64,000 bases of DNA from Eubacteriales bacterium (GCA_045531235.1 JAZSDQ010000098.1:8554-72553), one strand, 5' to 3'; shown: positions 1 through 64,000, counted from the first letter of the stretch. Notes: a model not told the origin generated them from the sequence alone. Translations and numbers: made by a program.

Positions 1-1163
1 GCTGCAATATCACGGATCCAAAGTGCGATCTTCTCCATTTCTGCAGCGCCGAAGCCACGGGAGGTAACCGCAGGGGTGCCAAGACGCATACCGCTGGTAA
101 CAAAGGGGCTTTCGGGATCGTCGGGAATGGCATTCTTGTTTACGGTAATATGTACGGCGTCAAGTCTTGCCTGCATTTCCTTACCGGTAACCTTGAAATT
201 GCGAAGGTCAATAAGCATCAGGTGGTTATCGGTACCGCCGGATACTACGCGGAAGCCTGCTTTTTCCATTGCTTTGGCAAGAGCAGCCGCATTTTCAACG
301 ATCTTCTTCTGGTATTCGGTAAACTCAGGCTTCATAGCCTCGGCAAAGGATACTGCCTTTGCGGCAATGATGTGCTCCAGAGGACCGCCCTGGAGTCCGG
401 GGAACACTGCTTTATCAATGATCTTTCCAAGCTCTTCCTTGCAAAGGATCAAGCCGCCGCGGGGACTGCGGAGAGTTTTGTGAGTGGTCGTAGTAACAAC
501 ATCAGCATAAGGAACGGGAGAGGGATGAAGACCTGCCGCAACCAGACCTGCAATGTGAGCCATATCTACCATATAGTAAGCGCCCACTTCTTTTGCGATC
601 TCGCCGATCTTTTTAAAGTCAATGGTACGGGAATATGCGCTTGCGCCTGCAATGATCATCTTCGGCTTGCACTCCAGAGCTACTTCTCTGATGTGATCGT
701 AGTCCAGAACCTCGGTCTTTTCATCCACACCGTAGGAAACGATGTTGTAATGCTTACCGGAAATATTGGCAGGAGAGCCGTGGGAAAGATGTCCACCGTG
801 AGCAAGTGAAAGACCCATCACCGTATCACCGGGCTGAACAAGAGCAAGAAATACGGCAAGGTTTGCGGAAGCACCACAGTGAGGCTGAACGTTGGCGTGT
901 TCTGCACCGAAAAGCTTCTTTGCGCGTTCAATGGCAAGCGTTTCCACTTCATCGATATGCTCGCAACCGCCATAATAGCGCTTACCGGGATAACCCTCGG
1001 CATATTTATTGGTCAAAACCGTTCCTGCTGCCAGAAGCACCGCTTTGGAAACAATGTTCTCGGAAGCAATGAGCTCAATATTGTGTCTTTGACGAAGAAG
1101 CTCACGGTCACAAGCCGCAAATACTTCAGGGTCATACTGTTTCAGTTCATCAAAAAAATTCAT
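1..1163 (-). CDS. glyA: Serine hydroxymethyltransferase, 3' end cut by window edge
   Basis: My own reverse-strand translation from ATG at 1163-1161 reads [71 protein letters not shown]...[19 protein letters not shown]. It contains the SHMT PLP-lysine box. It is absent from the ORF track only because it runs off the window. The + strand ORFs at 76-1262 are its antisense shadows. Confidence 0.93.
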
Positions 1164-1282
1164 TTTCTTTCCCTTTCGTTTGTTTTGATCTTGAGGACAT
1201 TTGTTTTTATAATAGGGACATTGTATCACTTTCGCCCGATTCTGTCAATTTACGATTTGTAAAATATATAGAAATTTTCCCC

Positions 1283-2086
1283 TCATTTTATGGAAACTTC
1301 CACAAAACCCGTTTTTCTCATTTGCCACAAGGAGAAAAAGCCCATTTCCGAAAGCGCTTGGATGCTTTCTTCAAAATGGGTGGTCAGCGTATCCACGCTG
1401 TGAGAATCCCCGTTTAATACAAGTTTTGCTCCCTTTTTCTTCAGATGCTTCAAAATGAAATCGTCGGGATAAGGCGTTTTGCGATAGCCTCTGCCAATGG
1501 CGCCTGTATTTACTTCAATAAAGGGAACGTTCTGGAGAACCTCGTCTACCGCCGCAAGGGCAAGCTTTTGATACTCTTCCCCTGCCCCGTCGAAAAGGCC
1601 GTATTTTTGAATAAGATCAAAATGCCCTTGCACCTGAAACTCTCTTTTGCGACTATTTTCCACCACGGTATCAAAATAGCGCTTGGCAAGCTCCATAGGA
1701 TCTCCCCGACCATGCTTGGAAATGAATTTCTGCTGACCTTCGGCAGATGCATCCATGGGAAAATATTCATCTTTCACATAGATATAGTGTACGGAACCAA
1801 TGGTGTATTCAAATTCATGGGAACAGGGTCTTGAAAAATAATCTTGCTCAATCCCGCAGAAAATTTCCAGCTTCCCTTCGTATTTTTCCTTTAATTCCCC
1901 TATTTCCTTGCGGTATCGGGGGTAATCCTCCTCCACGGCACTGTAACCCGGATCAAAAGCCGTTTCACTGTGATCGGAAAAGCCCAGGGAAACAAAATCA
2001 AGGGCGATGGCTTTTTGCACCATTTCCTCAGCCGTATTCTTTCCGTCGGAAAAGGTGGTATGAGTGTGAATATTGGAATGACGCAT
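1283..2086 (-). CDS. PHP-domain histidinol-phosphatase family protein (HisJ/HisK-like)
   Basis: 267 aa. The N-terminus is MRHSNIHTHTTFSDG...GFSDHSE, which carries the PHP metal-binding His/Asp motifs. Confidence 0.72.
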   Translation of the reverse strand: MRHSNIHTHTTFSDGKNTAEEMVQKAIALDFVSLGFSDHSETAFDPGYSAVEEDYPRYRKEIGELKEKYEGKLEIFCGIEQDYFSRPCSHEFEYTIGSVHYIYVKDEYFPMDASAEGQQKFISKHGRGDPMELAKRYFDTVVENSRKREFQVQGHFDLIQKYGLFDGAGEEYQKLALAAVDEVLQNVPFIEVNTGAIGRGYRKTPYPDDFILKHLKKKGAKLVLNGDSHSVDTLTTHFEESIQALSEMGFFSLWQMRKTGFVEVSIK

Positions 2087-2094
2087 ATTGCCTC

Positions 2095-2913
2095 CTATTC
2101 TTCCAGACGGAAAAGCCTTTTGGCGTTTTCCCCTAAGATCTTTCGGTTTGCTTCTTCTCCAAGCTCCAAAGAAAGAAAGGTATCAAGCTCACGGATAGGA
2201 TTCCACATAGGATAATCCGAACCGAAGAGAACGCGGTCAAAACCCCAGCGGCAGATCAGATCCTTTGCTTTTTTGGGATCGTAAAAAGGGAAGGTGGAAG
2301 AGCAATCTACATAAAGATTCGGCTCGCCGCTCAATTTTTCACAAGCCTCCTCCCAGATGGACCAGCCGCCCAGATGGGCGCCGATGATGGTGAGAGAGGT
2401 ATAGATCCTCAAAATCGGCAGGAGTCTGTTGGGGTTGGAATAATCGTAGCGGTGATCCCCGGTATGAATAAGAATGGGAACGCCACGCTTTTCACATTCC
2501 TCGTAAATGGTAAGACAGCGGTAATCGTCCAGCTTGAATGCCTGAATGTCGGGATGCAGCTTTACTCCTTGCAGACCCATTTCCAGAAGATGCTCCAGAT
2601 CTCCTTTGATATCCGTACTGTCGGGATGAAGGGTTCCAAAGCCGAAAAAGAGCTTCGGCTCTTCTTTTACCTCTTTGGCGATAAAATCGTTGATGCTGCG
2701 AACCTGATGAGGCGTCGTGGCAACGGAATGAACGAGAAAGCGGTCAATTCTGCCATCTGCCAAAACTTCCTTCAGCCCTGCGGTAGTTCCGTTGCAGGCA
2801 CCTTTGGTATTATAAAAATGATCCGTCCCCGCAACGGCGCGGGCGGCGATCTTTTCGGGATATATATGGCAGTGGGCATCGATAACTTCCATATTGCCGA
2901 TCATACGCTTCAC
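2095..2913 (-). CDS. TIM-barrel metal-dependent hydrolase (amidohydrolase family)
   Basis: 272 aa. Motifs: IDAHCHIYPEKIA (HxH), LHPD, ILIHTGD and GSDYP. A paralog lies at 53498-54334. The start could be an internal Met a few codons downstream. Confidence 0.7.
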   Translation of the reverse strand: MKRMIGNMEVIDAHCHIYPEKIAARAVAGTDHFYNTKGACNGTTAGLKEVLADGRIDRFLVHSVATTPHQVRSINDFIAKEVKEEPKLFFGFGTLHPDSTDIKGDLEHLLEMGLQGVKLHPDIQAFKLDDYRCLTIYEECEKRGVPILIHTGDHRYDYSNPNRLLPILRIYTSLTIIGAHLGGWSIWEEACEKLSGEPNLYVDCSSTFPFYDPKKAKDLICRWGFDRVLFGSDYPMWNPIRELDTFLSLELGEEANRKILGENAKRLFRLEE

Positions 2914-3051
2914 CTCCGTAAAGTAACAAACTTTATTTTACACCCAAACACCGTTCTTTTCAATAGAATCCCCCGAAAATTTAGGAAAAATCATTGCGCC
3001 TGCTTTTCGTTTGTGATATAATACAGAAAATAACACGACCGAGGTAACAGT

Positions 3052-3912
3052 ATGATTTTTGAAACCGTTCGCCTGCCCTACGGCGGCAAAGACAATGCCA
3101 CGCTTACCGTATACAGCTATGAAATGCGGGAAAAGCCTGCCGTCAGAAAAAGACCGACCGTTCTCATTGCTCCCGGCGGCGGTTACGGAAACATTTCCGA
3201 CCGTGAAAGCGAGATCGTAGCTCTCCGCTTTCTTTCCTGGGGATACAATGCAGCGGTGATAAAATACAGCGTTGCCAAGGACGCCGTTTTCCCTCAGTCC
3301 CTTTGTGAAGCTGCACTTGCCATGGCATATTTAAAGGAAAATGCCGAACGCTTTTACATTGATAAAACCAGAATCTATACCTGTGGCTTTTCCGCAGGCG
3401 CCCACCTGATGCTTTCCCTCGGTGTTTTTTGGGATAAAAAGTGGCTCTCCGATGCCATCGGCAAAGAAAACGAACTTCTCCGTCCCACGGCGCAGATCAT
3501 CTGCTATCCCGTAGTTACAAGCGATCCCGAAGTCGGTCACGAAGGCTGTTACAAAAAGCTTTTAGGAGATGACACTTCCGAAGAAAAAAAGAATCTTCTC
3601 TCTTTGGAAAAGCAGGTAACGAAAAACACACCTCCCACCTTCCTGTGGACCACGCAAACCGATGCCACCGTGCCTTGCGAAAATTCCATTCTGCTTGCCG
3701 CTGCGCTCCAAAAGGAAAAGATCCCCATGGAATTTCATTTGTACGGCTGGGGCAGACACGGTCTTTCCGTAGCCGATATTACCACCCAGACTCGAAAGAA
3801 TCTCTCTTTTGATTTTCTTGACAGCCACGTTCAGCCCCATGTTGCCACCTGGCTTCCCCTTTGCAAGGAATGGCTGGAAGTAAAATTCGGCATTGAAACG
3901 AATGAAAAGTAA
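3052..3912 (+). CDS. Alpha/beta hydrolase (acetyl esterase/lipase type)
   Basis: 286 aa. It has an oxyanion-hole motif APGGGY and a nucleophile elbow GFSAGAHL. Confidence 0.75.
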   Translation: MIFETVRLPYGGKDNATLTVYSYEMREKPAVRKRPTVLIAPGGGYGNISDRESEIVALRFLSWGYNAAVIKYSVAKDAVFPQSLCEAALAMAYLKENAERFYIDKTRIYTCGFSAGAHLMLSLGVFWDKKWLSDAIGKENELLRPTAQIICYPVVTSDPEVGHEGCYKKLLGDDTSEEKKNLLSLEKQVTKNTPPTFLWTTQTDATVPCENSILLAAALQKEKIPMEFHLYGWGRHGLSVADITTQTRKNLSFDFLDSHVQPHVATWLPLCKEWLEVKFGIETNEK

Positions 3913-3918
3913 AAATTT

Positions 3919-3948
3919 ATACCCGTAGTCTTATCTACGGGTATTTTT
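3919..3948 (+). terminator. Rho-independent terminator after the esterase gene
   Basis: 10-bp stem ATACCCGTAG / CTACGGGTAT followed by a T-run. Confidence 0.8.
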
Positions 3949-4085
3949 ATGTAATACTGATTTATGATATAATAAACACAGGAAGAAACATTTTTTCAAA
4001 TCAACACATTTTCTGTTCCGTGTTGTTCAAGAAAGCTCCTTGAAAACGTAAAATATAATCACAAAATCAAAAGGAGGTTCTTGAA

Positions 4086-4427
4086 ATGAACACAGATAAA
4101 ATTTTAGCAGAATCCATCGCAAAGGATTACGCCCCCAAAGAGGACTCAAAAATTGTTGCTTTGAAAAAGTTGGACCGTCGCGCAAAGCTCCCTGCCACAA
4201 TTTTCACTTACACTTGGGGTATTGTATTTGCCCTTGTTTTCGGCACGGGAATGTCCCTGGCTATGCAAGTGATCGGAAACAGTATGATCCTTGGTATCGT
4301 TGTAGGCGTGATCGGCATGATTGGTTGCGGAGTAAACTATCCCATTTACAAGAAATTACTTGAGAAGGGCAAGGCAAAATACGCTTATGAAATCGTTGAG
4401 CTCGCCCGTGAAATCGCAGACAAATAA
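4086..4427 (+). CDS. Small membrane protein, unknown function
   Basis: 113 aa. Two central hydrophobic helices (IFTYTWGIVFALVFGTGMSLAM and ILGIVVGVIGMIGCGV). An AGGAGG ribosome-binding site lies upstream. Confidence 0.5.
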   Translation: MNTDKILAESIAKDYAPKEDSKIVALKKLDRRAKLPATIFTYTWGIVFALVFGTGMSLAMQVIGNSMILGIVVGVIGMIGCGVNYPIYKKLLEKGKAKYAYEIVELAREIADK

Positions 4428-4451
4428 TCAAACCTTTGAGGGAGCGGTAAT

Positions 4452-5048
4452 ATGAATAAATCCGAAAGCAAATATTTTAATACTGCCACGAAAATAGACC
4501 TTGCTCTGATTTCTTTACTGAAAAAGAAACCGCTGGAATATATTACCGTCAGTGAAATTTGCAAAACGGCAGGTGTGAATCGCTCCACCTTTTACTTGCA
4601 CTATGAAACCGTCGGAGATCTGCTAAATGAAACGGCGCGGTACTTGCTGGACGATTTTCTGGCATATTTTGCCGCCGACACGCAATCTGTTGCGCTGCAT
4701 CTTTCCAACTGCGAGCTTGATGAATTGCTGTTTATCTGCGATAAGTACCTGACGCCGTATTTCAGCTATATCAAAGACCACAAGGAAGTATTTAAGGTGG
4801 CGCTGGAACAAAACAAAATCCTTGGCTTTGAAAATGTTTACAAACGAATGTTTGAAAAGATCTTCGATCCGATTCTGGAGAGATTTCACTATCCAACAGA
4901 TATCAGGGAATACGTGATGATGTACTATCTGAACGGTATCAACGCCATCACTCTGGAATGGCTGAAAAACGGCTGTGACAAATCCACCGCTGAAATATCC
5001 AAAATCATTACCATCTGCGTTTACGGGAAGGACAATATCCATGGATAG
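4452..5048 (+). CDS. TetR/AcrR family transcriptional regulator
   Basis: 198 aa. The N-terminal HTH is ITVSEICKTAGVNRSTFYLHYETVGDLL. Confidence 0.8.
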   Translation: MNKSESKYFNTATKIDLALISLLKKKPLEYITVSEICKTAGVNRSTFYLHYETVGDLLNETARYLLDDFLAYFAADTQSVALHLSNCELDELLFICDKYLTPYFSYIKDHKEVFKVALEQNKILGFENVYKRMFEKIFDPILERFHYPTDIREYVMMYYLNGINAITLEWLKNGCDKSTAEISKIITICVYGKDNIHG

Positions 5049-5610
5049 GACGCGAAAGCTTGCGCTTTTCAGCTTGCTATTCAATACGGTGTACAGTGCC
5101 TATCACATTATTTTCGGCATAACAACACGCTCGTGGTGGCTGTTTACCATCGGTATTTACTATACGATTCTGAGCATAGTTCGCTTTGTTGTTCTCAGAG
5201 GAAAACGTAGGAAACGCTCTGCAGTTCGCTTTACGGGAATTATGCTGATGATGCTGTCTGTATCCCTCGTAGGAACGGTCATCCTTGCTTTTGTAAAAGA
5301 CAGAGGCAGAGTTTTTCCTTTGGTGGTAATGCTTGCCATCGCAGTATATGCCTTTACAAAAATTACCCTTGCAACCGTAAAATGGTTTAAGTCGCGAAAA
5401 AGCAAATCGGTAAATGTGATAGCATTAAGAAACATCTCCTTTGCCGATGCCTTTGTATCTATATTTTCTTTGCAAAGGTCTATGCTCGTATCCTTTGAGG
5501 GAATGTCGGAATTGGAAATCCGCATAATGAACGTTGCAACCGGTTCTGCGGTCTGTATCATTGTTTTTCTGTTGGGATACCATCTGATAAAGCAAAACAG
5601 ATCCACATAA
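5041..5610 (+). CDS. Multi-pass membrane protein, unknown function
   Basis: I prefer the start at ATG 5041 (MDRTRKLALF...), which overlaps the TetR stop in ATGGATAG, rather than the track start at 4975. The protein has several hydrophobic helices. Confidence 0.5.
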   Translation: MDRTRKLALFSLLFNTVYSAYHIIFGITTRSWWLFTIGIYYTILSIVRFVVLRGKRRKRSAVRFTGIMLMMLSVSLVGTVILAFVKDRGRVFPLVVMLAIAVYAFTKITLATVKWFKSRKSKSVNVIALRNISFADAFVSIFSLQRSMLVSFEGMSELEIRIMNVATGSAVCIIVFLLGYHLIKQNRST

Positions 5611-5645
5611 AAAAAGATGCACGAAAAATTCGTGCATCTTTTTTT
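5611..5645. terminator. Bidirectional terminator between convergent genes
   Basis: Palindrome AAGATGCACGAA-AAA-TTCGTGCATCTT flanked by an A-run and a T-run. Confidence 0.8.
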
Positions 5646-6942
5646 ACAGATCACAGCGGATGAGATCCTCAAGGCTCTCTCCGCGAACCGCCAAGCGGTC
5701 ATTGCCGTCTTTCAGCATAACCACGGGAAGGCGCTGAATACGGTTGTAGTTTGACGCCATAGAGTAATTGTAGGCACCTGTGGTGAGAACAGCGAGAAGA
5801 TCCCCTCTCTCGACCGAACAAGGGAGAAGGATGTTCTCCTGAATAATATCGCCGCTTTCACAGCATCTACCCACGACGGAGCAGGCAAAATCTGCCTTTT
5901 CATTCATTTTCTCAGGCAGACATACGGTATATTCCGAGCCGTAAAGAGCAAAGCGGGGATTATCGGACATACCACCGTTGACGGATACGTAGTTCTTATA
6001 TCCGGGAATCTTCTTTACCGTGCCTACGGTATAAAGGGTAAGTCCTGCATCGGCTACGATGCTTCTCCCCGGCTCCATAAGAATACGGGGAACCCGGATT
6101 CCAAGGGATTGGGAAATACGGCTTACCGTTTCCCCTACCTGCAGAAGGCACGCTTCCAGATCCAAGATAGGATCCTTTTCGGTGTAAGGAACGCCCCAGC
6201 CGCCGCCGAGATCCAATTCTTTGGCGAGGAAGGAGGTTTCCTCTTTTACATCCCTAATAAATCCCAGCATAATTTCCGCGGAACGGAGGAAGGTATCGGC
6301 ATCAAAGACCTGACTGCCCACGTGGCAATGAAAGCCCATCAGACAGATGTTTTCACAGGCAAGGGCAAATTTTGTGATCTCCATTGCCTGCCCCGTTTCA
6401 ATGGCAGAGCCGAACTTGGAATCCACCTTGCCGGTGGCAACCGCTTCATAGGTATGAGGATCAATGCCGGGAGTGATGCGGAGCAGGATCTTCTGCTTTA
6501 CACCAAGCTCTCCTGCAATGCGATTGATCGCCTCCACTTCTTCCCGATTATCACTGACAAAATAGCCAACACCTGAGCGAATGGCAAAGAAAATATCCTC
6601 GTCTGTTTTATTGTTTCCGTGAAAATGGGCTTCGGCAAGGTCATATCCTGCGCTTTTGGCAGTGTAGATCTCGCCGGGAGAAACTACGTCGATTCCCATT
6701 TTCTCATCTTTCATGATCCGATACATTTCGCGGAAAGAGCACGCCTTGCTGGCATAAAGCACGGAATAATTATCACCGAAAGCTTTTGCCATTGCTCTGT
6801 GATACAGGCGGCACATTTCGCGAATACGGTCTTCGTCCATAACGTAGAGAGCATTTCCGTATTTTTCACGAATTTCTCCCAGATCCCGACCTGCAAAAAG
6901 CAGTCTTCCGTCGGGAGTGATGGACAAGTTTTTACAAAGCAT
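5644..6942 (-). CDS. lysA: Diaminopimelate decarboxylase
   Basis: Group IV PLP decarboxylase features (YASKA lysine, HVGSQ, GGGWGVPY, CESGD). The start is trimmed to MLCKNLSITPDG at 6942. The track's 25-codon extension overlaps the upstream gene. Confidence 0.9.
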   Translation of the reverse strand: MLCKNLSITPDGRLLFAGRDLGEIREKYGNALYVMDEDRIREMCRLYHRAMAKAFGDNYSVLYASKACSFREMYRIMKDEKMGIDVVSPGEIYTAKSAGYDLAEAHFHGNNKTDEDIFFAIRSGVGYFVSDNREEVEAINRIAGELGVKQKILLRITPGIDPHTYEAVATGKVDSKFGSAIETGQAMEITKFALACENICLMGFHCHVGSQVFDADTFLRSAEIMLGFIRDVKEETSFLAKELDLGGGWGVPYTEKDPILDLEACLLQVGETVSRISQSLGIRVPRILMEPGRSIVADAGLTLYTVGTVKKIPGYKNYVSVNGGMSDNPRFALYGSEYTVCLPEKMNEKADFACSVVGRCCESGDIIQENILLPCSVERGDLLAVLTTGAYNYSMASNYNRIQRLPVVMLKDGNDRLAVRGESLEDLIRCDL

Positions 6943-6946
6943 AGTT

Positions 6947-8260
6947 TTACCTTTCCGGAACAAATTCTGAATAAATGGCCTGAATGGCTTTTTCGTAATC
7001 CTTTTCCTCCAGCGCAACGATAATGTTCAGTTCACTGGAGCCTTGGTCAATCATACGGATATTGATCTTCTCTCTTGCAAGAGCCGTAAAAAGACGGGCG
7101 GCAGTACCGGGAGAATTGATCATACCGCGGCCTACGACGGCGATGAGGCAAAGATCCTCTACCAGGTGGATACGGTCTGCCTGTACGGCAAGCTGAAGAT
7201 CCTGAATGATCTCATTTTCTCTGCCCTGGATCTCATCGCGACCGAGAACTACAGTCAAAGTATCAATGCCGCTGGGAAGATGCTCAAAGCTGATCTTCTT
7301 TTTCTCCAGCACCTCAAGAACGCGTCTGCCGAAGCCGAGCTCACTATTCATTTTTCCTTTTTCAATATAAATGGCAGCAAAGCCCTTTTTGCCTGCAAGA
7401 CCGGTAACGATGCTCTTGGATTTTTCCGCTTCCTGCACGATCATGGTGCCTGCATCTTCAGGAGCATTGGTATTGCGGATATTGATGGGGATACCTTCCT
7501 TGCGAACGGGGAAGATGGCATCCTCGTGAAGAACGGAGGCTCCCATATAAGAAAGCTCTCTTAATTCTCTGTAGGTCACACACTCAATAGGCTTGGGGTT
7601 CTTTACCAGGCGGGGATCTGCCATGAGAAGACCGGAAACATCGGTCCAGTTTTCATAAAGATCTGCCTTGGCAGCGCGGGCAACGAGAGAACCCGTGACA
7701 TCAGAGCCACCGCGGGAGAAGGTCAGGATCTCCCCCTGTTCCGTTGCGCCGTAAAAGCCGGGGAATACACCGCGGGTATTCTTTTTCAGAAGAGAAGCTA
7801 AAGCCACATTGGTCTGTTCTTCCAAAAGCTTTCCGTCTTCGCCGAAAAGAATTCCATTCGCTGCTTCCACAAAGGGGAAATCAAGATAGGCTGCCAGAAT
7901 ACGGGAGTTAAAATGCTCACCGCGGGAAGCGATATACGCTTCACTGGCGCCGTTTTTAATGTTTTCATAGAAAAGATCAAAATCTTTTTCCAAAGAAAAA
8001 TCAATTCCGAGATCGCGAATGATCTCATCAAAGCGCTCACGGATCTTCCCGAAGGGCTCGTCAAAATTCTCATTCCGACTTGCAAGCTTGTAGCAAGAAA
8101 GAAGAAGGTCCGTTACCTTAATATCGTCGCTGAAGCGTTTGCCCGGCGCAGAAGCTACCACGTAGCGGCGGCTCTTATCTGCACGGACGATTTCCGCAAC
8201 TTTTTCAAACTGCTTGGCGGATGCAAGACTGGTACCGCCGAATTTAATAACTTTTAACAT
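6947..8260 (-). CDS. Aspartate kinase
   Basis: 437 aa. The N-terminus is MLKVIKFGGTSLASA...VVASAPGK, and the C-terminal region looks like an ACT domain. Confidence 0.9.
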   Translation of the reverse strand: MLKVIKFGGTSLASAKQFEKVAEIVRADKSRRYVVASAPGKRFSDDIKVTDLLLSCYKLASRNENFDEPFGKIRERFDEIIRDLGIDFSLEKDFDLFYENIKNGASEAYIASRGEHFNSRILAAYLDFPFVEAANGILFGEDGKLLEEQTNVALASLLKKNTRGVFPGFYGATEQGEILTFSRGGSDVTGSLVARAAKADLYENWTDVSGLLMADPRLVKNPKPIECVTYRELRELSYMGASVLHEDAIFPVRKEGIPINIRNTNAPEDAGTMIVQEAEKSKSIVTGLAGKKGFAAIYIEKGKMNSELGFGRRVLEVLEKKKISFEHLPSGIDTLTVVLGRDEIQGRENEIIQDLQLAVQADRIHLVEDLCLIAVVGRGMINSPGTAARLFTALAREKINIRMIDQGSSELNIIVALEEKDYEKAIQAIYSEFVPER

Positions 8261-8276
8261 ACATACTCCTTGGAAC

Positions 8277-9164
8277 TTATTTGATAATATTCAGTTTCTT
8301 CATTTCTCCGAGAAGACGCTTTTCATTGGTTTCTTCCATAGGAGTCAGAGGCATTCGAAGATAATTTTCGCCGTATCCCATGGCGGCCATAGCGGCCTTC
8401 ACGGGAATGGGGTTAACCTCGCAGAACAAATCGTGAATAAGGGGAAGATAGCGCAGCTGCATTTCCTTTGCTTCTTCGATCTTACCTGCAAAGAACTTTT
8501 TGCACATAGCATCGGTATCGCCGGGGATCACGTTGGAAAGAACGGAAATAACACCCTTTCCGCCGAGAGAAAGCACGGGGAGGATCTGATCGTCATTACC
8601 GGAATAAATATCAATACGGTCACCGCAAAGAGCAGCAACGGTAGCCACCTGAGAAAGGTCGCCGCTTGCTTCTTTCAGACCGACGATCCTGGGATGATCT
8701 GCCAGAACGTTCACCGTTTCGGGCTTAAGGTTGCAGCCGGTACGGGAAGGAACGTTATACATAATAATAGGCTTATCCACGGCATCGGCAATTTCGGTAA
8801 AGTGACGGATAAGACCCTTCTGGGTTGCCTTATTGTAATAAGGAGTTACCACGAGAAGCGCATCCGCACCTGCTTCACAAGCGTGCTGAGACAGTTCAAC
8901 GGCGTACTTGGTATCGTTGGAGCCGGTACCGGCAATCACGGGAACTCTGCCCTTCGCCTGCTTTACAGCAAAAGAAATAACGTCTCTATGTTCTTCATCG
9001 CTAAGGGTACTTCCTTCACCGGTGGTACCTACGATTACAAGAGCGGAAATGCCGTCCTCGATCTGAAATTCAATGAGCTTTGCAAGGTTTTCATAGTCAA
9101 CGCCCTTTTCTGTCATAGGAGTAACGAGAGCAGTGGCAGCGCCTTCAAAAATAGTGTTTTTCAT
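8277..9164 (-). CDS. dapA: 4-hydroxy-tetrahydrodipicolinate synthase
   Basis: 295 aa. Motifs: GAATALVTPM, VVGTTGEGSTLS and YNVPSRTG. Confidence 0.92.
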   Translation of the reverse strand: MKNTIFEGAATALVTPMTEKGVDYENLAKLIEFQIEDGISALVIVGTTGEGSTLSDEEHRDVISFAVKQAKGRVPVIAGTGSNDTKYAVELSQHACEAGADALLVVTPYYNKATQKGLIRHFTEIADAVDKPIIMYNVPSRTGCNLKPETVNVLADHPRIVGLKEASGDLSQVATVAALCGDRIDIYSGNDDQILPVLSLGGKGVISVLSNVIPGDTDAMCKKFFAGKIEEAKEMQLRYLPLIHDLFCEVNPIPVKAAMAAMGYGENYLRMPLTPMEETNEKRLLGEMKKLNIIK

Positions 9165-9185
9165 AATAAATCCTTTCTAAACATT

Positions 9186-9415
9186 GAAAAATCGGCAGCC
9201 GCAATGCGGCTACCGACAAAACACCAAAATGAATCCCCTTTGGGAAGTCGGATAGCACTCCGCATTGCTGCGACAACAACAGAGATCTTCTCCCTGCTGC
9301 CAGCCAAGCCTTCCGCCGAGAAAAGCTCACTTCGGCACCCACCCCTTTCCCCCTCTCAGCTTCGGCAAGCCATTTCGATCCGGGTACTCTTGATGCAGTG
9401 CGCCTCTATCAAGGT
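9186..9415 (-). promoter_or_regulatory. Lysine riboswitch (L-box) with terminator, leader of dapA / aspartate kinase / lysA
   Basis: The minus strand reads GATAGAGGCGCACTGCATCAAGAGTACCC...GAAAGGGGTGGGTGCCGAAGTGAG...CTGGCAGCAGGG...GTTGTCGCAG. This matches the L-box core blocks AGAGGNGC, AGAGTA, GCCGAAG and CTGTC-like. It ends in a long hairpin (TCGGTAGCCGC/GCGGCTGCCGA) followed by TTTTT. Confidence 0.8.
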
Positions 9416-9562
9416 TGAGAATACCATATTTTCAGCCTATTGTCAAGGTTTTCGACAAAATTTGCCCTAGGTTGGGAAGGAGCAAAAGAAGCCTTTCTAT
9501 CTTTACAATATGCTCTTTCTCTCCCAAAGGGAACCGAGCTATGGGATTTTTTGAAAAAAGCA

Positions 9563-9591
9563 TTGCATTTTTTCCAAAGCTATGATACAAT
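9563..9591 (+). promoter_or_regulatory. Putative sigma-A promoter of tRNA-Ala
   Basis: TTGCAT, a 17-nt spacer, then TACAAT, which ends 13 nt before the mature tRNA 5' end. Confidence 0.5.
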
Positions 9592-9604
9592 ATTTCTGTC
9601 CCTC

Positions 9605-9680
9605 GGGGCATTAGCGCAGTTGGGAGCGCACCACACTGGCAGTGTGGGGGTCAGGGGTTCAAGTCCCCTATGCTCCACCA
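9605..9680 (+). tRNA. tRNA-Ala (anticodon GGC), CCA encoded
   Basis: Manual cloverleaf fold. Acceptor GGGGCAT/ATGCTCC includes the G3:U70 alanine identity pair. D arm is GCGC-AGTTGGGA-GCGC. Anticodon arm is CCACA-CTGGCAG-TGTGG. T arm is AGGGG-TTCAAGT-CCCCT. The 3' end is ACCA. Confidence 0.93.
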
Positions 9681-9681
9681 G

Positions 9682-9711
9682 AAAAAAGCACTTGCAACGG
9701 CAAGTGCTTTT
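9682..9711 (+). terminator. Terminator hairpin, copy 1 of 3
   Basis: AAAAAAGCACTTGC-AACG-GCAAGTGCTTTT. An identical 30-mer recurs at 10096-10125. A 2-mismatch copy (loop AATA) lies at 12470-12499. Confidence 0.85.
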
Positions 9712-9832
9712 TTCAATGAAATCCGCCTCAATGACGGACGGATGGATTTCATTTCATCGTTAATTTCCATGAATAGGGCAATATCGCAGATTGTTGATTC
9801 CGTTCATCAACGCTGCCAAGGAGAATACCATT

Positions 9833-10090
9833 ATGAAATTTTCTTTAAAATCCATCTTGCGTTGGGCAGGCGTTTTTCTTTTGTGTTTTTTGGTTCTTTA
9901 CGTCACCGTCTTCTTCGGCGGATGGAAGCTTTTTGAAAGCGGCGACCCCATTCTGATAGAACTCGGCGCTGCGTTTATTCTATCCATCTTCGTATTTGCC
10001 GCAAACGAAGTAATCACAAATCTTGAAAAAAGAATCAAAGCACTGGAAGAACGGATAAAAAAGTTAGAAGACAGTTCTTTTGATAAATAG
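9833..10090 (+). CDS. Small two-TM protein with a C-terminal coiled-coil tail, unknown function
   Basis: I prefer the start at MKFSLKSILRWAG, which follows an AAGGAG site. The track ORF starts at 9791. There are two hydrophobic helices, then LEKRIKALEERIKKLE. The gene ends at terminator copy 2. Confidence 0.45.
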   Translation: MKFSLKSILRWAGVFLLCFLVLYVTVFFGGWKLFESGDPILIELGAAFILSIFVFAANEVITNLEKRIKALEERIKKLEDSSFDK

Positions 10091-10128
10091 CAAACAAAAA
10101 AGCACTTGCAACGGCAAGTGCTTTTCTT

Positions 10129-10317
10129 TTATTTTTTGAGGGTATCCTCTTTGCCGCGGTAGACGATGAATTTGCAGAAAAGGTATTCCAGAATGAAATT
10201 GGAAAGCATGGTCAGAGCGAGAATGATAAAATCGTTCCAGCCTGCCTTTTCCGCCAGCTCGTCTTGGGAAAGACCGTGCTTTGATCTGAGTTCCAATATA
10301 ATATCTTTCGTTTCCAT
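10129..10317 (-). pseudogene. Chimeric ORF: 24 codons of an XRE-type HTH regulator fused to the last 38 codons of gtrA
   Basis: METKDIILELRSKHGLSQDELAEK is joined to AGWNDFIILALTMLSNFILEYLFCKFIVYRGKEDTLKK. The second half is DNA-identical to the 3' end of the intact gtrA at 12503-12630. The junction falls in a shared GCGGAAAAG (A-E-K). Confidence 0.8.
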
Positions 10318-10428
10318 CGTGCCACCGCCTTTGTTTACTGTAACTCTATTATAGCAAACCCCGGCAGGAATAACAAGCAACGTGCTGTTGCTATGGATTG
10401 TGTGTATATCAGTTCGTTGCTTGCGATT

Positions 10429-10488
10429 TCAGTGGTGCGCCTGCGAATCAAAATTGCCGTAATAAAACTCTTCAATGAATTTAGCCAT
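10429..10488 (-). pseudogene. Truncated small ORF (MAKFIEEFYYGNFDSQAHH*), probable remnant of a mobile-element gene
   Basis: It has a strong AAAGGAGG site and an ATG but stops after 19 codons. It lies directly upstream of the HTH fragment, arranged like a two-gene regulatory pair. The family assignment is from memory only. Confidence 0.3.
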
Positions 10489-10578
10489 ATCGTTTTACCT
10501 CCTTTGCCTATATTGTAGCAAGGGAGGGTTATTTTGACGAATGTGTGGAATGAAAATCAGCACATTCGTTGTTTTGTC

Positions 10579-10607
10579 TTGAACAATTTCTTATTAAGTG
10601 TTATAAT
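10579..10607 (+). promoter_or_regulatory. Putative promoter of the DUF488 cassette
   Basis: TTGAAC (10579-10584), a 17-nt spacer, then TATAAT (10602-10607). A second TATAAT lies 7 nt downstream. Confidence 0.55.
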
Positions 10608-10632
10608 GTGCGTATAATAGTCCAAAAAAGAG

Positions 10633-11265
10633 GTGACAATTATTAACTCCATTTATACGATCGGTTATACTGCCTTTTCAATAAATGAATTTATTGAAAC
10701 AATAAAGCATTATAATATTAATTGCGTGATTGATGTTCGCAGTTCACCTTTTTCAAATTATTACAGCGATTACAACAAGGATGCTTTAGAACGCACCTTA
10801 AAACAACATAATATTTTGTATCGAAACTACGCGAATGAATTTGGAGCACGCCAAACAAACTCAGATTTTTATTCTGGGGATATAGTTGATTTCGATAAAT
10901 TCATTAAATCGACGCAGTTTTTACAAGGTGTTTCTAAAATAAAAAAAGGAATTGAATGCGGATATAATTTTGTTCTGATGTGCGCGGAAAAAGATCCTAT
11001 CAAATGTCATCGTTCTATTATGTTAGGCAAGGGATTTTCTAATAGCAGTTTTGAGGTAAAACATATTATATCTAAAAATGAATTAGAATCACAAAAGGAA
11101 TTGGAACAACGATTGCTAGAAATGTATCATCAAGATAGATTTCAGTTGACTCTGTTTGGTGAAGATCGCTCCGAATCCGATCTCCTTGCCGATGCGTATA
11201 TGAAACAGAATTTAGCAATAGGATATAACAGAAACACTAAAATAGAACAGGAAGATATCGAATGA
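10633..11265 (+). CDS. DUF488 family protein, long form with a C-terminal helical extension
   Basis: 210 aa. Motifs: IYTIGYTAFS, VIDVRSSPFS, ILYRNYANEFG and LMCAEKDPIKCHRSIM, which together match the DUF488 pattern. The track start is a GTG abutting the AGAGG site, so the exact start is uncertain. Confidence 0.7.
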   Translation: MTIINSIYTIGYTAFSINEFIETIKHYNINCVIDVRSSPFSNYYSDYNKDALERTLKQHNILYRNYANEFGARQTNSDFYSGDIVDFDKFIKSTQFLQGVSKIKKGIECGYNFVLMCAEKDPIKCHRSIMLGKGFSNSSFEVKHIISKNELESQKELEQRLLEMYHQDRFQLTLFGEDRSESDLLADAYMKQNLAIGYNRNTKIEQEDIE

Positions 11266-11702
11266 TTTTTACAATCGGATTTACACAAAAAAACGCCGAA
11301 AACTTTTTTGGATTACTAACCCAAAACAAAATTGATTTATTAATAGATATTAGACTTAATAACACGTCTCAATTGGCAGGATTTGCGAAATTTCCGGATA
11401 TACAGTTTTTCTTAAAAAGAATTTGTCAGGTGAGTTATGTGCATGATACTGTTCTTTCACCAACCGAAGATTTGCTTAAAAATTACAAAAGCAAGAAAAT
11501 CTCTTGGCTTGAATATGAAGAGGTTTTCGAAAGCATCATGTTAGAACGTAATATTAATAATTATATTCAAGAGCGATATGCCAACTTATTTGATAAAAAC
11601 ATCTGCCTTTTGTGTAGCGAACCAACTGAAAAACAATGCCATAGGCGGTTAGTGGCAGAGCATTTTAAAAAAGTGTTGAAAATGGATGTAGTACATTTAT
11701 AA
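11262..11702 (+). CDS. DUF488 family protein, short divergent paralog
   Basis: 146 aa. Motifs: IFTIGFTQKN, LIDIRLNNTS and LLCSEPTEKQCHRRLV. Its start overlaps the upstream stop in ATGA at 11262-11265. Confidence 0.7.
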   Translation: MIFTIGFTQKNAENFFGLLTQNKIDLLIDIRLNNTSQLAGFAKFPDIQFFLKRICQVSYVHDTVLSPTEDLLKNYKSKKISWLEYEEVFESIMLERNINNYIQERYANLFDKNICLLCSEPTEKQCHRRLVAEHFKKVLKMDVVHL

Positions 11703-11715
11703 AGGAAGTTTTATC

Positions 11716-12321
11716 ATGGTTAAACGTGTAATAGTGTTAACGTTGTCTTTGAAATTTGATGGATATTGTATTGCGGCCTATGATGCAGAAAATAATACGA
11801 TGATTAGATTAGTAAAGGATTCTTCAAGAGAGAACGGTATTCCAAGACCATATGCTCGCGGGATTCACTTGCTGGATGAAGTAGATATTAATATAGTTGA
11901 ATATTGTCCAAAAGAACATCAAACAGAAAATGTAGTTATTGATTTGCATTATGGCTTGAGAAAAACCGGAAGAAGAGCTGATATTGAGAATATTTATAAC
12001 AACTTGCAAAAGCACTCTCGTATCTTTGGTGACAACAACTACAAAGTTTTAAGTGTTGACCACCTTGACCATTCCCTTGAGATAATTAAATTTGAAAACA
12101 TGCATATACAAACAAGGATTATCAATGAAAAAAACAAGACAAAGGCAACTTTTGTTTGTAATTCTCAATTTCATTTAGATTATAGTGTTACTGATGCTCG
12201 TTTTTTTGATGAGGATGTGTCAATACCTTTTGGATATTCAATAATAAGTTTGCCTGCAACTGATAACTTTACGGAACAATATGGATATTTTAAATACGTG
12301 TCTGCGGTATATCCAAACTAA
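11716..12321 (+). CDS. Hypothetical 201-aa protein, no motif I can assign
   Basis: MVKRVIVLTLSLKFDGYCIAAYDAENNTMIRLV... It has an AAGGAAG site and starts 13 nt after the preceding stop. It looks soluble and predominantly beta-type by eye. Confidence 0.6.
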   Translation: MVKRVIVLTLSLKFDGYCIAAYDAENNTMIRLVKDSSRENGIPRPYARGIHLLDEVDINIVEYCPKEHQTENVVIDLHYGLRKTGRRADIENIYNNLQKHSRIFGDNNYKVLSVDHLDHSLEIIKFENMHIQTRIINEKNKTKATFVCNSQFHLDYSVTDARFFDEDVSIPFGYSIISLPATDNFTEQYGYFKYVSAVYPN

Positions 12322-12340
12322 ACATTGTTTTCAATCAAAC

Positions 12341-12386
12341 AACACCGCTTGCTGAGTGATTTCAGCAAGCGGTGTTATCTTTTTTC
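12341..12386 (+). terminator. Strong terminator of the cassette
   Basis: 15-bp perfect stem AACACCGCTTGCTGA / TCAGCAAGCGGTGTT with a 6-nt loop, followed by ATCTTTTTT. Confidence 0.85.
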
Positions 12387-12406
12387 GGGGGTATAATTTT
12401 GCGTGT

Positions 12407-12468
12407 GTTGGGAGCGCACCACACTGGCAATGTGGGGGTCAGGGGTTCAAGTCCCCTATGCTCCACCA
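12407..12468 (+). pseudogene. Partial tRNA-Ala copy (nt 15-76 only), non-functional
   Basis: It is identical to 9619-9680 except for one base in the anticodon loop (G to A). It lacks the 5' acceptor strand and the 5' half of the D stem. Confidence 0.9.
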
Positions 12469-12630
12469 GAAAAAAGCACTTGCAATAGCAAGTGCTTTTC
12501 TTTTATTTTTTCAGGGTATCCTCTTTGCCGCGGTAGACGATGAATTTGCAGAAAAGGTATTCCAGAATGAAATTGGAAAGCATGGTCAGAGCGAGAATGA
12601 TAAAATCGTTCCAGCCTGCCTTTTCCGCCA
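12407..12630. repeat. Right copy of the duplicated segment X (partial tRNA-Ala, terminator, gtrA 3' end)
   Basis: See the left copy at 9619-10256. There are four mismatches in total, and the 384-bp insert is absent. Confidence 0.9.
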
Positions 12631-12904
12631 CGGTACCGAGCCAGGTGGAAAGAGGGGTAAAGACAAGATAAAAGCCGAAAACCTTTGCCATTGCCACGGG
12701 AACGTTAGCGGCAGACTGAAAGGTATAGCGTCGATTGAGAGTGAAATTCCAAAGAATGGACAAGGTAAGGGAAATAAGATACGGGATCCAATAATCCTTG
12801 ATAAAAATTTCAAGAAGGGCAAAGGAAGCTACCTGAATGATTCCTGCCGACACGGAGAACAACGTAAATTTTAAAGCTCTCAGCAATTCTTTTTTATCCT
12901 TCAT
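12503..12904 (-). CDS. GtrA family membrane protein (glycolipid translocation-type)
   Basis: The start is trimmed to MKDKKELLRALKFTLFSVSAGIIQ. The protein has four TM helices and the NFxLNRxxTF motif (NFTLNRRYTF). Confidence 0.75.
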   Translation of the reverse strand: MKDKKELLRALKFTLFSVSAGIIQVASFALLEIFIKDYWIPYLISLTLSILWNFTLNRRYTFQSAANVPVAMAKVFGFYLVFTPLSTWLGTVAEKAGWNDFIILALTMLSNFILEYLFCKFIVYRGKEDTLKK

Positions 12905-12914
12905 TTTTCTTTCC

Positions 12915-14039
12915 TCAGATCTCTTTTTTATAGCAGCGACGGCGCTTATGCTGACGCTTTTCAAATTGATTCCACATACTGTGCACGGCGCCGTTGGTTT
13001 CCAGCTGAGGGCCGGTTTCACAATATTTTACTCCGTTTTCAATCAGCTTTGTCAAAAGGGTATCAATGATAATGGCAGGTACGCCCTGGTTCTGATATTT
13101 CGGCTCTACCGCCACAAAATACATTTCCAAGGTATCGTTTTTACCCTTCAAAGCGCGGAGCATTCTTACGATACCAAAGGGAAAGAGCTTTCCGTCAGAC
13201 TTTTTCTGCGCTTTTGCCAGAGAAGGCACCAAAACGCCGAAGCCGACGATTTTTCCTTCTTTGGTCTTGACCGAGCAGATATAATCCAGATTGACCAGGG
13301 GAACGTAGCCGTCAATAACATTTTGAATAACGGCAGGGGTCAGCGGTACCGTGCCGTAAAGCTTGGAAAACGCCACATCGATCAGGCCGAAGGCTTCAAA
13401 GGCTTCTTTATAAAGGGTCTTTCTATCCTTATATATTACAACTTGAAAATCGTGCTTTTTCTGCACGTGCTTTGCAATACGCGCAATGCGGGGATCATTT
13501 TTCTCGGGAACGCGAATCAGGTACTCGATCCAGTCAATATCCTTTTTCAGTCCCAGTTTTTCCATATGCACAAGATAGTAGGGATCGTTATAAAAGGTGA
13601 TGGCCATATTGAATTCATCAAAGCCTTCCACAAGCATTCCCTCGTGGTCCATATCCGTAAAGCCGATGGGCCCCATAATCTCCGTATAGCCCTTTTCCTT
13701 GCCCCAGGCTACCACAGCATCAAAGAGGGCTTGGGATACTTCATAATCGTCTATAAAATCAAAGCGGGTAAAGCGCATGGCGTTTTTCTCCCACTTTTTA
13801 TTGTAGGCGTGGTTGATCAGCCCCGCAATACGACCGACGATCTTCTCATCCTTATAAGCAAGAAAGAGCTTGGTTTCGCAAAATTCATAGGCGGGATTTT
13901 TCCCTTCGGTGAAGGTATCCATTTCGTCACTTGCCAAAAACGGAACGAAATTGGGGTTATCTCCAAAAAGCTTATTGGGAAATTCCACCCACTTCTTTTT
14001 TTCTTTTTCGCTGAGTACCTCTTTTACAGTTACACTCAT
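12915..14039 (-). CDS. GNAT-like acyltransferase family protein (about 370-aa class)
   Basis: 374 aa. The C-terminal block YFVAVEPKYQNQGVPAIIID resembles the GNAT acetyl-CoA binding motif. The assignment is by resemblance only. Confidence 0.5.
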   Translation of the reverse strand: MSVTVKEVLSEKEKKKWVEFPNKLFGDNPNFVPFLASDEMDTFTEGKNPAYEFCETKLFLAYKDEKIVGRIAGLINHAYNKKWEKNAMRFTRFDFIDDYEVSQALFDAVVAWGKEKGYTEIMGPIGFTDMDHEGMLVEGFDEFNMAITFYNDPYYLVHMEKLGLKKDIDWIEYLIRVPEKNDPRIARIAKHVQKKHDFQVVIYKDRKTLYKEAFEAFGLIDVAFSKLYGTVPLTPAVIQNVIDGYVPLVNLDYICSVKTKEGKIVGFGVLVPSLAKAQKKSDGKLFPFGIVRMLRALKGKNDTLEMYFVAVEPKYQNQGVPAIIIDTLLTKLIENGVKYCETGPQLETNGAVHSMWNQFEKRQHKRRRCYKKEI

Positions 14040-14066
14040 AATCTTTTCCTCGTTATAAAATTTGCC

Positions 14067-14504
14067 TTATTTTTCGGCAACTCGCTCCAGTCTTTCACTG
14101 ATAATGGATAAGCTGCGGTAAAAAGCAATTCTTTCTTCTTCCGTCAGGCCGTCATTCAGCGTTTCCAGAACACCGTCCACCTTTTCCAGAATCGTTTTCC
14201 CCATCTCTTTCCCCTTTTCCGTAAGAATGAGAGGGTATTTATAGCGTTTTATATTTTTTCCGTCAGAAACAAGATATCCGTTCTTTTCCAAAAAGCCTAC
14301 GGCCCGGGAAACGGTCGCCTTATCTTCCTCGCAGCGCTCACACAGCTCTGTCAGGGTAAGACCGCGGGAAAGGTGCAAATAATAAAGGCAGGAAATGTGG
14401 GCGCTTCTCAGGCCATACTCCGCCATTTCGCGGTTTTCAATTTTTCTGATGCTACGGGCGATGCGATGGATCAAGATGGTAAACATTTCAAAGCGCTGTT
14501 TCAT
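14067..14504 (-). CDS. MarR family transcriptional regulator
   Basis: The start is trimmed to MKQRFEMF, which follows a GGGGAGGG site. The winged-HTH region is LTLTELCERCEEDKATVSRAVGFLEKNGYL. Confidence 0.8.
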   Translation of the reverse strand: MKQRFEMFTILIHRIARSIRKIENREMAEYGLRSAHISCLYYLHLSRGLTLTELCERCEEDKATVSRAVGFLEKNGYLVSDGKNIKRYKYPLILTEKGKEMGKTILEKVDGVLETLNDGLTEEERIAFYRSLSIISERLERVAEK

Positions 14505-14599
14505 TTTCCCTCCCCAAAGATATATCAATCACACATTCAATTTATCACTTTTTTGTTGAAAAGTCAACAAAAATTAACATTAAGAAAATATGAAGATCA

Positions 14600-14626
14600 A
14601 AAAAAGACGGCCGAAGCCGTCTTTTC
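14600..14626 (-). terminator. Terminator after the amidotransferase-like gene
   Basis: AAAAGACGGCC-GAA-GCCGTCTTTT. Confidence 0.75.
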
Positions 14627-14632
14627 TTTATT

Positions 14633-15706
14633 TTATTTATTTTCCAACCAGAATTTAATACGCTTGGAACCTTTGTGTTCTCCAAGACAGCCGCGGAGAC
14701 GACCCTCCTTGTGGAAGGCGTACAGAACGCGGTAGGTCAAAGCTACCTGTGGCTTGAAAGGAGAAAGTCCGTTGTTGTATTTGCACTCGGCAATAGGCTC
14801 AGACCAAAACGCCTGCCAGTCGCTGCTATAGTCAAATTCACCAAGGGACTTGGGTTCGCCCTCGCTGAGGATCTTTTCCAATCTTTCGTAAGCCACCTTG
14901 AAAGCACGGGGGGTTACAGGCTCTACCCGAATGCCGTCAAAGCCCTTACCTGCGATGTGCATCTTACCGGGAGTTACCTGAGTAACAGAGCCGTGAGGCA
15001 CGGAAACGATCTGCTCAATGCCCGCATCCTCGGGGAATGCAAGGGCTGAGGTAGCAAGGTAGCTTTCTTCCCCGTTCATACCAACTTCAATGGCGCGGGT
15101 AAAACAGCCGATGGTGATCAAGCCGGGAAGATCGGCATGTACGGAAAGAGAAACATTTTCACAAGGAAGCAAAGAAAGAGCATCTCTCATTGCATTTTCT
15201 GCCTTTTCGGGGGTAGCGCCTTCCAGCAAAGCTTCTCCAAGCTGTTGTACCGTAGGCTCCATTACGTGGAAATACATACCGTTTGCCAGATGATTCTTTT
15301 TCAGCGTAGCGGTTTCATAAGCGGTGACCATCATACCACGGTCGTAGTAACTCTGCGCCGTTTTATTGAGAAGCTCGTACCACTCGGGCGTGGTAACAGT
15401 ACGCAAAGTGCCGTTTGCAACGAGGGCACATTTGCCGTCGTGGCTGATAAAAGGATGAGCATGCTCAACTCGGTTGGCAGCGGGACGGGAATGGATCAAT
15501 CCGCAAGTACCGGGGAAATTGATGGCGTCGGTTTCCCGGAGAAGATCGTCCAGCTCACCAAGAACTTTGGCGGTATAGATCTTTCCTTCGTGGATGGTAA
15601 CGATTCCGGTTGCCTTTCCACCGTCAAAAAACTGCTCTCTGCGAAGCATTTCAATAAGGATAGGGGCGGCACGTTTGTTACCGGAATAACCTGCAATGAC
15701 ACACAT
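14633..15706 (-). CDS. Class II (Ntn, Cys1) glutamine amidotransferase domain protein with an unassigned C-terminal region
   Basis: 357 aa. The N-terminus is MCVIAGYSG...GLIHSRPAAN...HPF, typical of class II amidotransferases. I see no SIS or synthase domain. Confidence 0.6.
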   Translation of the reverse strand: MCVIAGYSGNKRAAPILIEMLRREQFFDGGKATGIVTIHEGKIYTAKVLGELDDLLRETDAINFPGTCGLIHSRPAANRVEHAHPFISHDGKCALVANGTLRTVTTPEWYELLNKTAQSYYDRGMMVTAYETATLKKNHLANGMYFHVMEPTVQQLGEALLEGATPEKAENAMRDALSLLPCENVSLSVHADLPGLITIGCFTRAIEVGMNGEESYLATSALAFPEDAGIEQIVSVPHGSVTQVTPGKMHIAGKGFDGIRVEPVTPRAFKVAYERLEKILSEGEPKSLGEFDYSSDWQAFWSEPIAECKYNNGLSPFKPQVALTYRVLYAFHKEGRLRGCLGEHKGSKRIKFWLENK

Positions 15707-15885
15707 AACGTTTCTCCTTGTTTTTCATATTATGATATTTTGATGATTTATTTTACCATTTCAAAAAAGACGTGTCAACCTTTTGACCCGCTTTCTCCAT
15801 TGTTTCAGAAAACTTTATAAAATCTTGATTTTTTTGTCATTATTCTTCCCCAAAAATAAAGAAAAAAGACGGCTTTCGCCGTCTT

Positions 15886-17241
15886 TTATGAATTCAGGGT
15901 TTCCAGCAGGGAAAGCATTCCCTTTACCATCACTTCATCTGCACCTTTTTTATAGCTGGAGGTCAAAACTTCATAACCACCCTCTTCGTAAGCGCGGCTC
16001 GTTCCCACATATCCGCAGGAAGCATTGGTCTGACAAGCCAGGATCATCTTCTTAAAAGGGGATGTTTCCGAAATCCGTCTTCCAATCTCGGTAAAAGGCT
16101 CACCGGGAAGGCCTGCAAACACAAATTCTCCCAGGCGAACAGCATATATGGAAAACTGATAAAAATCAGGCTCTTTTTCCATTCTCACAATGCGTCTTGC
16201 CTCGGGAACGCTCATTCCGCAGGGAACATATTTTTCTCCCTTTTCATAAGCGGCAAGATATTCGCTATAGATTTTCTTCGCTTCTTCCAAGCGAAAGGAG
16301 TCGCGGTTGGTGGGAAGATTAAGCTCTACGGCACCGAAACTGATCTTGTCTGTTTTCACTTCCTCGGCACGGTCACAAATCTTCAGGACCTCTCCTGCAA
16401 TGACTCTGCCCATATAGCGGGCGTGATCGATTTTGCCTTTGGGATCTCCCTTTTCTTTTTTCTCATTGATCACACCCCAATCCGGCGCAAACGGGGTAAT
16501 ATGGTTCACATCCCCTTGTGGCCCCAAAAGGAACATGCATCGGCTTTCAGGGACCGCTCCTTCCAGAACAGAGCACAGGTAACCGGGCCAATCGGCACTG
16601 ACGTATTCCCCGCCGACGGTATCAGCGTGAGTACCGAAATTCACAAAATAGATATCCCCTGCCCCGTCTCTTTCCACCTTCAGAAGACGTACTTCTTCAT
16701 TTGGCACACCCAAGGGATGATCGACCTCGGGATCCAGCGGTTTCGGATTGGTCTTTACACTGCCGTCTTTCATACGGTAGCGACGAATAAAGGAAATTCC
16801 CTTGGCTTCCCCTTTGGCAAAAAACATTCTTGACGGCGCAAGATCCTCCAAGGCCTCCAGACTCGCTTCAACCGCGCACTGCTTCAAAAATTCAAGATAA
16901 GAGGGGTCTACATAGGTATCTGAGGCAAAATCTTTGCCTGTTAAAGGACCGGTATGGGTATGGGAAACGGAAAGAAGAATGGCATCGGGAGAAAGTCCAA
17001 CTTTTTCAGCAACAAGACTACGTATTTCCAAGGAAAGCGGCTTAGAAATCAGACAGATATCCAGGGTCATCACAAGTGCCTTTTCACCCTCAGTTTCCAA
17101 TATTGCCGCACGGACAAAAAGAGGATCCAATACGCCCTTGACAACACGGGAACGATAATAACCCACCAAAGGAGTCCCCAAAGGCGGCGTGATTTCTTTT
17201 TTACCAAATCCAACACTTAAGCTAAGACCTTTTTTGTCCAT
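15886..17241 (-). CDS. Neutral/alkaline ceramidase-like N-terminal domain protein
   Basis: 451 aa. Motifs: GFGKKEITPPLGTPLVGYY...DPLFVRAAIL and SHTHTGP. Confidence 0.55.
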   Translation of the reverse strand: MDKKGLSLSVGFGKKEITPPLGTPLVGYYRSRVVKGVLDPLFVRAAILETEGEKALVMTLDICLISKPLSLEIRSLVAEKVGLSPDAILLSVSHTHTGPLTGKDFASDTYVDPSYLEFLKQCAVEASLEALEDLAPSRMFFAKGEAKGISFIRRYRMKDGSVKTNPKPLDPEVDHPLGVPNEEVRLLKVERDGAGDIYFVNFGTHADTVGGEYVSADWPGYLCSVLEGAVPESRCMFLLGPQGDVNHITPFAPDWGVINEKKEKGDPKGKIDHARYMGRVIAGEVLKICDRAEEVKTDKISFGAVELNLPTNRDSFRLEEAKKIYSEYLAAYEKGEKYVPCGMSVPEARRIVRMEKEPDFYQFSIYAVRLGEFVFAGLPGEPFTEIGRRISETSPFKKMILACQTNASCGYVGTSRAYEEGGYEVLTSSYKKGADEVMVKGMLSLLETLNS

Positions 17242-17607
17242 CTTCCTTCTCCAAACATTTCTTTCATTTTAGCAAAAAATAGAAACACTTGTCAATCAAT
17301 TCCCACAAGAAAACTCAGCAAAAAGACAATCAAAACTTTCCCATTTCCGTAATAAATCTCTTAACATCACCTTTTGAGAGTAATTTTTTAGGTACTTGCC
17401 AAAAAAATTCATAAAATATTCATTGAAAACAAAAAAACAAAAGCATTATATCACATCGACTCTCTTTTTCTATTTTTAGAAAAATAAATTAATGAGCCGC
17501 CCTCGCCTTTAAAAAATAATTTTTTAACTTTATATGTTTATTTTGAAAAAGGAATCTCGTTTGCTTGCAATACTTGGAAAGAACTTGTAGAAATTACCGA
17601 AAATCCA

Positions 17608-17635
17608 TTGTAAAAATTGGAAAAAATGCTATAAT
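17608..17635 (+). promoter_or_regulatory. Putative gdhA promoter
   Basis: TTGTAA, a 16-nt spacer, then TATAAT. It is flanked and overlapped by two AAATCCATTGT direct repeats. Confidence 0.45.
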
Positions 17636-17713
17636 AAATCCATTGTTTGCTTAAATTTTCAATTTGGGCATAATAAATATGCGTTTCGCGAAGAGAAAAA
17701 AGGAGTTACGATA

Positions 17714-19063
17714 ATGAACGAATATGTAAAGCGCGTCATCGACTATGTAAAAGAAAAGCATAGCAGTGAACCCGAATTTGTGCAGACGGTAGAAGAAGTA
17801 CTTTCTTCCGTTTCCCCTATGATCGACAAGCACCCCGAATATGAGAAGGCAGATATCCTGACCCGCATGGTTGAGCCTGAGCGTATGTTCACCTTCCGTG
17901 TGGTCTGGACCGACGATGCCGGCAATACTCATACCAATATCGGTTACCGTTGTCAGTTCAACGGTGCCATCGGCCCCTACAAGGGAGGCCTTCGCTTCCA
18001 GAAAAATGTTTGCCCCAGCATCATCAAGTTCCTGGGCTTTGAGCAGACCTTCAAAAACAGCCTCACCGGTCTTCCCATGGGCGGCGCCAAGGGTGGTTCC
18101 GATTTTGATCCTGCAGGTAAGAGCGATGCGGAAGTTATGCGCTTCTGCCAGTCCTTTATGACAGCACTTTACCGCTACATCGGTCCCGATATTGACGTAC
18201 CCGCAGGTGATATGGGCGTAGGCGGTCGCGAGATCGGCTATCTCTTCGGTCAGTATCGCCGTCTGAAGGGCGTTTGGGAAAACGGCGTTCTCACCGGCAA
18301 GGGTCTCAGCTACGGCGGCTCTCTGGTTCGTCCCGAGGCTACCGGCTACGGCGCTGTTTACTACCTCCAGGAAGTATTGAAGCACGAAAACGATAGCATT
18401 GAAGGCAAGCGCATTGCCGTTTCCGGCTACGGTAACGTAGGCTGGGGTATTATGAAGAAGGCCGCAGAGCTTGGCGCTAAGGTTACCTATTTTGCGGGTC
18501 CCGACGGATACATTCACGATCCCGAAGGTGTAACCGGTGAAAAGCTTGACTATATTCTGGAAATGCGCGCGAAGGATCCCATGCACTGCCAGCCCTACGC
18601 TGAAAAATACGGCGTAGAATTCGTTCCCGGTGAAAAGTGCTGGGGCGTAAAGGACGTAGATATTTATATGCCCGCTGCTGTTCAGAATGACGTTCGTATG
18701 GATTCTGCAGAGAAGATCGCCGCCTCCGGTGTAAAATACTACATCGAGGTTGCCAATATGCCCACCACCAACGATGCCCTTGAGTTCCTGCGCAAGCAGC
18801 CTCACATGATCGTTGCTCCCTCCAAGGCAGTAAACGCCGGCGGTGTTGCTGTTTCCGGTCTGGAAATGAGCCAGAACTCCGAGCGTCTCAGCTGGTCTGC
18901 CGAAGAGGTTGATGAAAAGCTGAAGACCATTATGAAAAACATCCACGATATGAGCATGGAAGCTGCCGAGGAATACGGTCTCGGCTACGACCTGGTAGCA
19001 GGTGCAAACCTTGCAGGCTTTAAAAAGGTTGCCACCGCTATGATGGAAGAAGGTCTCTTCTAA
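17714..19063 (+). CDS. gdhA: NADP-specific glutamate dehydrogenase
   Basis: 449 aa. Motifs: GGLRFQ, GGAKGGSDFDP and GYGNVG. Confidence 0.93.
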   Translation: MNEYVKRVIDYVKEKHSSEPEFVQTVEEVLSSVSPMIDKHPEYEKADILTRMVEPERMFTFRVVWTDDAGNTHTNIGYRCQFNGAIGPYKGGLRFQKNVCPSIIKFLGFEQTFKNSLTGLPMGGAKGGSDFDPAGKSDAEVMRFCQSFMTALYRYIGPDIDVPAGDMGVGGREIGYLFGQYRRLKGVWENGVLTGKGLSYGGSLVRPEATGYGAVYYLQEVLKHENDSIEGKRIAVSGYGNVGWGIMKKAAELGAKVTYFAGPDGYIHDPEGVTGEKLDYILEMRAKDPMHCQPYAEKYGVEFVPGEKCWGVKDVDIYMPAAVQNDVRMDSAEKIAASGVKYYIEVANMPTTNDALEFLRKQPHMIVAPSKAVNAGGVAVSGLEMSQNSERLSWSAEEVDEKLKTIMKNIHDMSMEAAEEYGLGYDLVAGANLAGFKKVATAMMEEGLF

Positions 19064-19069
19064 AAAGCA

Positions 19070-19098
19070 AAAAAAGCACCCTTTCGGGTGCTTTTTTT
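19070..19098 (+). terminator. gdhA terminator
   Basis: AAAAAAGCACCC-TTTC-GGGTGCTTTTTTT. Confidence 0.85.
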
Positions 19099-19106
19099 AT
19101 CGATGA

Positions 19107-19140
19107 TAAAAGCCTCGATGAAAGTCATCGAGGCTTTTTA
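19107..19140 (-). terminator. thrS terminator
   Basis: Palindrome AAAGCCTCGATGA-AAG-TCATCGAGGCTTT. Confidence 0.75.
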
Positions 19141-19141
19141 T

Positions 19142-20908
19142 TTACGCGCGTTTTTTGGTTTCGGTGGTGATCTTTTCGATAAAGGCTTCGAGAGACATCA
19201 CTTCCGTTTCTGCCGTATCGCGGTTACGAACGGAAACCGTGCCTTCATCCACTTCCTTGCCGCCGAGAATGAGCATATAAGGAACACGGTCTACCATCTG
19301 CGCTTCGCGGATCTTGTAGCCGATCTTCTCGTTTCTGTCGTCCAGCTCGCAGCGAATACCTGCGGCACGAATGGCCTTATAAACCTTTTCGGAGTATTCC
19401 ATGCTCTTTTCGGAAACGGGAAGTACCTTCACCTGAACGGGAGCAAGCCATGCGGGGAACTTACCTGCAAAATGCTCGGTAAGAATACCGATAAAGCGCT
19501 CAATAGAACCGAAGCATACTCTGTGGATCATAATGGGACGCTTCTTTGCGCCGGTTTCATCTACGTATTCCAATTGGAAGTTGATGGGCATCTGGAAGTC
19601 CAGCTGAATGGTGCCGCACTGCCAGCTTCTGCCAAGGCTGTCTTCCAGGTGGAAGTCGATCTTGGGACCGTAGAACGCGCCGTCGCCTTCATTGATGATA
19701 TAATCAAGACCAAGCTTTTCCAAAGCGCCTTTCAGACCTTCGGTAGCTGCTTCCCAGTCCTCATCGCTACCCATGGAGTTTTCGGGACGGGTGGAAAGCT
19801 CAATAAAGTATTTAAAGCCGAATTTGGTATATACTTCGTTGATCATATCTACAACGCCCATAATTTCGCTGGTGATCTGATCGGGGCGCATAAAGATATG
19901 GGCATCGTCCTGAGTGAAGCAGCGCACACGGAACAGACCGTGGAGCGCGCCCTTCAGTTCGTGTCTGTGAACAAGACCAAGTTCCCCTACGCGCATGGGA
20001 AGATCACGGTAGGAGTGGGGGCTGGAACGGTAAACCATCACGCCGCCGGGGCAGTTCATCGGCTTGATGCAGTAGGTTTCTTCATCAATGGTAGTGGAAT
20101 ACATATTGTCCTTGTAGTGATCCCAGTGACCGCTGGTTTCCCACAGGGCGCGGTTCATGATCATAGGAGTGGAAACCTCTACGTAATGATCTCTGTAGTG
20201 GATCTCTCTCCAATAATCAATGAGGGCATTTTTCAGCGCCATACCGCGAGGCAGGAAGAAAGGAAATCCGGGGCCTTCCTCGCAAAGCATAAACAGACCC
20301 ATCTCCTTGCCGATGCGGCGATGGTCACGCTTTTCTGCTTCTTCCATCAGTCTCAGATGCTCTTCCAATTCTTCCTGAGAACGGAAAGCAATACCGCCGA
20401 TACGGGTAAGCATCTTATTGTTTTTATCGTTCTTCCAATATGCGCCGGACTGCTGGGTGATCTTAAACGCCTTCAGCGCCTTGGTGTAGGTCAGGTGAGG
20501 TCCGATACACATATCAATGTATTCGCCCTGCTGATAGAAGCTGATGGGGGCGCTCTCATCCAGATCGCCGATATGCTCCACCTTATACTTCTCTTTTCTC
20601 TCTTCCATCAAAGCAATGGCTTCTTCTCTGGGAAGAATAAAAGGCTTAATGGGAAGATTCTCTTTCACAATTTTGCGCATTTCGTTTTCGATGCGAACCA
20701 GATCTTCATCGCTGAGCTTCTCCTCGCCAAGATCCACGTCATAGAAAAATCCCTTTTCCGTGGCAGGGCCAAAGGCAAAATCAGCCTGGGGATACAGGCG
20801 CTTTCCCGCCTGGGCAAGCACGTGCGCCGCCGTGTGGCGAATGACCTGAAGCTCTTCTTCGGGAGTCAGATCGTCACGGATCGCACCGTCATAACAAATT
20901 ACTTTCAT
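19142..20908 (-). CDS. thrS: Threonine--tRNA ligase, short form lacking most of the N-terminal TGS domain
   Basis: The start is trimmed to MKVICYDG, which follows an AAGGAGG site. The track's 46-47 extra codons run into the T-box leader. Class II motifs and the editing-domain motif IRHTAAHVLA are present. Confidence 0.9.
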   Translation of the reverse strand: MKVICYDGAIRDDLTPEEELQVIRHTAAHVLAQAGKRLYPQADFAFGPATEKGFFYDVDLGEEKLSDEDLVRIENEMRKIVKENLPIKPFILPREEAIALMEERKEKYKVEHIGDLDESAPISFYQQGEYIDMCIGPHLTYTKALKAFKITQQSGAYWKNDKNNKMLTRIGGIAFRSQEELEEHLRLMEEAEKRDHRRIGKEMGLFMLCEEGPGFPFFLPRGMALKNALIDYWREIHYRDHYVEVSTPMIMNRALWETSGHWDHYKDNMYSTTIDEETYCIKPMNCPGGVMVYRSSPHSYRDLPMRVGELGLVHRHELKGALHGLFRVRCFTQDDAHIFMRPDQITSEIMGVVDMINEVYTKFGFKYFIELSTRPENSMGSDEDWEAATEGLKGALEKLGLDYIINEGDGAFYGPKIDFHLEDSLGRSWQCGTIQLDFQMPINFQLEYVDETGAKKRPIMIHRVCFGSIERFIGILTEHFAGKFPAWLAPVQVKVLPVSEKSMEYSEKVYKAIRAAGIRCELDDRNEKIGYKIREAQMVDRVPYMLILGGKEVDEGTVSVRNRDTAETEVMSLEAFIEKITTETKKRA

Positions 20909-20933
20909 CATGTCCTCCTTATTCTCGGGGGGT

Positions 20934-21135
20934 AAAAAAATAACACCCCGAAAGCATTGTGCTTTCGGGGTGAGTTTGATCCCACGGTTCCACCCGAATT
21001 CGGATAAATATCCGCACTCTTTTCTCCGTTTCGCGGAGCGCGCCGCCATTTCCTGCGGAACTTAAAAGGATGGTACGAAAAAAACACCGAACGGCAGCTT
21101 ACACCTTGCCTGCCTCTCTGTGGAACGGCTCTTTC
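20934..21135 (-). promoter_or_regulatory. T-box leader (threonine specifier) with terminator
   Basis: The minus strand reads AGAGAGGCAGGCAAGGTGTAAGCTG..., then CGTACCATCC (ACC codon followed by a purine), then the T-box sequence GAATTCGGGTGGAACCGTGGGA. It ends in the terminator CACCCCGAAAGCACAATGCTTTCGGGGTG followed by a T-run. Confidence 0.85.
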
Positions 21136-21271
21136 TTTCCGCTTGTTCCTATTTTCATTATAATCCTTTTCTTTTTTCTTGTCAATATTTGTTTTCCTTT
21201 ACAAAAAAAGTGGGCTATGGTAAAATGAGAAAAATACGAGCATATCCTATATAAAAATGAAAGGATACGGT

Positions 21272-22111
21272 ATGGCAAATTTTATTGAGACTTTAAAGGT
21301 TCTTTTCCTCGGCATTGTGGAGGGAATCACCGAGTGGCTTCCCATCAGCTCCACGGGGCACATGCTCCTGGTAGATGAATTTCTGCAAATGAAAGAAACG
21401 GAAGAATTTAAGGAGCTGTTTTTCATTGTGATTCAGCTCGGCGCCATTCTGGCGGTGATCCTTCTGTTTTGGGAAAGGCTCTTCCCTTTTGAGATCCGCA
21501 AAAAGGCAGAGGGCGGCATCAAGATCAAAAAGAACATTATGATCATGTGGGGCAAAGTCGTTTTAGCCTGCATTCCCGGTGCGGCGGCAGTTTTCCTTTT
21601 TGACGATTATATCGAAGCCCATTTTGAAACGCCTACGGTTATTGCATTGGCGCTGATCCTTTACGGCATCGCTTTTCTTATCGTTGAAAAGAAAAATGCC
21701 GATTCCCCCGGAAAAATTACTTCCGTAGACGAGATCAGCTACAAAAATGCGTTTCTCATCGGTCTGTTTCAGGTGCTTTCCATCATTCCCGGCACCAGCC
21801 GTTCCGGCTCTACCATCATCGGCGCAAGGCTTCTCGGCATCAGCCGCGTAGCTGCCGCGGAATTTACCTTTTTCCTTGCCGTCCCCGTTATGGCAGGCTA
21901 CAGTCTTTTAAAGCTCTTGAAATTCGGCTTTGATTTTACAGGCTCTCAGCTCCTGCTTCTCGGCATTGGCTGTCTTTCCGCTTTTATTACCTCTTATTTC
22001 TGTATCAAATTCTTAATGGACTATGTAAAGAAGCATTCCTTCGCTGCCTTCGGTTGGTACCGCATCGCTCTCGGCGCGGTGGTATTAGCTTACTTTCATC
22101 TTTTTCTCTAA
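21272..22111 (+). CDS. uppP: Undecaprenyl-diphosphate phosphatase
   Basis: EGITEWLPISSTGHMLL and the PGTSRSG motif. The start is trimmed to MANFIETL. Confidence 0.9.
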   Translation: MANFIETLKVLFLGIVEGITEWLPISSTGHMLLVDEFLQMKETEEFKELFFIVIQLGAILAVILLFWERLFPFEIRKKAEGGIKIKKNIMIMWGKVVLACIPGAAAVFLFDDYIEAHFETPTVIALALILYGIAFLIVEKKNADSPGKITSVDEISYKNAFLIGLFQVLSIIPGTSRSGSTIIGARLLGISRVAAAEFTFFLAVPVMAGYSLLKLLKFGFDFTGSQLLLLGIGCLSAFITSYFCIKFLMDYVKKHSFAAFGWYRIALGAVVLAYFHLFL

Positions 22112-22121
22112 TATGCAATAA

Positions 22122-22151
22122 AAAAAGACCAAGCCTTGGCTTGGTCTTTTT
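22122..22151. terminator. Bidirectional terminator between uppP and groEL
   Basis: AAAAAGACCAAGCC-TTGG-CTTGGTCTTTTT. Confidence 0.8.
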
Positions 22152-22162
22152 TCTTTATTCAA

Positions 22163-24152
<1,990 letters not shown>

Positions 24153-24235
24153 ATTCTGTTTTTATTATACCCTATCCCCGGCAAAAAGCAAGGTTTGGGA
24201 ATGAATATTAACACTTTTTTCACATTTTTCCAAGC

Positions 24236-24970
24236 CTAGGAATGAATGGTATCGTTTTCTGTACGATGAAGCAGTCCCGAGCGCAAAATGGCGCCGAAAA
24301 CCTTCTCCTTAATATCGGGATTTTCTTTGGCGAGAGTACGAAGGAGATTTTTCATATCTTCCCGCACCGTATTTTTATCCGCAGGGCAAAAAGAGGGACA
24401 AACGGGCATGGGATTTTTATTGGTAAAATACACAAGATCCTTTTCCTCGGTATACACGAAGGGGCGGATCACCTTAACACCGCTTTTCGTCAGCTCCGTC
24501 ACAGGCAAAAAGGTATCGATCCTGCCTGCATAAAAAAGATTCATCAAAAAAGTATCAATAAGATCGTCCCGATGATGGGCAAGAGCGAGGGTGGACGAGC
24601 CCATTTCCTTGACGGCATCGCAAAGGATCCCGCGCTTCATTTTTGAGCAAAGAGAGCAAGGATTCTTTTCTTTTCTTACATCAAAGATCAGTTTTCCAAG
24701 TTCCGTTTTTTCCACGCGATATTCTACCCCAAGCTCCTCAAGATAACGGGCAATGGGGCTGTAATCCGCCTGAGGGAAGCCCATATCCACCGTCAGCGCT
24801 TTGACAGTAATCCTCTTTGGGTGAAAGCGAGATAAATGAGCCAAAGCAGTCACCAGTGCAAGAGAATCCTTGCCGCCGGAAACGCCGACCACCACCGTTT
24901 CGCCCTCTTGGAGCATAGAAAAGTCATCCAGCCCCTTACGGGTGATGCTCATCAGTTTCTGTATGGTCAC
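24236..24970 (-). CDS. PP-loop ATPase, tRNA 2-thiocytidine (TtcA-like) family
   Basis: VGVSGGKDSLAL (PP-loop) and NPCSLCSKMKRG (CxxC). Confidence 0.75.
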   Translation of the reverse strand: MTIQKLMSITRKGLDDFSMLQEGETVVVGVSGGKDSLALVTALAHLSRFHPKRITVKALTVDMGFPQADYSPIARYLEELGVEYRVEKTELGKLIFDVRKEKNPCSLCSKMKRGILCDAVKEMGSSTLALAHHRDDLIDTFLMNLFYAGRIDTFLPVTELTKSGVKVIRPFVYTEEKDLVYFTNKNPMPVCPSFCPADKNTVREDMKNLLRTLAKENPDIKEKVFGAILRSGLLHRTENDTIHS

Positions 24971-27785
24971 TTTTTTCTCCTTGGCTGATTTCTTTTTCTT
25001 CCGAATTCAATTCTTCTTCCGTTGAAACCGCAAGGGTTTCTTCTGCAGTTATTGCGCTTTCTTCTTTTTCCTCAGCACCCGTCAATGCCATAGGCTCTTT
25101 TTCGGGGAACAAGCGGAAGCCTTTTTTCTCTGCCACGGCAAGGCAGACAAAAATAAGAACGGAAACAAGGGAGATCCATCTTCCCTTGGCATAGCCTGCA
25201 GGTGAATAGGAAAAGCTGAGGCTGTGCTCCCCTTCTTCCAGATACATACCGACGAAAGCGCCGGCAAAAGGAACAAGTTCCGCCTTTTCACCGTCTACCA
25301 GAACCGTCCAGTTCTTATCCAGCTCCATGGGAATGGAGGTGTAGAGATAACCGTCTTCCTTGGCAGTCACGGTTGCGGTAAGGGAAGTATCTTCAAAAGA
25401 AGTCAGCTTCATTTTGTTTTCTTTCAGAATGGCAAGACCTTTTTCCCACAAAGCGGTATCAATGACACAAACGTGGAAGGTTGCCGTTCCCGAAAATTCA
25501 CTCAGCCCTTCGTCGTCAATGACGGTGCGGAGAATAAAGCTCTCTCCCGAGGAAAAATAGCCTGCCGAAAAGAAATTGGGATATTCTTCAATGCAGTGCC
25601 AGGCATTGTTGACCTGAACGTAATTTGCCATGGGGACATCTGCATAAATATAGACATTTCCCGAAGACGGCACGGTGTAGGAAAGGCGAAGGACGCGCTC
25701 TGCCTCTTTTCCTTCCTCCACCGTATCACTGACAAATTCAAACAGACCGTTCTCTTTTCTGTCTGCCTGAATTCCCAGCTGATCCCCTGCAGAAGGATCG
25801 ATTCTTTGGAAAAGATCCCCTTCCAACCCCGTCAAAGCGGAGAACATGGCGTTCTGCTTTTCATAGGGCATCATCGTATCATCAAAAGCAAATTCCCCTG
25901 CCCCCTCGTCTGCCATAAAGCCAAGGCCGAGAAATTCCGTGTTTTCATACAAGGTAACGTTACTTCCGTTGGGGAAAGACTGCACCAATTTCAGTCCTTG
26001 ATCCGTCAAAGTTCCGTTTTTGCTGATAAGATATTTAATACCCAAAAGGGTATTCATCAGAGGCGTTCCGTGAACATAAACGAAGCGGTTGCTGCCATCA
26101 TCGGCAGGCATACCCACTTTTTCCATAAATCGGGATACGTTTCGATTGGCGGAAGATGCAAATTGGGAAATTCCGTTATAATTGTAAAAACAGGAATCGT
26201 TAAGGCTTCGCCACTCCGTCACTTCCGTACGGTAAAAGAGCTCTCCGTCCTTCTCCAATTCTGCCGCATGATCCACCACAGACTGCACGGCTTCACCGGT
26301 TTCTCCGTCAAAATAATATTCGTAGCTTGTCGTACCTACTTCGTGGATACCAAGATACGCCGCCGCAGTCAATTCTACGGTAAGAACGGCGCAAAGAATG
26401 GCGGAAAACGTCCTTTTGTTCAAAATTTTCACTGAGAACAGCACACAAATGATGGTCATTAAGGCAAAAACAGCCACCGTCGCCAAAATACTCCAATCGG
26501 GATAGTAGCCGTAGGCGGAAAAGGTGATCAGACCGGAGAACAAGATCATTCCGATTCCATCCACCAGATCAAAGCCCAAAAGTCCCTTTTTGTAATAGCG
26601 ATACGCCATAACCACCACTACGAAAGCAAAAAGAAAGGCAAAGCGGTAGGGGATCATATTGGTAAAGTGCATACCGTGCCAAACATAGTTTGCAACACTG
26701 AAATTCATAGAGAAAAGAAGGATCGCCAGGAGGAAGAACGCCACCATTTTTTCGCGGAAGGGAATCTTCTTTGCCCACAGAAAAGCAAAGGCAAAAAGGG
26801 AGATCACCGCCGCGGTGGAAAGATTAGGCAGACCGTCCATCACTGCGGGAATATGGAAGGAGGTAAGAGGCGTAAAGAGATCTCTTACGGATTCGTAAAA
26901 TGAAACATATACCCCGACCTCTCCCGTGGTGGAGGCAGTATTCATAAGCCCGAAAAATGCAGGGAGCAAAAGAACCACCGTCATTCCCGCGCCGAGAATG
27001 GAGGTGAGAAGCAAACGAAATCCTTTTTTGAAAAAGCCGGAAAGACTCACCTTGTCAATGACACAAAGTGCAAAAAACAAAAGAATGATGAAAAGGCAGC
27101 TCATATAGCCAATATAGTAATTGGAAAAAAGGCTGAGTGCCAGAACAAAAACGTAAAGAGCCGTCTTTCCTTCTCGGAACAGCTTTAAAAAGCTAAGGCA
27201 CAACAGAGGAAGCAAAGCGACCGTATCCAGCCACATCATATTCCAGAAATAGCCGAGAATATATCCGCTGAGGGCGTAACCCAAGGAGAAGAAAACACCG
27301 CCCCAACCTGTATTTTTAAACGCTTTCCGTAAAAACAGGTACATAAAAAAGCCTGCAAGGGCAATACGGATCACCACAAAGAGAGTGAACAAAAAGCGGA
27401 ATTCTCTGACGGGCACCAAAAGAAGCAATAGATTCAAGGGACTGGAGCCGTAGTAAGAAAGCATGGAAAGAAAATTGGTTCCCATACCCATGGACCAATC
27501 GTAAAGAAGGCTGGTGCCCTCATGGAAATGATCCCACAGCTTCAGAACAAAGGGGTAATACTGATGCCAGCCATCATAGTTTATGATCTGTCCGTCGCCA
27601 AAAGGATACACTCCCTCCACAGCAAGGAACAGAGAGAAAATAAAAAAGGGCAACAAAAACGATGCGAGAAGGGGTAGTTTTCCCGATCTCGTCTTTTCCA
27701 CAAAATCAAAGAAAGAATTTCCTTTTTTGATTTCTTCTTTTTTCGTTTCTTCCTCCCGAGAGAGAGGGATCATTTTTTCTTCCAT
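24936..27785 (-). CDS. YfhO family membrane protein (putative cell-envelope glycosyltransferase)
   Basis: 949 aa. The N-terminus reads YPFGDGQIINYDGWHQYYPFVLKLWDH...LYDWSMGMGTNF, which is typical of YfhO. It has many TM helices and a large extracytoplasmic C-terminal domain. Confidence 0.8.
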   Translation of the reverse strand: MEEKMIPLSREEETKKEEIKKGNSFFDFVEKTRSGKLPLLASFLLPFFIFSLFLAVEGVYPFGDGQIINYDGWHQYYPFVLKLWDHFHEGTSLLYDWSMGMGTNFLSMLSYYGSSPLNLLLLLVPVREFRFLFTLFVVIRIALAGFFMYLFLRKAFKNTGWGGVFFSLGYALSGYILGYFWNMMWLDTVALLPLLCLSFLKLFREGKTALYVFVLALSLFSNYYIGYMSCLFIILLFFALCVIDKVSLSGFFKKGFRLLLTSILGAGMTVVLLLPAFFGLMNTASTTGEVGVYVSFYESVRDLFTPLTSFHIPAVMDGLPNLSTAAVISLFAFAFLWAKKIPFREKMVAFFLLAILLFSMNFSVANYVWHGMHFTNMIPYRFAFLFAFVVVVMAYRYYKKGLLGFDLVDGIGMILFSGLITFSAYGYYPDWSILATVAVFALMTIICVLFSVKILNKRTFSAILCAVLTVELTAAAYLGIHEVGTTSYEYYFDGETGEAVQSVVDHAAELEKDGELFYRTEVTEWRSLNDSCFYNYNGISQFASSANRNVSRFMEKVGMPADDGSNRFVYVHGTPLMNTLLGIKYLISKNGTLTDQGLKLVQSFPNGSNVTLYENTEFLGLGFMADEGAGEFAFDDTMMPYEKQNAMFSALTGLEGDLFQRIDPSAGDQLGIQADRKENGLFEFVSDTVEEGKEAERVLRLSYTVPSSGNVYIYADVPMANYVQVNNAWHCIEEYPNFFSAGYFSSGESFILRTVIDDEGLSEFSGTATFHVCVIDTALWEKGLAILKENKMKLTSFEDTSLTATVTAKEDGYLYTSIPMELDKNWTVLVDGEKAELVPFAGAFVGMYLEEGEHSLSFSYSPAGYAKGRWISLVSVLIFVCLAVAEKKGFRLFPEKEPMALTGAEEKEESAITAEETLAVSTEEELNSEEKEISQGEKSDHTETDEHHP

Positions 27786-27833
27786 AAAATTCTCCGTTTT
27801 AAAACAAAAAGGAGGTCTTCGCCTCCTTTTTAT

Positions 27834-28766
27834 TTACGAATAGATCTTAAAGAGTTCCTTTGCCTTTGAAGCGCTGATGGCATAAAAGCCGGCAGAAGTC
27901 GTAGAGCCGGGAATACGGGTGTAGGTCTGCTCATAGCTATCAAAGCTGAAAATAACCTCACCTAGGGTATTCATATCCAATTCTTCAAAATCCGTTTCCA
28001 CATTGTACATCACATTATACATAATGGCTTTTGCACGGGAAAGATTCTCCGGCCGAAGGAAGGTGCTGCAGAACGCACGGACAAAATTAAGCTGCGTATC
28101 TTCTCTGGCAGTATCACCGTTGGCGTATCCGCGGTAAGAAACAAGTTGAACTGCCTGATCGCCGGTGAGAAGCTGACTTCCCTTTTGAAGATTGATCTTC
28201 AGATTCTGGGTGGGATCAAAATAATACATATCTTCCGGCACGGTATACTGAATACCGCCTAGGAAATCGATGAGATTAGAAAGGGCATACATCGGCATGG
28301 AAACGTAGTAATCTGCCGTAATACCTGTTTCCTGAGCAACAAACTCCCGATAAAAATTGGCGCTGCGGGTAGAGTAAAGGGAGCCCAATTCGTATTTTTT
28401 ATCCGCCTCGGGAACCACCGTGTTGGAGGGGATCAAAGAAACCGTCGCCTTTTTTTCGGTAGCATTGATACCTACGAGAAAAATGGCATCGGCATTTTTT
28501 TCATTATGATCTACACCGAGAAAAAGAAACGTGGCGGTAATATCTTCCTCGGAGGTCTGAACATTGTCACTTCCTGCAGGAAGGGATTCCTGAGTTTCGG
28601 GGGTTAAACCTTCTTCTGTCTTCGTTTCTTCCTCCTGGGCGCCGATCTTATGTACCACATCGCCCATCAAGCCTTCTGCTGCGCGGATCAAAAACACGGC
28701 AACTACGGTAAATACTGCAATTGCTACCGCCAAGGTGAGAAGATAATCTCTCAGCGAACGTTTCAT
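27834..28766 (-). CDS. LytR-CpsA-Psr (LCP) family protein
   Basis: 310 aa. One N-terminal TM helix, then FLFLGVDHNEKNADAIFLVGIN...ATVSLIPSNT. Confidence 0.8.
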   Translation of the reverse strand: MKRSLRDYLLTLAVAIAVFTVVAVFLIRAAEGLMGDVVHKIGAQEEETKTEEGLTPETQESLPAGSDNVQTSEEDITATFLFLGVDHNEKNADAIFLVGINATEKKATVSLIPSNTVVPEADKKYELGSLYSTRSANFYREFVAQETGITADYYVSMPMYALSNLIDFLGGIQYTVPEDMYYFDPTQNLKINLQKGSQLLTGDQAVQLVSYRGYANGDTAREDTQLNFVRAFCSTFLRPENLSRAKAIMYNVMYNVETDFEELDMNTLGEVIFSFDSYEQTYTRIPGSTTSAGFYAISASKAKELFKIYS

Positions 28767-28852
28767 TTAGCGCCTCCTTTTCCTCATTCTCCCTTGATTA
28801 TACAGGATTTCAAAGAGCATTGCAAGATTTTTTTATTCATTACAGTGTTCTT

Positions 28853-29668
28853 TCACTGCCTTTTACAATAAATTAAGATTCCAATATCCATTTCAGTATC
28901 AAGACTCTGAAGCTGCGAAAGTTTTTTTATATCCCGAGGGGAGGTTTTGTGAGCGTAAGGAGTCATGCCGAAAAGATTGAAAATATCTTCCCCGGAAGAA
29001 AGATGTATCTCTTTTTTTACGCGGACCTCCTCGGAAAGATGAAAGCCCTCGCCGATAACAGCCGCAGAAAGGTTTTTCGTAGGATTTTCATACACTTTTT
29101 CCTTTAAAGAAAAAAGATGATCCTCCAGCGGAACCGCGCGCACCAAATAGCCACCGGGCTTCAATATACGTAAAAATTCATTTTCCGAATAAGGAGCAAA
29201 CAGAGAAAACAAAAGATCTGCGCTTTCTTCCGCCACGGGAATATGAAAGGTGCTTGCCACAAAAAAGTTTCCTTTGTCACGAAGCCTTTTTGCGCAAAGG
29301 CGAACGGCATCCTTGGAAATATCGAATGCAAAGCCATGGGGATTTTTCCCGCTTTCATAAAGCCGACGGAGAACGCCTTCGGTGTAATACCCTTCTCCGC
29401 AGCCGGCATCAAGAAAAGTACCGTTTGTCGGAAAGAGCTTCATCGCTGTCTCCTCAAGCTTTGAACGCAAGGGTTCATAATAGCCTTTCTCCAAAAACGC
29501 TCTGCGGGCCAAAAGCATATTTTTATCATCGCCGTGGCCGCGAGCAGAAGAATCCATAAGAAGATTAAGGTATCCTTCCTTGGAAACATCAAAGCTATGC
29601 CCTTTTTCACAACGTGCTGTTTTTCCGTCAAGACAAAGAGGCAGTGAGCAAACGGGACAAATCAGCAT
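28853..29668 (-). CDS. rRNA (guanine-N1)-methyltransferase, RlmA-like
   Basis: An N-terminal Zn finger (CPVC...C.KGHSFD), then SKEGYLNLL...ARRAFLEKGYYEPL and the SAM motif LDAGCGEGYY. Confidence 0.78.
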   Translation of the reverse strand: MLICPVCSLPLCLDGKTARCEKGHSFDVSKEGYLNLLMDSSARGHGDDKNMLLARRAFLEKGYYEPLRSKLEETAMKLFPTNGTFLDAGCGEGYYTEGVLRRLYESGKNPHGFAFDISKDAVRLCAKRLRDKGNFFVASTFHIPVAEESADLLFSLFAPYSENEFLRILKPGGYLVRAVPLEDHLFSLKEKVYENPTKNLSAAVIGEGFHLSEEVRVKKEIHLSSGEDIFNLFGMTPYAHKTSPRDIKKLSQLQSLDTEMDIGILIYCKRQ

Positions 29669-30171
29669 TCTTCCTGATACTCCGCGGCGAGAGAAGTGTA
29701 CATCTCAGCATTTTTCTTGATTTTTTCTACGGTCTTCTCATCAAGGGTGCGAATCACCTTTGCAGGAACGCCTACCACAAGGGAATAGTCGGGAATTTCC
29801 ATTCCCTCTTTTACGAGCGCTCCCGCGCCAATAAGGCAGCCCTTACCGATGACGGCTCCGTTTAAAATACAGGATCCCATGCCGATCATCGTCCCATCCC
29901 CTACGGTGCACCCGTGAACAATGGCATTGTGACCGACGGTAATATCTTTTCCCAAGCAAACGGGAAAGCCTTCGGCAGCGTGAACCGTTACATTGTCCTG
30001 AATATTGGTGTTTTCTCCGATTTCGATCGTATTCTCGTCACCGCGGATCACGGCGCCATACCACACGTTGACCTTCGGAGAAAGCTTTACTCTGCCAATG
30101 ACCGCGCAAGTTTCCGCAAGAAACACGGATTTATCGATCTCAGGCATCACATTTTGATGGGGTCTGATCAT
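29662..30171 (-). CDS. Gamma carbonic anhydrase-like / hexapeptide-repeat (left-handed beta-helix) protein
   Basis: The start is trimmed to MIRPHQNVMPEIDKSVF. Hexapeptide repeats run through the sequence (VIGRVKL..., IRGD...IEIGENTNIQD). Confidence 0.75.
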   Translation of the reverse strand: MIRPHQNVMPEIDKSVFLAETCAVIGRVKLSPKVNVWYGAVIRGDENTIEIGENTNIQDNVTVHAAEGFPVCLGKDITVGHNAIVHGCTVGDGTMIGMGSCILNGAVIGKGCLIGAGALVKEGMEIPDYSLVVGVPAKVIRTLDEKTVEKIKKNAEMYTSLAAEYQEEC

Positions 30172-31054
30172 TGTTTTCCTCTTTTGATTTCTTCTCTTTT
30201 TTATAAATAATAATTGCCAGAATGCCAAAAATCACACCCAGCACAAAATAAGCGATACCAAAATTTAACATTTTTTGTATTACGGTATTACCAAGGGTTA
30301 CGATCAAATCTTTCAAATATACAGGTTCCACGCCAAGTCTTGAGAGATAGTTTCCCATTTTTAGCCACAGAGCCGGTGCAAAAAGCAAAATCCCTGCGGA
30401 TACAAAACCAAGATATCCAAAAACAAAGACTTTTTTCTTTTGGATCAGAACAAGCAGCACAAAGGCAAAGACAAAAAAGATGCCTGCAGCAACAGCAACG
30501 GGAGAAATAATTTTTTTCACCATGCGCAAAGGAGAGGCGAGCATAGAAAAAATTCCGCTCATATTCATCGCGGAAGAGAATTCATCCACGTAATACTTCG
30601 CCAAGACGGGAAAATCCTCTTTCATTTCCGTCCACTCTTCTTCGCTGATCTCCAGTTCTCCTGATTCACGAAGAGACATAGCATACGCTTCCACCTTTTT
30701 GCAGAAAGCTTCTGTTATCTTCTCGCGATCAAAAGAAGCCGTATCATCAGAAAACATTTTGGAAATGGGTGAGATCGCAAGATCAAAGGGAAGTTCCTCT
30801 TCCAAAAAAGCGCTGCAAACCGACGCAGGCACCCCTGAAGTCTCACTAAGAAACGTATACTTCTTCAAAAGATTTTCCCTCATTTTTTCTGCATAAGCGC
30901 TTTGCTGCGCCAGCTGCAACCAGCTATCGGCAGATGAAACTGTCTGAAGAAGGGGCAACAGTCCAAAAAGCACGAAAGAAAGAGCAAGAACCAAAGACAA
31001 GAAAGAGGAGATCACAACTCGGATCGTTTTTTTTGCAATAGATTCCGTTTTCAT
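30140..31054 (-). CDS. Multi-pass membrane protein, unknown function
   Basis: The start is trimmed to MKTESIAKK, which follows a GAAAGGAGG site. There is one N-terminal TM helix, a roughly 150-aa soluble region, then 4-5 TM helices. Confidence 0.5.
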   Translation of the reverse strand: MKTESIAKKTIRVVISSFLSLVLALSFVLFGLLPLLQTVSSADSWLQLAQQSAYAEKMRENLLKKYTFLSETSGVPASVCSAFLEEELPFDLAISPISKMFSDDTASFDREKITEAFCKKVEAYAMSLRESGELEISEEEWTEMKEDFPVLAKYYVDEFSSAMNMSGIFSMLASPLRMVKKIISPVAVAAGIFFVFAFVLLVLIQKKKVFVFGYLGFVSAGILLFAPALWLKMGNYLSRLGVEPVYLKDLIVTLGNTVIQKMLNFGIAYFVLGVIFGILAIIIYKKEKKSKEENNDQTPSKCDA

Positions 31055-31067
31055 TTTGTTCCTCCTT

Positions 31068-31736
31068 TCAGTGCAAGATCTCAGGACCGGAGATCTTGTC
31101 TGCATATACGAAGAATCGATATCTCGTCAGTCGGAGGGTGGTAAAGGGGTAACAGGTGTAGAGGATCAATTCTTCCTTTTCCTGCGAAAGATCAACGGCT
31201 GTAGGATCATCTTTATCTTTCACGACCGTTTCTCTGATTTTGTATTGATATACCCCGTAGTTGGTGGTGATCGTTACTACATCACCCACTTTCACATGCT
31301 GCAAGGCGTTGAATTTTCCGTTATTATGTCCACAGATAAGGATCGGTTTTCCGTATCCGGGAATCTTGGTGCCGTAATTCTGGCCAACACCACCGCGGGA
31401 AAGAGCTTCATCGGAATCATCAAAATATACATCCGTTTCCAAAGAGCAGGATTCAATGGTAAGACGCGCATAAAGCGCACCGCGAGTGGGAAAGCGGATA
31501 TCGTTTCCATCGATCACTTCTTTGGAATCGTCTCCCTCGTAGCCTTCAAAAATATTGTCAAATTCTTGCTCTTGGCTTTGCTGTTCTTCGTGTGACAGAA
31601 AAAGATTCACAATGGAAAGGTAGGGAGAAATCGTCTTCCCGAAAGAAAGATAAAGAGCAAAAACTACCGTTATTGATAAAATCAGTGGCGCTATCAATAT
31701 CGCCACTGATTTTAATACCATATACTGCTTTTTCAT
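31068..31736 (-). CDS. Sortase family transpeptidase
   Basis: 222 aa. An N-terminal TM anchor, the catalytic His in ILICGHNNG, Cys in LILYTCYPF and Arg in LTRYRFFVYA. Confidence 0.75.
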   Translation of the reverse strand: MKKQYMVLKSVAILIAPLILSITVVFALYLSFGKTISPYLSIVNLFLSHEEQQSQEQEFDNIFEGYEGDDSKEVIDGNDIRFPTRGALYARLTIESCSLETDVYFDDSDEALSRGGVGQNYGTKIPGYGKPILICGHNNGKFNALQHVKVGDVVTITTNYGVYQYKIRETVVKDKDDPTAVDLSQEKEELILYTCYPFTTLRLTRYRFFVYADKISGPEILH

Positions 31737-31745
31737 TGTTCAAAC

Positions 31746-32306
31746 TCAAAAAAGCTGCGCTTTTTTAGAAACAAACGCGCAAGCGCAAAGGAGGGTCATT
31801 ACAGCAGATGCAGCTACAAAAATACCCGTTGCATCAAGACCTGTCGGTTTGATAACCGTCTTATTGGGAGTAGCAACAACAACAGTCTGCCCCTTCTGAT
31901 CCTTCACGGTAACGGTACCCTTCGTATCTGCCACTGCAGTACAATCAACAACGCCCGCAGCTTCGTCAATACGGTCCAAAACTTCATTACGGGTTTCCGA
32001 AGACCACTCTTTGACAGAAGCACCGGCCTCTTCTTTCTCTACTGCTGCAACCGCTTTTTCCACTTCACTCTTGATCATATTGATCTGCTCGTCGGTCAAA
32101 GGGATCGCAAGAGAAGCAATATAGTTTTCTCCCTGAGCAAGAGCGCCTGCAACGTCTTTGGTACCGTCATCCAAAATCGCGAGGGCCTCTTTCAGGTAAA
32201 CGAACAAATCTTTTTCCGCATCCGTCAAATTTCTTGCGCTGACACTCATGGGAATCAAAGAAACAACCAAAAGTGCAACAAGAAAAAACGCCATTACTTT
32301 TTTCAT
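31746..32306 (-). CDS. Secreted protein with a C-terminal cell-wall sorting signal (IKPTG), likely substrate of the adjacent sortase
   Basis: The signal peptide is MKKVMAFFLVALLVVSLIPMSVSA. The C-terminus is IKPTG-LDATGIFVAASAVMTLLCACAFV-SKKAQLF: a motif, a hydrophobic stretch, then a basic tail. Confidence 0.65.
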   Translation of the reverse strand: MKKVMAFFLVALLVVSLIPMSVSARNLTDAEKDLFVYLKEALAILDDGTKDVAGALAQGENYIASLAIPLTDEQINMIKSEVEKAVAAVEKEEAGASVKEWSSETRNEVLDRIDEAAGVVDCTAVADTKGTVTVKDQKGQTVVVATPNKTVIKPTGLDATGIFVAASAVMTLLCACAFVSKKAQLF

Positions 32307-32329
32307 AATACATGACCTCCAAAAAAATG

Positions 32330-33079
32330 CTAAATCGTCTGGCCGAAAGCAGCTTCTTCTTCCACTTGAGAATGGACTTTCCGCGGAAAGAGCAGCTTTT
32401 TACCGTTTTCATTGACAAAAGGAAGAAGACTTGCTTCCTTCTTTTGTATCTTATTCAAAATAATTCGTCTTTTTTCTAAGGAAAAACATTCCTCATGAAT
32501 ATCTTCTCCCAGAAAATCAATGTAGCCCTTACGATACAAGGATATCAGCCTTCTCCTTGAAAAACAAGAAGAAAATGACGAAAAATTTGCTTGGAACATA
32601 CAACCGTTTGTTTTCAACTTGTTAAGAAGCTTCTCATCTGACACAAGGAAGGGGTATCTGTCAATATGGGCAATTACGGGAGTAATTCCGTAGTCTGCGA
32701 TCAAACGGCGAAGCCGAATTTCTGTTTCTTTGGAAAACATTTTTTCATATTTCGGCTCTACAAGCATATAATTCGTATCTTTGTAGCATAAGAGAGAAAG
32801 GTCTCTCGTGTTAAAGAGTGTAGAGGACAAATACACCTCGGCACCTAAGGAAAAAGAGAATTTCTTCGCCTCAGGCAAAGTCAAAAGCTTCTCAAACGCC
32901 GCGTTTCTTTTGTTCAAAAAGCGTTCCAAAGATTGACTGTACGGATAAAAATGAGGTGTTAGCGCTAAGTGAGTTACACCGTTTTCTGCCAAAGAAGACA
33001 GCAAGCGGCAGGAAGTCTTAAGATCGGGAGCGCCGTCATCCACAGCGGGCAAAAGGTGAGAATGGATGTCGACTGTCAT
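32330..33079 (-). CDS. CpsB/CapC-type tyrosine-protein phosphatase (PHP family)
   Basis: MTVDIHSHLLPAVDDGAPD...ALTPHF. Confidence 0.85.
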   Translation of the reverse strand: MTVDIHSHLLPAVDDGAPDLKTSCRLLSSLAENGVTHLALTPHFYPYSQSLERFLNKRNAAFEKLLTLPEAKKFSFSLGAEVYLSSTLFNTRDLSLLCYKDTNYMLVEPKYEKMFSKETEIRLRRLIADYGITPVIAHIDRYPFLVSDEKLLNKLKTNGCMFQANFSSFSSCFSRRRLISLYRKGYIDFLGEDIHEECFSLEKRRIILNKIQKKEASLLPFVNENGKKLLFPRKVHSQVEEEAAFGQTI

Positions 33080-33085
33080 TCTTTA

Positions 33086-33850
33086 TTACTCCGCTTTGTT
33101 TTCGGTGCTGTTTGGCATCTTTTCAGGCTGTTCTGCAGCCTTGCCATAGCCATAACCGTATCTTCCGTATCTTCCGTACCTACCATATCTTCCGTAACCG
33201 CGCTTCTTTTCCTGCACGCCGTTAGCAATCAGACCAAGAATCTTTCCGCCAACCAGATTTACCTGATCAATGGCTCTCTGAACATCTTTCTTTGCCGTAT
33301 ACTTGGGACGGGCAACCAGAACGATTCCATCTGCGTGCTGAACCAAAGATAACGCATCAGACACAATATTCAAAGGTGGCGTATCAATAATTACGAAATC
33401 ATATTTTGACTTCATCTCCGCCAAAAGCTTTGCCATTCCTTCGCTGGCAACCATTTCCGCAGGGTTGGGAGAGATCGTACCTGCACAAATCACATCCAGA
33501 TTGGGGCAGGCTTCCTTGTGAACAACTTCATCAAGAGTATTAAAGCCACTGAGGAAATTCGTCACGCCGGGAACGTTAGGCTTTTTTAAAAGCTTGTAAA
33601 TATGAGGATTGCGAAGGTCTAAGTCGATAAGAAGCACTTTTTGGTTGTTTCTGGCAACGGAGAATGCCACGTTGGCCGCAGTAGTCGTTTTTCCTTCGCC
33701 GGAAATTGAGCTGGAGATCACAATGATCTTACAACCTTTTTTCGCAACAGAAAACATTAAATTGGTACGAATGGTTCGATAAGCTTCTCTTACACCAAAC
33801 CATACGCCGTCGCTCTGAGTTTTATAAGGACGTCTTTCAACACTTGCCAT
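33086..33850 (-). CDS. CpsD/CapB-type BY tyrosine kinase (cytoplasmic ATPase component)
   Basis: Walker A is SGEGKTTTAANVA and Walker A' is LLIDLDLR. The C-terminal tyrosine cluster is GYGRYGRYGRYGRYGYGYG. Confidence 0.88.
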   Translation of the reverse strand: MASVERRPYKTQSDGVWFGVREAYRTIRTNLMFSVAKKGCKIIVISSSISGEGKTTTAANVAFSVARNNQKVLLIDLDLRNPHIYKLLKKPNVPGVTNFLSGFNTLDEVVHKEACPNLDVICAGTISPNPAEMVASEGMAKLLAEMKSKYDFVIIDTPPLNIVSDALSLVQHADGIVLVARPKYTAKKDVQRAIDQVNLVGGKILGLIANGVQEKKRGYGRYGRYGRYGRYGYGYGKAAEQPEKMPNSTENKAE

Positions 33851-33853
33851 GAA

Positions 33854-34555
33854 CTACACCCCCTTCTTTTCGTGGGAAGAAAAGTCCGGAACGATACCAA
33901 ACAGCGGAAGCCCGAAATTTTCCGTCAGTTCCTCTGCGGAACGGATCCTGTTATCCGTCAGCTCGCGAAGAATCACGATGGCCGCGGAAAGAATAAAGCC
34001 GAAAATAAGCCCTACCAAAGTGTTGCGCACAACATTGGGTCCGGACGGGGAAGTGGGCATTACAGGATTACTCAGCACAGAAAGGGAGCCGATATTCTCA
34101 TAATTTGCAATCTGAACAGGTGCCATTTCCGCAACGGAAAGAGCAACGCTATAGGTCAATGTAGGATCGTTGGTAGTGATCAAAACGAAAAAGGAACTGG
34201 TTTCCTCAATCACAGAGGAAAAACGCAAGCAAGAAGCAATTTCCTTGGGAGAAACGTTCGTCTCCGTGCTTTCCGCCAAATCTTTGGATACCAATTCATA
34301 GAATTCATTGATGTTCAAAAACTCAACAAACTGCGGAGCTACTGTTTGATTCAAAGACGAATACATATCATCTTCGGAAGCGCTTGCAAAAAATTTCACC
34401 TGTGCAGTATAAGTAGGAGCCACAAAATACTTTGTATAAACAAAAGCGCCGACACCAAACAAAATAGCTACAACCAAGATAAAGACAATACCCTTCATCA
34501 TCCAATTGAATAGGTCTTTTAATGTAATTTCCACAGATTCTGTTCCTTTCCTCAC
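33854..34555 (-). CDS. CpsC/Wzz-type polysaccharide co-polymerase (kinase transmembrane modulator)
   Basis: 233 aa. Two TM helices flank an extracytoplasmic loop. The N-terminus reads EITLKDLFNWMMKG. It has a GTG start 1 nt after the upstream stop. Confidence 0.78.
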   Translation of the reverse strand: MRKGTESVEITLKDLFNWMMKGIVFILVVAILFGVGAFVYTKYFVAPTYTAQVKFFASASEDDMYSSLNQTVAPQFVEFLNINEFYELVSKDLAESTETNVSPKEIASCLRFSSVIEETSSFFVLITTNDPTLTYSVALSVAEMAPVQIANYENIGSLSVLSNPVMPTSPSGPNVVRNTLVGLIFGFILSAAIVILRELTDNRIRSAEELTENFGLPLFGIVPDFSSHEKKGV

Positions 34556-34556
34556 G

Positions 34557-35666
34557 TTATTTTGCGTAACGACAGTTGATCTCCTGCATGAGAGGCAGCT
34601 TTTCTTTCATATCCAGAGCGAGGGTCAGCTGACTTCTTCCTCTTTCCAGATTATGCTCGGGATGTCTGGTCTTAAAATATTTATCTCCATTGAGATAATC
34701 TTCCAGGAATCGAGCAGAAAGCTCAAAAGCCATAGTAACTGCGCCAAGGGCCAAGCTATCCAATTCTTCGGAGGTGCAAAAATCCTTAACCGCGGGGATA
34801 AATCCGGAAGCAAAAGCCTCGTAAAGTTCCAAATTCAAACCAACCTTGGAATAATCCGGCTCATCCTCTGCCGCAAAGTTGGCAGAAAAACGAATGGCAT
34901 CGCCGAAATCATAAGCACAAAGACCGGGGATTACCGTATCCAGGTCAATGACACATACAGCCTCGCCGCTGTCTTTATCGATGAGGATGTTGTTGTACTT
35001 GGTATCGTTGTGGGTAACGCGAAGCGGAAGAATACCGCTTGCTCGCTTATTCTCCAACTGTCCCCAAAGAGCTTCGTTTTCTTTCAGGATTTCAATTTCC
35101 TTTTCGATAACGTGCCGTCTTCCCGCCTCGTCTCTTTCACAAGCGGCGAAGAAGTTTTTCATACGAACGGGGGTGTTGTGGAAGTTAGGCATCGTATCCA
35201 CAAGCTCTTCCATGGGAAAATCGCAAAGCTGCTTTTGGAAAGTGCCAAAAGAATAGCCTGCGTTTTTCAGGATCTCGGGATCCTCTGCCTGATCGTAAGT
35301 AATAGAATTGGGAATGTAACGGTAAATACGCCAGAAGTTGTCATTATCGGCAAAATAATAATTGGTGCCGTCTTCCCTCTTAAGAAACTGAAGAACTTTT
35401 CCTTCAGGATCTTTTCCTTCACTGATCAGCTTTTGACGAATATGACTTGTAACCTTGTCAATATTCCCCATGATGCCTACAGGATTAGGAAACACATAAG
35501 TATTGATTCTTTGGAGTACGAAGCTATCCGTCTTTCCTTTATAGCGAACATCCACTCTGTGAGTAGAGTTAATATGCCCGCTGTGGAAAGTTTCTACTCG
35601 AAAGGAATCAAATTGAATTCCGAATTTTTCCAAAACCGAGGTAATTTCTTTACTGTTGTATGTCAT
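34557..35666 (-). CDS. N-acetylhexosamine 1-kinase-like phosphotransferase (APH/NahK family)
   Basis: It matches my recollection of Bifidobacterium NahK along its length: GHINSTH, PLRVTHNDTKYNNILID, VIDLDTV, and the C-terminal FLEDYLNGDKYFKTRHPEHNLERGRSQL. Confidence 0.7.
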   Translation of the reverse strand: MTYNSKEITSVLEKFGIQFDSFRVETFHSGHINSTHRVDVRYKGKTDSFVLQRINTYVFPNPVGIMGNIDKVTSHIRQKLISEGKDPEGKVLQFLKREDGTNYYFADNDNFWRIYRYIPNSITYDQAEDPEILKNAGYSFGTFQKQLCDFPMEELVDTMPNFHNTPVRMKNFFAACERDEAGRRHVIEKEIEILKENEALWGQLENKRASGILPLRVTHNDTKYNNILIDKDSGEAVCVIDLDTVIPGLCAYDFGDAIRFSANFAAEDEPDYSKVGLNLELYEAFASGFIPAVKDFCTSEELDSLALGAVTMAFELSARFLEDYLNGDKYFKTRHPEHNLERGRSQLTLALDMKEKLPLMQEINCRYAK

Positions 35667-35834
35667 ATCGTTTCTCTCTGTTTTTCTAAATTTACGGGCT
35701 GCTCTTCTTCAAATGGGCAAAATCACCCAAAACTAGCATCATAGTCATTATAACATAGCCTTTGAAAAAAAGCAAGAGTTTTCCCCAAACAGCTTTTTTG
35801 CCAAAAGGTGCAATGACAAAGCCTTTAAAACAAG

Positions 35835-35863
35835 AAAAAGTTGCCAAAATCGGCAACTTTTTT
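35835..35863 (-). terminator. pfkA terminator
   Basis: GTTGCC-loop-GGCAAC flanked by an A-run and a T-run. Confidence 0.7.
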
Positions 35864-35871
35864 CACTTTGT

Positions 35872-36849
35872 TTAATAGAGAGAAAGGATCTTGCTTGTGC
35901 GAATCAGATCATCATCAATTTCTTTTTTCATAGAGAGCGCATCTTCAATGTCCAGATCCACGATGCTGTCCCCTTTCATTGCAATAATTTTACCGTAAAC
36001 ACCCTGTGCCAAAAGCTCAGTCGCCTTCGCCCCCATAAGAGAAGCGGCAACGCGGTCCCGTACCGTGGGACTCCCCCCTCTTTGCTGATGGCCGAGAATG
36101 GTAGTGGTTGTGGAAATGCCGGTCTTGGCTTTGATTTCCTCAGCGATTTCCATGGTTCCGCCCACGCCTTCGGCATTGATGACAATATAGTGATTTTTGC
36201 CGGCGTTGCGGCAAGAAAGAATGGGTTTTATGATATCCTCGTCCACACGGAAGGATTTTTCGGGGATAATACAAGCCTCGGCGCCGCCGGCAATGCCGCA
36301 GTTTAATGCAATATAGCCTGCATTTCTGCCCATAACCTCCACGACGCTGCAGCGTTCATGGGAATATGCGGTATCTTTAATGCGGTCGATAGCTTCTTTT
36401 ACGGTATTCATTGCCGTATCGTAGCCGATGGTATAATCGCTGCAAGACACGTCGTTATCAATGGTAGCGGGAATCCCAATGACGGGAAAGCCGATTCGGT
36501 GAAGATCTCTCGCGCCGCGGAGAGAACCGTCACCACCGATGACCACGATGGCATCCAGGCGAAAAATATCTGCCATTGCCTTTCCTCTGGCAATTCCCTC
36601 TGCAGTTTCAAATTCTTTGCAACGGGCGGTCAAAAGCACCGTTCCGCCGCGGCTGATGATATTGGAAACGGAATGATTGTTCATCGCCTGGATAGATCCA
36701 TCGAGCAGGCCCTCATATCCACGCTGAATGCCGTACACCTCAAGACCATGATACAAGCCCGAGCGCACCACCGCACGCAAAGCCGCATTCATTCCCGGCG
36801 CATCTCCGCCTGATGTCATAACGCCGATTCTTTTGATGTTTTTTCCCAT
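35872..36849 (-). CDS. pfkA: ATP-dependent 6-phosphofructokinase
   Basis: IGVMTSGGDAPGMNAA, GGDGS, PATIDND and LGHQQRGG. Confidence 0.93.
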   Translation of the reverse strand: MGKNIKRIGVMTSGGDAPGMNAALRAVVRSGLYHGLEVYGIQRGYEGLLDGSIQAMNNHSVSNIISRGGTVLLTARCKEFETAEGIARGKAMADIFRLDAIVVIGGDGSLRGARDLHRIGFPVIGIPATIDNDVSCSDYTIGYDTAMNTVKEAIDRIKDTAYSHERCSVVEVMGRNAGYIALNCGIAGGAEACIIPEKSFRVDEDIIKPILSCRNAGKNHYIVINAEGVGGTMEIAEEIKAKTGISTTTTILGHQQRGGSPTVRDRVAASLMGAKATELLAQGVYGKIIAMKGDSIVDLDIEDALSMKKEIDDDLIRTSKILSLY

Positions 36850-36978
36850 CCTTCTCAGCCTCCGATTTTTGTTAATTTCTGATTATATTCACATTATAAA
36901 AGCATCTTTGTTATTTTTCAATAGTTATCTTCCGAAAAATGAAAAAAATATAGAAAAGTTTTCATTTTTACCAATGAT

Positions 36979-37983
36979 TCACTGACCAAAGAATTCCTTC
37001 ACCATATCCGAAAGAATTCGGGAATATTCTTTGTCCTTCGCGGAAAGAAAGCTTTCCTGCACGTGTTCAGCCAAGGGAACACGAAGGGTGATTTGACACA
37101 TTTCTCCCTTTTTCTCCAAGGAAAAATCAAAGCCCTCTCCATCACAAAGCAAAGCGGCAGCAAACAAAGGAGAAAACGCCGCAAAGCGGGAAGCCGAATT
37201 CTTTTTGTTTTCCTTTAAAAGGTATTTGCCAAACAGTTCGAAAAGCTCCTCGCGATCAAAAAAACGAAGAGTCAGACAACACGTTTTCTCTTCTTTTTCC
37301 CCTTGTAATTCAACGTTTCTTTCTCCTTCAAAAAGAGAGACAAATTGAAGGGAATTTAAAAGAATCTCTGCCAGAAAATCCGGATGGATCATAATTTTCA
37401 AATCATGGTCAAGAGACAATGTGGTAGAAAAACCCGCTTCTTTTAACGCAGGAGAAAAGAACGAGAAAAAGCCGGACAAGCTGCAAGTGGCTTCTTCCAT
37501 GGGGTTTCGGTTTCTCGCAGCGCGCATTCTGAAATACGCAGCCCGTTCTTCACGAAAACGGCGGGTTCTCACCGAAAGCCTTTTGCAATACGAAACCAAA
37601 GTCGAGGAAGAATGTTCCTTTTCTGCACAAGCAAGGATTTTTTCTTCTCCTTCTTTTAAAAGCTTGTGGCATTCCTCAAGAAGATATTCAGAAACAGGCA
37701 AGCCAATCAGACCAAAGTCTTCAAAAAAGAAAATATGGCGCAGCTCGGATTTTCCGTACCTTTTAGCAATCACAGCAATGAAATATCTTCTTAGATCCAA
37801 AACCGCGGAAAATATCCCCTCTTTTGAAACCTTTTCCTTTTCCTGCACAAAGAAGCGCATCATTCCCGTAGGAGGCAAAAGCAAGCCCCTCGCCATACGG
37901 TTGCGGTAAAGGATTTTATTCTCTTCGCCCAAAACTATCACGGAAAACGGCAAATTTTCCACCGGTGCAAATCGTTTCTCCAA
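36979..37983 (-). CDS. Hypothetical cytoplasmic protein; possible degenerate PAS plus GHKL-ATPase-like architecture
   Basis: 334 aa. The N-terminus PFSVIVLGEENKILYRNRMARGLL looks PAS-like. The C-terminus EILLNSLQFVS...GEGFDFSLEKKGEMCQITLRVPL looks HATPase-like. I see no H-box or G-boxes. Confidence 0.35.
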   Translation of the reverse strand: MEKRFAPVENLPFSVIVLGEENKILYRNRMARGLLLPPTGMMRFFVQEKEKVSKEGIFSAVLDLRRYFIAVIAKRYGKSELRHIFFFEDFGLIGLPVSEYLLEECHKLLKEGEEKILACAEKEHSSSTLVSYCKRLSVRTRRFREERAAYFRMRAARNRNPMEEATCSLSGFFSFFSPALKEAGFSTTLSLDHDLKIMIHPDFLAEILLNSLQFVSLFEGERNVELQGEKEEKTCCLTLRFFDREELFELFGKYLLKENKKNSASRFAAFSPLFAAALLCDGEGFDFSLEKKGEMCQITLRVPLAEHVQESFLSAKDKEYSRILSDMVKEFFGQ

Positions 37984-38170
37984 TTTTTACCCCCTGAAAT
38001 TTCTTTTTGTTATCGTATTTTACCCATTCTATCACAAGTTTTGCTATTTGTAAAAACATTTCAAACATCATAAAAAACAGTTTCTTTTTCTTTCTTCTTA
38101 TGTTATAATAGCTTAATAATGGGTTTTTGTACCCAAATGCAAAAACATTCCAGAAAGGAAATCCCCTTTT

Positions 38171-40516
38171 ATGCCTAGTTTTACCGAAAAATTGGACCGT
38201 GTTGCACTCCCCGTCATTGCCCTGCGCGGTCTTGTGATCTTCCCCGGCATTGACACCAGTTTTGAAGTGGCCCGTCCTCTGACGGTTCGCGCTGCAGAAA
38301 TGGCCCTTGCCGCTGACGGCATGGTCTTTCTCGTAGCTCAAAAAGATGCTGCTGTGGAAACTCCCGAACCTCAGGATCTATATAGAATCGGCGTGATTGC
38401 ACGCATCAAGCAATCCGTTCGCCTGCCTGACAAAAGCTACCGTATTATCACCGAAGGTATTGCCCGCGGCGAGGTTCTGAATTTCTTCCGCTTAGAATCC
38501 GGTGCTATCACTGCTGAGGTCATTCGCAAAGACGTTTTTGTAGAAAAAGACATTATCAGTGACGCCTACCGCAGAACCGTACTTCACGGTGTGGAAGAAC
38601 TCACCCCTTTTCTTTCCAAATTTTCCCCGGAAGTAACGAGCGCTCTGCAGACCATTGAAGATCCCGCATTTCTTTCCGATTTCGTTGCCGCAAACATTTT
38701 GCGCCGCACCGAAGATAAAATGGCGATCCTTTCTATCTTTGATCCCCACGACCGCGCGGAAAAGCTGTGCGAGATCCTTTCCAGAGAGCTGGAAGTGTTG
38801 AAATTGGAAGGCCGCATTACCCGCAAAATTCAGCACCACATGGATCAGCAGCAGAAAGAAGCATACCTGAGAGAACAGCTTCGCGCCATTCAAAGCGAGC
38901 TTTCCGGCGGTATGGAAAACGGTGACACCATGGATTCCGACGAGGAGGATCTCATGGGGCGCATTGAAAAAGCAGAACTTCCCGATGCCATTCGTGAAAA
39001 GCTGATCGCTCAAGCAAAAAAGCTCCCGCAGATGCCCTTCGGTTCTTCGGAATCGGCGCTTTTGCGCAACTATATCGAAACCTGTCTTGAATTGCCTTGG
39101 AACCGTTTTACCGAGGACAGCATTTCTCCCGAAAAAGCAAAAGAGATCCTGGACAGAGATCACGACGGACTGGATAAAGTAAAAGAGCGTATTCTTGAAT
39201 TTCTCGCGGCGCGCTTGCTCCGCGGAAAAGCCCAAGGACAGATCCTCTGTCTGGTAGGCGCTCCCGGCGTGGGAAAAACGAGCATTGCCTCTTCCATTGC
39301 AGAAGCCCTCGGGAGAAAATACGTGCGCATTTCTTTGGGCGGCGTCCGTGACGAAGCAGACATCCGCGGCCACAGAAAGACCTATATCGGTGCCATGCCC
39401 GGCAGAATCATCACTGCCTTGACACAGGCAGGCTCTATGAATCCTCTCATCACCTTAGACGAAATTGACAAGCTCACCCGCGATTCCCACGGCGATCCCG
39501 CCTCTGCCCTCTTGGAAGTTTTGGATGCAGAGCAGAACAAAGCCTTCCGCGATCACTTTGTAGAGCTCCCCGTGGATCTTTCCTCTTGTATGTTCCTTGC
39601 TACGGCAAATGAAACCGATACCATTCCTCCCGCACTGCTTGACCGTATGGAGATCATTCGCATCCACGGCTATACCGAAAGCGAAAAATGCGCCATTGCC
39701 GCGAATCACCTCATTCCGAAGCAACAGACAGAGCACGGCTTGAAAAAAGGAAATCTTTCCATTGACGAAGCCGCCATTCGCAAGATCATTCGCTCCTACA
39801 CCCGTGAACAGGGTGTGAGAAAGCTGGAACGGGAGATCGCCAGGATCTGCCGCAAGAGCGCAAAAATGATCTACGACGGCAAAAAGCGTATCCGAGTAAC
39901 GGAAAAAAACCTGGAAAGCTTTTTGGGCAAAGAAAAGATTCTGCCCGAAAAGAAAGATTTCACCCCTCGCATCGGCGTGGTCAACGGACTTGCCTGGACC
40001 ATGAGCGGCGGCGAGATGCTGAAGGTAGAAGCCCTTGCCGTAGAAGGCAGCGGAAAATTGGAATTGACCGGCTCTCTGGGCGACGTGATGAAGGAATCTG
40101 CCAAGGCGGCAATTTCTCTTGTCAGGTCCCAAAGCGAAGCCTTGGGAATTCAAAACCTTGAATTCTATAAAAACCGGGATTTACACATTCACTTCCCCGA
40201 AGGCGCCATTCCCAAGGACGGCCCCAGCGCAGGCGTAACCCTCGTTACCTGCCTTGCCTCTCTGCTTTCCGGTAAAAAAGTGCGTGGCGACGTTGCCATG
40301 ACGGGAGAGATCTGCCTGAGAGGAGATGTCCTTGCCATCGGCGGATTGAGAGAAAAAGCCTCTGCCGCTTTGCGTGCGGGAATGAAAACCGTTCTCATCC
40401 CCGAAGACAACGTGAAGGATCTTGATGAAGTAGATCCTTTGGCAAAAGAAAACATTCGTTTCGTTCCTTGCAAAACCGTTTGGGATGTATTGAAGGAAGC
40501 GTTGGTAGAAGAATGA
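38171..40516 (+). CDS. lon: ATP-dependent Lon protease
   Basis: 781 aa. It has a LON N-terminal domain, Walker A GAPGVGKTS, and the protease serine in KDGPSAG. Confidence 0.95.
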   Translation: MPSFTEKLDRVALPVIALRGLVIFPGIDTSFEVARPLTVRAAEMALAADGMVFLVAQKDAAVETPEPQDLYRIGVIARIKQSVRLPDKSYRIITEGIARGEVLNFFRLESGAITAEVIRKDVFVEKDIISDAYRRTVLHGVEELTPFLSKFSPEVTSALQTIEDPAFLSDFVAANILRRTEDKMAILSIFDPHDRAEKLCEILSRELEVLKLEGRITRKIQHHMDQQQKEAYLREQLRAIQSELSGGMENGDTMDSDEEDLMGRIEKAELPDAIREKLIAQAKKLPQMPFGSSESALLRNYIETCLELPWNRFTEDSISPEKAKEILDRDHDGLDKVKERILEFLAARLLRGKAQGQILCLVGAPGVGKTSIASSIAEALGRKYVRISLGGVRDEADIRGHRKTYIGAMPGRIITALTQAGSMNPLITLDEIDKLTRDSHGDPASALLEVLDAEQNKAFRDHFVELPVDLSSCMFLATANETDTIPPALLDRMEIIRIHGYTESEKCAIAANHLIPKQQTEHGLKKGNLSIDEAAIRKIIRSYTREQGVRKLEREIARICRKSAKMIYDGKKRIRVTEKNLESFLGKEKILPEKKDFTPRIGVVNGLAWTMSGGEMLKVEALAVEGSGKLELTGSLGDVMKESAKAAISLVRSQSEALGIQNLEFYKNRDLHIHFPEGAIPKDGPSAGVTLVTCLASLLSGKKVRGDVAMTGEICLRGDVLAIGGLREKASAALRAGMKTVLIPEDNVKDLDEVDPLAKENIRFVPCKTVWDVLKEALVEE

Positions 40517-41106
40517 ACTTAAACAATATCACCTTAAAGATCTCTGCAGGCAGAAAAGATCAGCTGATCCACGACGGAAAATGCCAGATCGCCTTTTCCG
40601 GTCGAAGCAACGTGGGAAAAAGCTCCGCACTCAACAAGCTGATGGCGAGAAAAAGTCTGGCCAGAGTATCTTCCACTCCCGGCAAAACCATCACCGTAAA
40701 CTTTTTTGATCTGGACGGCAAGTGCTATCTTGTAGATTTGCCCGGCTACGGCTTTGCTCGGCGCAGTGAAAAAGAAAAGCGCGTTTGGTCAAGCCTTACG
40801 GATGCATATTTTCAAAATCACGAGGATCTCGCTCTGGTACTTCAGCTTGTTGATCTGAAAACAGGCCCCAGCCGCGACGACGAAATGATGATCTCCTTTT
40901 TGCAGGAGGTAGGAATTCCTTTTGTGATCGTAGCCACAAAGCTTGATAAACTGAACAAGACGGATCAAAAGAAAAACCTCGCCGCTTTGGAGGAAGCTTA
41001 TTTTCCCACCCCCGTTTTTCCCTTTTCTTCTTTGAAGGGAGACGGTGTGGAAAGCGTCAGAAAACTCATTGAAACCACGGTAGAAGCATTCGAAAATACA
41101 AAATAA
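40513..41106 (+). CDS. engB: Ribosome biogenesis GTPase YihA/EngB
   Basis: The start is trimmed to MNLNNITLK, giving an ATGA overlap with the lon stop. Motifs: GRSNVGKSS, DLPGYG and TKLDK. Confidence 0.88.
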   Translation: MNLNNITLKISAGRKDQLIHDGKCQIAFSGRSNVGKSSALNKLMARKSLARVSSTPGKTITVNFFDLDGKCYLVDLPGYGFARRSEKEKRVWSSLTDAYFQNHEDLALVLQLVDLKTGPSRDDEMMISFLQEVGIPFVIVATKLDKLNKTDQKKNLAALEEAYFPTPVFPFSSLKGDGVESVRKLIETTVEAFENTK

Positions 41107-41175
41107 GTAGGTTTTTGTATGCATTCTTTCTTTCGGGCAATACTAAAACAACCGAAAAAAGAATGGAGAAAACCA

Positions 41176-41625
41176 ATGAGGATCGCCTTATGGGAGCCCT
41201 TTCCGCTGACGGAAACGCTTCTTTTTACCCGTTTAAAAAACAGCGCTGCAAAACATTCCGTTGCCGTAGAAAAAGCCCGTATGGGTCAGCACTACAATTT
41301 GGTCTTATTTGAAGGAAGTTTCTTTCCGCAGTATCCCCTTTGCAGCTCGGATCTTTGGCTGGTTCCGTCTTCCTGCAAAGTGAAAAAGCTGCCCTTGGGC
41401 ACCTTTCTCACCGGTGGAATGGGCAGCGAGGATGACGTTTCTCTCTCCAGTATCGGTGAAGAAAACGCTCTTCTTTGTATTCAAAGGGAAATCGTGCACG
41501 GCGGGCGTACTCTGTTTCCTCTGGAAAAAACGATTCCCTTTGATCGGAATTACAGCCTTTATAAAAACCTTGCCGCAGGCTTTGCCCTGCTCTCGGTAAA
41601 ATTCTTTTTGGGAGAGGAGTTATAA
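41176..41625 (+). CDS. Hypothetical protein
   Basis: I prefer the start at MRIALWEPF, which follows a GGAGA site. Its stop overlaps the helicase start in TAATG. I recognise no motif. Confidence 0.4.
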   Translation: MRIALWEPFPLTETLLFTRLKNSAAKHSVAVEKARMGQHYNLVLFEGSFFPQYPLCSSDLWLVPSSCKVKKLPLGTFLTGGMGSEDDVSLSSIGEENALLCIQREIVHGGRTLFPLEKTIPFDRNYSLYKNLAAGFALLSVKFFLGEEL

Positions 41626-43874
41626 TGGAAACACGCTTGGACGAAGTACTTTCTTTGATCGTACCGCTTTCCGAAGATCAGCCTCGCCGTCCCACCGATG
41701 GTATGCGGCGGGAAACGGGCGTGATCGACAATGCCGATACCTTTTATGATACGCCTCTCACCCTTCTCCTGCGCGTAGGAGAAGAAGAGCTTGCCATTCG
41801 GGGAGAAGCTCACCGCATCAAAAAAGACGGCGATACATATACCCTGGAGGAAGAAATTTACCTGGACCGCAAAGTGGACTGGGAACTGTGGCGGGAAAGA
41901 TGCACCCTTCGGGGAAAAATGCTGGCTTTGGCGCTGATGTATACAAAAAAAGCAGAAAAGATCACCTTGATTCTCTCCCTCTATGCAGAAGGAACCTTGG
42001 AACAAAGCAGATTTCTCCTGGAAAAAGAACTCCTTAGCCAAAGCCTTTCTCCTTACGCCGCAAAGATCCTCGCCCTGTCCCCTCTTTGGGAGAAGGCTGC
42101 GCCCACGGTAGAATTTCCTTATGAAAAGCTACGTCAAGGGCAAAAAGATCTGATCCATTCGGTATGGGACGCCATCAAGCATAAAAACGATCTTTACGCT
42201 TGCGCGCCTACGGGAATCGGCAAGACCCTTGCCGTACTGTACCCTGCATTGAAAGCCCTGCAAGCGGGAAAAGCGGAGCAGATCTTCTACGCTTCTCCAA
42301 AAAACACTTTAAAAATGCAAGCCGCCACGGCAGTGGAAACTCTGCAAAGCGTGCGCACCTTGCGGTGTCTCGTCCTCAGTGCAAAATATGCACTTTGTCC
42401 CGAAAAGCAAGAGGAGTGCGAAAAAGAATTTTGCACTTATTATGAGGATTTTTATAAAAAACTTCCCGATGCCCTCAGTTATCTCGCCGCTTTTTCCTGT
42501 ATTACGGAAAAGGAGCTTTTGGCGGCGGCAGAGCATTTTCACCTTTGCCCCTTTGCCCTGGCAAAAAAAATGATCCCCTACTGTCAGGTGATCATCGGTG
42601 ACTATAACCATGTATTCGATCCGTCCAGAGCCGTCTTCCCACCAAATAAAAAAGCAGTTCTTCTGGTAGACGAAGCCCACAATCTTCCCGTGCGGGTACG
42701 GGAAAACAATACACAGTGGCTTCAACCCTCGGATTTTGATTATTTTTTCCGCGATCCCGACCGCCCTTGCGCTATGCTGAAAGAGCATTTTTCCGCCATT
42801 CTCACCCTGTTTGCAAAAATTGATCAGAAGAGAAACAGCGACCGCAATTTCTTCACCTTTGATGCGCCGGAAGAAGCAGGCAAAGCGGTAAAGGAACTGA
42901 TCCCCAAAGTCGCCTTTGTTTTGCGGGACGGATTCGGTATACTGAAAGACGAAACCAAAAAGCAATGCCGCGATCTTTTTATGAAGCTGAAAAAATTCGA
43001 TCAGCTGTATCAAGGCTTTAACGAGAATTTTGCCACCATCTTCCCGCCGGAGGGAGGAATTAAAATTTATCCCGTCAATCCGGCGCCTATCATAGAAAAG
43101 GCAAAAGAAAATTGGCTCAGCTCTGTTTTCTTTTCCGCGACCTTACTCCCCGAAGAATATTACTTCAAAATGCTGGGAGGCAAAGAGGAAGACCGCTTCC
43201 TTGTTTTGCCATCTCCCTTCCCCAAGGATAATCTTTTCATCGGTCTTTGCGACGTAGACGTATCTTACAGTCAACGCTTTGCCACAGCGCCGAAGATCTG
43301 CAGCATCATTCGCACCGCAATTTCCGCAAAAGAAGGAAACTATATGGTCTTTCTCCCTTCTTTTGAGTATTTACAGCTGGTTTCTCAGGAATATAAGCGC
43401 CGCTTTTTCCGGGATCGTGTTCTCATCCAGGAAAGAGTGATGACGCGAAAGAAGAGGCAGGAATTTCTTAATGCCTTTGAAAAAAATCGAAAAGGCACCC
43501 TCATAGGCTTTTGCGTCATGGGCGGTATTTTTTCCGAAGGCGTGGACCTAAAGGGAGATTCCCTTTCCGGTGAGATCATCGTAGGAACGGGCTTTCCGCC
43601 GCCTACCCCCGAAGCTGAGGCAGAATGTGCCGCCTTTTATAAAAAAGAAATGGACGGCAAAAGCTTTGCCTATACCCTTCCCGGCTGGAGCCGCGTACTG
43701 CAAGCCGCAGGGCGGGTCATTCGCAGTGAAAACGATCGGGGTTTTCTCATTTTATGTGACTCCCGTTTCTGCACAGAGTCCTCCAGAGAGCTGTTTCCCG
43801 ATCATTGGGAAGATGCGGAAATTATGGAACGGGATCAGATAATGAAAGATAAGCTTGCCGAGTTCTGGCAATAA
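41625..43874 (+). CDS. DinG/XPD (Rad3)-family Fe-S DNA helicase with a ~160-aa N-terminal extra domain
   Basis: Walker A CAPTGIGKT sits at about residue 193. Other motifs are the VDEAHNL box, a four-Cys cluster (LCPE...ECEK..FCTY...HLCPF), GGIFSEGVDL and QAAGRVIRSENDRG. Confidence 0.8.
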   Translation: METRLDEVLSLIVPLSEDQPRRPTDGMRRETGVIDNADTFYDTPLTLLLRVGEEELAIRGEAHRIKKDGDTYTLEEEIYLDRKVDWELWRERCTLRGKMLALALMYTKKAEKITLILSLYAEGTLEQSRFLLEKELLSQSLSPYAAKILALSPLWEKAAPTVEFPYEKLRQGQKDLIHSVWDAIKHKNDLYACAPTGIGKTLAVLYPALKALQAGKAEQIFYASPKNTLKMQAATAVETLQSVRTLRCLVLSAKYALCPEKQEECEKEFCTYYEDFYKKLPDALSYLAAFSCITEKELLAAAEHFHLCPFALAKKMIPYCQVIIGDYNHVFDPSRAVFPPNKKAVLLVDEAHNLPVRVRENNTQWLQPSDFDYFFRDPDRPCAMLKEHFSAILTLFAKIDQKRNSDRNFFTFDAPEEAGKAVKELIPKVAFVLRDGFGILKDETKKQCRDLFMKLKKFDQLYQGFNENFATIFPPEGGIKIYPVNPAPIIEKAKENWLSSVFFSATLLPEEYYFKMLGGKEEDRFLVLPSPFPKDNLFIGLCDVDVSYSQRFATAPKICSIIRTAISAKEGNYMVFLPSFEYLQLVSQEYKRRFFRDRVLIQERVMTRKKRQEFLNAFEKNRKGTLIGFCVMGGIFSEGVDLKGDSLSGEIIVGTGFPPPTPEAEAECAAFYKKEMDGKSFAYTLPGWSRVLQAAGRVIRSENDRGFLILCDSRFCTESSRELFPDHWEDAEIMERDQIMKDKLAEFWQ

Positions 43875-43891
43875 AAACGAAGGAGGCCGCA

Positions 43892-45142
43892 ATGTTCGGT
43901 CACAACCCAAAAAAACAAAGTCGCCGCCAAGAAAGCTTCTTTCTCGGCGATATTGAAGCCAAAGAAAAGGCACCCGCTTCTTCCGAAAAAGAAGAAGCAA
44001 AGCCGAAAATTGAAAAAAAGCCTCAAAAGAAGCATCTGCGTGCAAAAAGGGATATTGATAAGCCCAAATCCGTTCCAAAAAAAGCTGAAAAAAAAGCTCT
44101 TTTTCCCGCAAAGAAGCATTTGCGCGCCTTAAGAGATTTGAAAAAAAGCGGCAGCGCGCCCTTGCAGGAAAAAGAACCCGTATCTGTCGCTGTTTCTGCA
44201 GAACAGGAAGCCAAAGAAAAAGAAGCCGCCGTTCGCAATTCTTTGGACGGAATGTTCGGCGTATACAAAAACAAGAATCAACGCCCCAAGAAAAGTCTTT
44301 CCCGAGGGGATATTGTTCGCTACGCCGTTTTATTCGTTTGTATTTTCGGTTTTTTTCTCACCGGTTATTTCGTTTTCCGCAAGCTCTTTGATTATTACCG
44401 TTCTTACCTTGTCTATTCCGGTCTGCAGGAAATGGTGGAAGAGGCAGATCGTTTTGCCGATGATTATATGAAAAAAGCTGCCTCCAGTGTAGTATCCATC
44501 ACGCCGGAAGAAGCTTTTGACGGAAAAAGCAATCAGCAGAACGGCGGTGCTTTTTCCAATGAGCAGGAAACGCTGGTCAGAAAAATCAGCCAGCTGAAAA
44601 AAATAAACCCCGATACCGTCGGTTGGATCAACATCAACGGCACCGTGGTCAATTACCCCGTGGTACGCTCCGACAGAAAAGATTATTATCTCCGCCGCAA
44701 TTTCTACGGCAAGGTGCTTTCCGGCGGCTCTATTTACGTAGACAATCGCAATTCTCCCAATCTTTTGGAAAACAGAAATACGGTCATCTACGGCCACAAT
44801 ATGGCTGACGGCAGTATGTTTGCATCCATTCACGATTTTGCCAGCGCAAGCGTTTTTTACAATGCAAAAATCGAGATCACAACAGAAGAGGGCGTATTTA
44901 TCTACACCCCCTTTTCTGCTCACGAATCTCACGAATACGATAACTATTTTGAAACGGATTTTGTTTCAGACGAGGACTTTATCAGCTTTTGCCAGCAAGT
45001 TTCCTTTTTATCCATCTATGAAACAACCTTTCTCCCCAACAAAGACACACAGATCATTACCCTGTCTACCTGCTCCAACGACGAAAACGCAAGAGAACAG
45101 CGCTTCGCCGTTCATGCATACCTGACCGAGGTCATACGCTGA
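43892..45142 (+). CDS. srtB: Class B-type sortase with a long lysine-rich N-terminal extension
   Basis: The C-terminal ~270 aa carry VGWININGT..NYPVV, TVIYGHNM, ITLSTCS and RFAVHAYL. A TM helix starts at about residue 144. A strong GAAGGAGG site precedes the first ATG. Confidence 0.75.
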   Translation: MFGHNPKKQSRRQESFFLGDIEAKEKAPASSEKEEAKPKIEKKPQKKHLRAKRDIDKPKSVPKKAEKKALFPAKKHLRALRDLKKSGSAPLQEKEPVSVAVSAEQEAKEKEAAVRNSLDGMFGVYKNKNQRPKKSLSRGDIVRYAVLFVCIFGFFLTGYFVFRKLFDYYRSYLVYSGLQEMVEEADRFADDYMKKAASSVVSITPEEAFDGKSNQQNGGAFSNEQETLVRKISQLKKINPDTVGWININGTVVNYPVVRSDRKDYYLRRNFYGKVLSGGSIYVDNRNSPNLLENRNTVIYGHNMADGSMFASIHDFASASVFYNAKIEITTEEGVFIYTPFSAHESHEYDNYFETDFVSDEDFISFCQQVSFLSIYETTFLPNKDTQIITLSTCSNDENAREQRFAVHAYLTEVIR

Positions 45143-45437
45143 GATCAATACCCGCGCGGCTCTCGCGCAAGGGACGCATAAAAGCGCCCACCGCCTTGTG
45201 ATCGGGGTGAACCAGATATTCTTCCAAGGTTTCCAGGGATTCAAATTCGGAAATGAGGATCAAATGGGCATTTTCCGGATTTGCTCCCTCTACGTTGATA
45301 TGTGTTTCGCTCTTTAGGATCTGAGGGATCTTTCCGGGGAGAGCGTCCAGCATTGCCTTGGTGGCAAGAACGTTTTCCCTGCGGCTTTTTCCGTCTGCTT
45401 CTTCTTTGAAGCGGAACATAACGATGTGACGAATCAT
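45132..45437 (-). CDS. Dabb (stress-responsive dimeric alpha-beta barrel) family protein
   Basis: 101 aa. MIRHIVMFRFKEEA...LPGKIPQI. Confidence 0.7.
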   Translation of the reverse strand: MIRHIVMFRFKEEADGKSRRENVLATKAMLDALPGKIPQILKSETHINVEGANPENAHLILISEFESLETLEEYLVHPDHKAVGAFMRPLRESRAGIDLSV

Positions 45438-45579
45438 AAAAACACTCCCTATATTTTTTCTTTATTGTAGCATATCCCCTCCCCAAATTCAAGAAATCCT
45501 GTGATGTTAAAGCAGAAATGTCACTTTTTGTAAAATAAGCACAAAAAAGTTGCAAAACATCTTATTTTTATTAAAAAGC

Positions 45580-45608
45580 TTGACATATTTTTTCATCGGT
45601 GCTATAAT
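45580..45608 (+). promoter_or_regulatory. Consensus sigma-A promoter of the sigma factor gene
   Basis: TTGACA, a 17-nt spacer, then TATAAT. Both hexamers are perfect. Confidence 0.65.
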
Positions 45609-45639
45609 CCATTTTAGGTAATTGCAGAAAGAGGTAACC

Positions 45640-46218
45640 ATGGCGGATACAAAGGTTAAGACCACCACTCCTTTGCAAGATCTTACGCCGGAAGAGCTGA
45701 TTCAGCGCTTTCGAGAAGGTGATGAAGAGAGCTTCTCCCTTTTGGCAAAGATTTATGAAAAAGCATTGTGGGGCATGACCGACTCTCTTCTCGTACCCGA
45801 GGAAGAAAAGGAAGATCTTCGTCAGGAAGGTCTTGTCGGACTTTTTAAGGCCGTCCTTCTTTTTGATTCCTCCCTTTCCTCTTTTTCCACCTTTGCCCGC
45901 ATTTGTATGCGTTCCGCCATTTCCGACGGCTTGCGCAGATACAACCGTATTCAAGAAAAAGGCGAAGCTATGGAGGAAGATCTGATCTCTCACGATGAAG
46001 ATCCTGAAAAAATGCTCATGGAGAAAGTCAGCCTTCAGGAGATCATAAAAAAGATGGAGGATACCCTTTCCCCAATGGAGCGCCGAGTTTTCGGCTTGCA
46101 TCTTGGCGGCAAAAGCTCTGCTGAGATCGCTTCCGCCACAGGGAAAAATACGAAAAGCGTGGAAAATACGCTGTTTCGTGCGAGGAAAAAGCTTTCTTCC
46201 TTATTTTCAATTCGCTAA
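45640..46218 (+). CDS. Sigma-70 family RNA polymerase sigma factor, SigH-like
   Basis: The start is trimmed to MADTKV, which follows an AGAGG site. Region 2 is EDLRQEGLVGLFKAVLLFDSSLSSFSTFARICMRSAI. The region 4 HTH is SSAEIASATGKNTKSVENTLFRARKKL. Confidence 0.75.
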   Translation: MADTKVKTTTPLQDLTPEELIQRFREGDEESFSLLAKIYEKALWGMTDSLLVPEEEKEDLRQEGLVGLFKAVLLFDSSLSSFSTFARICMRSAISDGLRRYNRIQEKGEAMEEDLISHDEDPEKMLMEKVSLQEIIKKMEDTLSPMERRVFGLHLGGKSSAEIASATGKNTKSVENTLFRARKKLSSLFSIR

Positions 46219-46220
46219 TA

Positions 46221-46295
46221 TGCCCGTGTAGCTTAAAGAGAGCGTTTTGATCGGCAACGATCTAAAAGGGTGACGGTGCAAGTCCGTTCTGGGCA
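46221..46295 (+). ncRNA. 75-nt cloverleaf (tRNA-like) structured element; not a functional tRNA
   Basis: Hand fold. P1 pairs 46221-46226 with 46090+200 region 46290-46295. A D-like hairpin is GCTT-AAAGA-GAGC. A long hairpin is capped by the GNRA tetraloop GCAA. A T-arm-like hairpin is GACGG-TGCAAGT-CCGTT. Confidence 0.3.
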
Positions 46296-46323
46296 ATTTT
46301 ATTAATTTTACGAGGTATGGCAA

Positions 46324-46602
46324 ATGTACGAAGACAAGACACTGGTATGCAAGGATTGTGGCTGCGAATTCGTTTTCACCGCAGGTGAACAGGAATTCTA
46401 CGCTGAGAAAGGATTCCAGAACGAACCCCAGAGATGCAAACCCTGCAGAGACGCAAAGAAGAACGCTTCCAGACAGGCAAGAGAGTATTTCACTACCACT
46501 TGCGCTAACTGCGGCAAGGAAGCAAAAGTTCCCTTCCAGCCCACCAGCGATCGCCCTGTTTACTGCAGCGATTGCTTCGCAGCAATGAAAGAGAACAACT
46601 AA
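46324..46602 (+). CDS. Zinc-ribbon domain protein (two CxxC...CxxC units)
   Basis: 92 aa. CKDCGCEF...CKPCRD and CANCGKE...CSDCF. Confidence 0.7.
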   Translation: MYEDKTLVCKDCGCEFVFTAGEQEFYAEKGFQNEPQRCKPCRDAKKNASRQAREYFTTTCANCGKEAKVPFQPTSDRPVYCSDCFAAMKENN

Positions 46603-46607
46603 TTTCT

Positions 46608-46640
46608 AAAAAAGAACCACCGACGGTGGTTCTTTTTTTT
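46608..46640 (+). terminator. Terminator after the zinc-ribbon gene
   Basis: GAACCACC-GAC-GGTGGTTC followed by T8. Confidence 0.8.
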
Positions 46641-46690
46641 GCAATTTTCTTCTGTTTAGATAAAAAAGGGCCCTTTCGGGAGCTTTGTTC

Positions 46691-48208
46691 TTATACTTCT
46701 TCTACGTTGATGTAGCTCTGGTAATCTGCAAGAGCAGTACGAGCTGCCTGTACGCGGGAAGTGTAGGTAGATACGAGAGTATCATAGTTAATGTCGGTAC
46801 CGGGAATATCTTTTCCATTGTTAGAACCAACTTCAGAAAATACCTGGATCTTACCGAAGTTGTAACCAACTACGGGATCGTAGATCTTGTTCTTCAGTGC
46901 CATCTCCAACATTCTGGGGGAATCGTCATCACGAACTGCCTGCTTCATAACAACCTGATCGTAGAAAGCAGGAGTCAGGATCTGCATGGAGTAGTAGGAG
47001 AATGCTTCCAGGAAGTATGCTGCCTGCTCTACACCGGAATCAAAACCGTTACTTGCCCAGTCGGAAGCATTTTCAACGGTGGTAGGAATGCAGTATGCAG
47101 CAAGCTGAGAATAGCTTACAGCGTTGTAGTACTTATCCTGCTGTTCGTTAAGCTTGGGCAGGGGGAGAATACCGTAATCAAAAGGAACCTTACCGGCATT
47201 CATCAAAGTACCCAGGTTGCAGCAATAGAAGGTACCACGGCCTGCAGTAAACTGAGCCATCTTATCGGAAACCAAACGGGTGGGAGAAGTAATGAGGGGA
47301 CGAAGTTCTTCCCAAACAGTAAGGATCTCATCTGAGGGCTGATCGGGCAGAGTCCAGTTACCCTGAGCATCAACTTCTGCAAGGCTGACGCCACATGCCT
47401 GTACGTGGAACAGGTTGTTGCCTCTTTCACCGATATAACCAAAACGGTCTTCGGCATTATCAAAGGTGATAGCACCGTCACCGTCACCGTCTTTTGCAGT
47501 GTTGGTCATAATTTCATACATCAGATCAATGGTCCAACGGCCGGCATCTACTTCATCATAAAGGTTAAGATTTGCCTTATATTCCTTTACGTACTCCTTG
47601 TTGAAGTACATGATCCAGCAAGCTCTGTCATCCAGAGTACAGCCGTCACCATTCACAAAGAAAGTCTTGCCGGCGATATTCATACCGTAAAATCCGGCAG
47701 AATCCCACCATGCCTTGGTAAGGTCAATGGTCTTTACGTTGGTAAGGTCTGCAAGCAGATTGCTGGCTGCAAGGGTACGGGTATTTCTAACATCAGCGAA
47801 AACGAAATCAGCAACATACTCGCCTGCAGTCAAGGGATCCTTCAGTGCAGTGTGAGGTTTCGAAGTTCTGTCTTCTACGATCTTGCAGTTGTACTTATCC
47901 TCAAGCTGAGAGTTGCGGGCGTAAACGGCATCATTGATCTTGTCGCCGTTGGGAGCCTCTGCATACACTTCGTGAGTGGTCAGACCTATGGTCTGAGCAT
48001 CTCTAACCACAAAACGGAATTCGTGGTCATTCAGGTTTTTGATCTCGGCATCGTAGATCTTGCTTTCATCTTGGGTTTCTTCCTCAATGATGAGGTTTCC
48101 GCCGCCTGCGCCTTCTCCTTCGCCTTCGCCGCCACCGCAGCTGACGAAGAATACGGAACAAAGCATTACGATCGCGAGAATCAAAGAAAGGATTCTTGCT
48201 TTTTTCAT
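46691..48208 (-). CDS. Lipoprotein, extracellular solute-binding protein-like (tandem paralog 1 of 3)
   Basis: The start is trimmed to MKKARILSLILAIVMLCSVFFVSCGG (lipobox), followed by a Gly/Glu linker. The ~500-aa body resembles family-1 ABC substrate-binding proteins. The family call is by resemblance only. Confidence 0.55.
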   Translation of the reverse strand: MKKARILSLILAIVMLCSVFFVSCGGGEGEGEGAGGGNLIIEEETQDESKIYDAEIKNLNDHEFRFVVRDAQTIGLTTHEVYAEAPNGDKINDAVYARNSQLEDKYNCKIVEDRTSKPHTALKDPLTAGEYVADFVFADVRNTRTLAASNLLADLTNVKTIDLTKAWWDSAGFYGMNIAGKTFFVNGDGCTLDDRACWIMYFNKEYVKEYKANLNLYDEVDAGRWTIDLMYEIMTNTAKDGDGDGAITFDNAEDRFGYIGERGNNLFHVQACGVSLAEVDAQGNWTLPDQPSDEILTVWEELRPLITSPTRLVSDKMAQFTAGRGTFYCCNLGTLMNAGKVPFDYGILPLPKLNEQQDKYYNAVSYSQLAAYCIPTTVENASDWASNGFDSGVEQAAYFLEAFSYYSMQILTPAFYDQVVMKQAVRDDDSPRMLEMALKNKIYDPVVGYNFGKIQVFSEVGSNNGKDIPGTDINYDTLVSTYTSRVQAARTALADYQSYINVEEV

Positions 48209-48340
48209 TGTTGTTCTCCTTCTTATAATTTTATGAAATTTTGTGAATTTCAAAAGATTATTTCAATTATATCATCAAATTTCATAATTTACAATAGCTT
48301 TTTTCAAAAAAATCACTTTTTTTAATGAAATTTTGATGAC

Positions 48341-48370
48341 AAAAAAAGCACCCTTTGGGGTGCTTTTTGT
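48341..48370 (-). terminator. Terminator after paralog 2
   Basis: GCACCC-TTTG-GGGTGC flanked by an A-run and a T-run. Confidence 0.75.
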
Positions 48371-48379
48371 TTTTTATTT

Positions 48380-49891
48380 TTATACGTCTGCGGTAATGTA
48401 GCTCTGATAATCAGCAAGAGCTGTGCGAGCTGCCTGTACACGGGAAGTATAAGTAGAAACGAAGGTGTCGTAGTTTACATCGCTGCCCACGGTCTCGTTG
48501 GCAATAGAACCTACTTCACCGAAGATAGAAATCTTACCGAAGTTGTAACCGACAACGGGATCGTAGATCTTATTCTTCAGTGCGATCTCAAGCATTCTGG
48601 GAGAATCGTCGTCACGAACTGCCTGCTTCATAACCACCTGATCGTAGAAGGCAGGAGTCAGGATCTGCATAGAATAGTAGGAGAATGCTTCCAGGAAGTA
48701 TGCTGCCTGCTCTACACCGGAATCAAAACCGTTACTTGCCCAGTCGGGAGCGTTTTCAACGGTGGTGGGTATACTGTATGCGCCCAGCTGTCTGTAGCCT
48801 ACGGCATTGTAGTATTTATCCTGCTGTTCATTGAGCTTGGGCAGGGGAAGAATACCGTAGTCAAAGGTAAGATTACCGGCATTCATCAAAGTACCCAGGT
48901 TGCAGCAGTAGAAGGTGCCAAGTCCACTGGAGAAGTGAGCGATGAGCCAGGATACTTCACGGGTGGGAGAAGTGAGAAGAGGACGGAGTTTTTCCCAAAC
49001 GGTAAGAACTTCATCTTTAGGCTGATCGGGCAAGGACCAGTTACCCTTTTCATCCACTTCAGCCAAAGTAACGCCGCAAGCCTGTACGTGGAAAATGTTG
49101 TTGGAAATTTCACCGATATAGCCAAAACGGTCTTCGGGATCACCAATGGTAATAGCGCCGTCACCGTTGCCGTCTTTCGCAGTGTTGATCATAATATCAT
49201 ACATCATATCAACAGTCCAACGGCCTGCATCTACTTCGTCGTAAAGATTAAGGTCAGCTTTGTATTCCTTTACGTAAGCCTTGTTGAAGTACATGATCCA
49301 GCAGGCTCTGTCGTCCAGGGTACAGCCGTCACCGTTGACAAAGAAGGTCTTGCCGGCGATATTCATACCGTAAAATCCGGCAGAATCCCACCAGGCCTTG
49401 GTAAGGTCAATGGTCTTGACGTTGGTAAGGTCTGCAAGCAGGTTGCTTTGCGCCAGGGTACGAAGATCGTACACACCGGTAAAGACATAGTCGGCAACAT
49501 ATTCACCTGCAGTCAAGGGATCCTTCAGTGCAGTGTGGGGCTTTGAGGTTCTGTCTTCCACAATCTTGCAGTTGTACTTGTCCTCAAGCTGAGAGTTGCG
49601 GGCGTAAACAGCGTCGTTGATCTTGTCGCCGTTGGGAGCCTCTGCAAATACCTCGTAGGTAGTCAGACCAATGGATGAAGAGGTTCTGACTACGAAGCGG
49701 AATTCGTGGTCATTCAGGTTTTTGACCTCGGCATCGTAGATCTTGCTTTCGTCTTTGGTTTCTTCCTCGATAATGAGGTTTCCGCCGCCTTTGCCATCGC
49801 CGTCGTCTTCATTGCCGCCGCAGCTGACAAAGAACACGGAGCAGAGCATAATGACCGCAAGAATCAAGGATAGGATTCTAACTTTTTTCAT
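48380..49891 (-). CDS. Lipoprotein, extracellular solute-binding protein-like (tandem paralog 2 of 3)
   Basis: MKKVRILSLILAVIMLCSVFFVSCGG. It is collinear with paralog 1 and identical over long stretches. Confidence 0.55.
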   Translation of the reverse strand: MKKVRILSLILAVIMLCSVFFVSCGGNEDDGDGKGGGNLIIEEETKDESKIYDAEVKNLNDHEFRFVVRTSSSIGLTTYEVFAEAPNGDKINDAVYARNSQLEDKYNCKIVEDRTSKPHTALKDPLTAGEYVADYVFTGVYDLRTLAQSNLLADLTNVKTIDLTKAWWDSAGFYGMNIAGKTFFVNGDGCTLDDRACWIMYFNKAYVKEYKADLNLYDEVDAGRWTVDMMYDIMINTAKDGNGDGAITIGDPEDRFGYIGEISNNIFHVQACGVTLAEVDEKGNWSLPDQPKDEVLTVWEKLRPLLTSPTREVSWLIAHFSSGLGTFYCCNLGTLMNAGNLTFDYGILPLPKLNEQQDKYYNAVGYRQLGAYSIPTTVENAPDWASNGFDSGVEQAAYFLEAFSYYSMQILTPAFYDQVVMKQAVRDDDSPRMLEIALKNKIYDPVVGYNFGKISIFGEVGSIANETVGSDVNYDTFVSTYTSRVQAARTALADYQSYITADV

Positions 49892-50017
49892 TGTCGTTCC
49901 CCTTCTTAATATTTTAAATTTTGTGAAATCCACAAGATTATCTCAATTGTATCACCAAAAATCATAATGCGCAATAGAAAATTCAAAAAATGTTTATTTT
50001 TTCTCTTTTTTTTACAC

Positions 50018-50048
50018 AAAAAAGGCACCCGAATTTCGGGTGCCTTTT
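50018..50048 (-). terminator. Terminator after paralog 3
   Basis: GGCACCCGAA-TT-TCGGGTGCC flanked by an A-run and a T-run. Confidence 0.8.
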
Positions 50049-50059
50049 CATTTGATTCC

Positions 50060-51580
50060 TTACAGTTCTGCGTTAACGAAGCTCTGGTAATCTGCAAGAG
50101 CAGTGCGAGCTGCCTGTACGCGGGAGGTGTAGGTGGAAACGAGGGTATCGTAGTTTGCATCGCTGCCTACGGTACCGTTCTTACCGGGAGTACCTACTTC
50201 AGGGAAGATATTGATCTTACCGAAGTCATAACCCAGTACGGGGTCATAGATCTTGTTGGCAACGGCAATCTCCAACATTCTGGGAGCATCGTCATCGCGG
50301 ACGGCCTGCTTGGTCAAAACCTGATCATAGAAAGCAGGAGAAAGGATCTGCATGGAGTAATAAGCAAATGCTTCCAGGAAATATGCTGCCTGCTCTACGC
50401 CGGAATCAAAGCCGTTAGATCCCCAGTCGGGAGCATTTTCAACGGTATTGGGAATGCAGTAGCAACCAAGCTGCAGATAGCTGACAGAAGTATAGTACTT
50501 ATCCTGCTGCTCGTTAAGCTTGGGCATAGGAAGAATACCGTAGTCAATGGAAAGCTTACCGGAGCCCATCAAACCGCCCAGGTTGTTGCAGTAGAAGGTA
50601 GCAAGACCGCTCCCAAAGTCACCCATAGCAGCGTTATGGATCATACGGGTATTGGTGGTGAGCACAGGACGGAGCTTTTCCCAAACAGTGAGGATCTCAT
50701 CCGTGGGCTGATCGGGGATAGTCCAGTTGCCTTCAGCGTCTACGCTGGCCAAGGTAACGCCGCAGGACTGTACGTGGTTACGGTTATTGGAACCGCCGCC
50801 GATGTAACCGAAACGGTCTTCAGGGTCACCAACGGTAATGGAACCGTCACCGTTGCCGTCTTTTGCAGTGTTGATCATGATCTCATACATAAGATCGTAG
50901 GTCCTACGGCCTGCATCTACTTCGTCGTAAAGGTTGAGAGTGGATTTGTATTCCTTAACAATGGACTTGTTGAAGTACATGATCCAAGCAGCTCTGTCAT
51001 CCAGAGTACAAGCATCGCCGGTTACGAAGAAGGTCTTACCTGCAATATTCATACCGAAAAGGCTTGCCTGGTCCCACCAAGCTTTGGAAAGGTCGATGGT
51101 TTTTACGTTGTTAAGATCTGCAAGCAGGTTGCTTCCTGCCAGACCGTGAAGGTTGGACACACCGGTGAAGATGTAATCGGTTACATACTCACCTGCAGTC
51201 AGAGGATCCTTCAGGGCAGTCTGAGGCTTTGAAGTTCTGTCTTCAACGATAATGCAGTTGTACTTTTCCTGAAGCTGAGAGTTGCGGGCGTAAACAGCAT
51301 CGTTGATCTTGTCGCCATTGGGAGCTTCGGCATACACTTCGTGAGTATCCAGAGCAACGTTGGTGCTGACATCTCTTACGGTGAAGCGGAACTCATGGCC
51401 GTTCAGGTTCTTGATCTCTGCATCGTAAATTTTGCTTTCGTCTTGGGTTTCTTCCTCAATGATGAGGTTTCCGCCGCCTTCGCCTGCGTCTTCGCCTTCA
51501 TTGCCGCCGCAGCTGACAAAGAATACGGAACAAAGCATTACGAGTGCGAGAATCAAAGAAAGGATTCTTACGTTTTTCAT
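50060..51580 (-). CDS. Lipoprotein, extracellular solute-binding protein-like (tandem paralog 3 of 3, most divergent)
   Basis: MKNVRILSLILALVMLCSVFFVSCGG. It is collinear with paralogs 1 and 2. Confidence 0.55.
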   Translation of the reverse strand: MKNVRILSLILALVMLCSVFFVSCGGNEGEDAGEGGGNLIIEEETQDESKIYDAEIKNLNGHEFRFTVRDVSTNVALDTHEVYAEAPNGDKINDAVYARNSQLQEKYNCIIVEDRTSKPQTALKDPLTAGEYVTDYIFTGVSNLHGLAGSNLLADLNNVKTIDLSKAWWDQASLFGMNIAGKTFFVTGDACTLDDRAAWIMYFNKSIVKEYKSTLNLYDEVDAGRRTYDLMYEIMINTAKDGNGDGSITVGDPEDRFGYIGGGSNNRNHVQSCGVTLASVDAEGNWTIPDQPTDEILTVWEKLRPVLTTNTRMIHNAAMGDFGSGLATFYCNNLGGLMGSGKLSIDYGILPMPKLNEQQDKYYTSVSYLQLGCYCIPNTVENAPDWGSNGFDSGVEQAAYFLEAFAYYSMQILSPAFYDQVLTKQAVRDDDAPRMLEIAVANKIYDPVLGYDFGKINIFPEVGTPGKNGTVGSDANYDTLVSTYTSRVQAARTALADYQSFVNAEL

Positions 51581-51739
51581 TCTTTTTCTCCTTTTAAAAG
51601 TTTCCCTCTTGGGATATTTCATTTTATCACAAAATATCTCCTCAGTCAACCAATTTGAAAGAGTTTACATTCACATCACATTTTCACTTTTCTTTAAAAA
51701 AACGCCTTGTTTTTTTGTTTGTTTTGCCCAAGACCCCCC

Positions 51740-52174
51740 CTATTTTCCCGTACTTCCGAAGCCTCCGCGGCCACGTTCGGTATCACAAAGCTCTTCTGCT
51801 TCAAAAAAATCTCCTTTGAGGAAAGGAGCGATCACCAGCTGAGCAATGCGATCACCGGAAAAAACCGTGCGTTCTTCCGAGGAATGATTATGAAGAGCTA
51901 CCATAATTTCTCCCCGATAATCCGCATCCACCACGCCAACCTTATTGGCAGGAGCAAGGCCGGATTTTGTCGCAAGGCCGGACCGTGCATAAATAAAGCC
52001 GCCGTAGCCCTCGGGAATTTCCATGGCAATTCCTGTATGAATCAGCTTGGTTTCCCCGGGTAAAACAGTCAGTGCTTCCTCGCACAGAGCGTAAAGATCG
52101 GCGCCTGCGGAAAAGTCCGAGCCATAGGAAGGAAGCTTTGCCTCGGGGGAAAGCTTTTTTACTGCAATCTTCAT
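51740..52174 (-). CDS. dut: dUTP diphosphatase
   Basis: 144 aa. Motifs: SAGADLYA, GVVDADYRGEI and ERGRGGFGSTG. Confidence 0.92.
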   Translation of the reverse strand: MKIAVKKLSPEAKLPSYGSDFSAGADLYALCEEALTVLPGETKLIHTGIAMEIPEGYGGFIYARSGLATKSGLAPANKVGVVDADYRGEIMVALHNHSSEERTVFSGDRIAQLVIAPFLKGDFFEAEELCDTERGRGGFGSTGK

Positions 52175-52301
52175 TTTTTCTCTCCTTTTGTGTTTGCTGT
52201 ATTCATTTTACCATCATCTCCAAAAGCGGTCAAGAAAAAAACTTTACTTCCGAGAGAATATCCGTTATAATATGGGCAGAATTGGGAAAGGTGATATTCA
52301 A

Positions 52302-53078
52302 ATGAAAAAACTTCTCTTATTTTTATCGTTACTGACGCTTCTTTGCTTTTCTTCCTGCGTCAAAGAAAGTCCGGAACCCGTTTTTTCTCCGGAAAACATT
52401 GATGAAAAGGATCGCAAAATGGTTTCTTCCGAAGAGGTCATGGGAATGAATATGGTGTTTTTTAACGATGGCACGGCAGAGATCCACGGCTTTTCCAAAG
52501 AAAACACCCAAAACGTCCTTGCGGTCCCTGAAGCCGTAGGGAATTACACCGTAACGGTTATTGCTGACGACGCCTTCAAAAACGCGCCGTATTCTTCTGT
52601 TTCCCTGCCTAAAACCGTAAAGAAGATCGGGGAAAGAGCGTTTCAAAAAAGCCTGATCAAAGAGATTACTCTTCCCGACGCTCTTACCGAGATCGGGCCG
52701 GAAGCCTTTGATAACTGCCTTCAACTGGAAAAAGTAACGTTCGGCAAAAATTTAAAACGCATTCCTACCGGCTGCTTTTTCGGCTGCAAGAACTTAACGG
52801 AGCTGAATCTTGCCGAGGGGCTTGAAAGCATTGAAGAAGAAGCCTTCGCCTCTCTTCCGGCGCTGAAAAAACTTACGTTCCCCTCTACGTTAAAGAAAAT
52901 CGGAGATTATGCCTTTTGGAATTCCGGCGCCCAAGCCCTTTTAATTTCCGTACCTGCCTCCGTGGAAAAGATCGGCGAGGAAGCCTTTGCAGGGAATCAG
53001 AAGCATAGTTTTACTTACGCAGGAGAAAACAGCGAAGTGAAAATCGCCCTCGGCCTGGCTCCCAAGGAGAGTGTATGA
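52302..53078 (+). CDS. Leucine-rich repeat (BspA-type) lipoprotein
   Basis: The start is trimmed to MKKLLLFLSLLTLLCFSSC (lipobox). It has repeated units of the form xLxxIGxxAFxxCxxL. Confidence 0.7.
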   Translation: MKKLLLFLSLLTLLCFSSCVKESPEPVFSPENIDEKDRKMVSSEEVMGMNMVFFNDGTAEIHGFSKENTQNVLAVPEAVGNYTVTVIADDAFKNAPYSSVSLPKTVKKIGERAFQKSLIKEITLPDALTEIGPEAFDNCLQLEKVTFGKNLKRIPTGCFFGCKNLTELNLAEGLESIEEEAFASLPALKKLTFPSTLKKIGDYAFWNSGAQALLISVPASVEKIGEEAFAGNQKHSFTYAGENSEVKIALGLAPKESV

Positions 53079-53467
53079 TCCTTTTTGTTTGTGTTGATAA
53101 AGAAGACGGAATGCTGCTTTGCGGCAGACGGCAATCCAAAGATAAATTGTTGCGGGAAAGAATGTTAACTCTCGCCAAAGAAAGCCGCCTTTTGGTCAAT
53201 TCCTTTACGGCAAAGCAATTTGAAGAAGAAGGCTTCGTCCTTGCAGAGGATCCTATAAGCGAAGCGAAAGCGGGAGATTTTGTTTTTCTCGAAAACCTTC
53301 CGTTCCCCCAAGATGCAGTGGAAAAAATTATTCTCTACCACTGGAACCGCCGTTACCCTGCCGACCGATTTTTCGATCGCAAGCTGCTGTGCGGCAGAAA
53401 AAAAGTAAAAACGACCTTTTTCCCCGGCTCCTCTCACGAAAAGATCACCGAGGAGATCTGGGAATAA
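53075..53467 (+). CDS. Hypothetical protein
   Basis: 130 aa. Its start overlaps the LRR gene stop in ATGA. I recognise no motif. Confidence 0.4.
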   Translation: MILFVCVDKEDGMLLCGRRQSKDKLLRERMLTLAKESRLLVNSFTAKQFEEEGFVLAEDPISEAKAGDFVFLENLPFPQDAVEKIILYHWNRRYPADRFFDRKLLCGRKKVKTTFFPGSSHEKITEEIWE

Positions 53468-53499
53468 AAAAAGCAGAGCAAATTTGCTCTGCTTTTTTT
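53466..53499. terminator. Bidirectional terminator
   Basis: AAAAAAGCAGAGCAAATTTGCTCTGCTTTTTTT. Confidence 0.85.
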
Positions 53500-54334
53500 A
53501 TAGATGCAATAAGCTTTGGGCACTGCGGAAAAGGATATCTTCTTTTTCCTCCTTCGTCAAAGGGAGATGAAGAATATCCTCTACGCTTTTCTTTTGGTGA
53601 GTCCACGGGCTGTCCGTGCCGAAAAGCACTCTTTTCGATCCAAAGCAGCGGACCAAGGAACAAAACGCTTCTTCGCTTAAAAGCTTTTTTTCTTCCTCGG
53701 AAAAGCGATCGTCGGTAGCTTCGATCATACCGAGAGAAAACGCCGTATCCAGATATACCGACGGGAACCGGGAAAGAGGCGCTACCCTGTCCCAATTCTT
53801 CCAGCCGCCCATGTGGGCAAGAACGGTTTTTACATTACCGATCGCGGAGAGCGCTGCAGCAATTTTTTCCGGCGAGGAACGGACCACACCGGGAAATCCG
53901 ATATCGTCCCCTGCATGCATCACCACCACAAGATCAAGCTCTCCTGCTTTCTCCAGAATTCTGAGAAAACGCTTGTCTTCAATATCCGCATTTTGGTATA
54001 CCGGGTGGATCTTTATGCCCTGTACCCCTTCTTTCTTCAGCCGTTCCATTTCCTCCAGAGCATTTTCACTATCGGGGTGGACGGCGCCAAAAAAGATCCG
54101 TCCGTCTTTTTTGTTTTGGGCGATGGAAACATCGTTAAGATGGGAAATTTTTAATGGGTTGGTAGCCACGGGCAAGATCACGGAAGCGGCGATGCCCGCC
54201 TCTTTCATTGAACGTTTCAAAGAAACACAAGTGCCGTCTGTAAAAGGGCGAGTGTGACTTGCGGCGGCAAGGCTTTGCACTGCCCTTTCTGCGATGGCAT
54301 CGGGGAAGGTATGTGCGTGAAAATCTATGATCAT
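53498..54334 (-). CDS. TIM-barrel metal-dependent hydrolase (amidohydrolase family), paralog of 2095-2913
   Basis: MIIDFHAHTFPDAIAERAV, IHPV, VVMHAGD and GTDSPW. Confidence 0.7.
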   Translation of the reverse strand: MIIDFHAHTFPDAIAERAVQSLAAASHTRPFTDGTCVSLKRSMKEAGIAASVILPVATNPLKISHLNDVSIAQNKKDGRIFFGAVHPDSENALEEMERLKKEGVQGIKIHPVYQNADIEDKRFLRILEKAGELDLVVVMHAGDDIGFPGVVRSSPEKIAAALSAIGNVKTVLAHMGGWKNWDRVAPLSRFPSVYLDTAFSLGMIEATDDRFSEEEKKLLSEEAFCSLVRCFGSKRVLFGTDSPWTHQKKSVEDILHLPLTKEEKEDILFRSAQSLLHL

Positions 54335-54360
54335 AATTTTTCCTTCTTCAAATAAAAAGT

Positions 54361-54386
54361 AAAAAGAGAGCCGTGGCTCTCTTTTT
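54361..54386 (-). terminator. Terminator after the AEC transporter gene
   Basis: AAAAAGAGAGCC-GT-GGCTCTCTTTTT. Confidence 0.75.
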
Positions 54387-55318
54387 CAGCATCCCCAGAG
54401 GAAGATCAGGGGAATGGTAATACAGCTGATGGCGTGGGAAACGAGGGCAAGACCCGAAGCCTTGGAAGTATCGTTGCCGTAGGCGGCGGGAATAACGATG
54501 CTGCTCAGTCCCATAGGCATGGAAAGCGTTACCAAAGCACAAACGTAATCTACTCGGACAAAAGGAATCAGCTTCGCTGCCAAAACGAAGATTACGGGAA
54601 TCACCGCAAGGCGAATAAGACTGACGGTATACACGCTGGGATCGGTAAATACGGATTTCAATTTCACATCGGCAAGGGTAATTCCCACAAGCATCATAGC
54701 CAGGGGGGACATACAGCTTTCCGTAGCGTTGATCACGTTCTGAGCAAATTCGGGAATAAAACGGCCAAGACCGAAAAGGCCGAAAACGGCACCGATGATA
54801 AGACTGATGAACATAGGGTTAAGAAAATTCTTCAGTCTTTCTTTGAAGCCGCCTTTGCCCTCGGGCATGAGAAGCGCAGGCGTTGCCCAAATGTAAATAC
54901 CCGCCCACATCGGCATGGTATAAATAACGTAATCCATATAAAATTCGGGGAAGATGGCCTTTACTACGGCGTAGCCCATAAATCCGAAATTGGAAAAACT
55001 CAGCCCGTAAGCGTAGATCTTCCGAAGGTACCCATCTTTGGTGAGAAAGCGGGAGCTGACCATAGCAACGATCACCATCACCACCATCAAAGCAATGCTG
55101 ACGAGAATACTTCTCCAGGCGGAAGACAAAGTCTTTACCGTAAACTGATTGGTAAAGGTATTAAACACCATGGCAGGCAAAAGAAGATTGTTTTCCAATT
55201 TGGAAATAACCTTTGCCGTTCCCTCGGGCAAGCCGTGGATCTTCATCAATAAAAATCCGAGAAAAATAAATGTAAAAAGATACCCCATCTGGGATAATGC
55301 CGTGAAAAAAAGCTCCAT
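54386..55318 (-). CDS. AEC (auxin efflux carrier) family transporter
   Basis: 310 aa with about 10 TM helices. N-terminus: MELFFTALSQMGYLFTFIFLGFLL. Confidence 0.7.
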   Translation of the reverse strand: MELFFTALSQMGYLFTFIFLGFLLMKIHGLPEGTAKVISKLENNLLLPAMVFNTFTNQFTVKTLSSAWRSILVSIALMVVMVIVAMVSSRFLTKDGYLRKIYAYGLSFSNFGFMGYAVVKAIFPEFYMDYVIYTMPMWAGIYIWATPALLMPEGKGGFKERLKNFLNPMFISLIIGAVFGLFGLGRFIPEFAQNVINATESCMSPLAMMLVGITLADVKLKSVFTDPSVYTVSLIRLAVIPVIFVLAAKLIPFVRVDYVCALVTLSMPMGLSSIVIPAAYGNDTSKASGLALVSHAISCITIPLIFLWGC

Positions 55319-55436
55319 AATTCTCCTCTTTTTCCGTCAAAAAAATAGATAAACCAACGGAAACCATAATATGCTCTTTCCCGGAGAAAGTCAAGCACAG
55401 AAAGAAAAGAAAAAATAATATTCTCCTGTATTCCTA

Positions 55437-55465
55437 TTGAAAAAGCCGTTTTTCAAGGTTATAAT
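55437..55465 (+). promoter_or_regulatory. Putative promoter of the MFS transporter gene
   Basis: TTGAAA, a 17-nt spacer, then TATAAT. Confidence 0.55.
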
Positions 55466-55496
55466 GTGGGCAGAGCAAGAAAAGGAGAAAAGCAAT

Positions 55497-56756
55497 ATGA
55501 AAACTCGGATTCGAGCCCACTATCACTGGGTCATTGCCGCCATCGCGCTTTTGATGGTGTTTATTCACAGCGGCGCTGCCAATAATATTTCAAGCCTCTT
55601 TACCCTTCCCGTGACAAAAACCCTGGGCATCACCCGCGCGGAATATTCCTTTGCATTTACTGCAAATGCCGTGGCGGCCATGTTCTCAAGCTTTCTTTCG
55701 GGCGTTGTTTTCAACAAGCTCGGTTTCCGCAAAGCCTCTGCCCTCGGCCTTCTCGCTGCCGCAAGCGGATATGCTCTCCTTGCCTTTTCTCAAAGTTACT
55801 GGATGATGTTCCCTGCCTGTGCCTTGCTGGGCGCATCGCTGGGTATGTGCGGCACGGCAGGCGTTACCCGCGTTGTAGGTGACTGGTTTGTCCGTCACAG
55901 AGGCGTTGTAATGGGCGCAGTCACTGCTTCCTCTGGCATTGGCGGAAGCGTCGTTTGCATCCTCCAGACTCTGGTTATGGAAAGCTTCTCCTGGCGCATT
56001 GCTCTTGGTGCAACTGCCACCGTCCTTGTCCTGTTGGCAATCATTTCCTTTTGCTTTACCCGTTCCAGCCCCTCTGATATGCAGCTAAAACCTTTGGGTG
56101 ACGGAGAAGAGGTCGTTGGAAAGCGCCGCCGCATCTCCGAAAGAGCCCATCCCGGTCTCTCTTTTGATCAGCTGAAAAAGCGCCCCTCCTTCTATTTGAT
56201 GATCCTTTGTATCTTCCTTTCTTGTTTCCCCCATTATTCCGCGTTCAACGTCATCGTTCCCCATCTTGTGGATTGCGGACTTTCCTCGGTGGAAGCGAGC
56301 AGTGTGCAAAGCATATATCTTCTCCTGCTCACAGCAACGAAGTTTTTAGCCGGCGTATTCAGCGACCGTTTCACCCCTTATCGGGTGCAGATCGTGTGTC
56401 TTGCCACCACCGTTTTAAGCCTTGTTCTCATGCCCTTTATCCAAGGCGCAGGGTTTGCCCTTTTTGTTCTCATCATCTACTCCGTCGCAACTCCCGTAAT
56501 GACGGTAATGGTACCCCTTCTCGGCTTTTCCCTCTTTGGTTATAAGGCACAGCAAAACTATTCGGGCATTTTTATTTCTGCAGTTTACGTCGCAAATCTT
56601 GCAGCATCCCCCTTGACCAATACGCTCCACGAGATCTTCGGTTCCTACCGCGTTCCTTTTTTCATTTCCGCAGGAATCGCCGCACTCGCTTTGGTATTGT
56701 TCGTCGTTCTCCGCCATCTGACTAAGAAAGACAGAGCCTTGGAAACAGAAGAATAA
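55497..56756 (+). CDS. MFS transporter
   Basis: The start is trimmed to MKTRIRAHYHW, which follows an AAGGAGA site. The protein has about 12 TM helices. Confidence 0.75.
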   Translation: MKTRIRAHYHWVIAAIALLMVFIHSGAANNISSLFTLPVTKTLGITRAEYSFAFTANAVAAMFSSFLSGVVFNKLGFRKASALGLLAAASGYALLAFSQSYWMMFPACALLGASLGMCGTAGVTRVVGDWFVRHRGVVMGAVTASSGIGGSVVCILQTLVMESFSWRIALGATATVLVLLAIISFCFTRSSPSDMQLKPLGDGEEVVGKRRRISERAHPGLSFDQLKKRPSFYLMILCIFLSCFPHYSAFNVIVPHLVDCGLSSVEASSVQSIYLLLLTATKFLAGVFSDRFTPYRVQIVCLATTVLSLVLMPFIQGAGFALFVLIIYSVATPVMTVMVPLLGFSLFGYKAQQNYSGIFISAVYVANLAASPLTNTLHEIFGSYRVPFFISAGIAALALVLFVVLRHLTKKDRALETEE

Positions 56757-56765
56757 AGATTCCAC

Positions 56766-56797
56766 AAAAAAAGCTTCGGAAAATTCCGAAGCTTTTT
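56766..56797. terminator. Bidirectional terminator
   Basis: AAAAAAGCTTCGGAAAATTCCGAAGCTTTTT. Confidence 0.85.
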
Positions 56798-56802
56798 CTT
56801 TT

Positions 56803-57828
56803 TTATTTGATGGATTCCGCAATACGGAGAATCAATTCGTAGCTTTTCTCCCAGCCAAGGCAAGGATCGGTAATGGACTTGCCGAAGACATCCTCTCCGA
56901 TCTTCTGGCTGCCGTCCTCCAGATAGCTTTCGATCATAAGACCCTTGACCATCTTTTTGATATCCTCATTGTGATTGCGGCTGTAGACCACGTCTTTGGC
57001 AATGCGGATCTGCTCTAAATATCTTTTCCCCGAATTGGCGTGGTTGGTATCTACGATACACGCAGGATTCAAAAGGTGAGAATCACGATAGAGATCGTAA
57101 AGCCTTGCCAGATCCTCATAGTGATAATTGGATACGCATTTTCCCGTGTAATCCACGTAGCCTCGCATAATGGCGTGAGCATAAGGGTTGCCGTCGCTGT
57201 GAACTTCCCAGCCGCGGTACAGGAAGGTATGGGCGCCCTGAGCAGCGTGAATGGAATTCATCATTACCGTAAGATCGCCGCCGGTGGGATTTTTCATTCC
57301 CACGGGTACGTCCAGCCCAGAGGCCGTCAGTCTGTGCTGCTGATTTTCCACCGATCTTGCGCCTACGGCAATATACGCCAGAAGGTCGGAAAGATAGCGG
57401 TGATTTTCGGGGTACAGCATTTCATCGGCACAGGTAAAGCCGTAATCGGAAAGGGCGGAACGGTGAAGCTCGCGAATGGCAATAATTCCCTTGAGCATAT
57501 CCGGTCTGCCTGCAGGATCGGGCTGATGAAGCATTCCCTTATAGCCCTCTCCCGTGGTACGTGGCTTATTGGTATAAATACGGGGGATTATGAGAAGCTT
57601 GTCCTTCGTTTCTTCCTGCGCACGGCAAAGCTTTTCCATATATTGAAGAACCGCATCCCGATTGTCTGCAGAGCAAGGACCGATGATGAGAACGAATTTA
57701 TTACTTTTTCCCGCAAAAACATCTCTGAGCTCCTGCACTTTTTCTTCCCGCACCTTCACCCATTCGGGCTTTAGGGGGAATTCTTTTTTGATCTCCTGAG
57801 GAATGGGGAGTTTTCGGATAAAATTCAT
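56803..57828 (-). CDS. 3-deoxy-7-phosphoheptulonate (DAHP) synthase, class I
   Basis: The start is trimmed to MNFIRKLP. Motifs: IIGPCSADN and IYTNKPRTTGEGYKGM. Confidence 0.85.
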   Translation of the reverse strand: MNFIRKLPIPQEIKKEFPLKPEWVKVREEKVQELRDVFAGKSNKFVLIIGPCSADNRDAVLQYMEKLCRAQEETKDKLLIIPRIYTNKPRTTGEGYKGMLHQPDPAGRPDMLKGIIAIRELHRSALSDYGFTCADEMLYPENHRYLSDLLAYIAVGARSVENQQHRLTASGLDVPVGMKNPTGGDLTVMMNSIHAAQGAHTFLYRGWEVHSDGNPYAHAIMRGYVDYTGKCVSNYHYEDLARLYDLYRDSHLLNPACIVDTNHANSGKRYLEQIRIAKDVVYSRNHNEDIKKMVKGLMIESYLEDGSQKIGEDVFGKSITDPCLGWEKSYELILRIAESIK

Positions 57829-57829
57829 T

Positions 57830-58699
57830 TCATTTCTCCTTTTTATCAAACAAAGCACGGCGAGCAGTGGAAAGGCGCATCATTTCTTTCATTCCCTCCA
57901 CGTCTTCCTTGCGAATGGCATCGGCAAGAGCGGAAAAAGAAGCCTGAAATTTATCGATCTGACGAATGAGCGCATCTTTATTCAAAAGGAAGAGCTCACT
58001 CCAAAGATCCTCCTGAATTCTTGCAATGCGGGTGAGATCGCGGAAGGAGTCACCGGTGTAGTTAACAAGGCCCGTATCGTCCCCTGCGCACATCAGGCTG
58101 ACGGCAATGCAGTGGGTCAGCTGAGAAAGGAAGGCGATCATTTCGTCGTGCTTTTCGGGAGTAAGTACGGAAATGCTGCGGAAACCAAGCTCTCTGCCAA
58201 GCTCCTTACAAAGCTCCACGGCAAGATTTGAATTTTTCGCCGTGGGAACTACAATGTAGTTTGCTTCCCGGAAAATGCTGTCATCACTGTTTTCCACACC
58301 ACCCTTTTCTTTCCCTGCCATAGGGTGCGCGGCAATGTACTCCACGCCGTCGGGAAGAAGCGACTGCACCTCATCCACCACGGCGCTTTTAACGCCGGTA
58401 ACGTCGGTAAGAATAGCTCCTTCGCGGAAAAGATGGCCGTTTTCGCGGATCCAATCCACAAATACGTGGGGATACAGAGCAAATACCGTAATATCCGCCT
58501 CGCGCATAAAGCTTTCCTCTACCCGTGTGCTGCCTCGGTCAATGATGCCTTTTTCCAAAGCGTACTGCACGGAGGAGTTTTTCTTTTCAATGGCAAACAC
58601 CGTATAGCCCTTCTTTTTCAAGGCGCGGGCGTAAGAACCGCCGAGAAGTCCGAGACCTACGATAAGAATTTTTGTTTCAGCATTTTTGTTCAGTTTCAT
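57830..58699 (-). CDS. tyrA: Prephenate dehydrogenase
   Basis: ILIVGLGLLGGSYA (Rossmann motif) and HPMAG. Confidence 0.85.
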   Translation of the reverse strand: MKLNKNAETKILIVGLGLLGGSYARALKKKGYTVFAIEKKNSSVQYALEKGIIDRGSTRVEESFMREADITVFALYPHVFVDWIRENGHLFREGAILTDVTGVKSAVVDEVQSLLPDGVEYIAAHPMAGKEKGGVENSDDSIFREANYIVVPTAKNSNLAVELCKELGRELGFRSISVLTPEKHDEMIAFLSQLTHCIAVSLMCAGDDTGLVNYTGDSFRDLTRIARIQEDLWSELFLLNKDALIRQIDKFQASFSALADAIRKEDVEGMKEMMRLSTARRALFDKKEK

Positions 58700-59898
58700 T
58701 TTTCCATCACTTCAATTCCGAGAGATTTTATTGTTTCATAAAAATCGGGATAGCTTTTGGCAACTGCCTCAGCTCCCTCAAGGATGCCGCCGATGCGGCT
58801 GAGGATCACACTCATTGCCATGGCAATTCTGTGATCGTTGTGACTTTTTATTGTTTCCGTGGGGGGCTTTAGTTCCCCTTTGGGTACGATGATCTCATTT
58901 TCATACAGCTGAAGGCAAATTCCGCATTTTCTAAGCTCCTCCGCCATAGCAGCGCCGCGGTCACTTTCTTTGATGCGAAGCCTTGCCGTACCCGTAAATC
59001 TTCCGCCGTGGAAATACGCCGCCAGGGCAAAAAGCACGGGAGCAAGATCGGGGCAGTCGGAAAGATCCACTGTAGGACTCCCCGTTTGAAGCAAAGGGAA
59101 AATATCACGGTACACCCGATCTCCCTGGAGAGAATCGTCCCGCAATCCCAAAACAGATACGTTTCCGCCCACCAAAGTAAAAGCATCAAGAAATGCAGCG
59201 TTGGAAAAATCGCCCTCCACCGTAAAATCGCGGTTTTGGAACGAACTCTTTCCCGACAGGAAGAAGCTGTTTTCCTTTCTTTCAATTTTCACACCAAAAG
59301 CAGAAAGCGCAGAAAGGGTCATATCAATATACGAGGCGCTTTCCATTCCGCCCGTGACCTCAAGAGTGCTTTCCTCCGGCAGAAGGGACAGGGCAAACAA
59401 AAGCCCTGTAATGAATTGACTGGAAATATTGCCGGGTACGGAATATTTGCCTCCCGAAAGCTTACCTGCCACGCGGATTCCTTCCGACGAACGCTGAAAG
59501 AGAAAGCCTTTTTCACGGCAAAGATCTTCATATACACCCAAAGGACGCTCCATGAGGCGGGGCGCTCCCTGAAGAAGAAATTCTTCTCCCGTCAGAAGGC
59601 AAAGAGGTATGAGAAAACGGAGGGTGCTGCCGCTTTCCCTGCAGCAAAGAGGCTTTCCCGTATTTTTGGGAAATCCCATTCCACGGACGAGAACGGTTTC
59701 TCCATCACGGCGAAATTCCGCTCCCAATGCCGCAAGGCAATCCATGGTTGCCAGCATATCCTGGGAAAGAGCGATGGGAGAAAGGCGGGTTTCTCCTTTG
59801 GCAAGGGCGGCGGAAATCAGCGCCCTGTGGGCCATACTTTTGGAAGGCGGCGCACTCGCCTTACCCTTGGCAAACGAGGGGGTAAATTGGAGTGTCAT
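58696..59898 (-). CDS. aroA: 3-phosphoshikimate 1-carboxyvinyltransferase (EPSP synthase)
   Basis: 400 aa. Motifs: PPSKSMAHRALI, LRIKESDR and NDHRIAMA. Confidence 0.9.
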   Translation of the reverse strand: MTLQFTPSFAKGKASAPPSKSMAHRALISAALAKGETRLSPIALSQDMLATMDCLAALGAEFRRDGETVLVRGMGFPKNTGKPLCCRESGSTLRFLIPLCLLTGEEFLLQGAPRLMERPLGVYEDLCREKGFLFQRSSEGIRVAGKLSGGKYSVPGNISSQFITGLLFALSLLPEESTLEVTGGMESASYIDMTLSALSAFGVKIERKENSFFLSGKSSFQNRDFTVEGDFSNAAFLDAFTLVGGNVSVLGLRDDSLQGDRVYRDIFPLLQTGSPTVDLSDCPDLAPVLFALAAYFHGGRFTGTARLRIKESDRGAAMAEELRKCGICLQLYENEIIVPKGELKPPTETIKSHNDHRIAMAMSVILSRIGGILEGAEAVAKSYPDFYETIKSLGIEVMEK

Positions 59899-60335
59899 AT
59901 TTTTTTCCTCTGTCCGTCAATGAGAATATCCATAGCTTCCAGATATCCTGCAAATCCTTTTCCCGTTACGGTAGCAACGCAAGCAGAGCGAACGTAGCTT
60001 ATCTGACGGAATTCTTCTCTTTCATTCACTTTGGAGATATGCACCTCCACCGTAGGAATGGAAACGGCCTTCACCGCGTCCAGAATGGCAACGCTGGTGT
60101 GGGTATAAGCGGCAGGATTGAATACGATGCCATCGGTATTGCCGAACGCTCCCTGAATGGCATCTACCAGAGCGCCTTCGTGGTTGGACTGAAAAAATTC
60201 CACTTCCACACCACGCTTTTCTGCATGAGCGCGGCAAAGGGCGCACAAGTCTTCATAGCTTTCACTGCCGTAAAGTCCCGGCTCCCGAATTCCCAAAAAA
60301 TTCAGATTCGGTCCGTTGAGTATAAGAAGTTTCAT
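59895..60335 (-). CDS. aroQ: Type II 3-dehydroquinate dehydratase
   Basis: MKLLILNGPNLNFLGIREPGLYG...QSNHEG...NPAAYTHTS. Confidence 0.92.
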   Translation of the reverse strand: MKLLILNGPNLNFLGIREPGLYGSESYEDLCALCRAHAEKRGVEVEFFQSNHEGALVDAIQGAFGNTDGIVFNPAAYTHTSVAILDAVKAVSIPTVEVHISKVNEREEFRQISYVRSACVATVTGKGFAGYLEAMDILIDGQRKKI

Positions 60336-61567
60336 AAGATCTCCTTTTTGATCGCCTTAAGATTTTCTTCCAGATTCCGAGTCACGGGGACGATCACGTC
60401 TGCCGTGGCGCAGTAAATATCGTAGCGTTCTTCATAGCGCTGACGGAGAGCCTCGGGTGTGGAAGAAAGGGGTCTGTCCGACGTAGAAACCAAGGTTTCA
60501 AGGGGCGCATCGAGGAAAAAGATCCTGCCGTTTCCACGAAGCAGGTCAACGTTTCTTTCTCTTAATACCGCGCCGCCGCCTGTGGCAAGCACGATACTCT
60601 CTTTTTCGCCGAGTTTGCGGATCACACGGCTTTCCAGATCGCGGAATGCCGCCTCTCCCTCTTCTTGAAAGATCTGCGGAATGGGCTTTCCTGCCTCACG
60701 GACGATTTCCTCGTCACTGTCAAAAAATTCTCTTCCCAAAGCAGCGGCAAGGGCTTTGCCCACAGTGCTTTTTCCACTGCCTGGCATTCCCGTAAGAACG
60801 ATGTTTTCTTTGGAGGAATAAATTTCTCTTGCAATCTCCTCACAGCGCTCCAGCACACTGTCATCCTCTGCAAAAAGCCGTGCGGCGTACATTGCCTGAG
60901 ATACCAGCATAAAAAGGCCGCCCGTTGTGCGAAGCCCCCTCTTGGATCCATCCAGAACGATCTGGCTCTTGAGAGGATTGTATATGGCATCTGCCACCGC
61001 CTCAAGGCGGGGAAACGCCGAAAGATCGATAGCGCTTTCTCCCATATTGGGATACATTCCCACGGGCGTAGTATTGATGATCACTTCCGTATCTTTACGC
61101 GTCAGAGCCTCTTCATAGCTGATGGCGCCGTCTTTTGCCGTGCGGCTGACTCTTTCCACACGCCTTGCCCCCTCCATACGGCAAAGGCAAAGCGCCGTGC
61201 CGGAGGTGCCGCCGGAGCCGAGAATGAGAACGTTTTTATTTTTCAGTTCGATCCCTGCGCGGGAAAGCATGTGCTTCATGCCGAAAATATCGGTGTTATA
61301 ACCGTAAAGCTTACCGTCACGGCGAACAACGGTATTCACCGCGCCGCAAAGCCGCGCTTCTTCGGAAATTTCCGCAAGATACGGGATCACGGCTTTTTTA
61401 TAGGGAATGGTAACGTTGATACCGTCAAAATCGGCTTTGGTCATAAATTCATGAAGCTTTTCTTTTTCTATAGGCCAAAGCTCGTAGCTATATTTTCCAA
61501 GTTTAGAGTGAATGATCCCCGAAAAGCTGTGTCCTAATTTTTCTCCGATGAGACCGTATTTTTTCAT
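60332..61567 (-). CDS. Bifunctional shikimate dehydrogenase / shikimate kinase fusion
   Basis: The N-terminal ~260 aa are AroE-like (GLIGEKLGHSFS, NVTIPYK, GSGGTSG). The C-terminal ~150 aa are AroK-like (LTGMPGSGKSTVG, DSDEEI, GGG). Confidence 0.85.
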   Translation of the reverse strand: MKKYGLIGEKLGHSFSGIIHSKLGKYSYELWPIEKEKLHEFMTKADFDGINVTIPYKKAVIPYLAEISEEARLCGAVNTVVRRDGKLYGYNTDIFGMKHMLSRAGIELKNKNVLILGSGGTSGTALCLCRMEGARRVERVSRTAKDGAISYEEALTRKDTEVIINTTPVGMYPNMGESAIDLSAFPRLEAVADAIYNPLKSQIVLDGSKRGLRTTGGLFMLVSQAMYAARLFAEDDSVLERCEEIAREIYSSKENIVLTGMPGSGKSTVGKALAAALGREFFDSDEEIVREAGKPIPQIFQEEGEAAFRDLESRVIRKLGEKESIVLATGGGAVLRERNVDLLRGNGRIFFLDAPLETLVSTSDRPLSSTPEALRQRYEERYDIYCATADVIVPVTRNLEENLKAIKKEIL

Positions 61568-62658
61568 TCTTTTTCTCCCGCAAAAAAATCCGTGCCGAAG
61601 CGGGCAGTCAAAGCATCGGCAATGACAAGGGCCGTGACACTGTCCTGAACGATCCTTGCCCGATGAACGATGCAGGGATCGTGTCTGCCGCCGGAGGAAA
61701 TCACATCCTTTTCTCCCGATTTCAGATCTACGGTGTTCTGCTCTTTTCCGATGGTAGGCGTAGGCTTGATCGCCGTGCGGAACAACAGGGGCATACCATT
61801 CGTGATACCGCCTAAGATCCCGCCGCAGCGGTTGGTTGCCGTCGTTTCGCCGGAGATGGCAATGATAGCGTCATTGGACTCGCTGCCGCGCATTTCGGCA
61901 AGCTGAAAGCCGTCGCCGAATTCCACTCCCTTGACTGCAGGAATGGAAAAGAGAGCGTGGGAAAGCAAGCCTTCCATGGTATCAAACCAAGGCTCGCCGA
62001 CGCCGCATGGCATACCGACAACCGCAGTTTCCAATACGCCGCCGACGCTGTCACGATCGGCTTTTGCAGCAAGAATGGCCGCTTCCATTTTTTCTGCCGC
62101 TTCCTCGGAAAGGGTGGCAAAGGGTTTTCCCGAAAGGGCTTTGATGTCCTCCCGAAGATCGCCAAAGGCGCGGTCGCGAATCCCTGCAACGGAATGAACG
62201 TGGGTGCCGATCAAAATTCCCTTTTTCTCCAGCGCTTCCGTGAGCATAGCTCCTGCTGCTACCAGGGGCGCGGTAATTCTTCCTGAAAAATGACCGCCGC
62301 CGCGAGAGTCCTGAAAGCCGTGATATTTCATTTCGGCAGTCAGATCGGCGTGACCGGGACGGCAAAGGGTCTTGCCCTCGTAGTCTTTTGAGTGCTGATC
62401 CATATTGGGGATCACGATGCAAAGGGGCGTGCCCGTGGTTTTTCCGTCTTTTACACCGCTGACAATATGAACGGGGTCCGGCTCACGGCGAGCGGTAGAA
62501 ACTGCTCCCTGAGGACGGCGAAGCGCCATTTTTTCATTGATTCGCTCTTCGTTTACGGTCATACCGGGGGCAAGTCCGTCCAGCACACAGCCGATGGCAG
62601 TGCCGTGACTTTCCCCAAACAGGGTCAAGGTAATGGCGTTTCCAAAGGTATTTTTCAT
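61564..62658 (-). CDS. aroC: Chorismate synthase
   Basis: TLFGESHG, RPGHAD, GGGHFSGR and GGRHDPC. Confidence 0.93.
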   Translation of the reverse strand: MKNTFGNAITLTLFGESHGTAIGCVLDGLAPGMTVNEERINEKMALRRPQGAVSTARREPDPVHIVSGVKDGKTTGTPLCIVIPNMDQHSKDYEGKTLCRPGHADLTAEMKYHGFQDSRGGGHFSGRITAPLVAAGAMLTEALEKKGILIGTHVHSVAGIRDRAFGDLREDIKALSGKPFATLSEEAAEKMEAAILAAKADRDSVGGVLETAVVGMPCGVGEPWFDTMEGLLSHALFSIPAVKGVEFGDGFQLAEMRGSESNDAIIAISGETTATNRCGGILGGITNGMPLLFRTAIKPTPTIGKEQNTVDLKSGEKDVISSGGRHDPCIVHRARIVQDSVTALVIADALTARFGTDFFAGEKE

Positions 62659-63671
62659 TGTAAGCCGCCTTTCACTTCTTCTTCAAACTTTGAAAAGGGA
62701 ATCTTATCCAAGCGGTAAGTACCGATCTTATCTACACGAACTACCGAAATGGAATCTCCCGACATTTTTTTATCGTGGCGCATTGCCTCTGTCAATACAG
62801 AAGGATCCCCCTGCCATACAGTGGGAAGGCCGATCTTTTTCAGCAGTTTTTCCAAGCGAGGTCGGTCCGAGGGAGCGCACATGGGAAGCATACCCAGCGC
62901 AACGCTTTCTCCGTGGGTAAAGGGCTTCCCGCTTTTATGGCTTTCGCTTTCAATGGCGTGGGCAAGGGTGTGGCCGAAATTCAAAACCTTTCTCAGACCG
63001 GCTTCCCTCTCGTCCTGTTCCACCACCATTTTCTTTACGCGAAGGCTTTTTTCAATGACAAGATCGATTTCCGCCAAGGGATCCTTTTCTTCCATCAATT
63101 GGAAAAAGTCTTCATCAAAGGTGGCTGCCATTTTTACCGATTCCGCAAGTCCCGAAGCGATCTGCCTTTGGGGGAGGGTTTTCAGGGTTTCGGAATCAAT
63201 AAGAACGCCCTTGGGAGGATAAAAAGCACCTACCATATTTTTAAGTCCCATAAAATTCACCGCCACTTTGCCGCCGATGGACGAATCCACCTGACTGAGA
63301 ACGGTGGTGGGAATGTTGTAAAAATCCACGCCTCTGACGAATGCCGAAGCCACAAAGCCTGCCAGATCTCCTACCACGCCGCCGCCGAGAGCAATGACAC
63401 AGTCGGTTCTGGTAAAGCCTTTCTCAAGCATTTTTCCGAGGATCGCTTCAAAAGAATGAAGGCTTTTAGAGCCCTCTCCTTGGGGAATGACAAAAACGGT
63501 AGCGTCCTTGCACTCCTTTTCCAAGGTCTTTACGTATTCTGTAGGAATTCCGTCATCGGTGACGATCATACATTTCCGATCCAGCGGAAAGATCTCCGCC
63601 GCTTTTTTTAAACCGCCGCGCTCCAGATGAATGGGATATTCCCCGTCACGGGTGGAAACTGAAATTATCAT
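62655..63671 (-). CDS. aroB: 3-dehydroquinate synthase
   Basis: The start is trimmed to MIISVSTRDG, which follows a GGAG site. Motifs: GGGVVGDLAGF, LNFGHTLAHAIE and HGESVALGM. Confidence 0.9.
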   Translation of the reverse strand: MIISVSTRDGEYPIHLERGGLKKAAEIFPLDRKCMIVTDDGIPTEYVKTLEKECKDATVFVIPQGEGSKSLHSFEAILGKMLEKGFTRTDCVIALGGGVVGDLAGFVASAFVRGVDFYNIPTTVLSQVDSSIGGKVAVNFMGLKNMVGAFYPPKGVLIDSETLKTLPQRQIASGLAESVKMAATFDEDFFQLMEEKDPLAEIDLVIEKSLRVKKMVVEQDEREAGLRKVLNFGHTLAHAIESESHKSGKPFTHGESVALGMLPMCAPSDRPRLEKLLKKIGLPTVWQGDPSVLTEAMRHDKKMSGDSISVVRVDKIGTYRLDKIPFSKFEEEVKGGLQ

Positions 63672-63675
63672 AGAT

Positions 63676-64000
63676 CTACTCCAAAACGATCTCTTTTTCA
63701 AAAGATCCGAGAATTTTCAAATCGTTGCAATTTTCCGAAAGAGCGGCAAGCATTTTTTCGCCCTCGGGGCTGAATACCGGGCCTTCGCCTTCACAGAAGA
63801 AATAATACTCCCAGGAAAGATGCTTGGTAGGACGGCTTTTGATGGCACGCAGATTAAATCCGCTTTCACCGATAGCGGAGATTGCTTTTGCCAAAGCGCC
63901 TGCCTCATTCTTTACGGTAAAGAGCATCAAAAAGTGGCGATCCGCAGGTTTTTGCTCTTTCATGGTGCGGCTGAACACTGCAAAGCGCGTGGTGTTGCCG
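63676..64000 (-). CDS. pheA: Prephenate dehydratase, C-terminal ACT-domain part (5' end beyond the window)
   Basis: The frame stays open to the window edge (...GNTTRFAVFSRT). It has the TRF motif and the ACT region LMLFTVKNEAGALAKAISAIGESGFNLRAIKSRP. Confidence 0.8.
   Translation of the reverse strand, partial: GNTTRFAVFSRTMKEQKPADRHFLMLFTVKNEAGALAKAISAIGESGFNLRAIKSRPTKHLSWEYYFFCEGEGPVFSPEGEKMLAALSENCNDLKILGSFEKEIVLE

What the first reader, a model, noticed from the sequence alone, without database searches (positions are those of the whole stretch)
9605..12630. Duplicated tRNA-Ala / terminator / gtrA-3' segment bracketing foreign DNA: the footprint of single-crossover or homology-facilitated illegitimate recombination, not integrase att sites
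**Seen in the sequence.** 9619-9711 (tRNA-Ala nt 15-76 plus the terminator hairpin) recurs at 12407-12499 with 3 mismatches. 10096-10256 (the same terminator plus the last 38 codons and stop of gtrA) recurs at 12470-12630 with 3 mismatches. So one contiguous segment X (partial tRNA, terminator, gtrA 3' end) is present twice in direct orientation around a 2,150-bp AT-rich insert (10257-12406).

The left copy completes the tRNA. The right copy completes gtrA. Each gene therefore stays functional once.

The inner ends are illegitimate junctions. The gtrA fragment is fused in frame to an XRE HTH gene fragment through a shared GCGGAAAAG. The tRNA fragment starts abruptly at nt 15.

No integrase, recombinase or transposase ORF is present.

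**Inference.** This topology is what Campbell-type insertion of a circular molecule carrying X plus cargo would produce. Homology-facilitated illegitimate recombination after DNA uptake would produce it too. The SNPs and the 384-bp indel between the two X copies suggest that the incoming X came from a different strain.
Basis: partly seen in the sequence, partly recalled or inferred. Interest (0 to 1): 0.6.

Follow-up and report, generated by a model that had tools for sequence, protein, structure and literature searches.

The report
Defence cassette captured beside tRNA-Ala
A 2.15-kb AT-rich piece of a mobile element, carrying a three-gene candidate anti-phage system, was spliced between tRNA-Ala and gtrA in an uncultured gut Clostridia genome through two short chance sequence matches rather than by an integrase, duplicating 224 bp of the target; this is a clean natural example of a known process, not a new one.

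Summary
A 224-bp segment X (tRNA-Ala nt 15-76, terminator hairpin, last 131 nt of gtrA) occurs twice in direct orientation around 2,150 bp of 32.5% GC DNA, against 46% for the window.

Congeneric contigs at about 85% nucleotide identity carry the empty site (dapA, tRNA-Ala, terminator, gtrA), and both flanks are housekeeping genes with no recombinase.

The insert is a complete PADLOC candidate defence system, PDC-M45 (DUF488, DUF488-N3a, DuOB). A contig that is 99% identical shows its native context: XRE repressor, TnpV, DUF6809, the cassette, then a DUF6472 gene.

Both inner junctions fall inside native cargo features at microhomologies:
- J1: 12 nt, CCTTTTCCGCCA, shared by gtrA and the XRE gene.
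- J2: 8 nt, GTTGGGAG, shared by the tRNA D-loop and the ribosome-binding site of the next cargo gene.

No native cargo context contains tRNA sequence, so these are illegitimate junctions and not att sites.

A nested 384-bp insertion (a small membrane-protein ORF), flanked by an exact 30-bp duplication of the hairpin, sits in the left copy.

It remains unresolved whether the structure arose in one step (template switch or end joining) or in steps involving DNA from another strain of the same species (homology-facilitated illegitimate recombination, or Campbell-type re-integration). The source is a single assembly, so checking against reads is still needed.

The parts
9605..9680 (+). Intact tRNA-Ala(GGC), the only tRNA in the window
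   Evidence: ARAGORN; Rfam RF00005 at 64.1 bits
9619..9711 (+). Left copy of X, part 1: tRNA nt 15-76 plus hairpin T1 (9682-9711, loop AACG)
9712..10095 (+). Nested 384-bp insertion (GC 0.40) bounded by an exact 30-bp duplication of the hairpin (T1 and T2). It is absent from the tRNA-gtrA spacer of all relatives.
9833..10090 (+). Small ORF of 85 aa, a predicted membrane/coiled-coil protein with no Pfam family. It belongs to a widespread chromosomal family of Clostridia (best non-self hit 71-77% aa).
10096..10256 (+). Left copy of X, part 2: hairpin T2 (10096-10125) plus the 3' end of gtrA (minus strand; stop codon 10129-10131)
10245..10256 (.). Junction J1 microhomology CCTTTTCCGCCA, shared by gtrA and the XRE gene of the cargo (11 of 12 nt in the nearest donor relative, L090)
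10129..10317 (-). Chimeric 62-aa ORF: 24 N-terminal codons of an XRE-type HTH repressor fused in frame to the last 38 codons of gtrA. A promoter-like site lies at 10376-10348.
10257..12406 (.). Foreign segment F (2,150 bp). Positions 10437-12417 are 99.0% identical to Logan contig L090, and 10258-10435 are 90% identical. The window lacks L090 868-1451 (TnpV and most of DUF6809).
10429..10488 (-). Truncated DUF6809 gene remnant (MAKFIEEFYYGNFDSQAHH*), next to the internal deletion junction J3 at about 10436/10437
10579..10607 (+). Promoter-like site of the cassette (TTGAAC, 17-nt spacer, TATAAT, with an extended TG)
10633..11265 (+). DUF488 protein, 210 aa (PADLOC PDC-M45B, E = 5e-47)
11262..11702 (+). 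DUF488-N3a protein, 146 aa (PDC-M45C, E = 2e-52)
11716..12321 (+). DuOB (dual OB) protein, 201 aa (PDC-M45A, E = 2.5e-12; Pfam PF22557, E = 5e-23)
12341..12376 (+). The cassette's own terminator hairpin (16-bp stem)
12407..12414 (.). Junction J2 microhomology GTTGGGAG. It equals tRNA nt 15-22 and also the ribosome-binding-site region of the DUF6472 gene that follows the cassette in its native contexts.
12407..12630 (+). Right copy of X, uninterrupted: tRNA fragment nt 15-76 (12407-12468, A at position 38), hairpin T3 (12470-12499, loop AATA) and the gtrA 3' end. It matches the arrangement of the empty allele in relatives.
12503..12904 (-). Intact gtrA (133 aa, GtrA_DPMS_TM)

Best explanation
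**What it is.** The host is an uncultured Clostridia bacterium whose nearest relatives are ruminant-gut metagenome-assembled genomes (MAGs). A 2.15-kb fragment of a TnpV-type mobile element has been captured between tRNA-Ala(GGC) and gtrA. The fragment carries a self-contained operon with its own promoter and terminator: DUF488, DUF488-N3a and DuOB, which together form the PADLOC candidate defence system PDC-M45.

**What is shown.**
- Capture was by two microhomology-mediated illegitimate joins, not by site-specific recombination.
- J1 joins gtrA to codon 24 of the element's XRE repressor gene at a 12-nt match.
- J2 joins the ribosome-binding site of the element's next gene to tRNA nt 15 at an 8-nt match.
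- The chromosomal breakpoint of J2 lies 224 bp upstream of that of J1, so this interval now flanks the insert on both sides. One intact tRNA and one intact gtrA remain.

**What is inferred.** I put the origin by two illegitimate joins at about 0.85. The joins formed in one of two ways:
- In one replication-linked event: a template switch, or end joining between sister chromatids, that re-entered the chromosome 224 bp behind its exit point.
- In two steps: illegitimate integration of the circular element at J1, followed by homology-facilitated illegitimate recombination with wild-type DNA. The second step restored gtrA and deleted the element backbone through J2.

The four SNPs and the nested 384-bp insertion that distinguish the two X copies most likely reflect homologous exchange with another strain of the same species (about 0.55). 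That exchange could include loop-out and Campbell-type re-integration of an X+F circle, with the crossover in the 117-bp identical run. The alternative is decay in place (about 0.3).

The cassette probably serves the host as an anti-phage module. This is inferred from family membership only.
For: - **Empty site in relatives.** L081, L084, L086 and L087 have GNAT, gtrA, one terminator, tRNA-Ala and dapA with a 555-bp spacer. Window 8001-9713 and 12407-14495 map onto them with a 96-bp overlap that equals the duplicated tRNA/terminator part.
- **Native cargo context.** L090 is 99.0% identical over 10437-12417 and carries a full XRE/Zn-ribbon gene, TnpV, DUF6809 and the three-gene cassette. L090, L091 and L092 all continue past GTTGGGAG into ATGGCATTCAAG, the start of a DUF6472 gene.
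- **J1.** Window, gtrA and L090 share CCTTTTC(C/T)GCCA and then diverge pairwise. By my own arithmetic, (k+1)/4^k, a random junction would show 8 or more nt of overlap about 1.4e-4 of the time.
- **No tRNA in the cargo's native contexts.** ARAGORN; Rfam at E<=10.
- **No recombinase nearby.** Flanks within about 10 kb are housekeeping genes: lysA, aspartokinase, dapA, GNAT, MarR, glutamate dehydrogenase, ThrRS.
- **Foreign composition.** GC is 0.325 in the cassette against 0.464 for the window.
- **Cargo identity.** PDC-M45 B, C and A are all hit.
- **The cassette travels as a unit in mobile DNA.** It lies next to a 623-aa large serine recombinase in L098, between recombinase fragments in L099-L105, and between terminase and portal genes in a viral contig, L097. 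TnpV homologues occur on plasmids and in streptococcal phages.
Against: - Only one assembly carries this structure: the 100%-identical GtrA, small-ORF and DuOB proteins all come from one 88,637-nt NCBI contig. Read support could not be checked.
- No genome of the same species was found. The closest relatives are about 84-87% identical in nucleotide sequence, so neither the recipient allele nor the donor allele of X is known.
- L090 is not the exact donor: it is 90% identical left of 10436 and has one mismatch inside the J1 microhomology.
- The sub-mechanism is not discriminated. Both polarisable SNPs are derived in the non-functional copy, which weakens the second-strain reading.
- Competence or another route of DNA entry is unknown for this lineage.
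- Defence activity of PDC-M45 is untested, and no paper in the library mentions it.
Confidence: 0.75

Rival explanations
1. This is an integrase-mediated, tRNA-targeted genomic island, or a decayed cis-mobilisable remnant of one. The two tRNA 3' segments would be attL and attR, and the integrase would have been lost or would act in trans.
For: The insert lies next to a tRNA gene and is flanked by direct repeats that include the tRNA 3' end. The cargo derives from mobile-element DNA, and relatives of the cassette sit beside a large serine recombinase.
Against: - The repeat runs 162 bp beyond the tRNA into the terminator and gtrA.
- Identity begins in the D-loop at an 8-nt match with the cargo's own flank.
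- The cargo's native contexts carry no tRNA sequence, and the wider resemblance of that flank to the tRNA 5' half is at background level.
- The other junction lies inside two coding sequences.
- No integrase lies in the insert or within about 10 kb, and both flanks are syntenic with empty-site relatives.
Confidence: 0.04
2. This is an assembly artefact. The contig would be a chimeric path through a strain mixture, or a free 2.4-2.8-kb circle (X plus F) collapsed into the chromosome through the shared X segment.
For: The structure is known from a single assembly, probably a MAG. A chromosome plus a free X+F circle would give the same linear sequence if the assembler crossed over inside an identical run of X. 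Logan contigs of the cassette break near its ends.
Against: - J1 and J2 share only 8-12 nt between partners, far below any assembly k-mer, so the junction sequences must exist in reads. This is my reasoning and was not tested.
- The identical runs between the copies are at most 117 bp, and the SNPs tag each copy. Reads of 150 nt or large k-mers would phase them.
- A circle of X plus F has no replication gene, so it could not persist on its own.
Confidence: 0.1
3. A single complex replicative event in one cell produced everything with no second strain involved. [quoted passage not shown] Switches 1 and 2 gave the small-ORF insertion with the 30-bp hairpin duplication. Switches 3 and 4 gave the F insertion with the 224-bp duplication. 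The point differences arose from error-prone synthesis or later decay.
For: - There are two nested insertions of the same unusual topology, new DNA flanked by a direct duplication of the target, within 100 bp of each other at a hairpin/tRNA site.
- T1 and T2 are identical.
- There is microhomology at J1 and J2.
- Both polarisable SNPs are derived in the non-functional copy.
- The MMBIR model predicts complex events with microhomology junctions and duplications (PMC2621351, found).
Against: - Four differences in 224 bp, including two adjacent changes in the T3 loop, are many for a structure whose cargo is still 99% identical to a relative in another sample.
- The native source and junctions of the small-ORF segment are unknown: it has no second copy in the window or in any locus fetched.
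- MMBIR is documented mainly in eukaryotes and E. coli. This point rests on my own knowledge.
Confidence: 0.25

Closest known systems
Homology-facilitated illegitimate recombination (HFIR) and double illegitimate recombination during DNA uptake. These were described for Acinetobacter baylyi and Streptococcus pneumoniae; I cite them from my own knowledge (de Vries & Wackernagel 2002; Prudhomme et al. 2002; Hulter & Wackernagel 2008), not from papers read here.
   Same: Foreign DNA is joined at 3-12 nt microhomologies. A homologous segment lies next to the foreign DNA. No recombinase is needed. Junctions fall at arbitrary positions inside genes.
   Different: Laboratory HFIR events usually delete recipient DNA. 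Here 224 bp are duplicated and both flanking genes survive. Natural competence is unknown for this Clostridia lineage. The event is inferred from one genome and was not observed.
Microhomology-mediated break-induced replication / fork stalling and template switching (Hastings et al. 2009, PMC2621351)
   Same: Templated insertion with microhomology at both junctions, duplication of the sequence behind the re-entry point, and possible multi-switch complexity (the nested small-ORF insertion).
   Different: The template here would be a foreign mobile element rather than the same genome. The replicative origin cannot be tested from sequence.
Campbell-type (single-crossover) integration of a circular molecule carrying a chromosomal segment, as with suicide plasmids or aberrantly excised (specialised transducing) prophages
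   Same: The product topology is identical: homologous segment, cargo, homologous segment in direct orientation, with each interrupted gene reconstituted once. The product can loop out again.
   Different: The circle would need two pre-existing illegitimate junctions, so this can be a propagation step but not the origin. No replication or transfer function lies on the 2.8-kb unit.
tRNA-linked genomic or defence islands integrated by tyrosine or serine recombinases
   Same: The location next to a tRNA gene, the low-GC cargo, and a candidate defence system as cargo.
   Different: There is no integrase. The repeats extend beyond the tRNA. The element's native form has no attP-like tRNA segment. 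Both junctions sit at microhomologies inside unrelated features.
PADLOC candidate defence system PDC-M45 (DUF488 / DUF488-N3a / DuOB)
   Same: All three component HMMs hit, in one operon, with conserved gene sizes (210, 146 and about 200 aa) across every context seen.
   Different: None found at sequence level. Activity has not been tested anywhere I could find.

Membership tests
Integrase-mediated tRNA-gene island (att-flanked) | An integrase or recombinase gene inside or next to the island | tested here: not met
   Pfam on all ORFs of the insert and on flanking ORFs to about 10 kb shows none. The flanks are syntenic with empty-site relatives.
Integrase-mediated tRNA-gene island (att-flanked) | Direct repeats confined to an att core within or at the 3' end of the tRNA | tested here: not met
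   The repeat is 224 bp and includes the terminator and 131 nt of gtrA.
Integrase-mediated tRNA-gene island (att-flanked) | The element in its native form carries the tRNA 3' segment (attP) | tested here: not met
   L090-L094 share only GTTGGGAG and then continue into a DUF6472 gene. No tRNA is found by ARAGORN or Rfam, and the extended similarity is at background level.
Illegitimate (microhomology-mediated) recombination / HFIR | New junctions lie at short sequence identities between otherwise unrelated partners | tested here: met
   J1 is 12 nt (11 of 12 in L090) and J2 is 8 nt.
Illegitimate (microhomology-mediated) recombination / HFIR | Junctions interrupt functional features of both partners at arbitrary positions | tested here: met
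   J1 lies inside the gtrA and XRE coding sequences. J2 lies inside the tRNA D-loop and the ribosome-binding site of the next cargo gene.
Illegitimate (microhomology-mediated) recombination / HFIR | A homologous anchor from incoming DNA of a related strain | tested here: inconclusive
   The X copies differ by 4 SNPs and a nested insertion. No genome of the same species is available, and the polarised SNPs fit decay in place as well.
Illegitimate (microhomology-mediated) recombination / HFIR | Dependence on DNA uptake and RecA | not testable with these tools
   This needs genetics in the organism, which is uncultured.
MMBIR / template switching | A templated insertion whose re-entry point lies behind the exit point, giving a flanking duplication, with microhomology at each switch | tested here: met
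   The topology and both microhomologies are shown. The replicative origin itself cannot be tested here.
PADLOC PDC-M45 candidate defence system | Components A, B and C are encoded together | tested here: met
   PDC-M45B at 5.4e-47, M45C at 2.1e-52 and M45A at 2.5e-12, on three adjacent genes. The same trio is present in L090-L092 and L097-L105.
PADLOC PDC-M45 candidate defence system | Protection against phage | not testable with these tools
   No literature was found.
Tn4451-like / TnpV-bearing mobilisable element (as the donor) | TnpV and a large serine recombinase linked to the cargo | tested here: inconclusive
   TnpV and DUF6809 adjoin the 99%-identical cassette in L090. A serine recombinase adjoins a 76%-identical cassette in L098. 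Neither is present in the window, where only remnants of XRE and DUF6809 remain.

The most novel reading that the evidence does not exclude
The tRNA-Ala/terminator site may be a hotspot for integrase-independent capture by serial microhomology-mediated template switching. On this reading, one complex replicative event copied first a 384-bp chromosomal segment and then 2.15 kb of a transiently present mobile element, each time re-entering behind the exit point and producing the 30-bp and 224-bp duplications. The resulting homology-flanked cassette could then spread within the species by loop-out and Campbell re-integration. Defence islands next to tRNA genes would thereby have a route of growth that needs no recombinase.
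Probability: 0.2. Interest if true: 0.6.

Novelty: new member of a known kind. Interest (0 to 1): 0.35.

Why it matters
Defence systems and other accessory cassettes cluster next to tRNA genes, and this is usually credited to integrases.

In this natural case all three reference states can be compared: the empty site, the filled site and the donor context. Together they show that a complete candidate defence operon was fixed beside a tRNA purely through 8-12 nt microhomologies, at no cost to either flanking gene.

The case also warns against reading every tRNA-fragment direct repeat as an att site. In addition, it gives a concrete genomic context for the uncharacterised DUF488/DuOB (PDC-M45) module, which turns up on a TnpV element, on serine-recombinase elements and as a moron (an accessory gene insert) in a phage.

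Tried and rejected
- **Exact-protein look-ups** of the window's GtrA, DapA and DuOB, and of the 100%-identical P0001, returned nothing. The source contig could not be retrieved, and the listing of cluster members gave no accession.
- **GTDB representative genomes.** The best DapA match is 79% aa. Three loci have tRNA-Ala near dapA, but none has gtrA there, so they were no use as an empty-site test.
- **Closest GtrA relatives.** P0003 (95% aa) and P0002 (94% aa) are still only about 84-86% identical in nucleotide sequence. One has gtrA in a different neighbourhood, and the other contig ends in the hairpin.
- **Collection scans.** Metagenome scans for the tRNA-terminator junction and for the start of the XRE gene found 0 hits. 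A viral scan for the latter also found 0.
- **DNA search of the insert** against plasmids and phages found nothing relevant.
- **The idea that the cargo's native flank is a decayed tRNA-Ala 5' half**, which would have made J2 a recombination between diverged homologous sequences, was rejected. ARAGORN and Rfam find nothing. The local alignment score is 11, and 9.5% of background windows that share an 8-mer reach 12 or more.
- **The idea that the hairpin T is a dispersed repeat** was rejected. It occurs only at this locus in the window and once per relative.
- **The idea that the small ORF is native to this spacer** is not supported. It is absent from all relatives, and a homologue sits in an unrelated array of small genes.
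- **A tandem duplication followed by deletion, starting from a nearby resident copy of F,** was rejected. F is unique in the 64-kb window.
- **Literature searches** for DuOB, DUF488 and PDC-M45 gave nothing usable.

Full report
**Observation**

The repeat structure is exactly as described. The repeat finder gives 9619-9711 = 12407-12499 (93 nt, 97%) and 10096-10256 = 12470-12630 (161 nt, 98%). The two right-hand matches overlap by 30 nt. The right copy is therefore one uninterrupted 224-bp segment X: tRNA-Ala nt 15-76, a 30-nt terminator hairpin, and the last 131 nt of gtrA.

The left copy is the same segment split by 384 bp of new sequence plus a second copy of the hairpin (T1 9682-9711, T2 10096-10125). 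The copies differ at four positions:
- 9642G/12430A, tRNA position 38.
- CG/TA in the hairpin loop. T1 and T2 are identical to each other, and T3 differs.
- 10138G/12512C, a synonymous Leu codon in gtrA.

The window has a single tRNA, tRNA-Ala(GGC) at 9605-9680 (Rfam 64 bits). The tRNA 3' end occurs twice, against none in shuffles. The right-hand gtrA is full length at 133 aa. The left gtrA fragment is fused in frame to 24 codons of an XRE-type gene. GC falls to 0.325 in 10507-12406 against 0.464 for the window.

**Host and empty site**

DapA, the GNAT protein and GtrA place the window in uncultured Clostridia. The nearest relatives are ruminant-gut MAGs, and the best GTDB representative has 79% DapA identity. 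The 100%-identical proteins all come from one 88,637-nt NCBI contig, so the structure is known from a single assembly.

Contigs encoding GtrA at 92% identity (L081-L088, about 84-87% nucleotide identity) show the order GNAT, gtrA, one hairpin, tRNA-Ala(GGC), dapA, aspartokinase, lysA, with a 555-bp gtrA-dapA spacer. Window 8001-9713 and 12407-14495 map onto them with a 96-bp overlap, which is the duplicated tRNA/hairpin part. The sequences confirm a single copy of X with no small ORF and no insert.

All ORFs within about 10 kb on either side are housekeeping genes: PHP, amidohydrolase, TetR, lysA, aspartokinase, dapA, GNAT, MarR, glutamate dehydrogenase and ThrRS. None is a recombinase.

**Cargo**

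The three ORFs at 10633-11265, 11262-11702 and 11716-12321 are DUF488, DUF488-N3a and DuOB in Pfam. They hit all three components of the PADLOC candidate defence system PDC-M45: B at 5e-47, C at 2e-52 and A at 2.5e-12. They have a good promoter-like site (10579-10607) and their own 16-bp-stem terminator (12341-12376).

The trio is conserved as a unit, with gene sizes of 210, 146 and about 200 aa. It appears in several kinds of mobile DNA:
- Beside a 623-aa large serine recombinase inside an element (L098).
- Between leftover fragments of such a recombinase gene (L099-L105).
- Between the terminase large-subunit and portal genes of a viral contig (L097), which is a typical moron position.

I found no literature on its activity.

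**Donor context and junctions**

The DuOB protein is 100% identical in two Logan contigs. L090 matches window 10437-12417 at 99.0% and 10258-10435 at 90%. It carries, upstream of the cassette, a full-length XRE/Zn-ribbon repressor (220 aa), TnpV and DUF6809. TnpV homologues lie on plasmids and streptococcal phages.

Relative to L090, the window lacks 584 bp (L090 868-1451). What remains is 24 codons of XRE and 19 codons of DUF6809.

On the left, the window, the intact gtrA and L090 share CCTTTTC(C/T)GCCA at 10245-10256. Beyond it, the window follows gtrA on one side and the XRE gene on the other.

On the right, L090, L091 and the 82%-identical L092-L094 all run through GCGTG..GTTGGGAG and then continue into ATGGCATTCAAG, the start of a DUF6472 gene. 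The window switches after GTTGGGAG into tRNA nt 23 onward.

Both inner junctions therefore cut native cargo features at 12-nt and 8-nt microhomologies. By my own arithmetic, (k+1)/4^k, a random junction would show 8 or more nt of overlap about 1.4e-4 of the time.

I tested whether the cargo flank is a decayed tRNA, which would have suggested an att-like origin. ARAGORN and Rfam find nothing. The local alignment score of 11 is unremarkable among background windows that share an 8-mer with the tRNA.

**Mechanism**

*Shown.* The insert was joined to the chromosome by two illegitimate, microhomology-mediated joins. The chromosomal breakpoint of the right join (tRNA nt 15) lies 224 bp upstream of that of the left join (gtrA). 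That interval is therefore duplicated, and one intact tRNA and one intact gtrA remain.

*Inferred.* How the two joins arose is open. Three routes give this product.
1. **One concerted event.** This would be a template switch of the MMBIR type (PMC2621351) or end joining between sister chromatids, using the mobile element as template or filler and re-entering 224 bp behind the exit point.
2. **Illegitimate integration of the circular element at J1.** This would disrupt gtrA. It would be followed by homology-facilitated illegitimate recombination with wild-type DNA, which restored gtrA and removed the element backbone through J2.
3. **Loop-out of X plus F in a strain that already had the structure, then Campbell-type re-integration in another strain.** This can propagate the structure but cannot create it, because the circle already needs both junctions.

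Four differences in 224 bp, together with a cargo still 99% identical to L090, fit divergence between strains better than decay in place. This favours routes 2 or 3 for the present copy (about 0.55).

Against that, all relatives have G at tRNA position 38 and C at the gtrA site. Both polarisable differences are thus derived in the non-functional copy, as expected for decay or error-prone synthesis. With only two sites this is weak evidence.

**The nested insertion**

The 384-bp segment (GC 0.40) encodes an 85-aa membrane/coiled-coil protein of a widespread chromosomal family in Clostridia (best non-self hit 71-77% aa). In one homologue's contig it sits in an unrelated array of small genes. It is absent from every relative's tRNA-gtrA spacer and from all other loci fetched. 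It has no second copy in the window.

It is bounded by an exact 30-bp duplication of the hairpin, and that hairpin occurs only at this locus. Its topology, new DNA flanked by a duplicated target, matches that of the large insertion. I could not determine whether it was part of the same event, a later event, or a strain polymorphism.

**Comparison with known systems**

The structure works like HFIR or double illegitimate recombination, or like a template-switch insertion. It has the same product topology as a Campbell integration. It fails every tested criterion for an integrase-mediated tRNA island: there is no integrase, the repeats are not confined to the tRNA, and the element has no attP-like segment. 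The cargo meets the sequence definition of PDC-M45.

**Caveats**

- The structure rests on a single assembly. A chromosome plus a free X+F circle would give the same linear sequence if an assembler crossed within an identical run (117 bp at most).
- J1 and J2 themselves cannot be k-mer artefacts, because the partners share only 8-12 nt. This is reasoning and was not tested on reads.
- No genome of the same species and no exact donor were found.

**Verdict**

This is a well-resolved natural example of a known process, so it counts as a new member of a known kind and is of moderate interest.

Noticed in passing
window 9682-10125: There is a nested insertion of 384 bp (an 85-aa small membrane-protein ORF at 9833-10090), flanked by an exact 30-bp direct duplication of the whole terminator hairpin. 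Its topology matches the large insertion, and its source is unknown.
   Followed up: partly
window 10129-10317 (minus strand): An in-frame chimeric ORF of 62 aa joins 24 aa of the XRE HTH N-terminus to the last 38 aa (a transmembrane helix) of GtrA. A promoter-like site lies at 10376-10348, so it may be expressed. It is probably a by-product with no function.
   Followed up: no
L097 8913-10615 (IMG/VR viral contig): The same three-gene DUF488 / DUF488-N3a / DuOB module (33% aa identity for DuOB) sits between the terminase large-subunit and portal genes of a tailed phage. This is a moron-like position.
   Followed up: partly
L099-L105 (e.g. L099 8352-8477 and 10652-10735): A 76%-identical copy of the cassette is flanked on both sides by short fragments of a large serine recombinase gene (residues 100-141 upstream, 596-623 downstream). 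In L098 the recombinase is intact. The cassette therefore outlives decay of its carrier element repeatedly.
   Followed up: partly
L089 644-2932: The closest GtrA relative by protein (95%) has gtrA followed by two AP_endonuc_2 genes rather than the terminator, tRNA-Ala and dapA. The tRNA-gtrA adjacency is therefore not universal in the genus.
   Followed up: no
window 12388-12468: There is a sub-threshold Rfam tmRNA match (27.7 bits against a gathering score of 47). It is simply the tRNA 3' fragment preceded by a G-rich stretch of the cargo, not a tmRNA.
   Followed up: yes
L090 3433-3451 and L091 2154-2172: Two Logan contigs from different samples end at the same base, 19 nt into the DUF6472 gene downstream of the cassette. 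This suggests a recurrent branch point (variable junction) there in natural populations.
   Followed up: no
window 22136-24145 (+): A 669-aa ORF has no Pfam family at E<=1e-4. It lies outside the finding.
   Followed up: no
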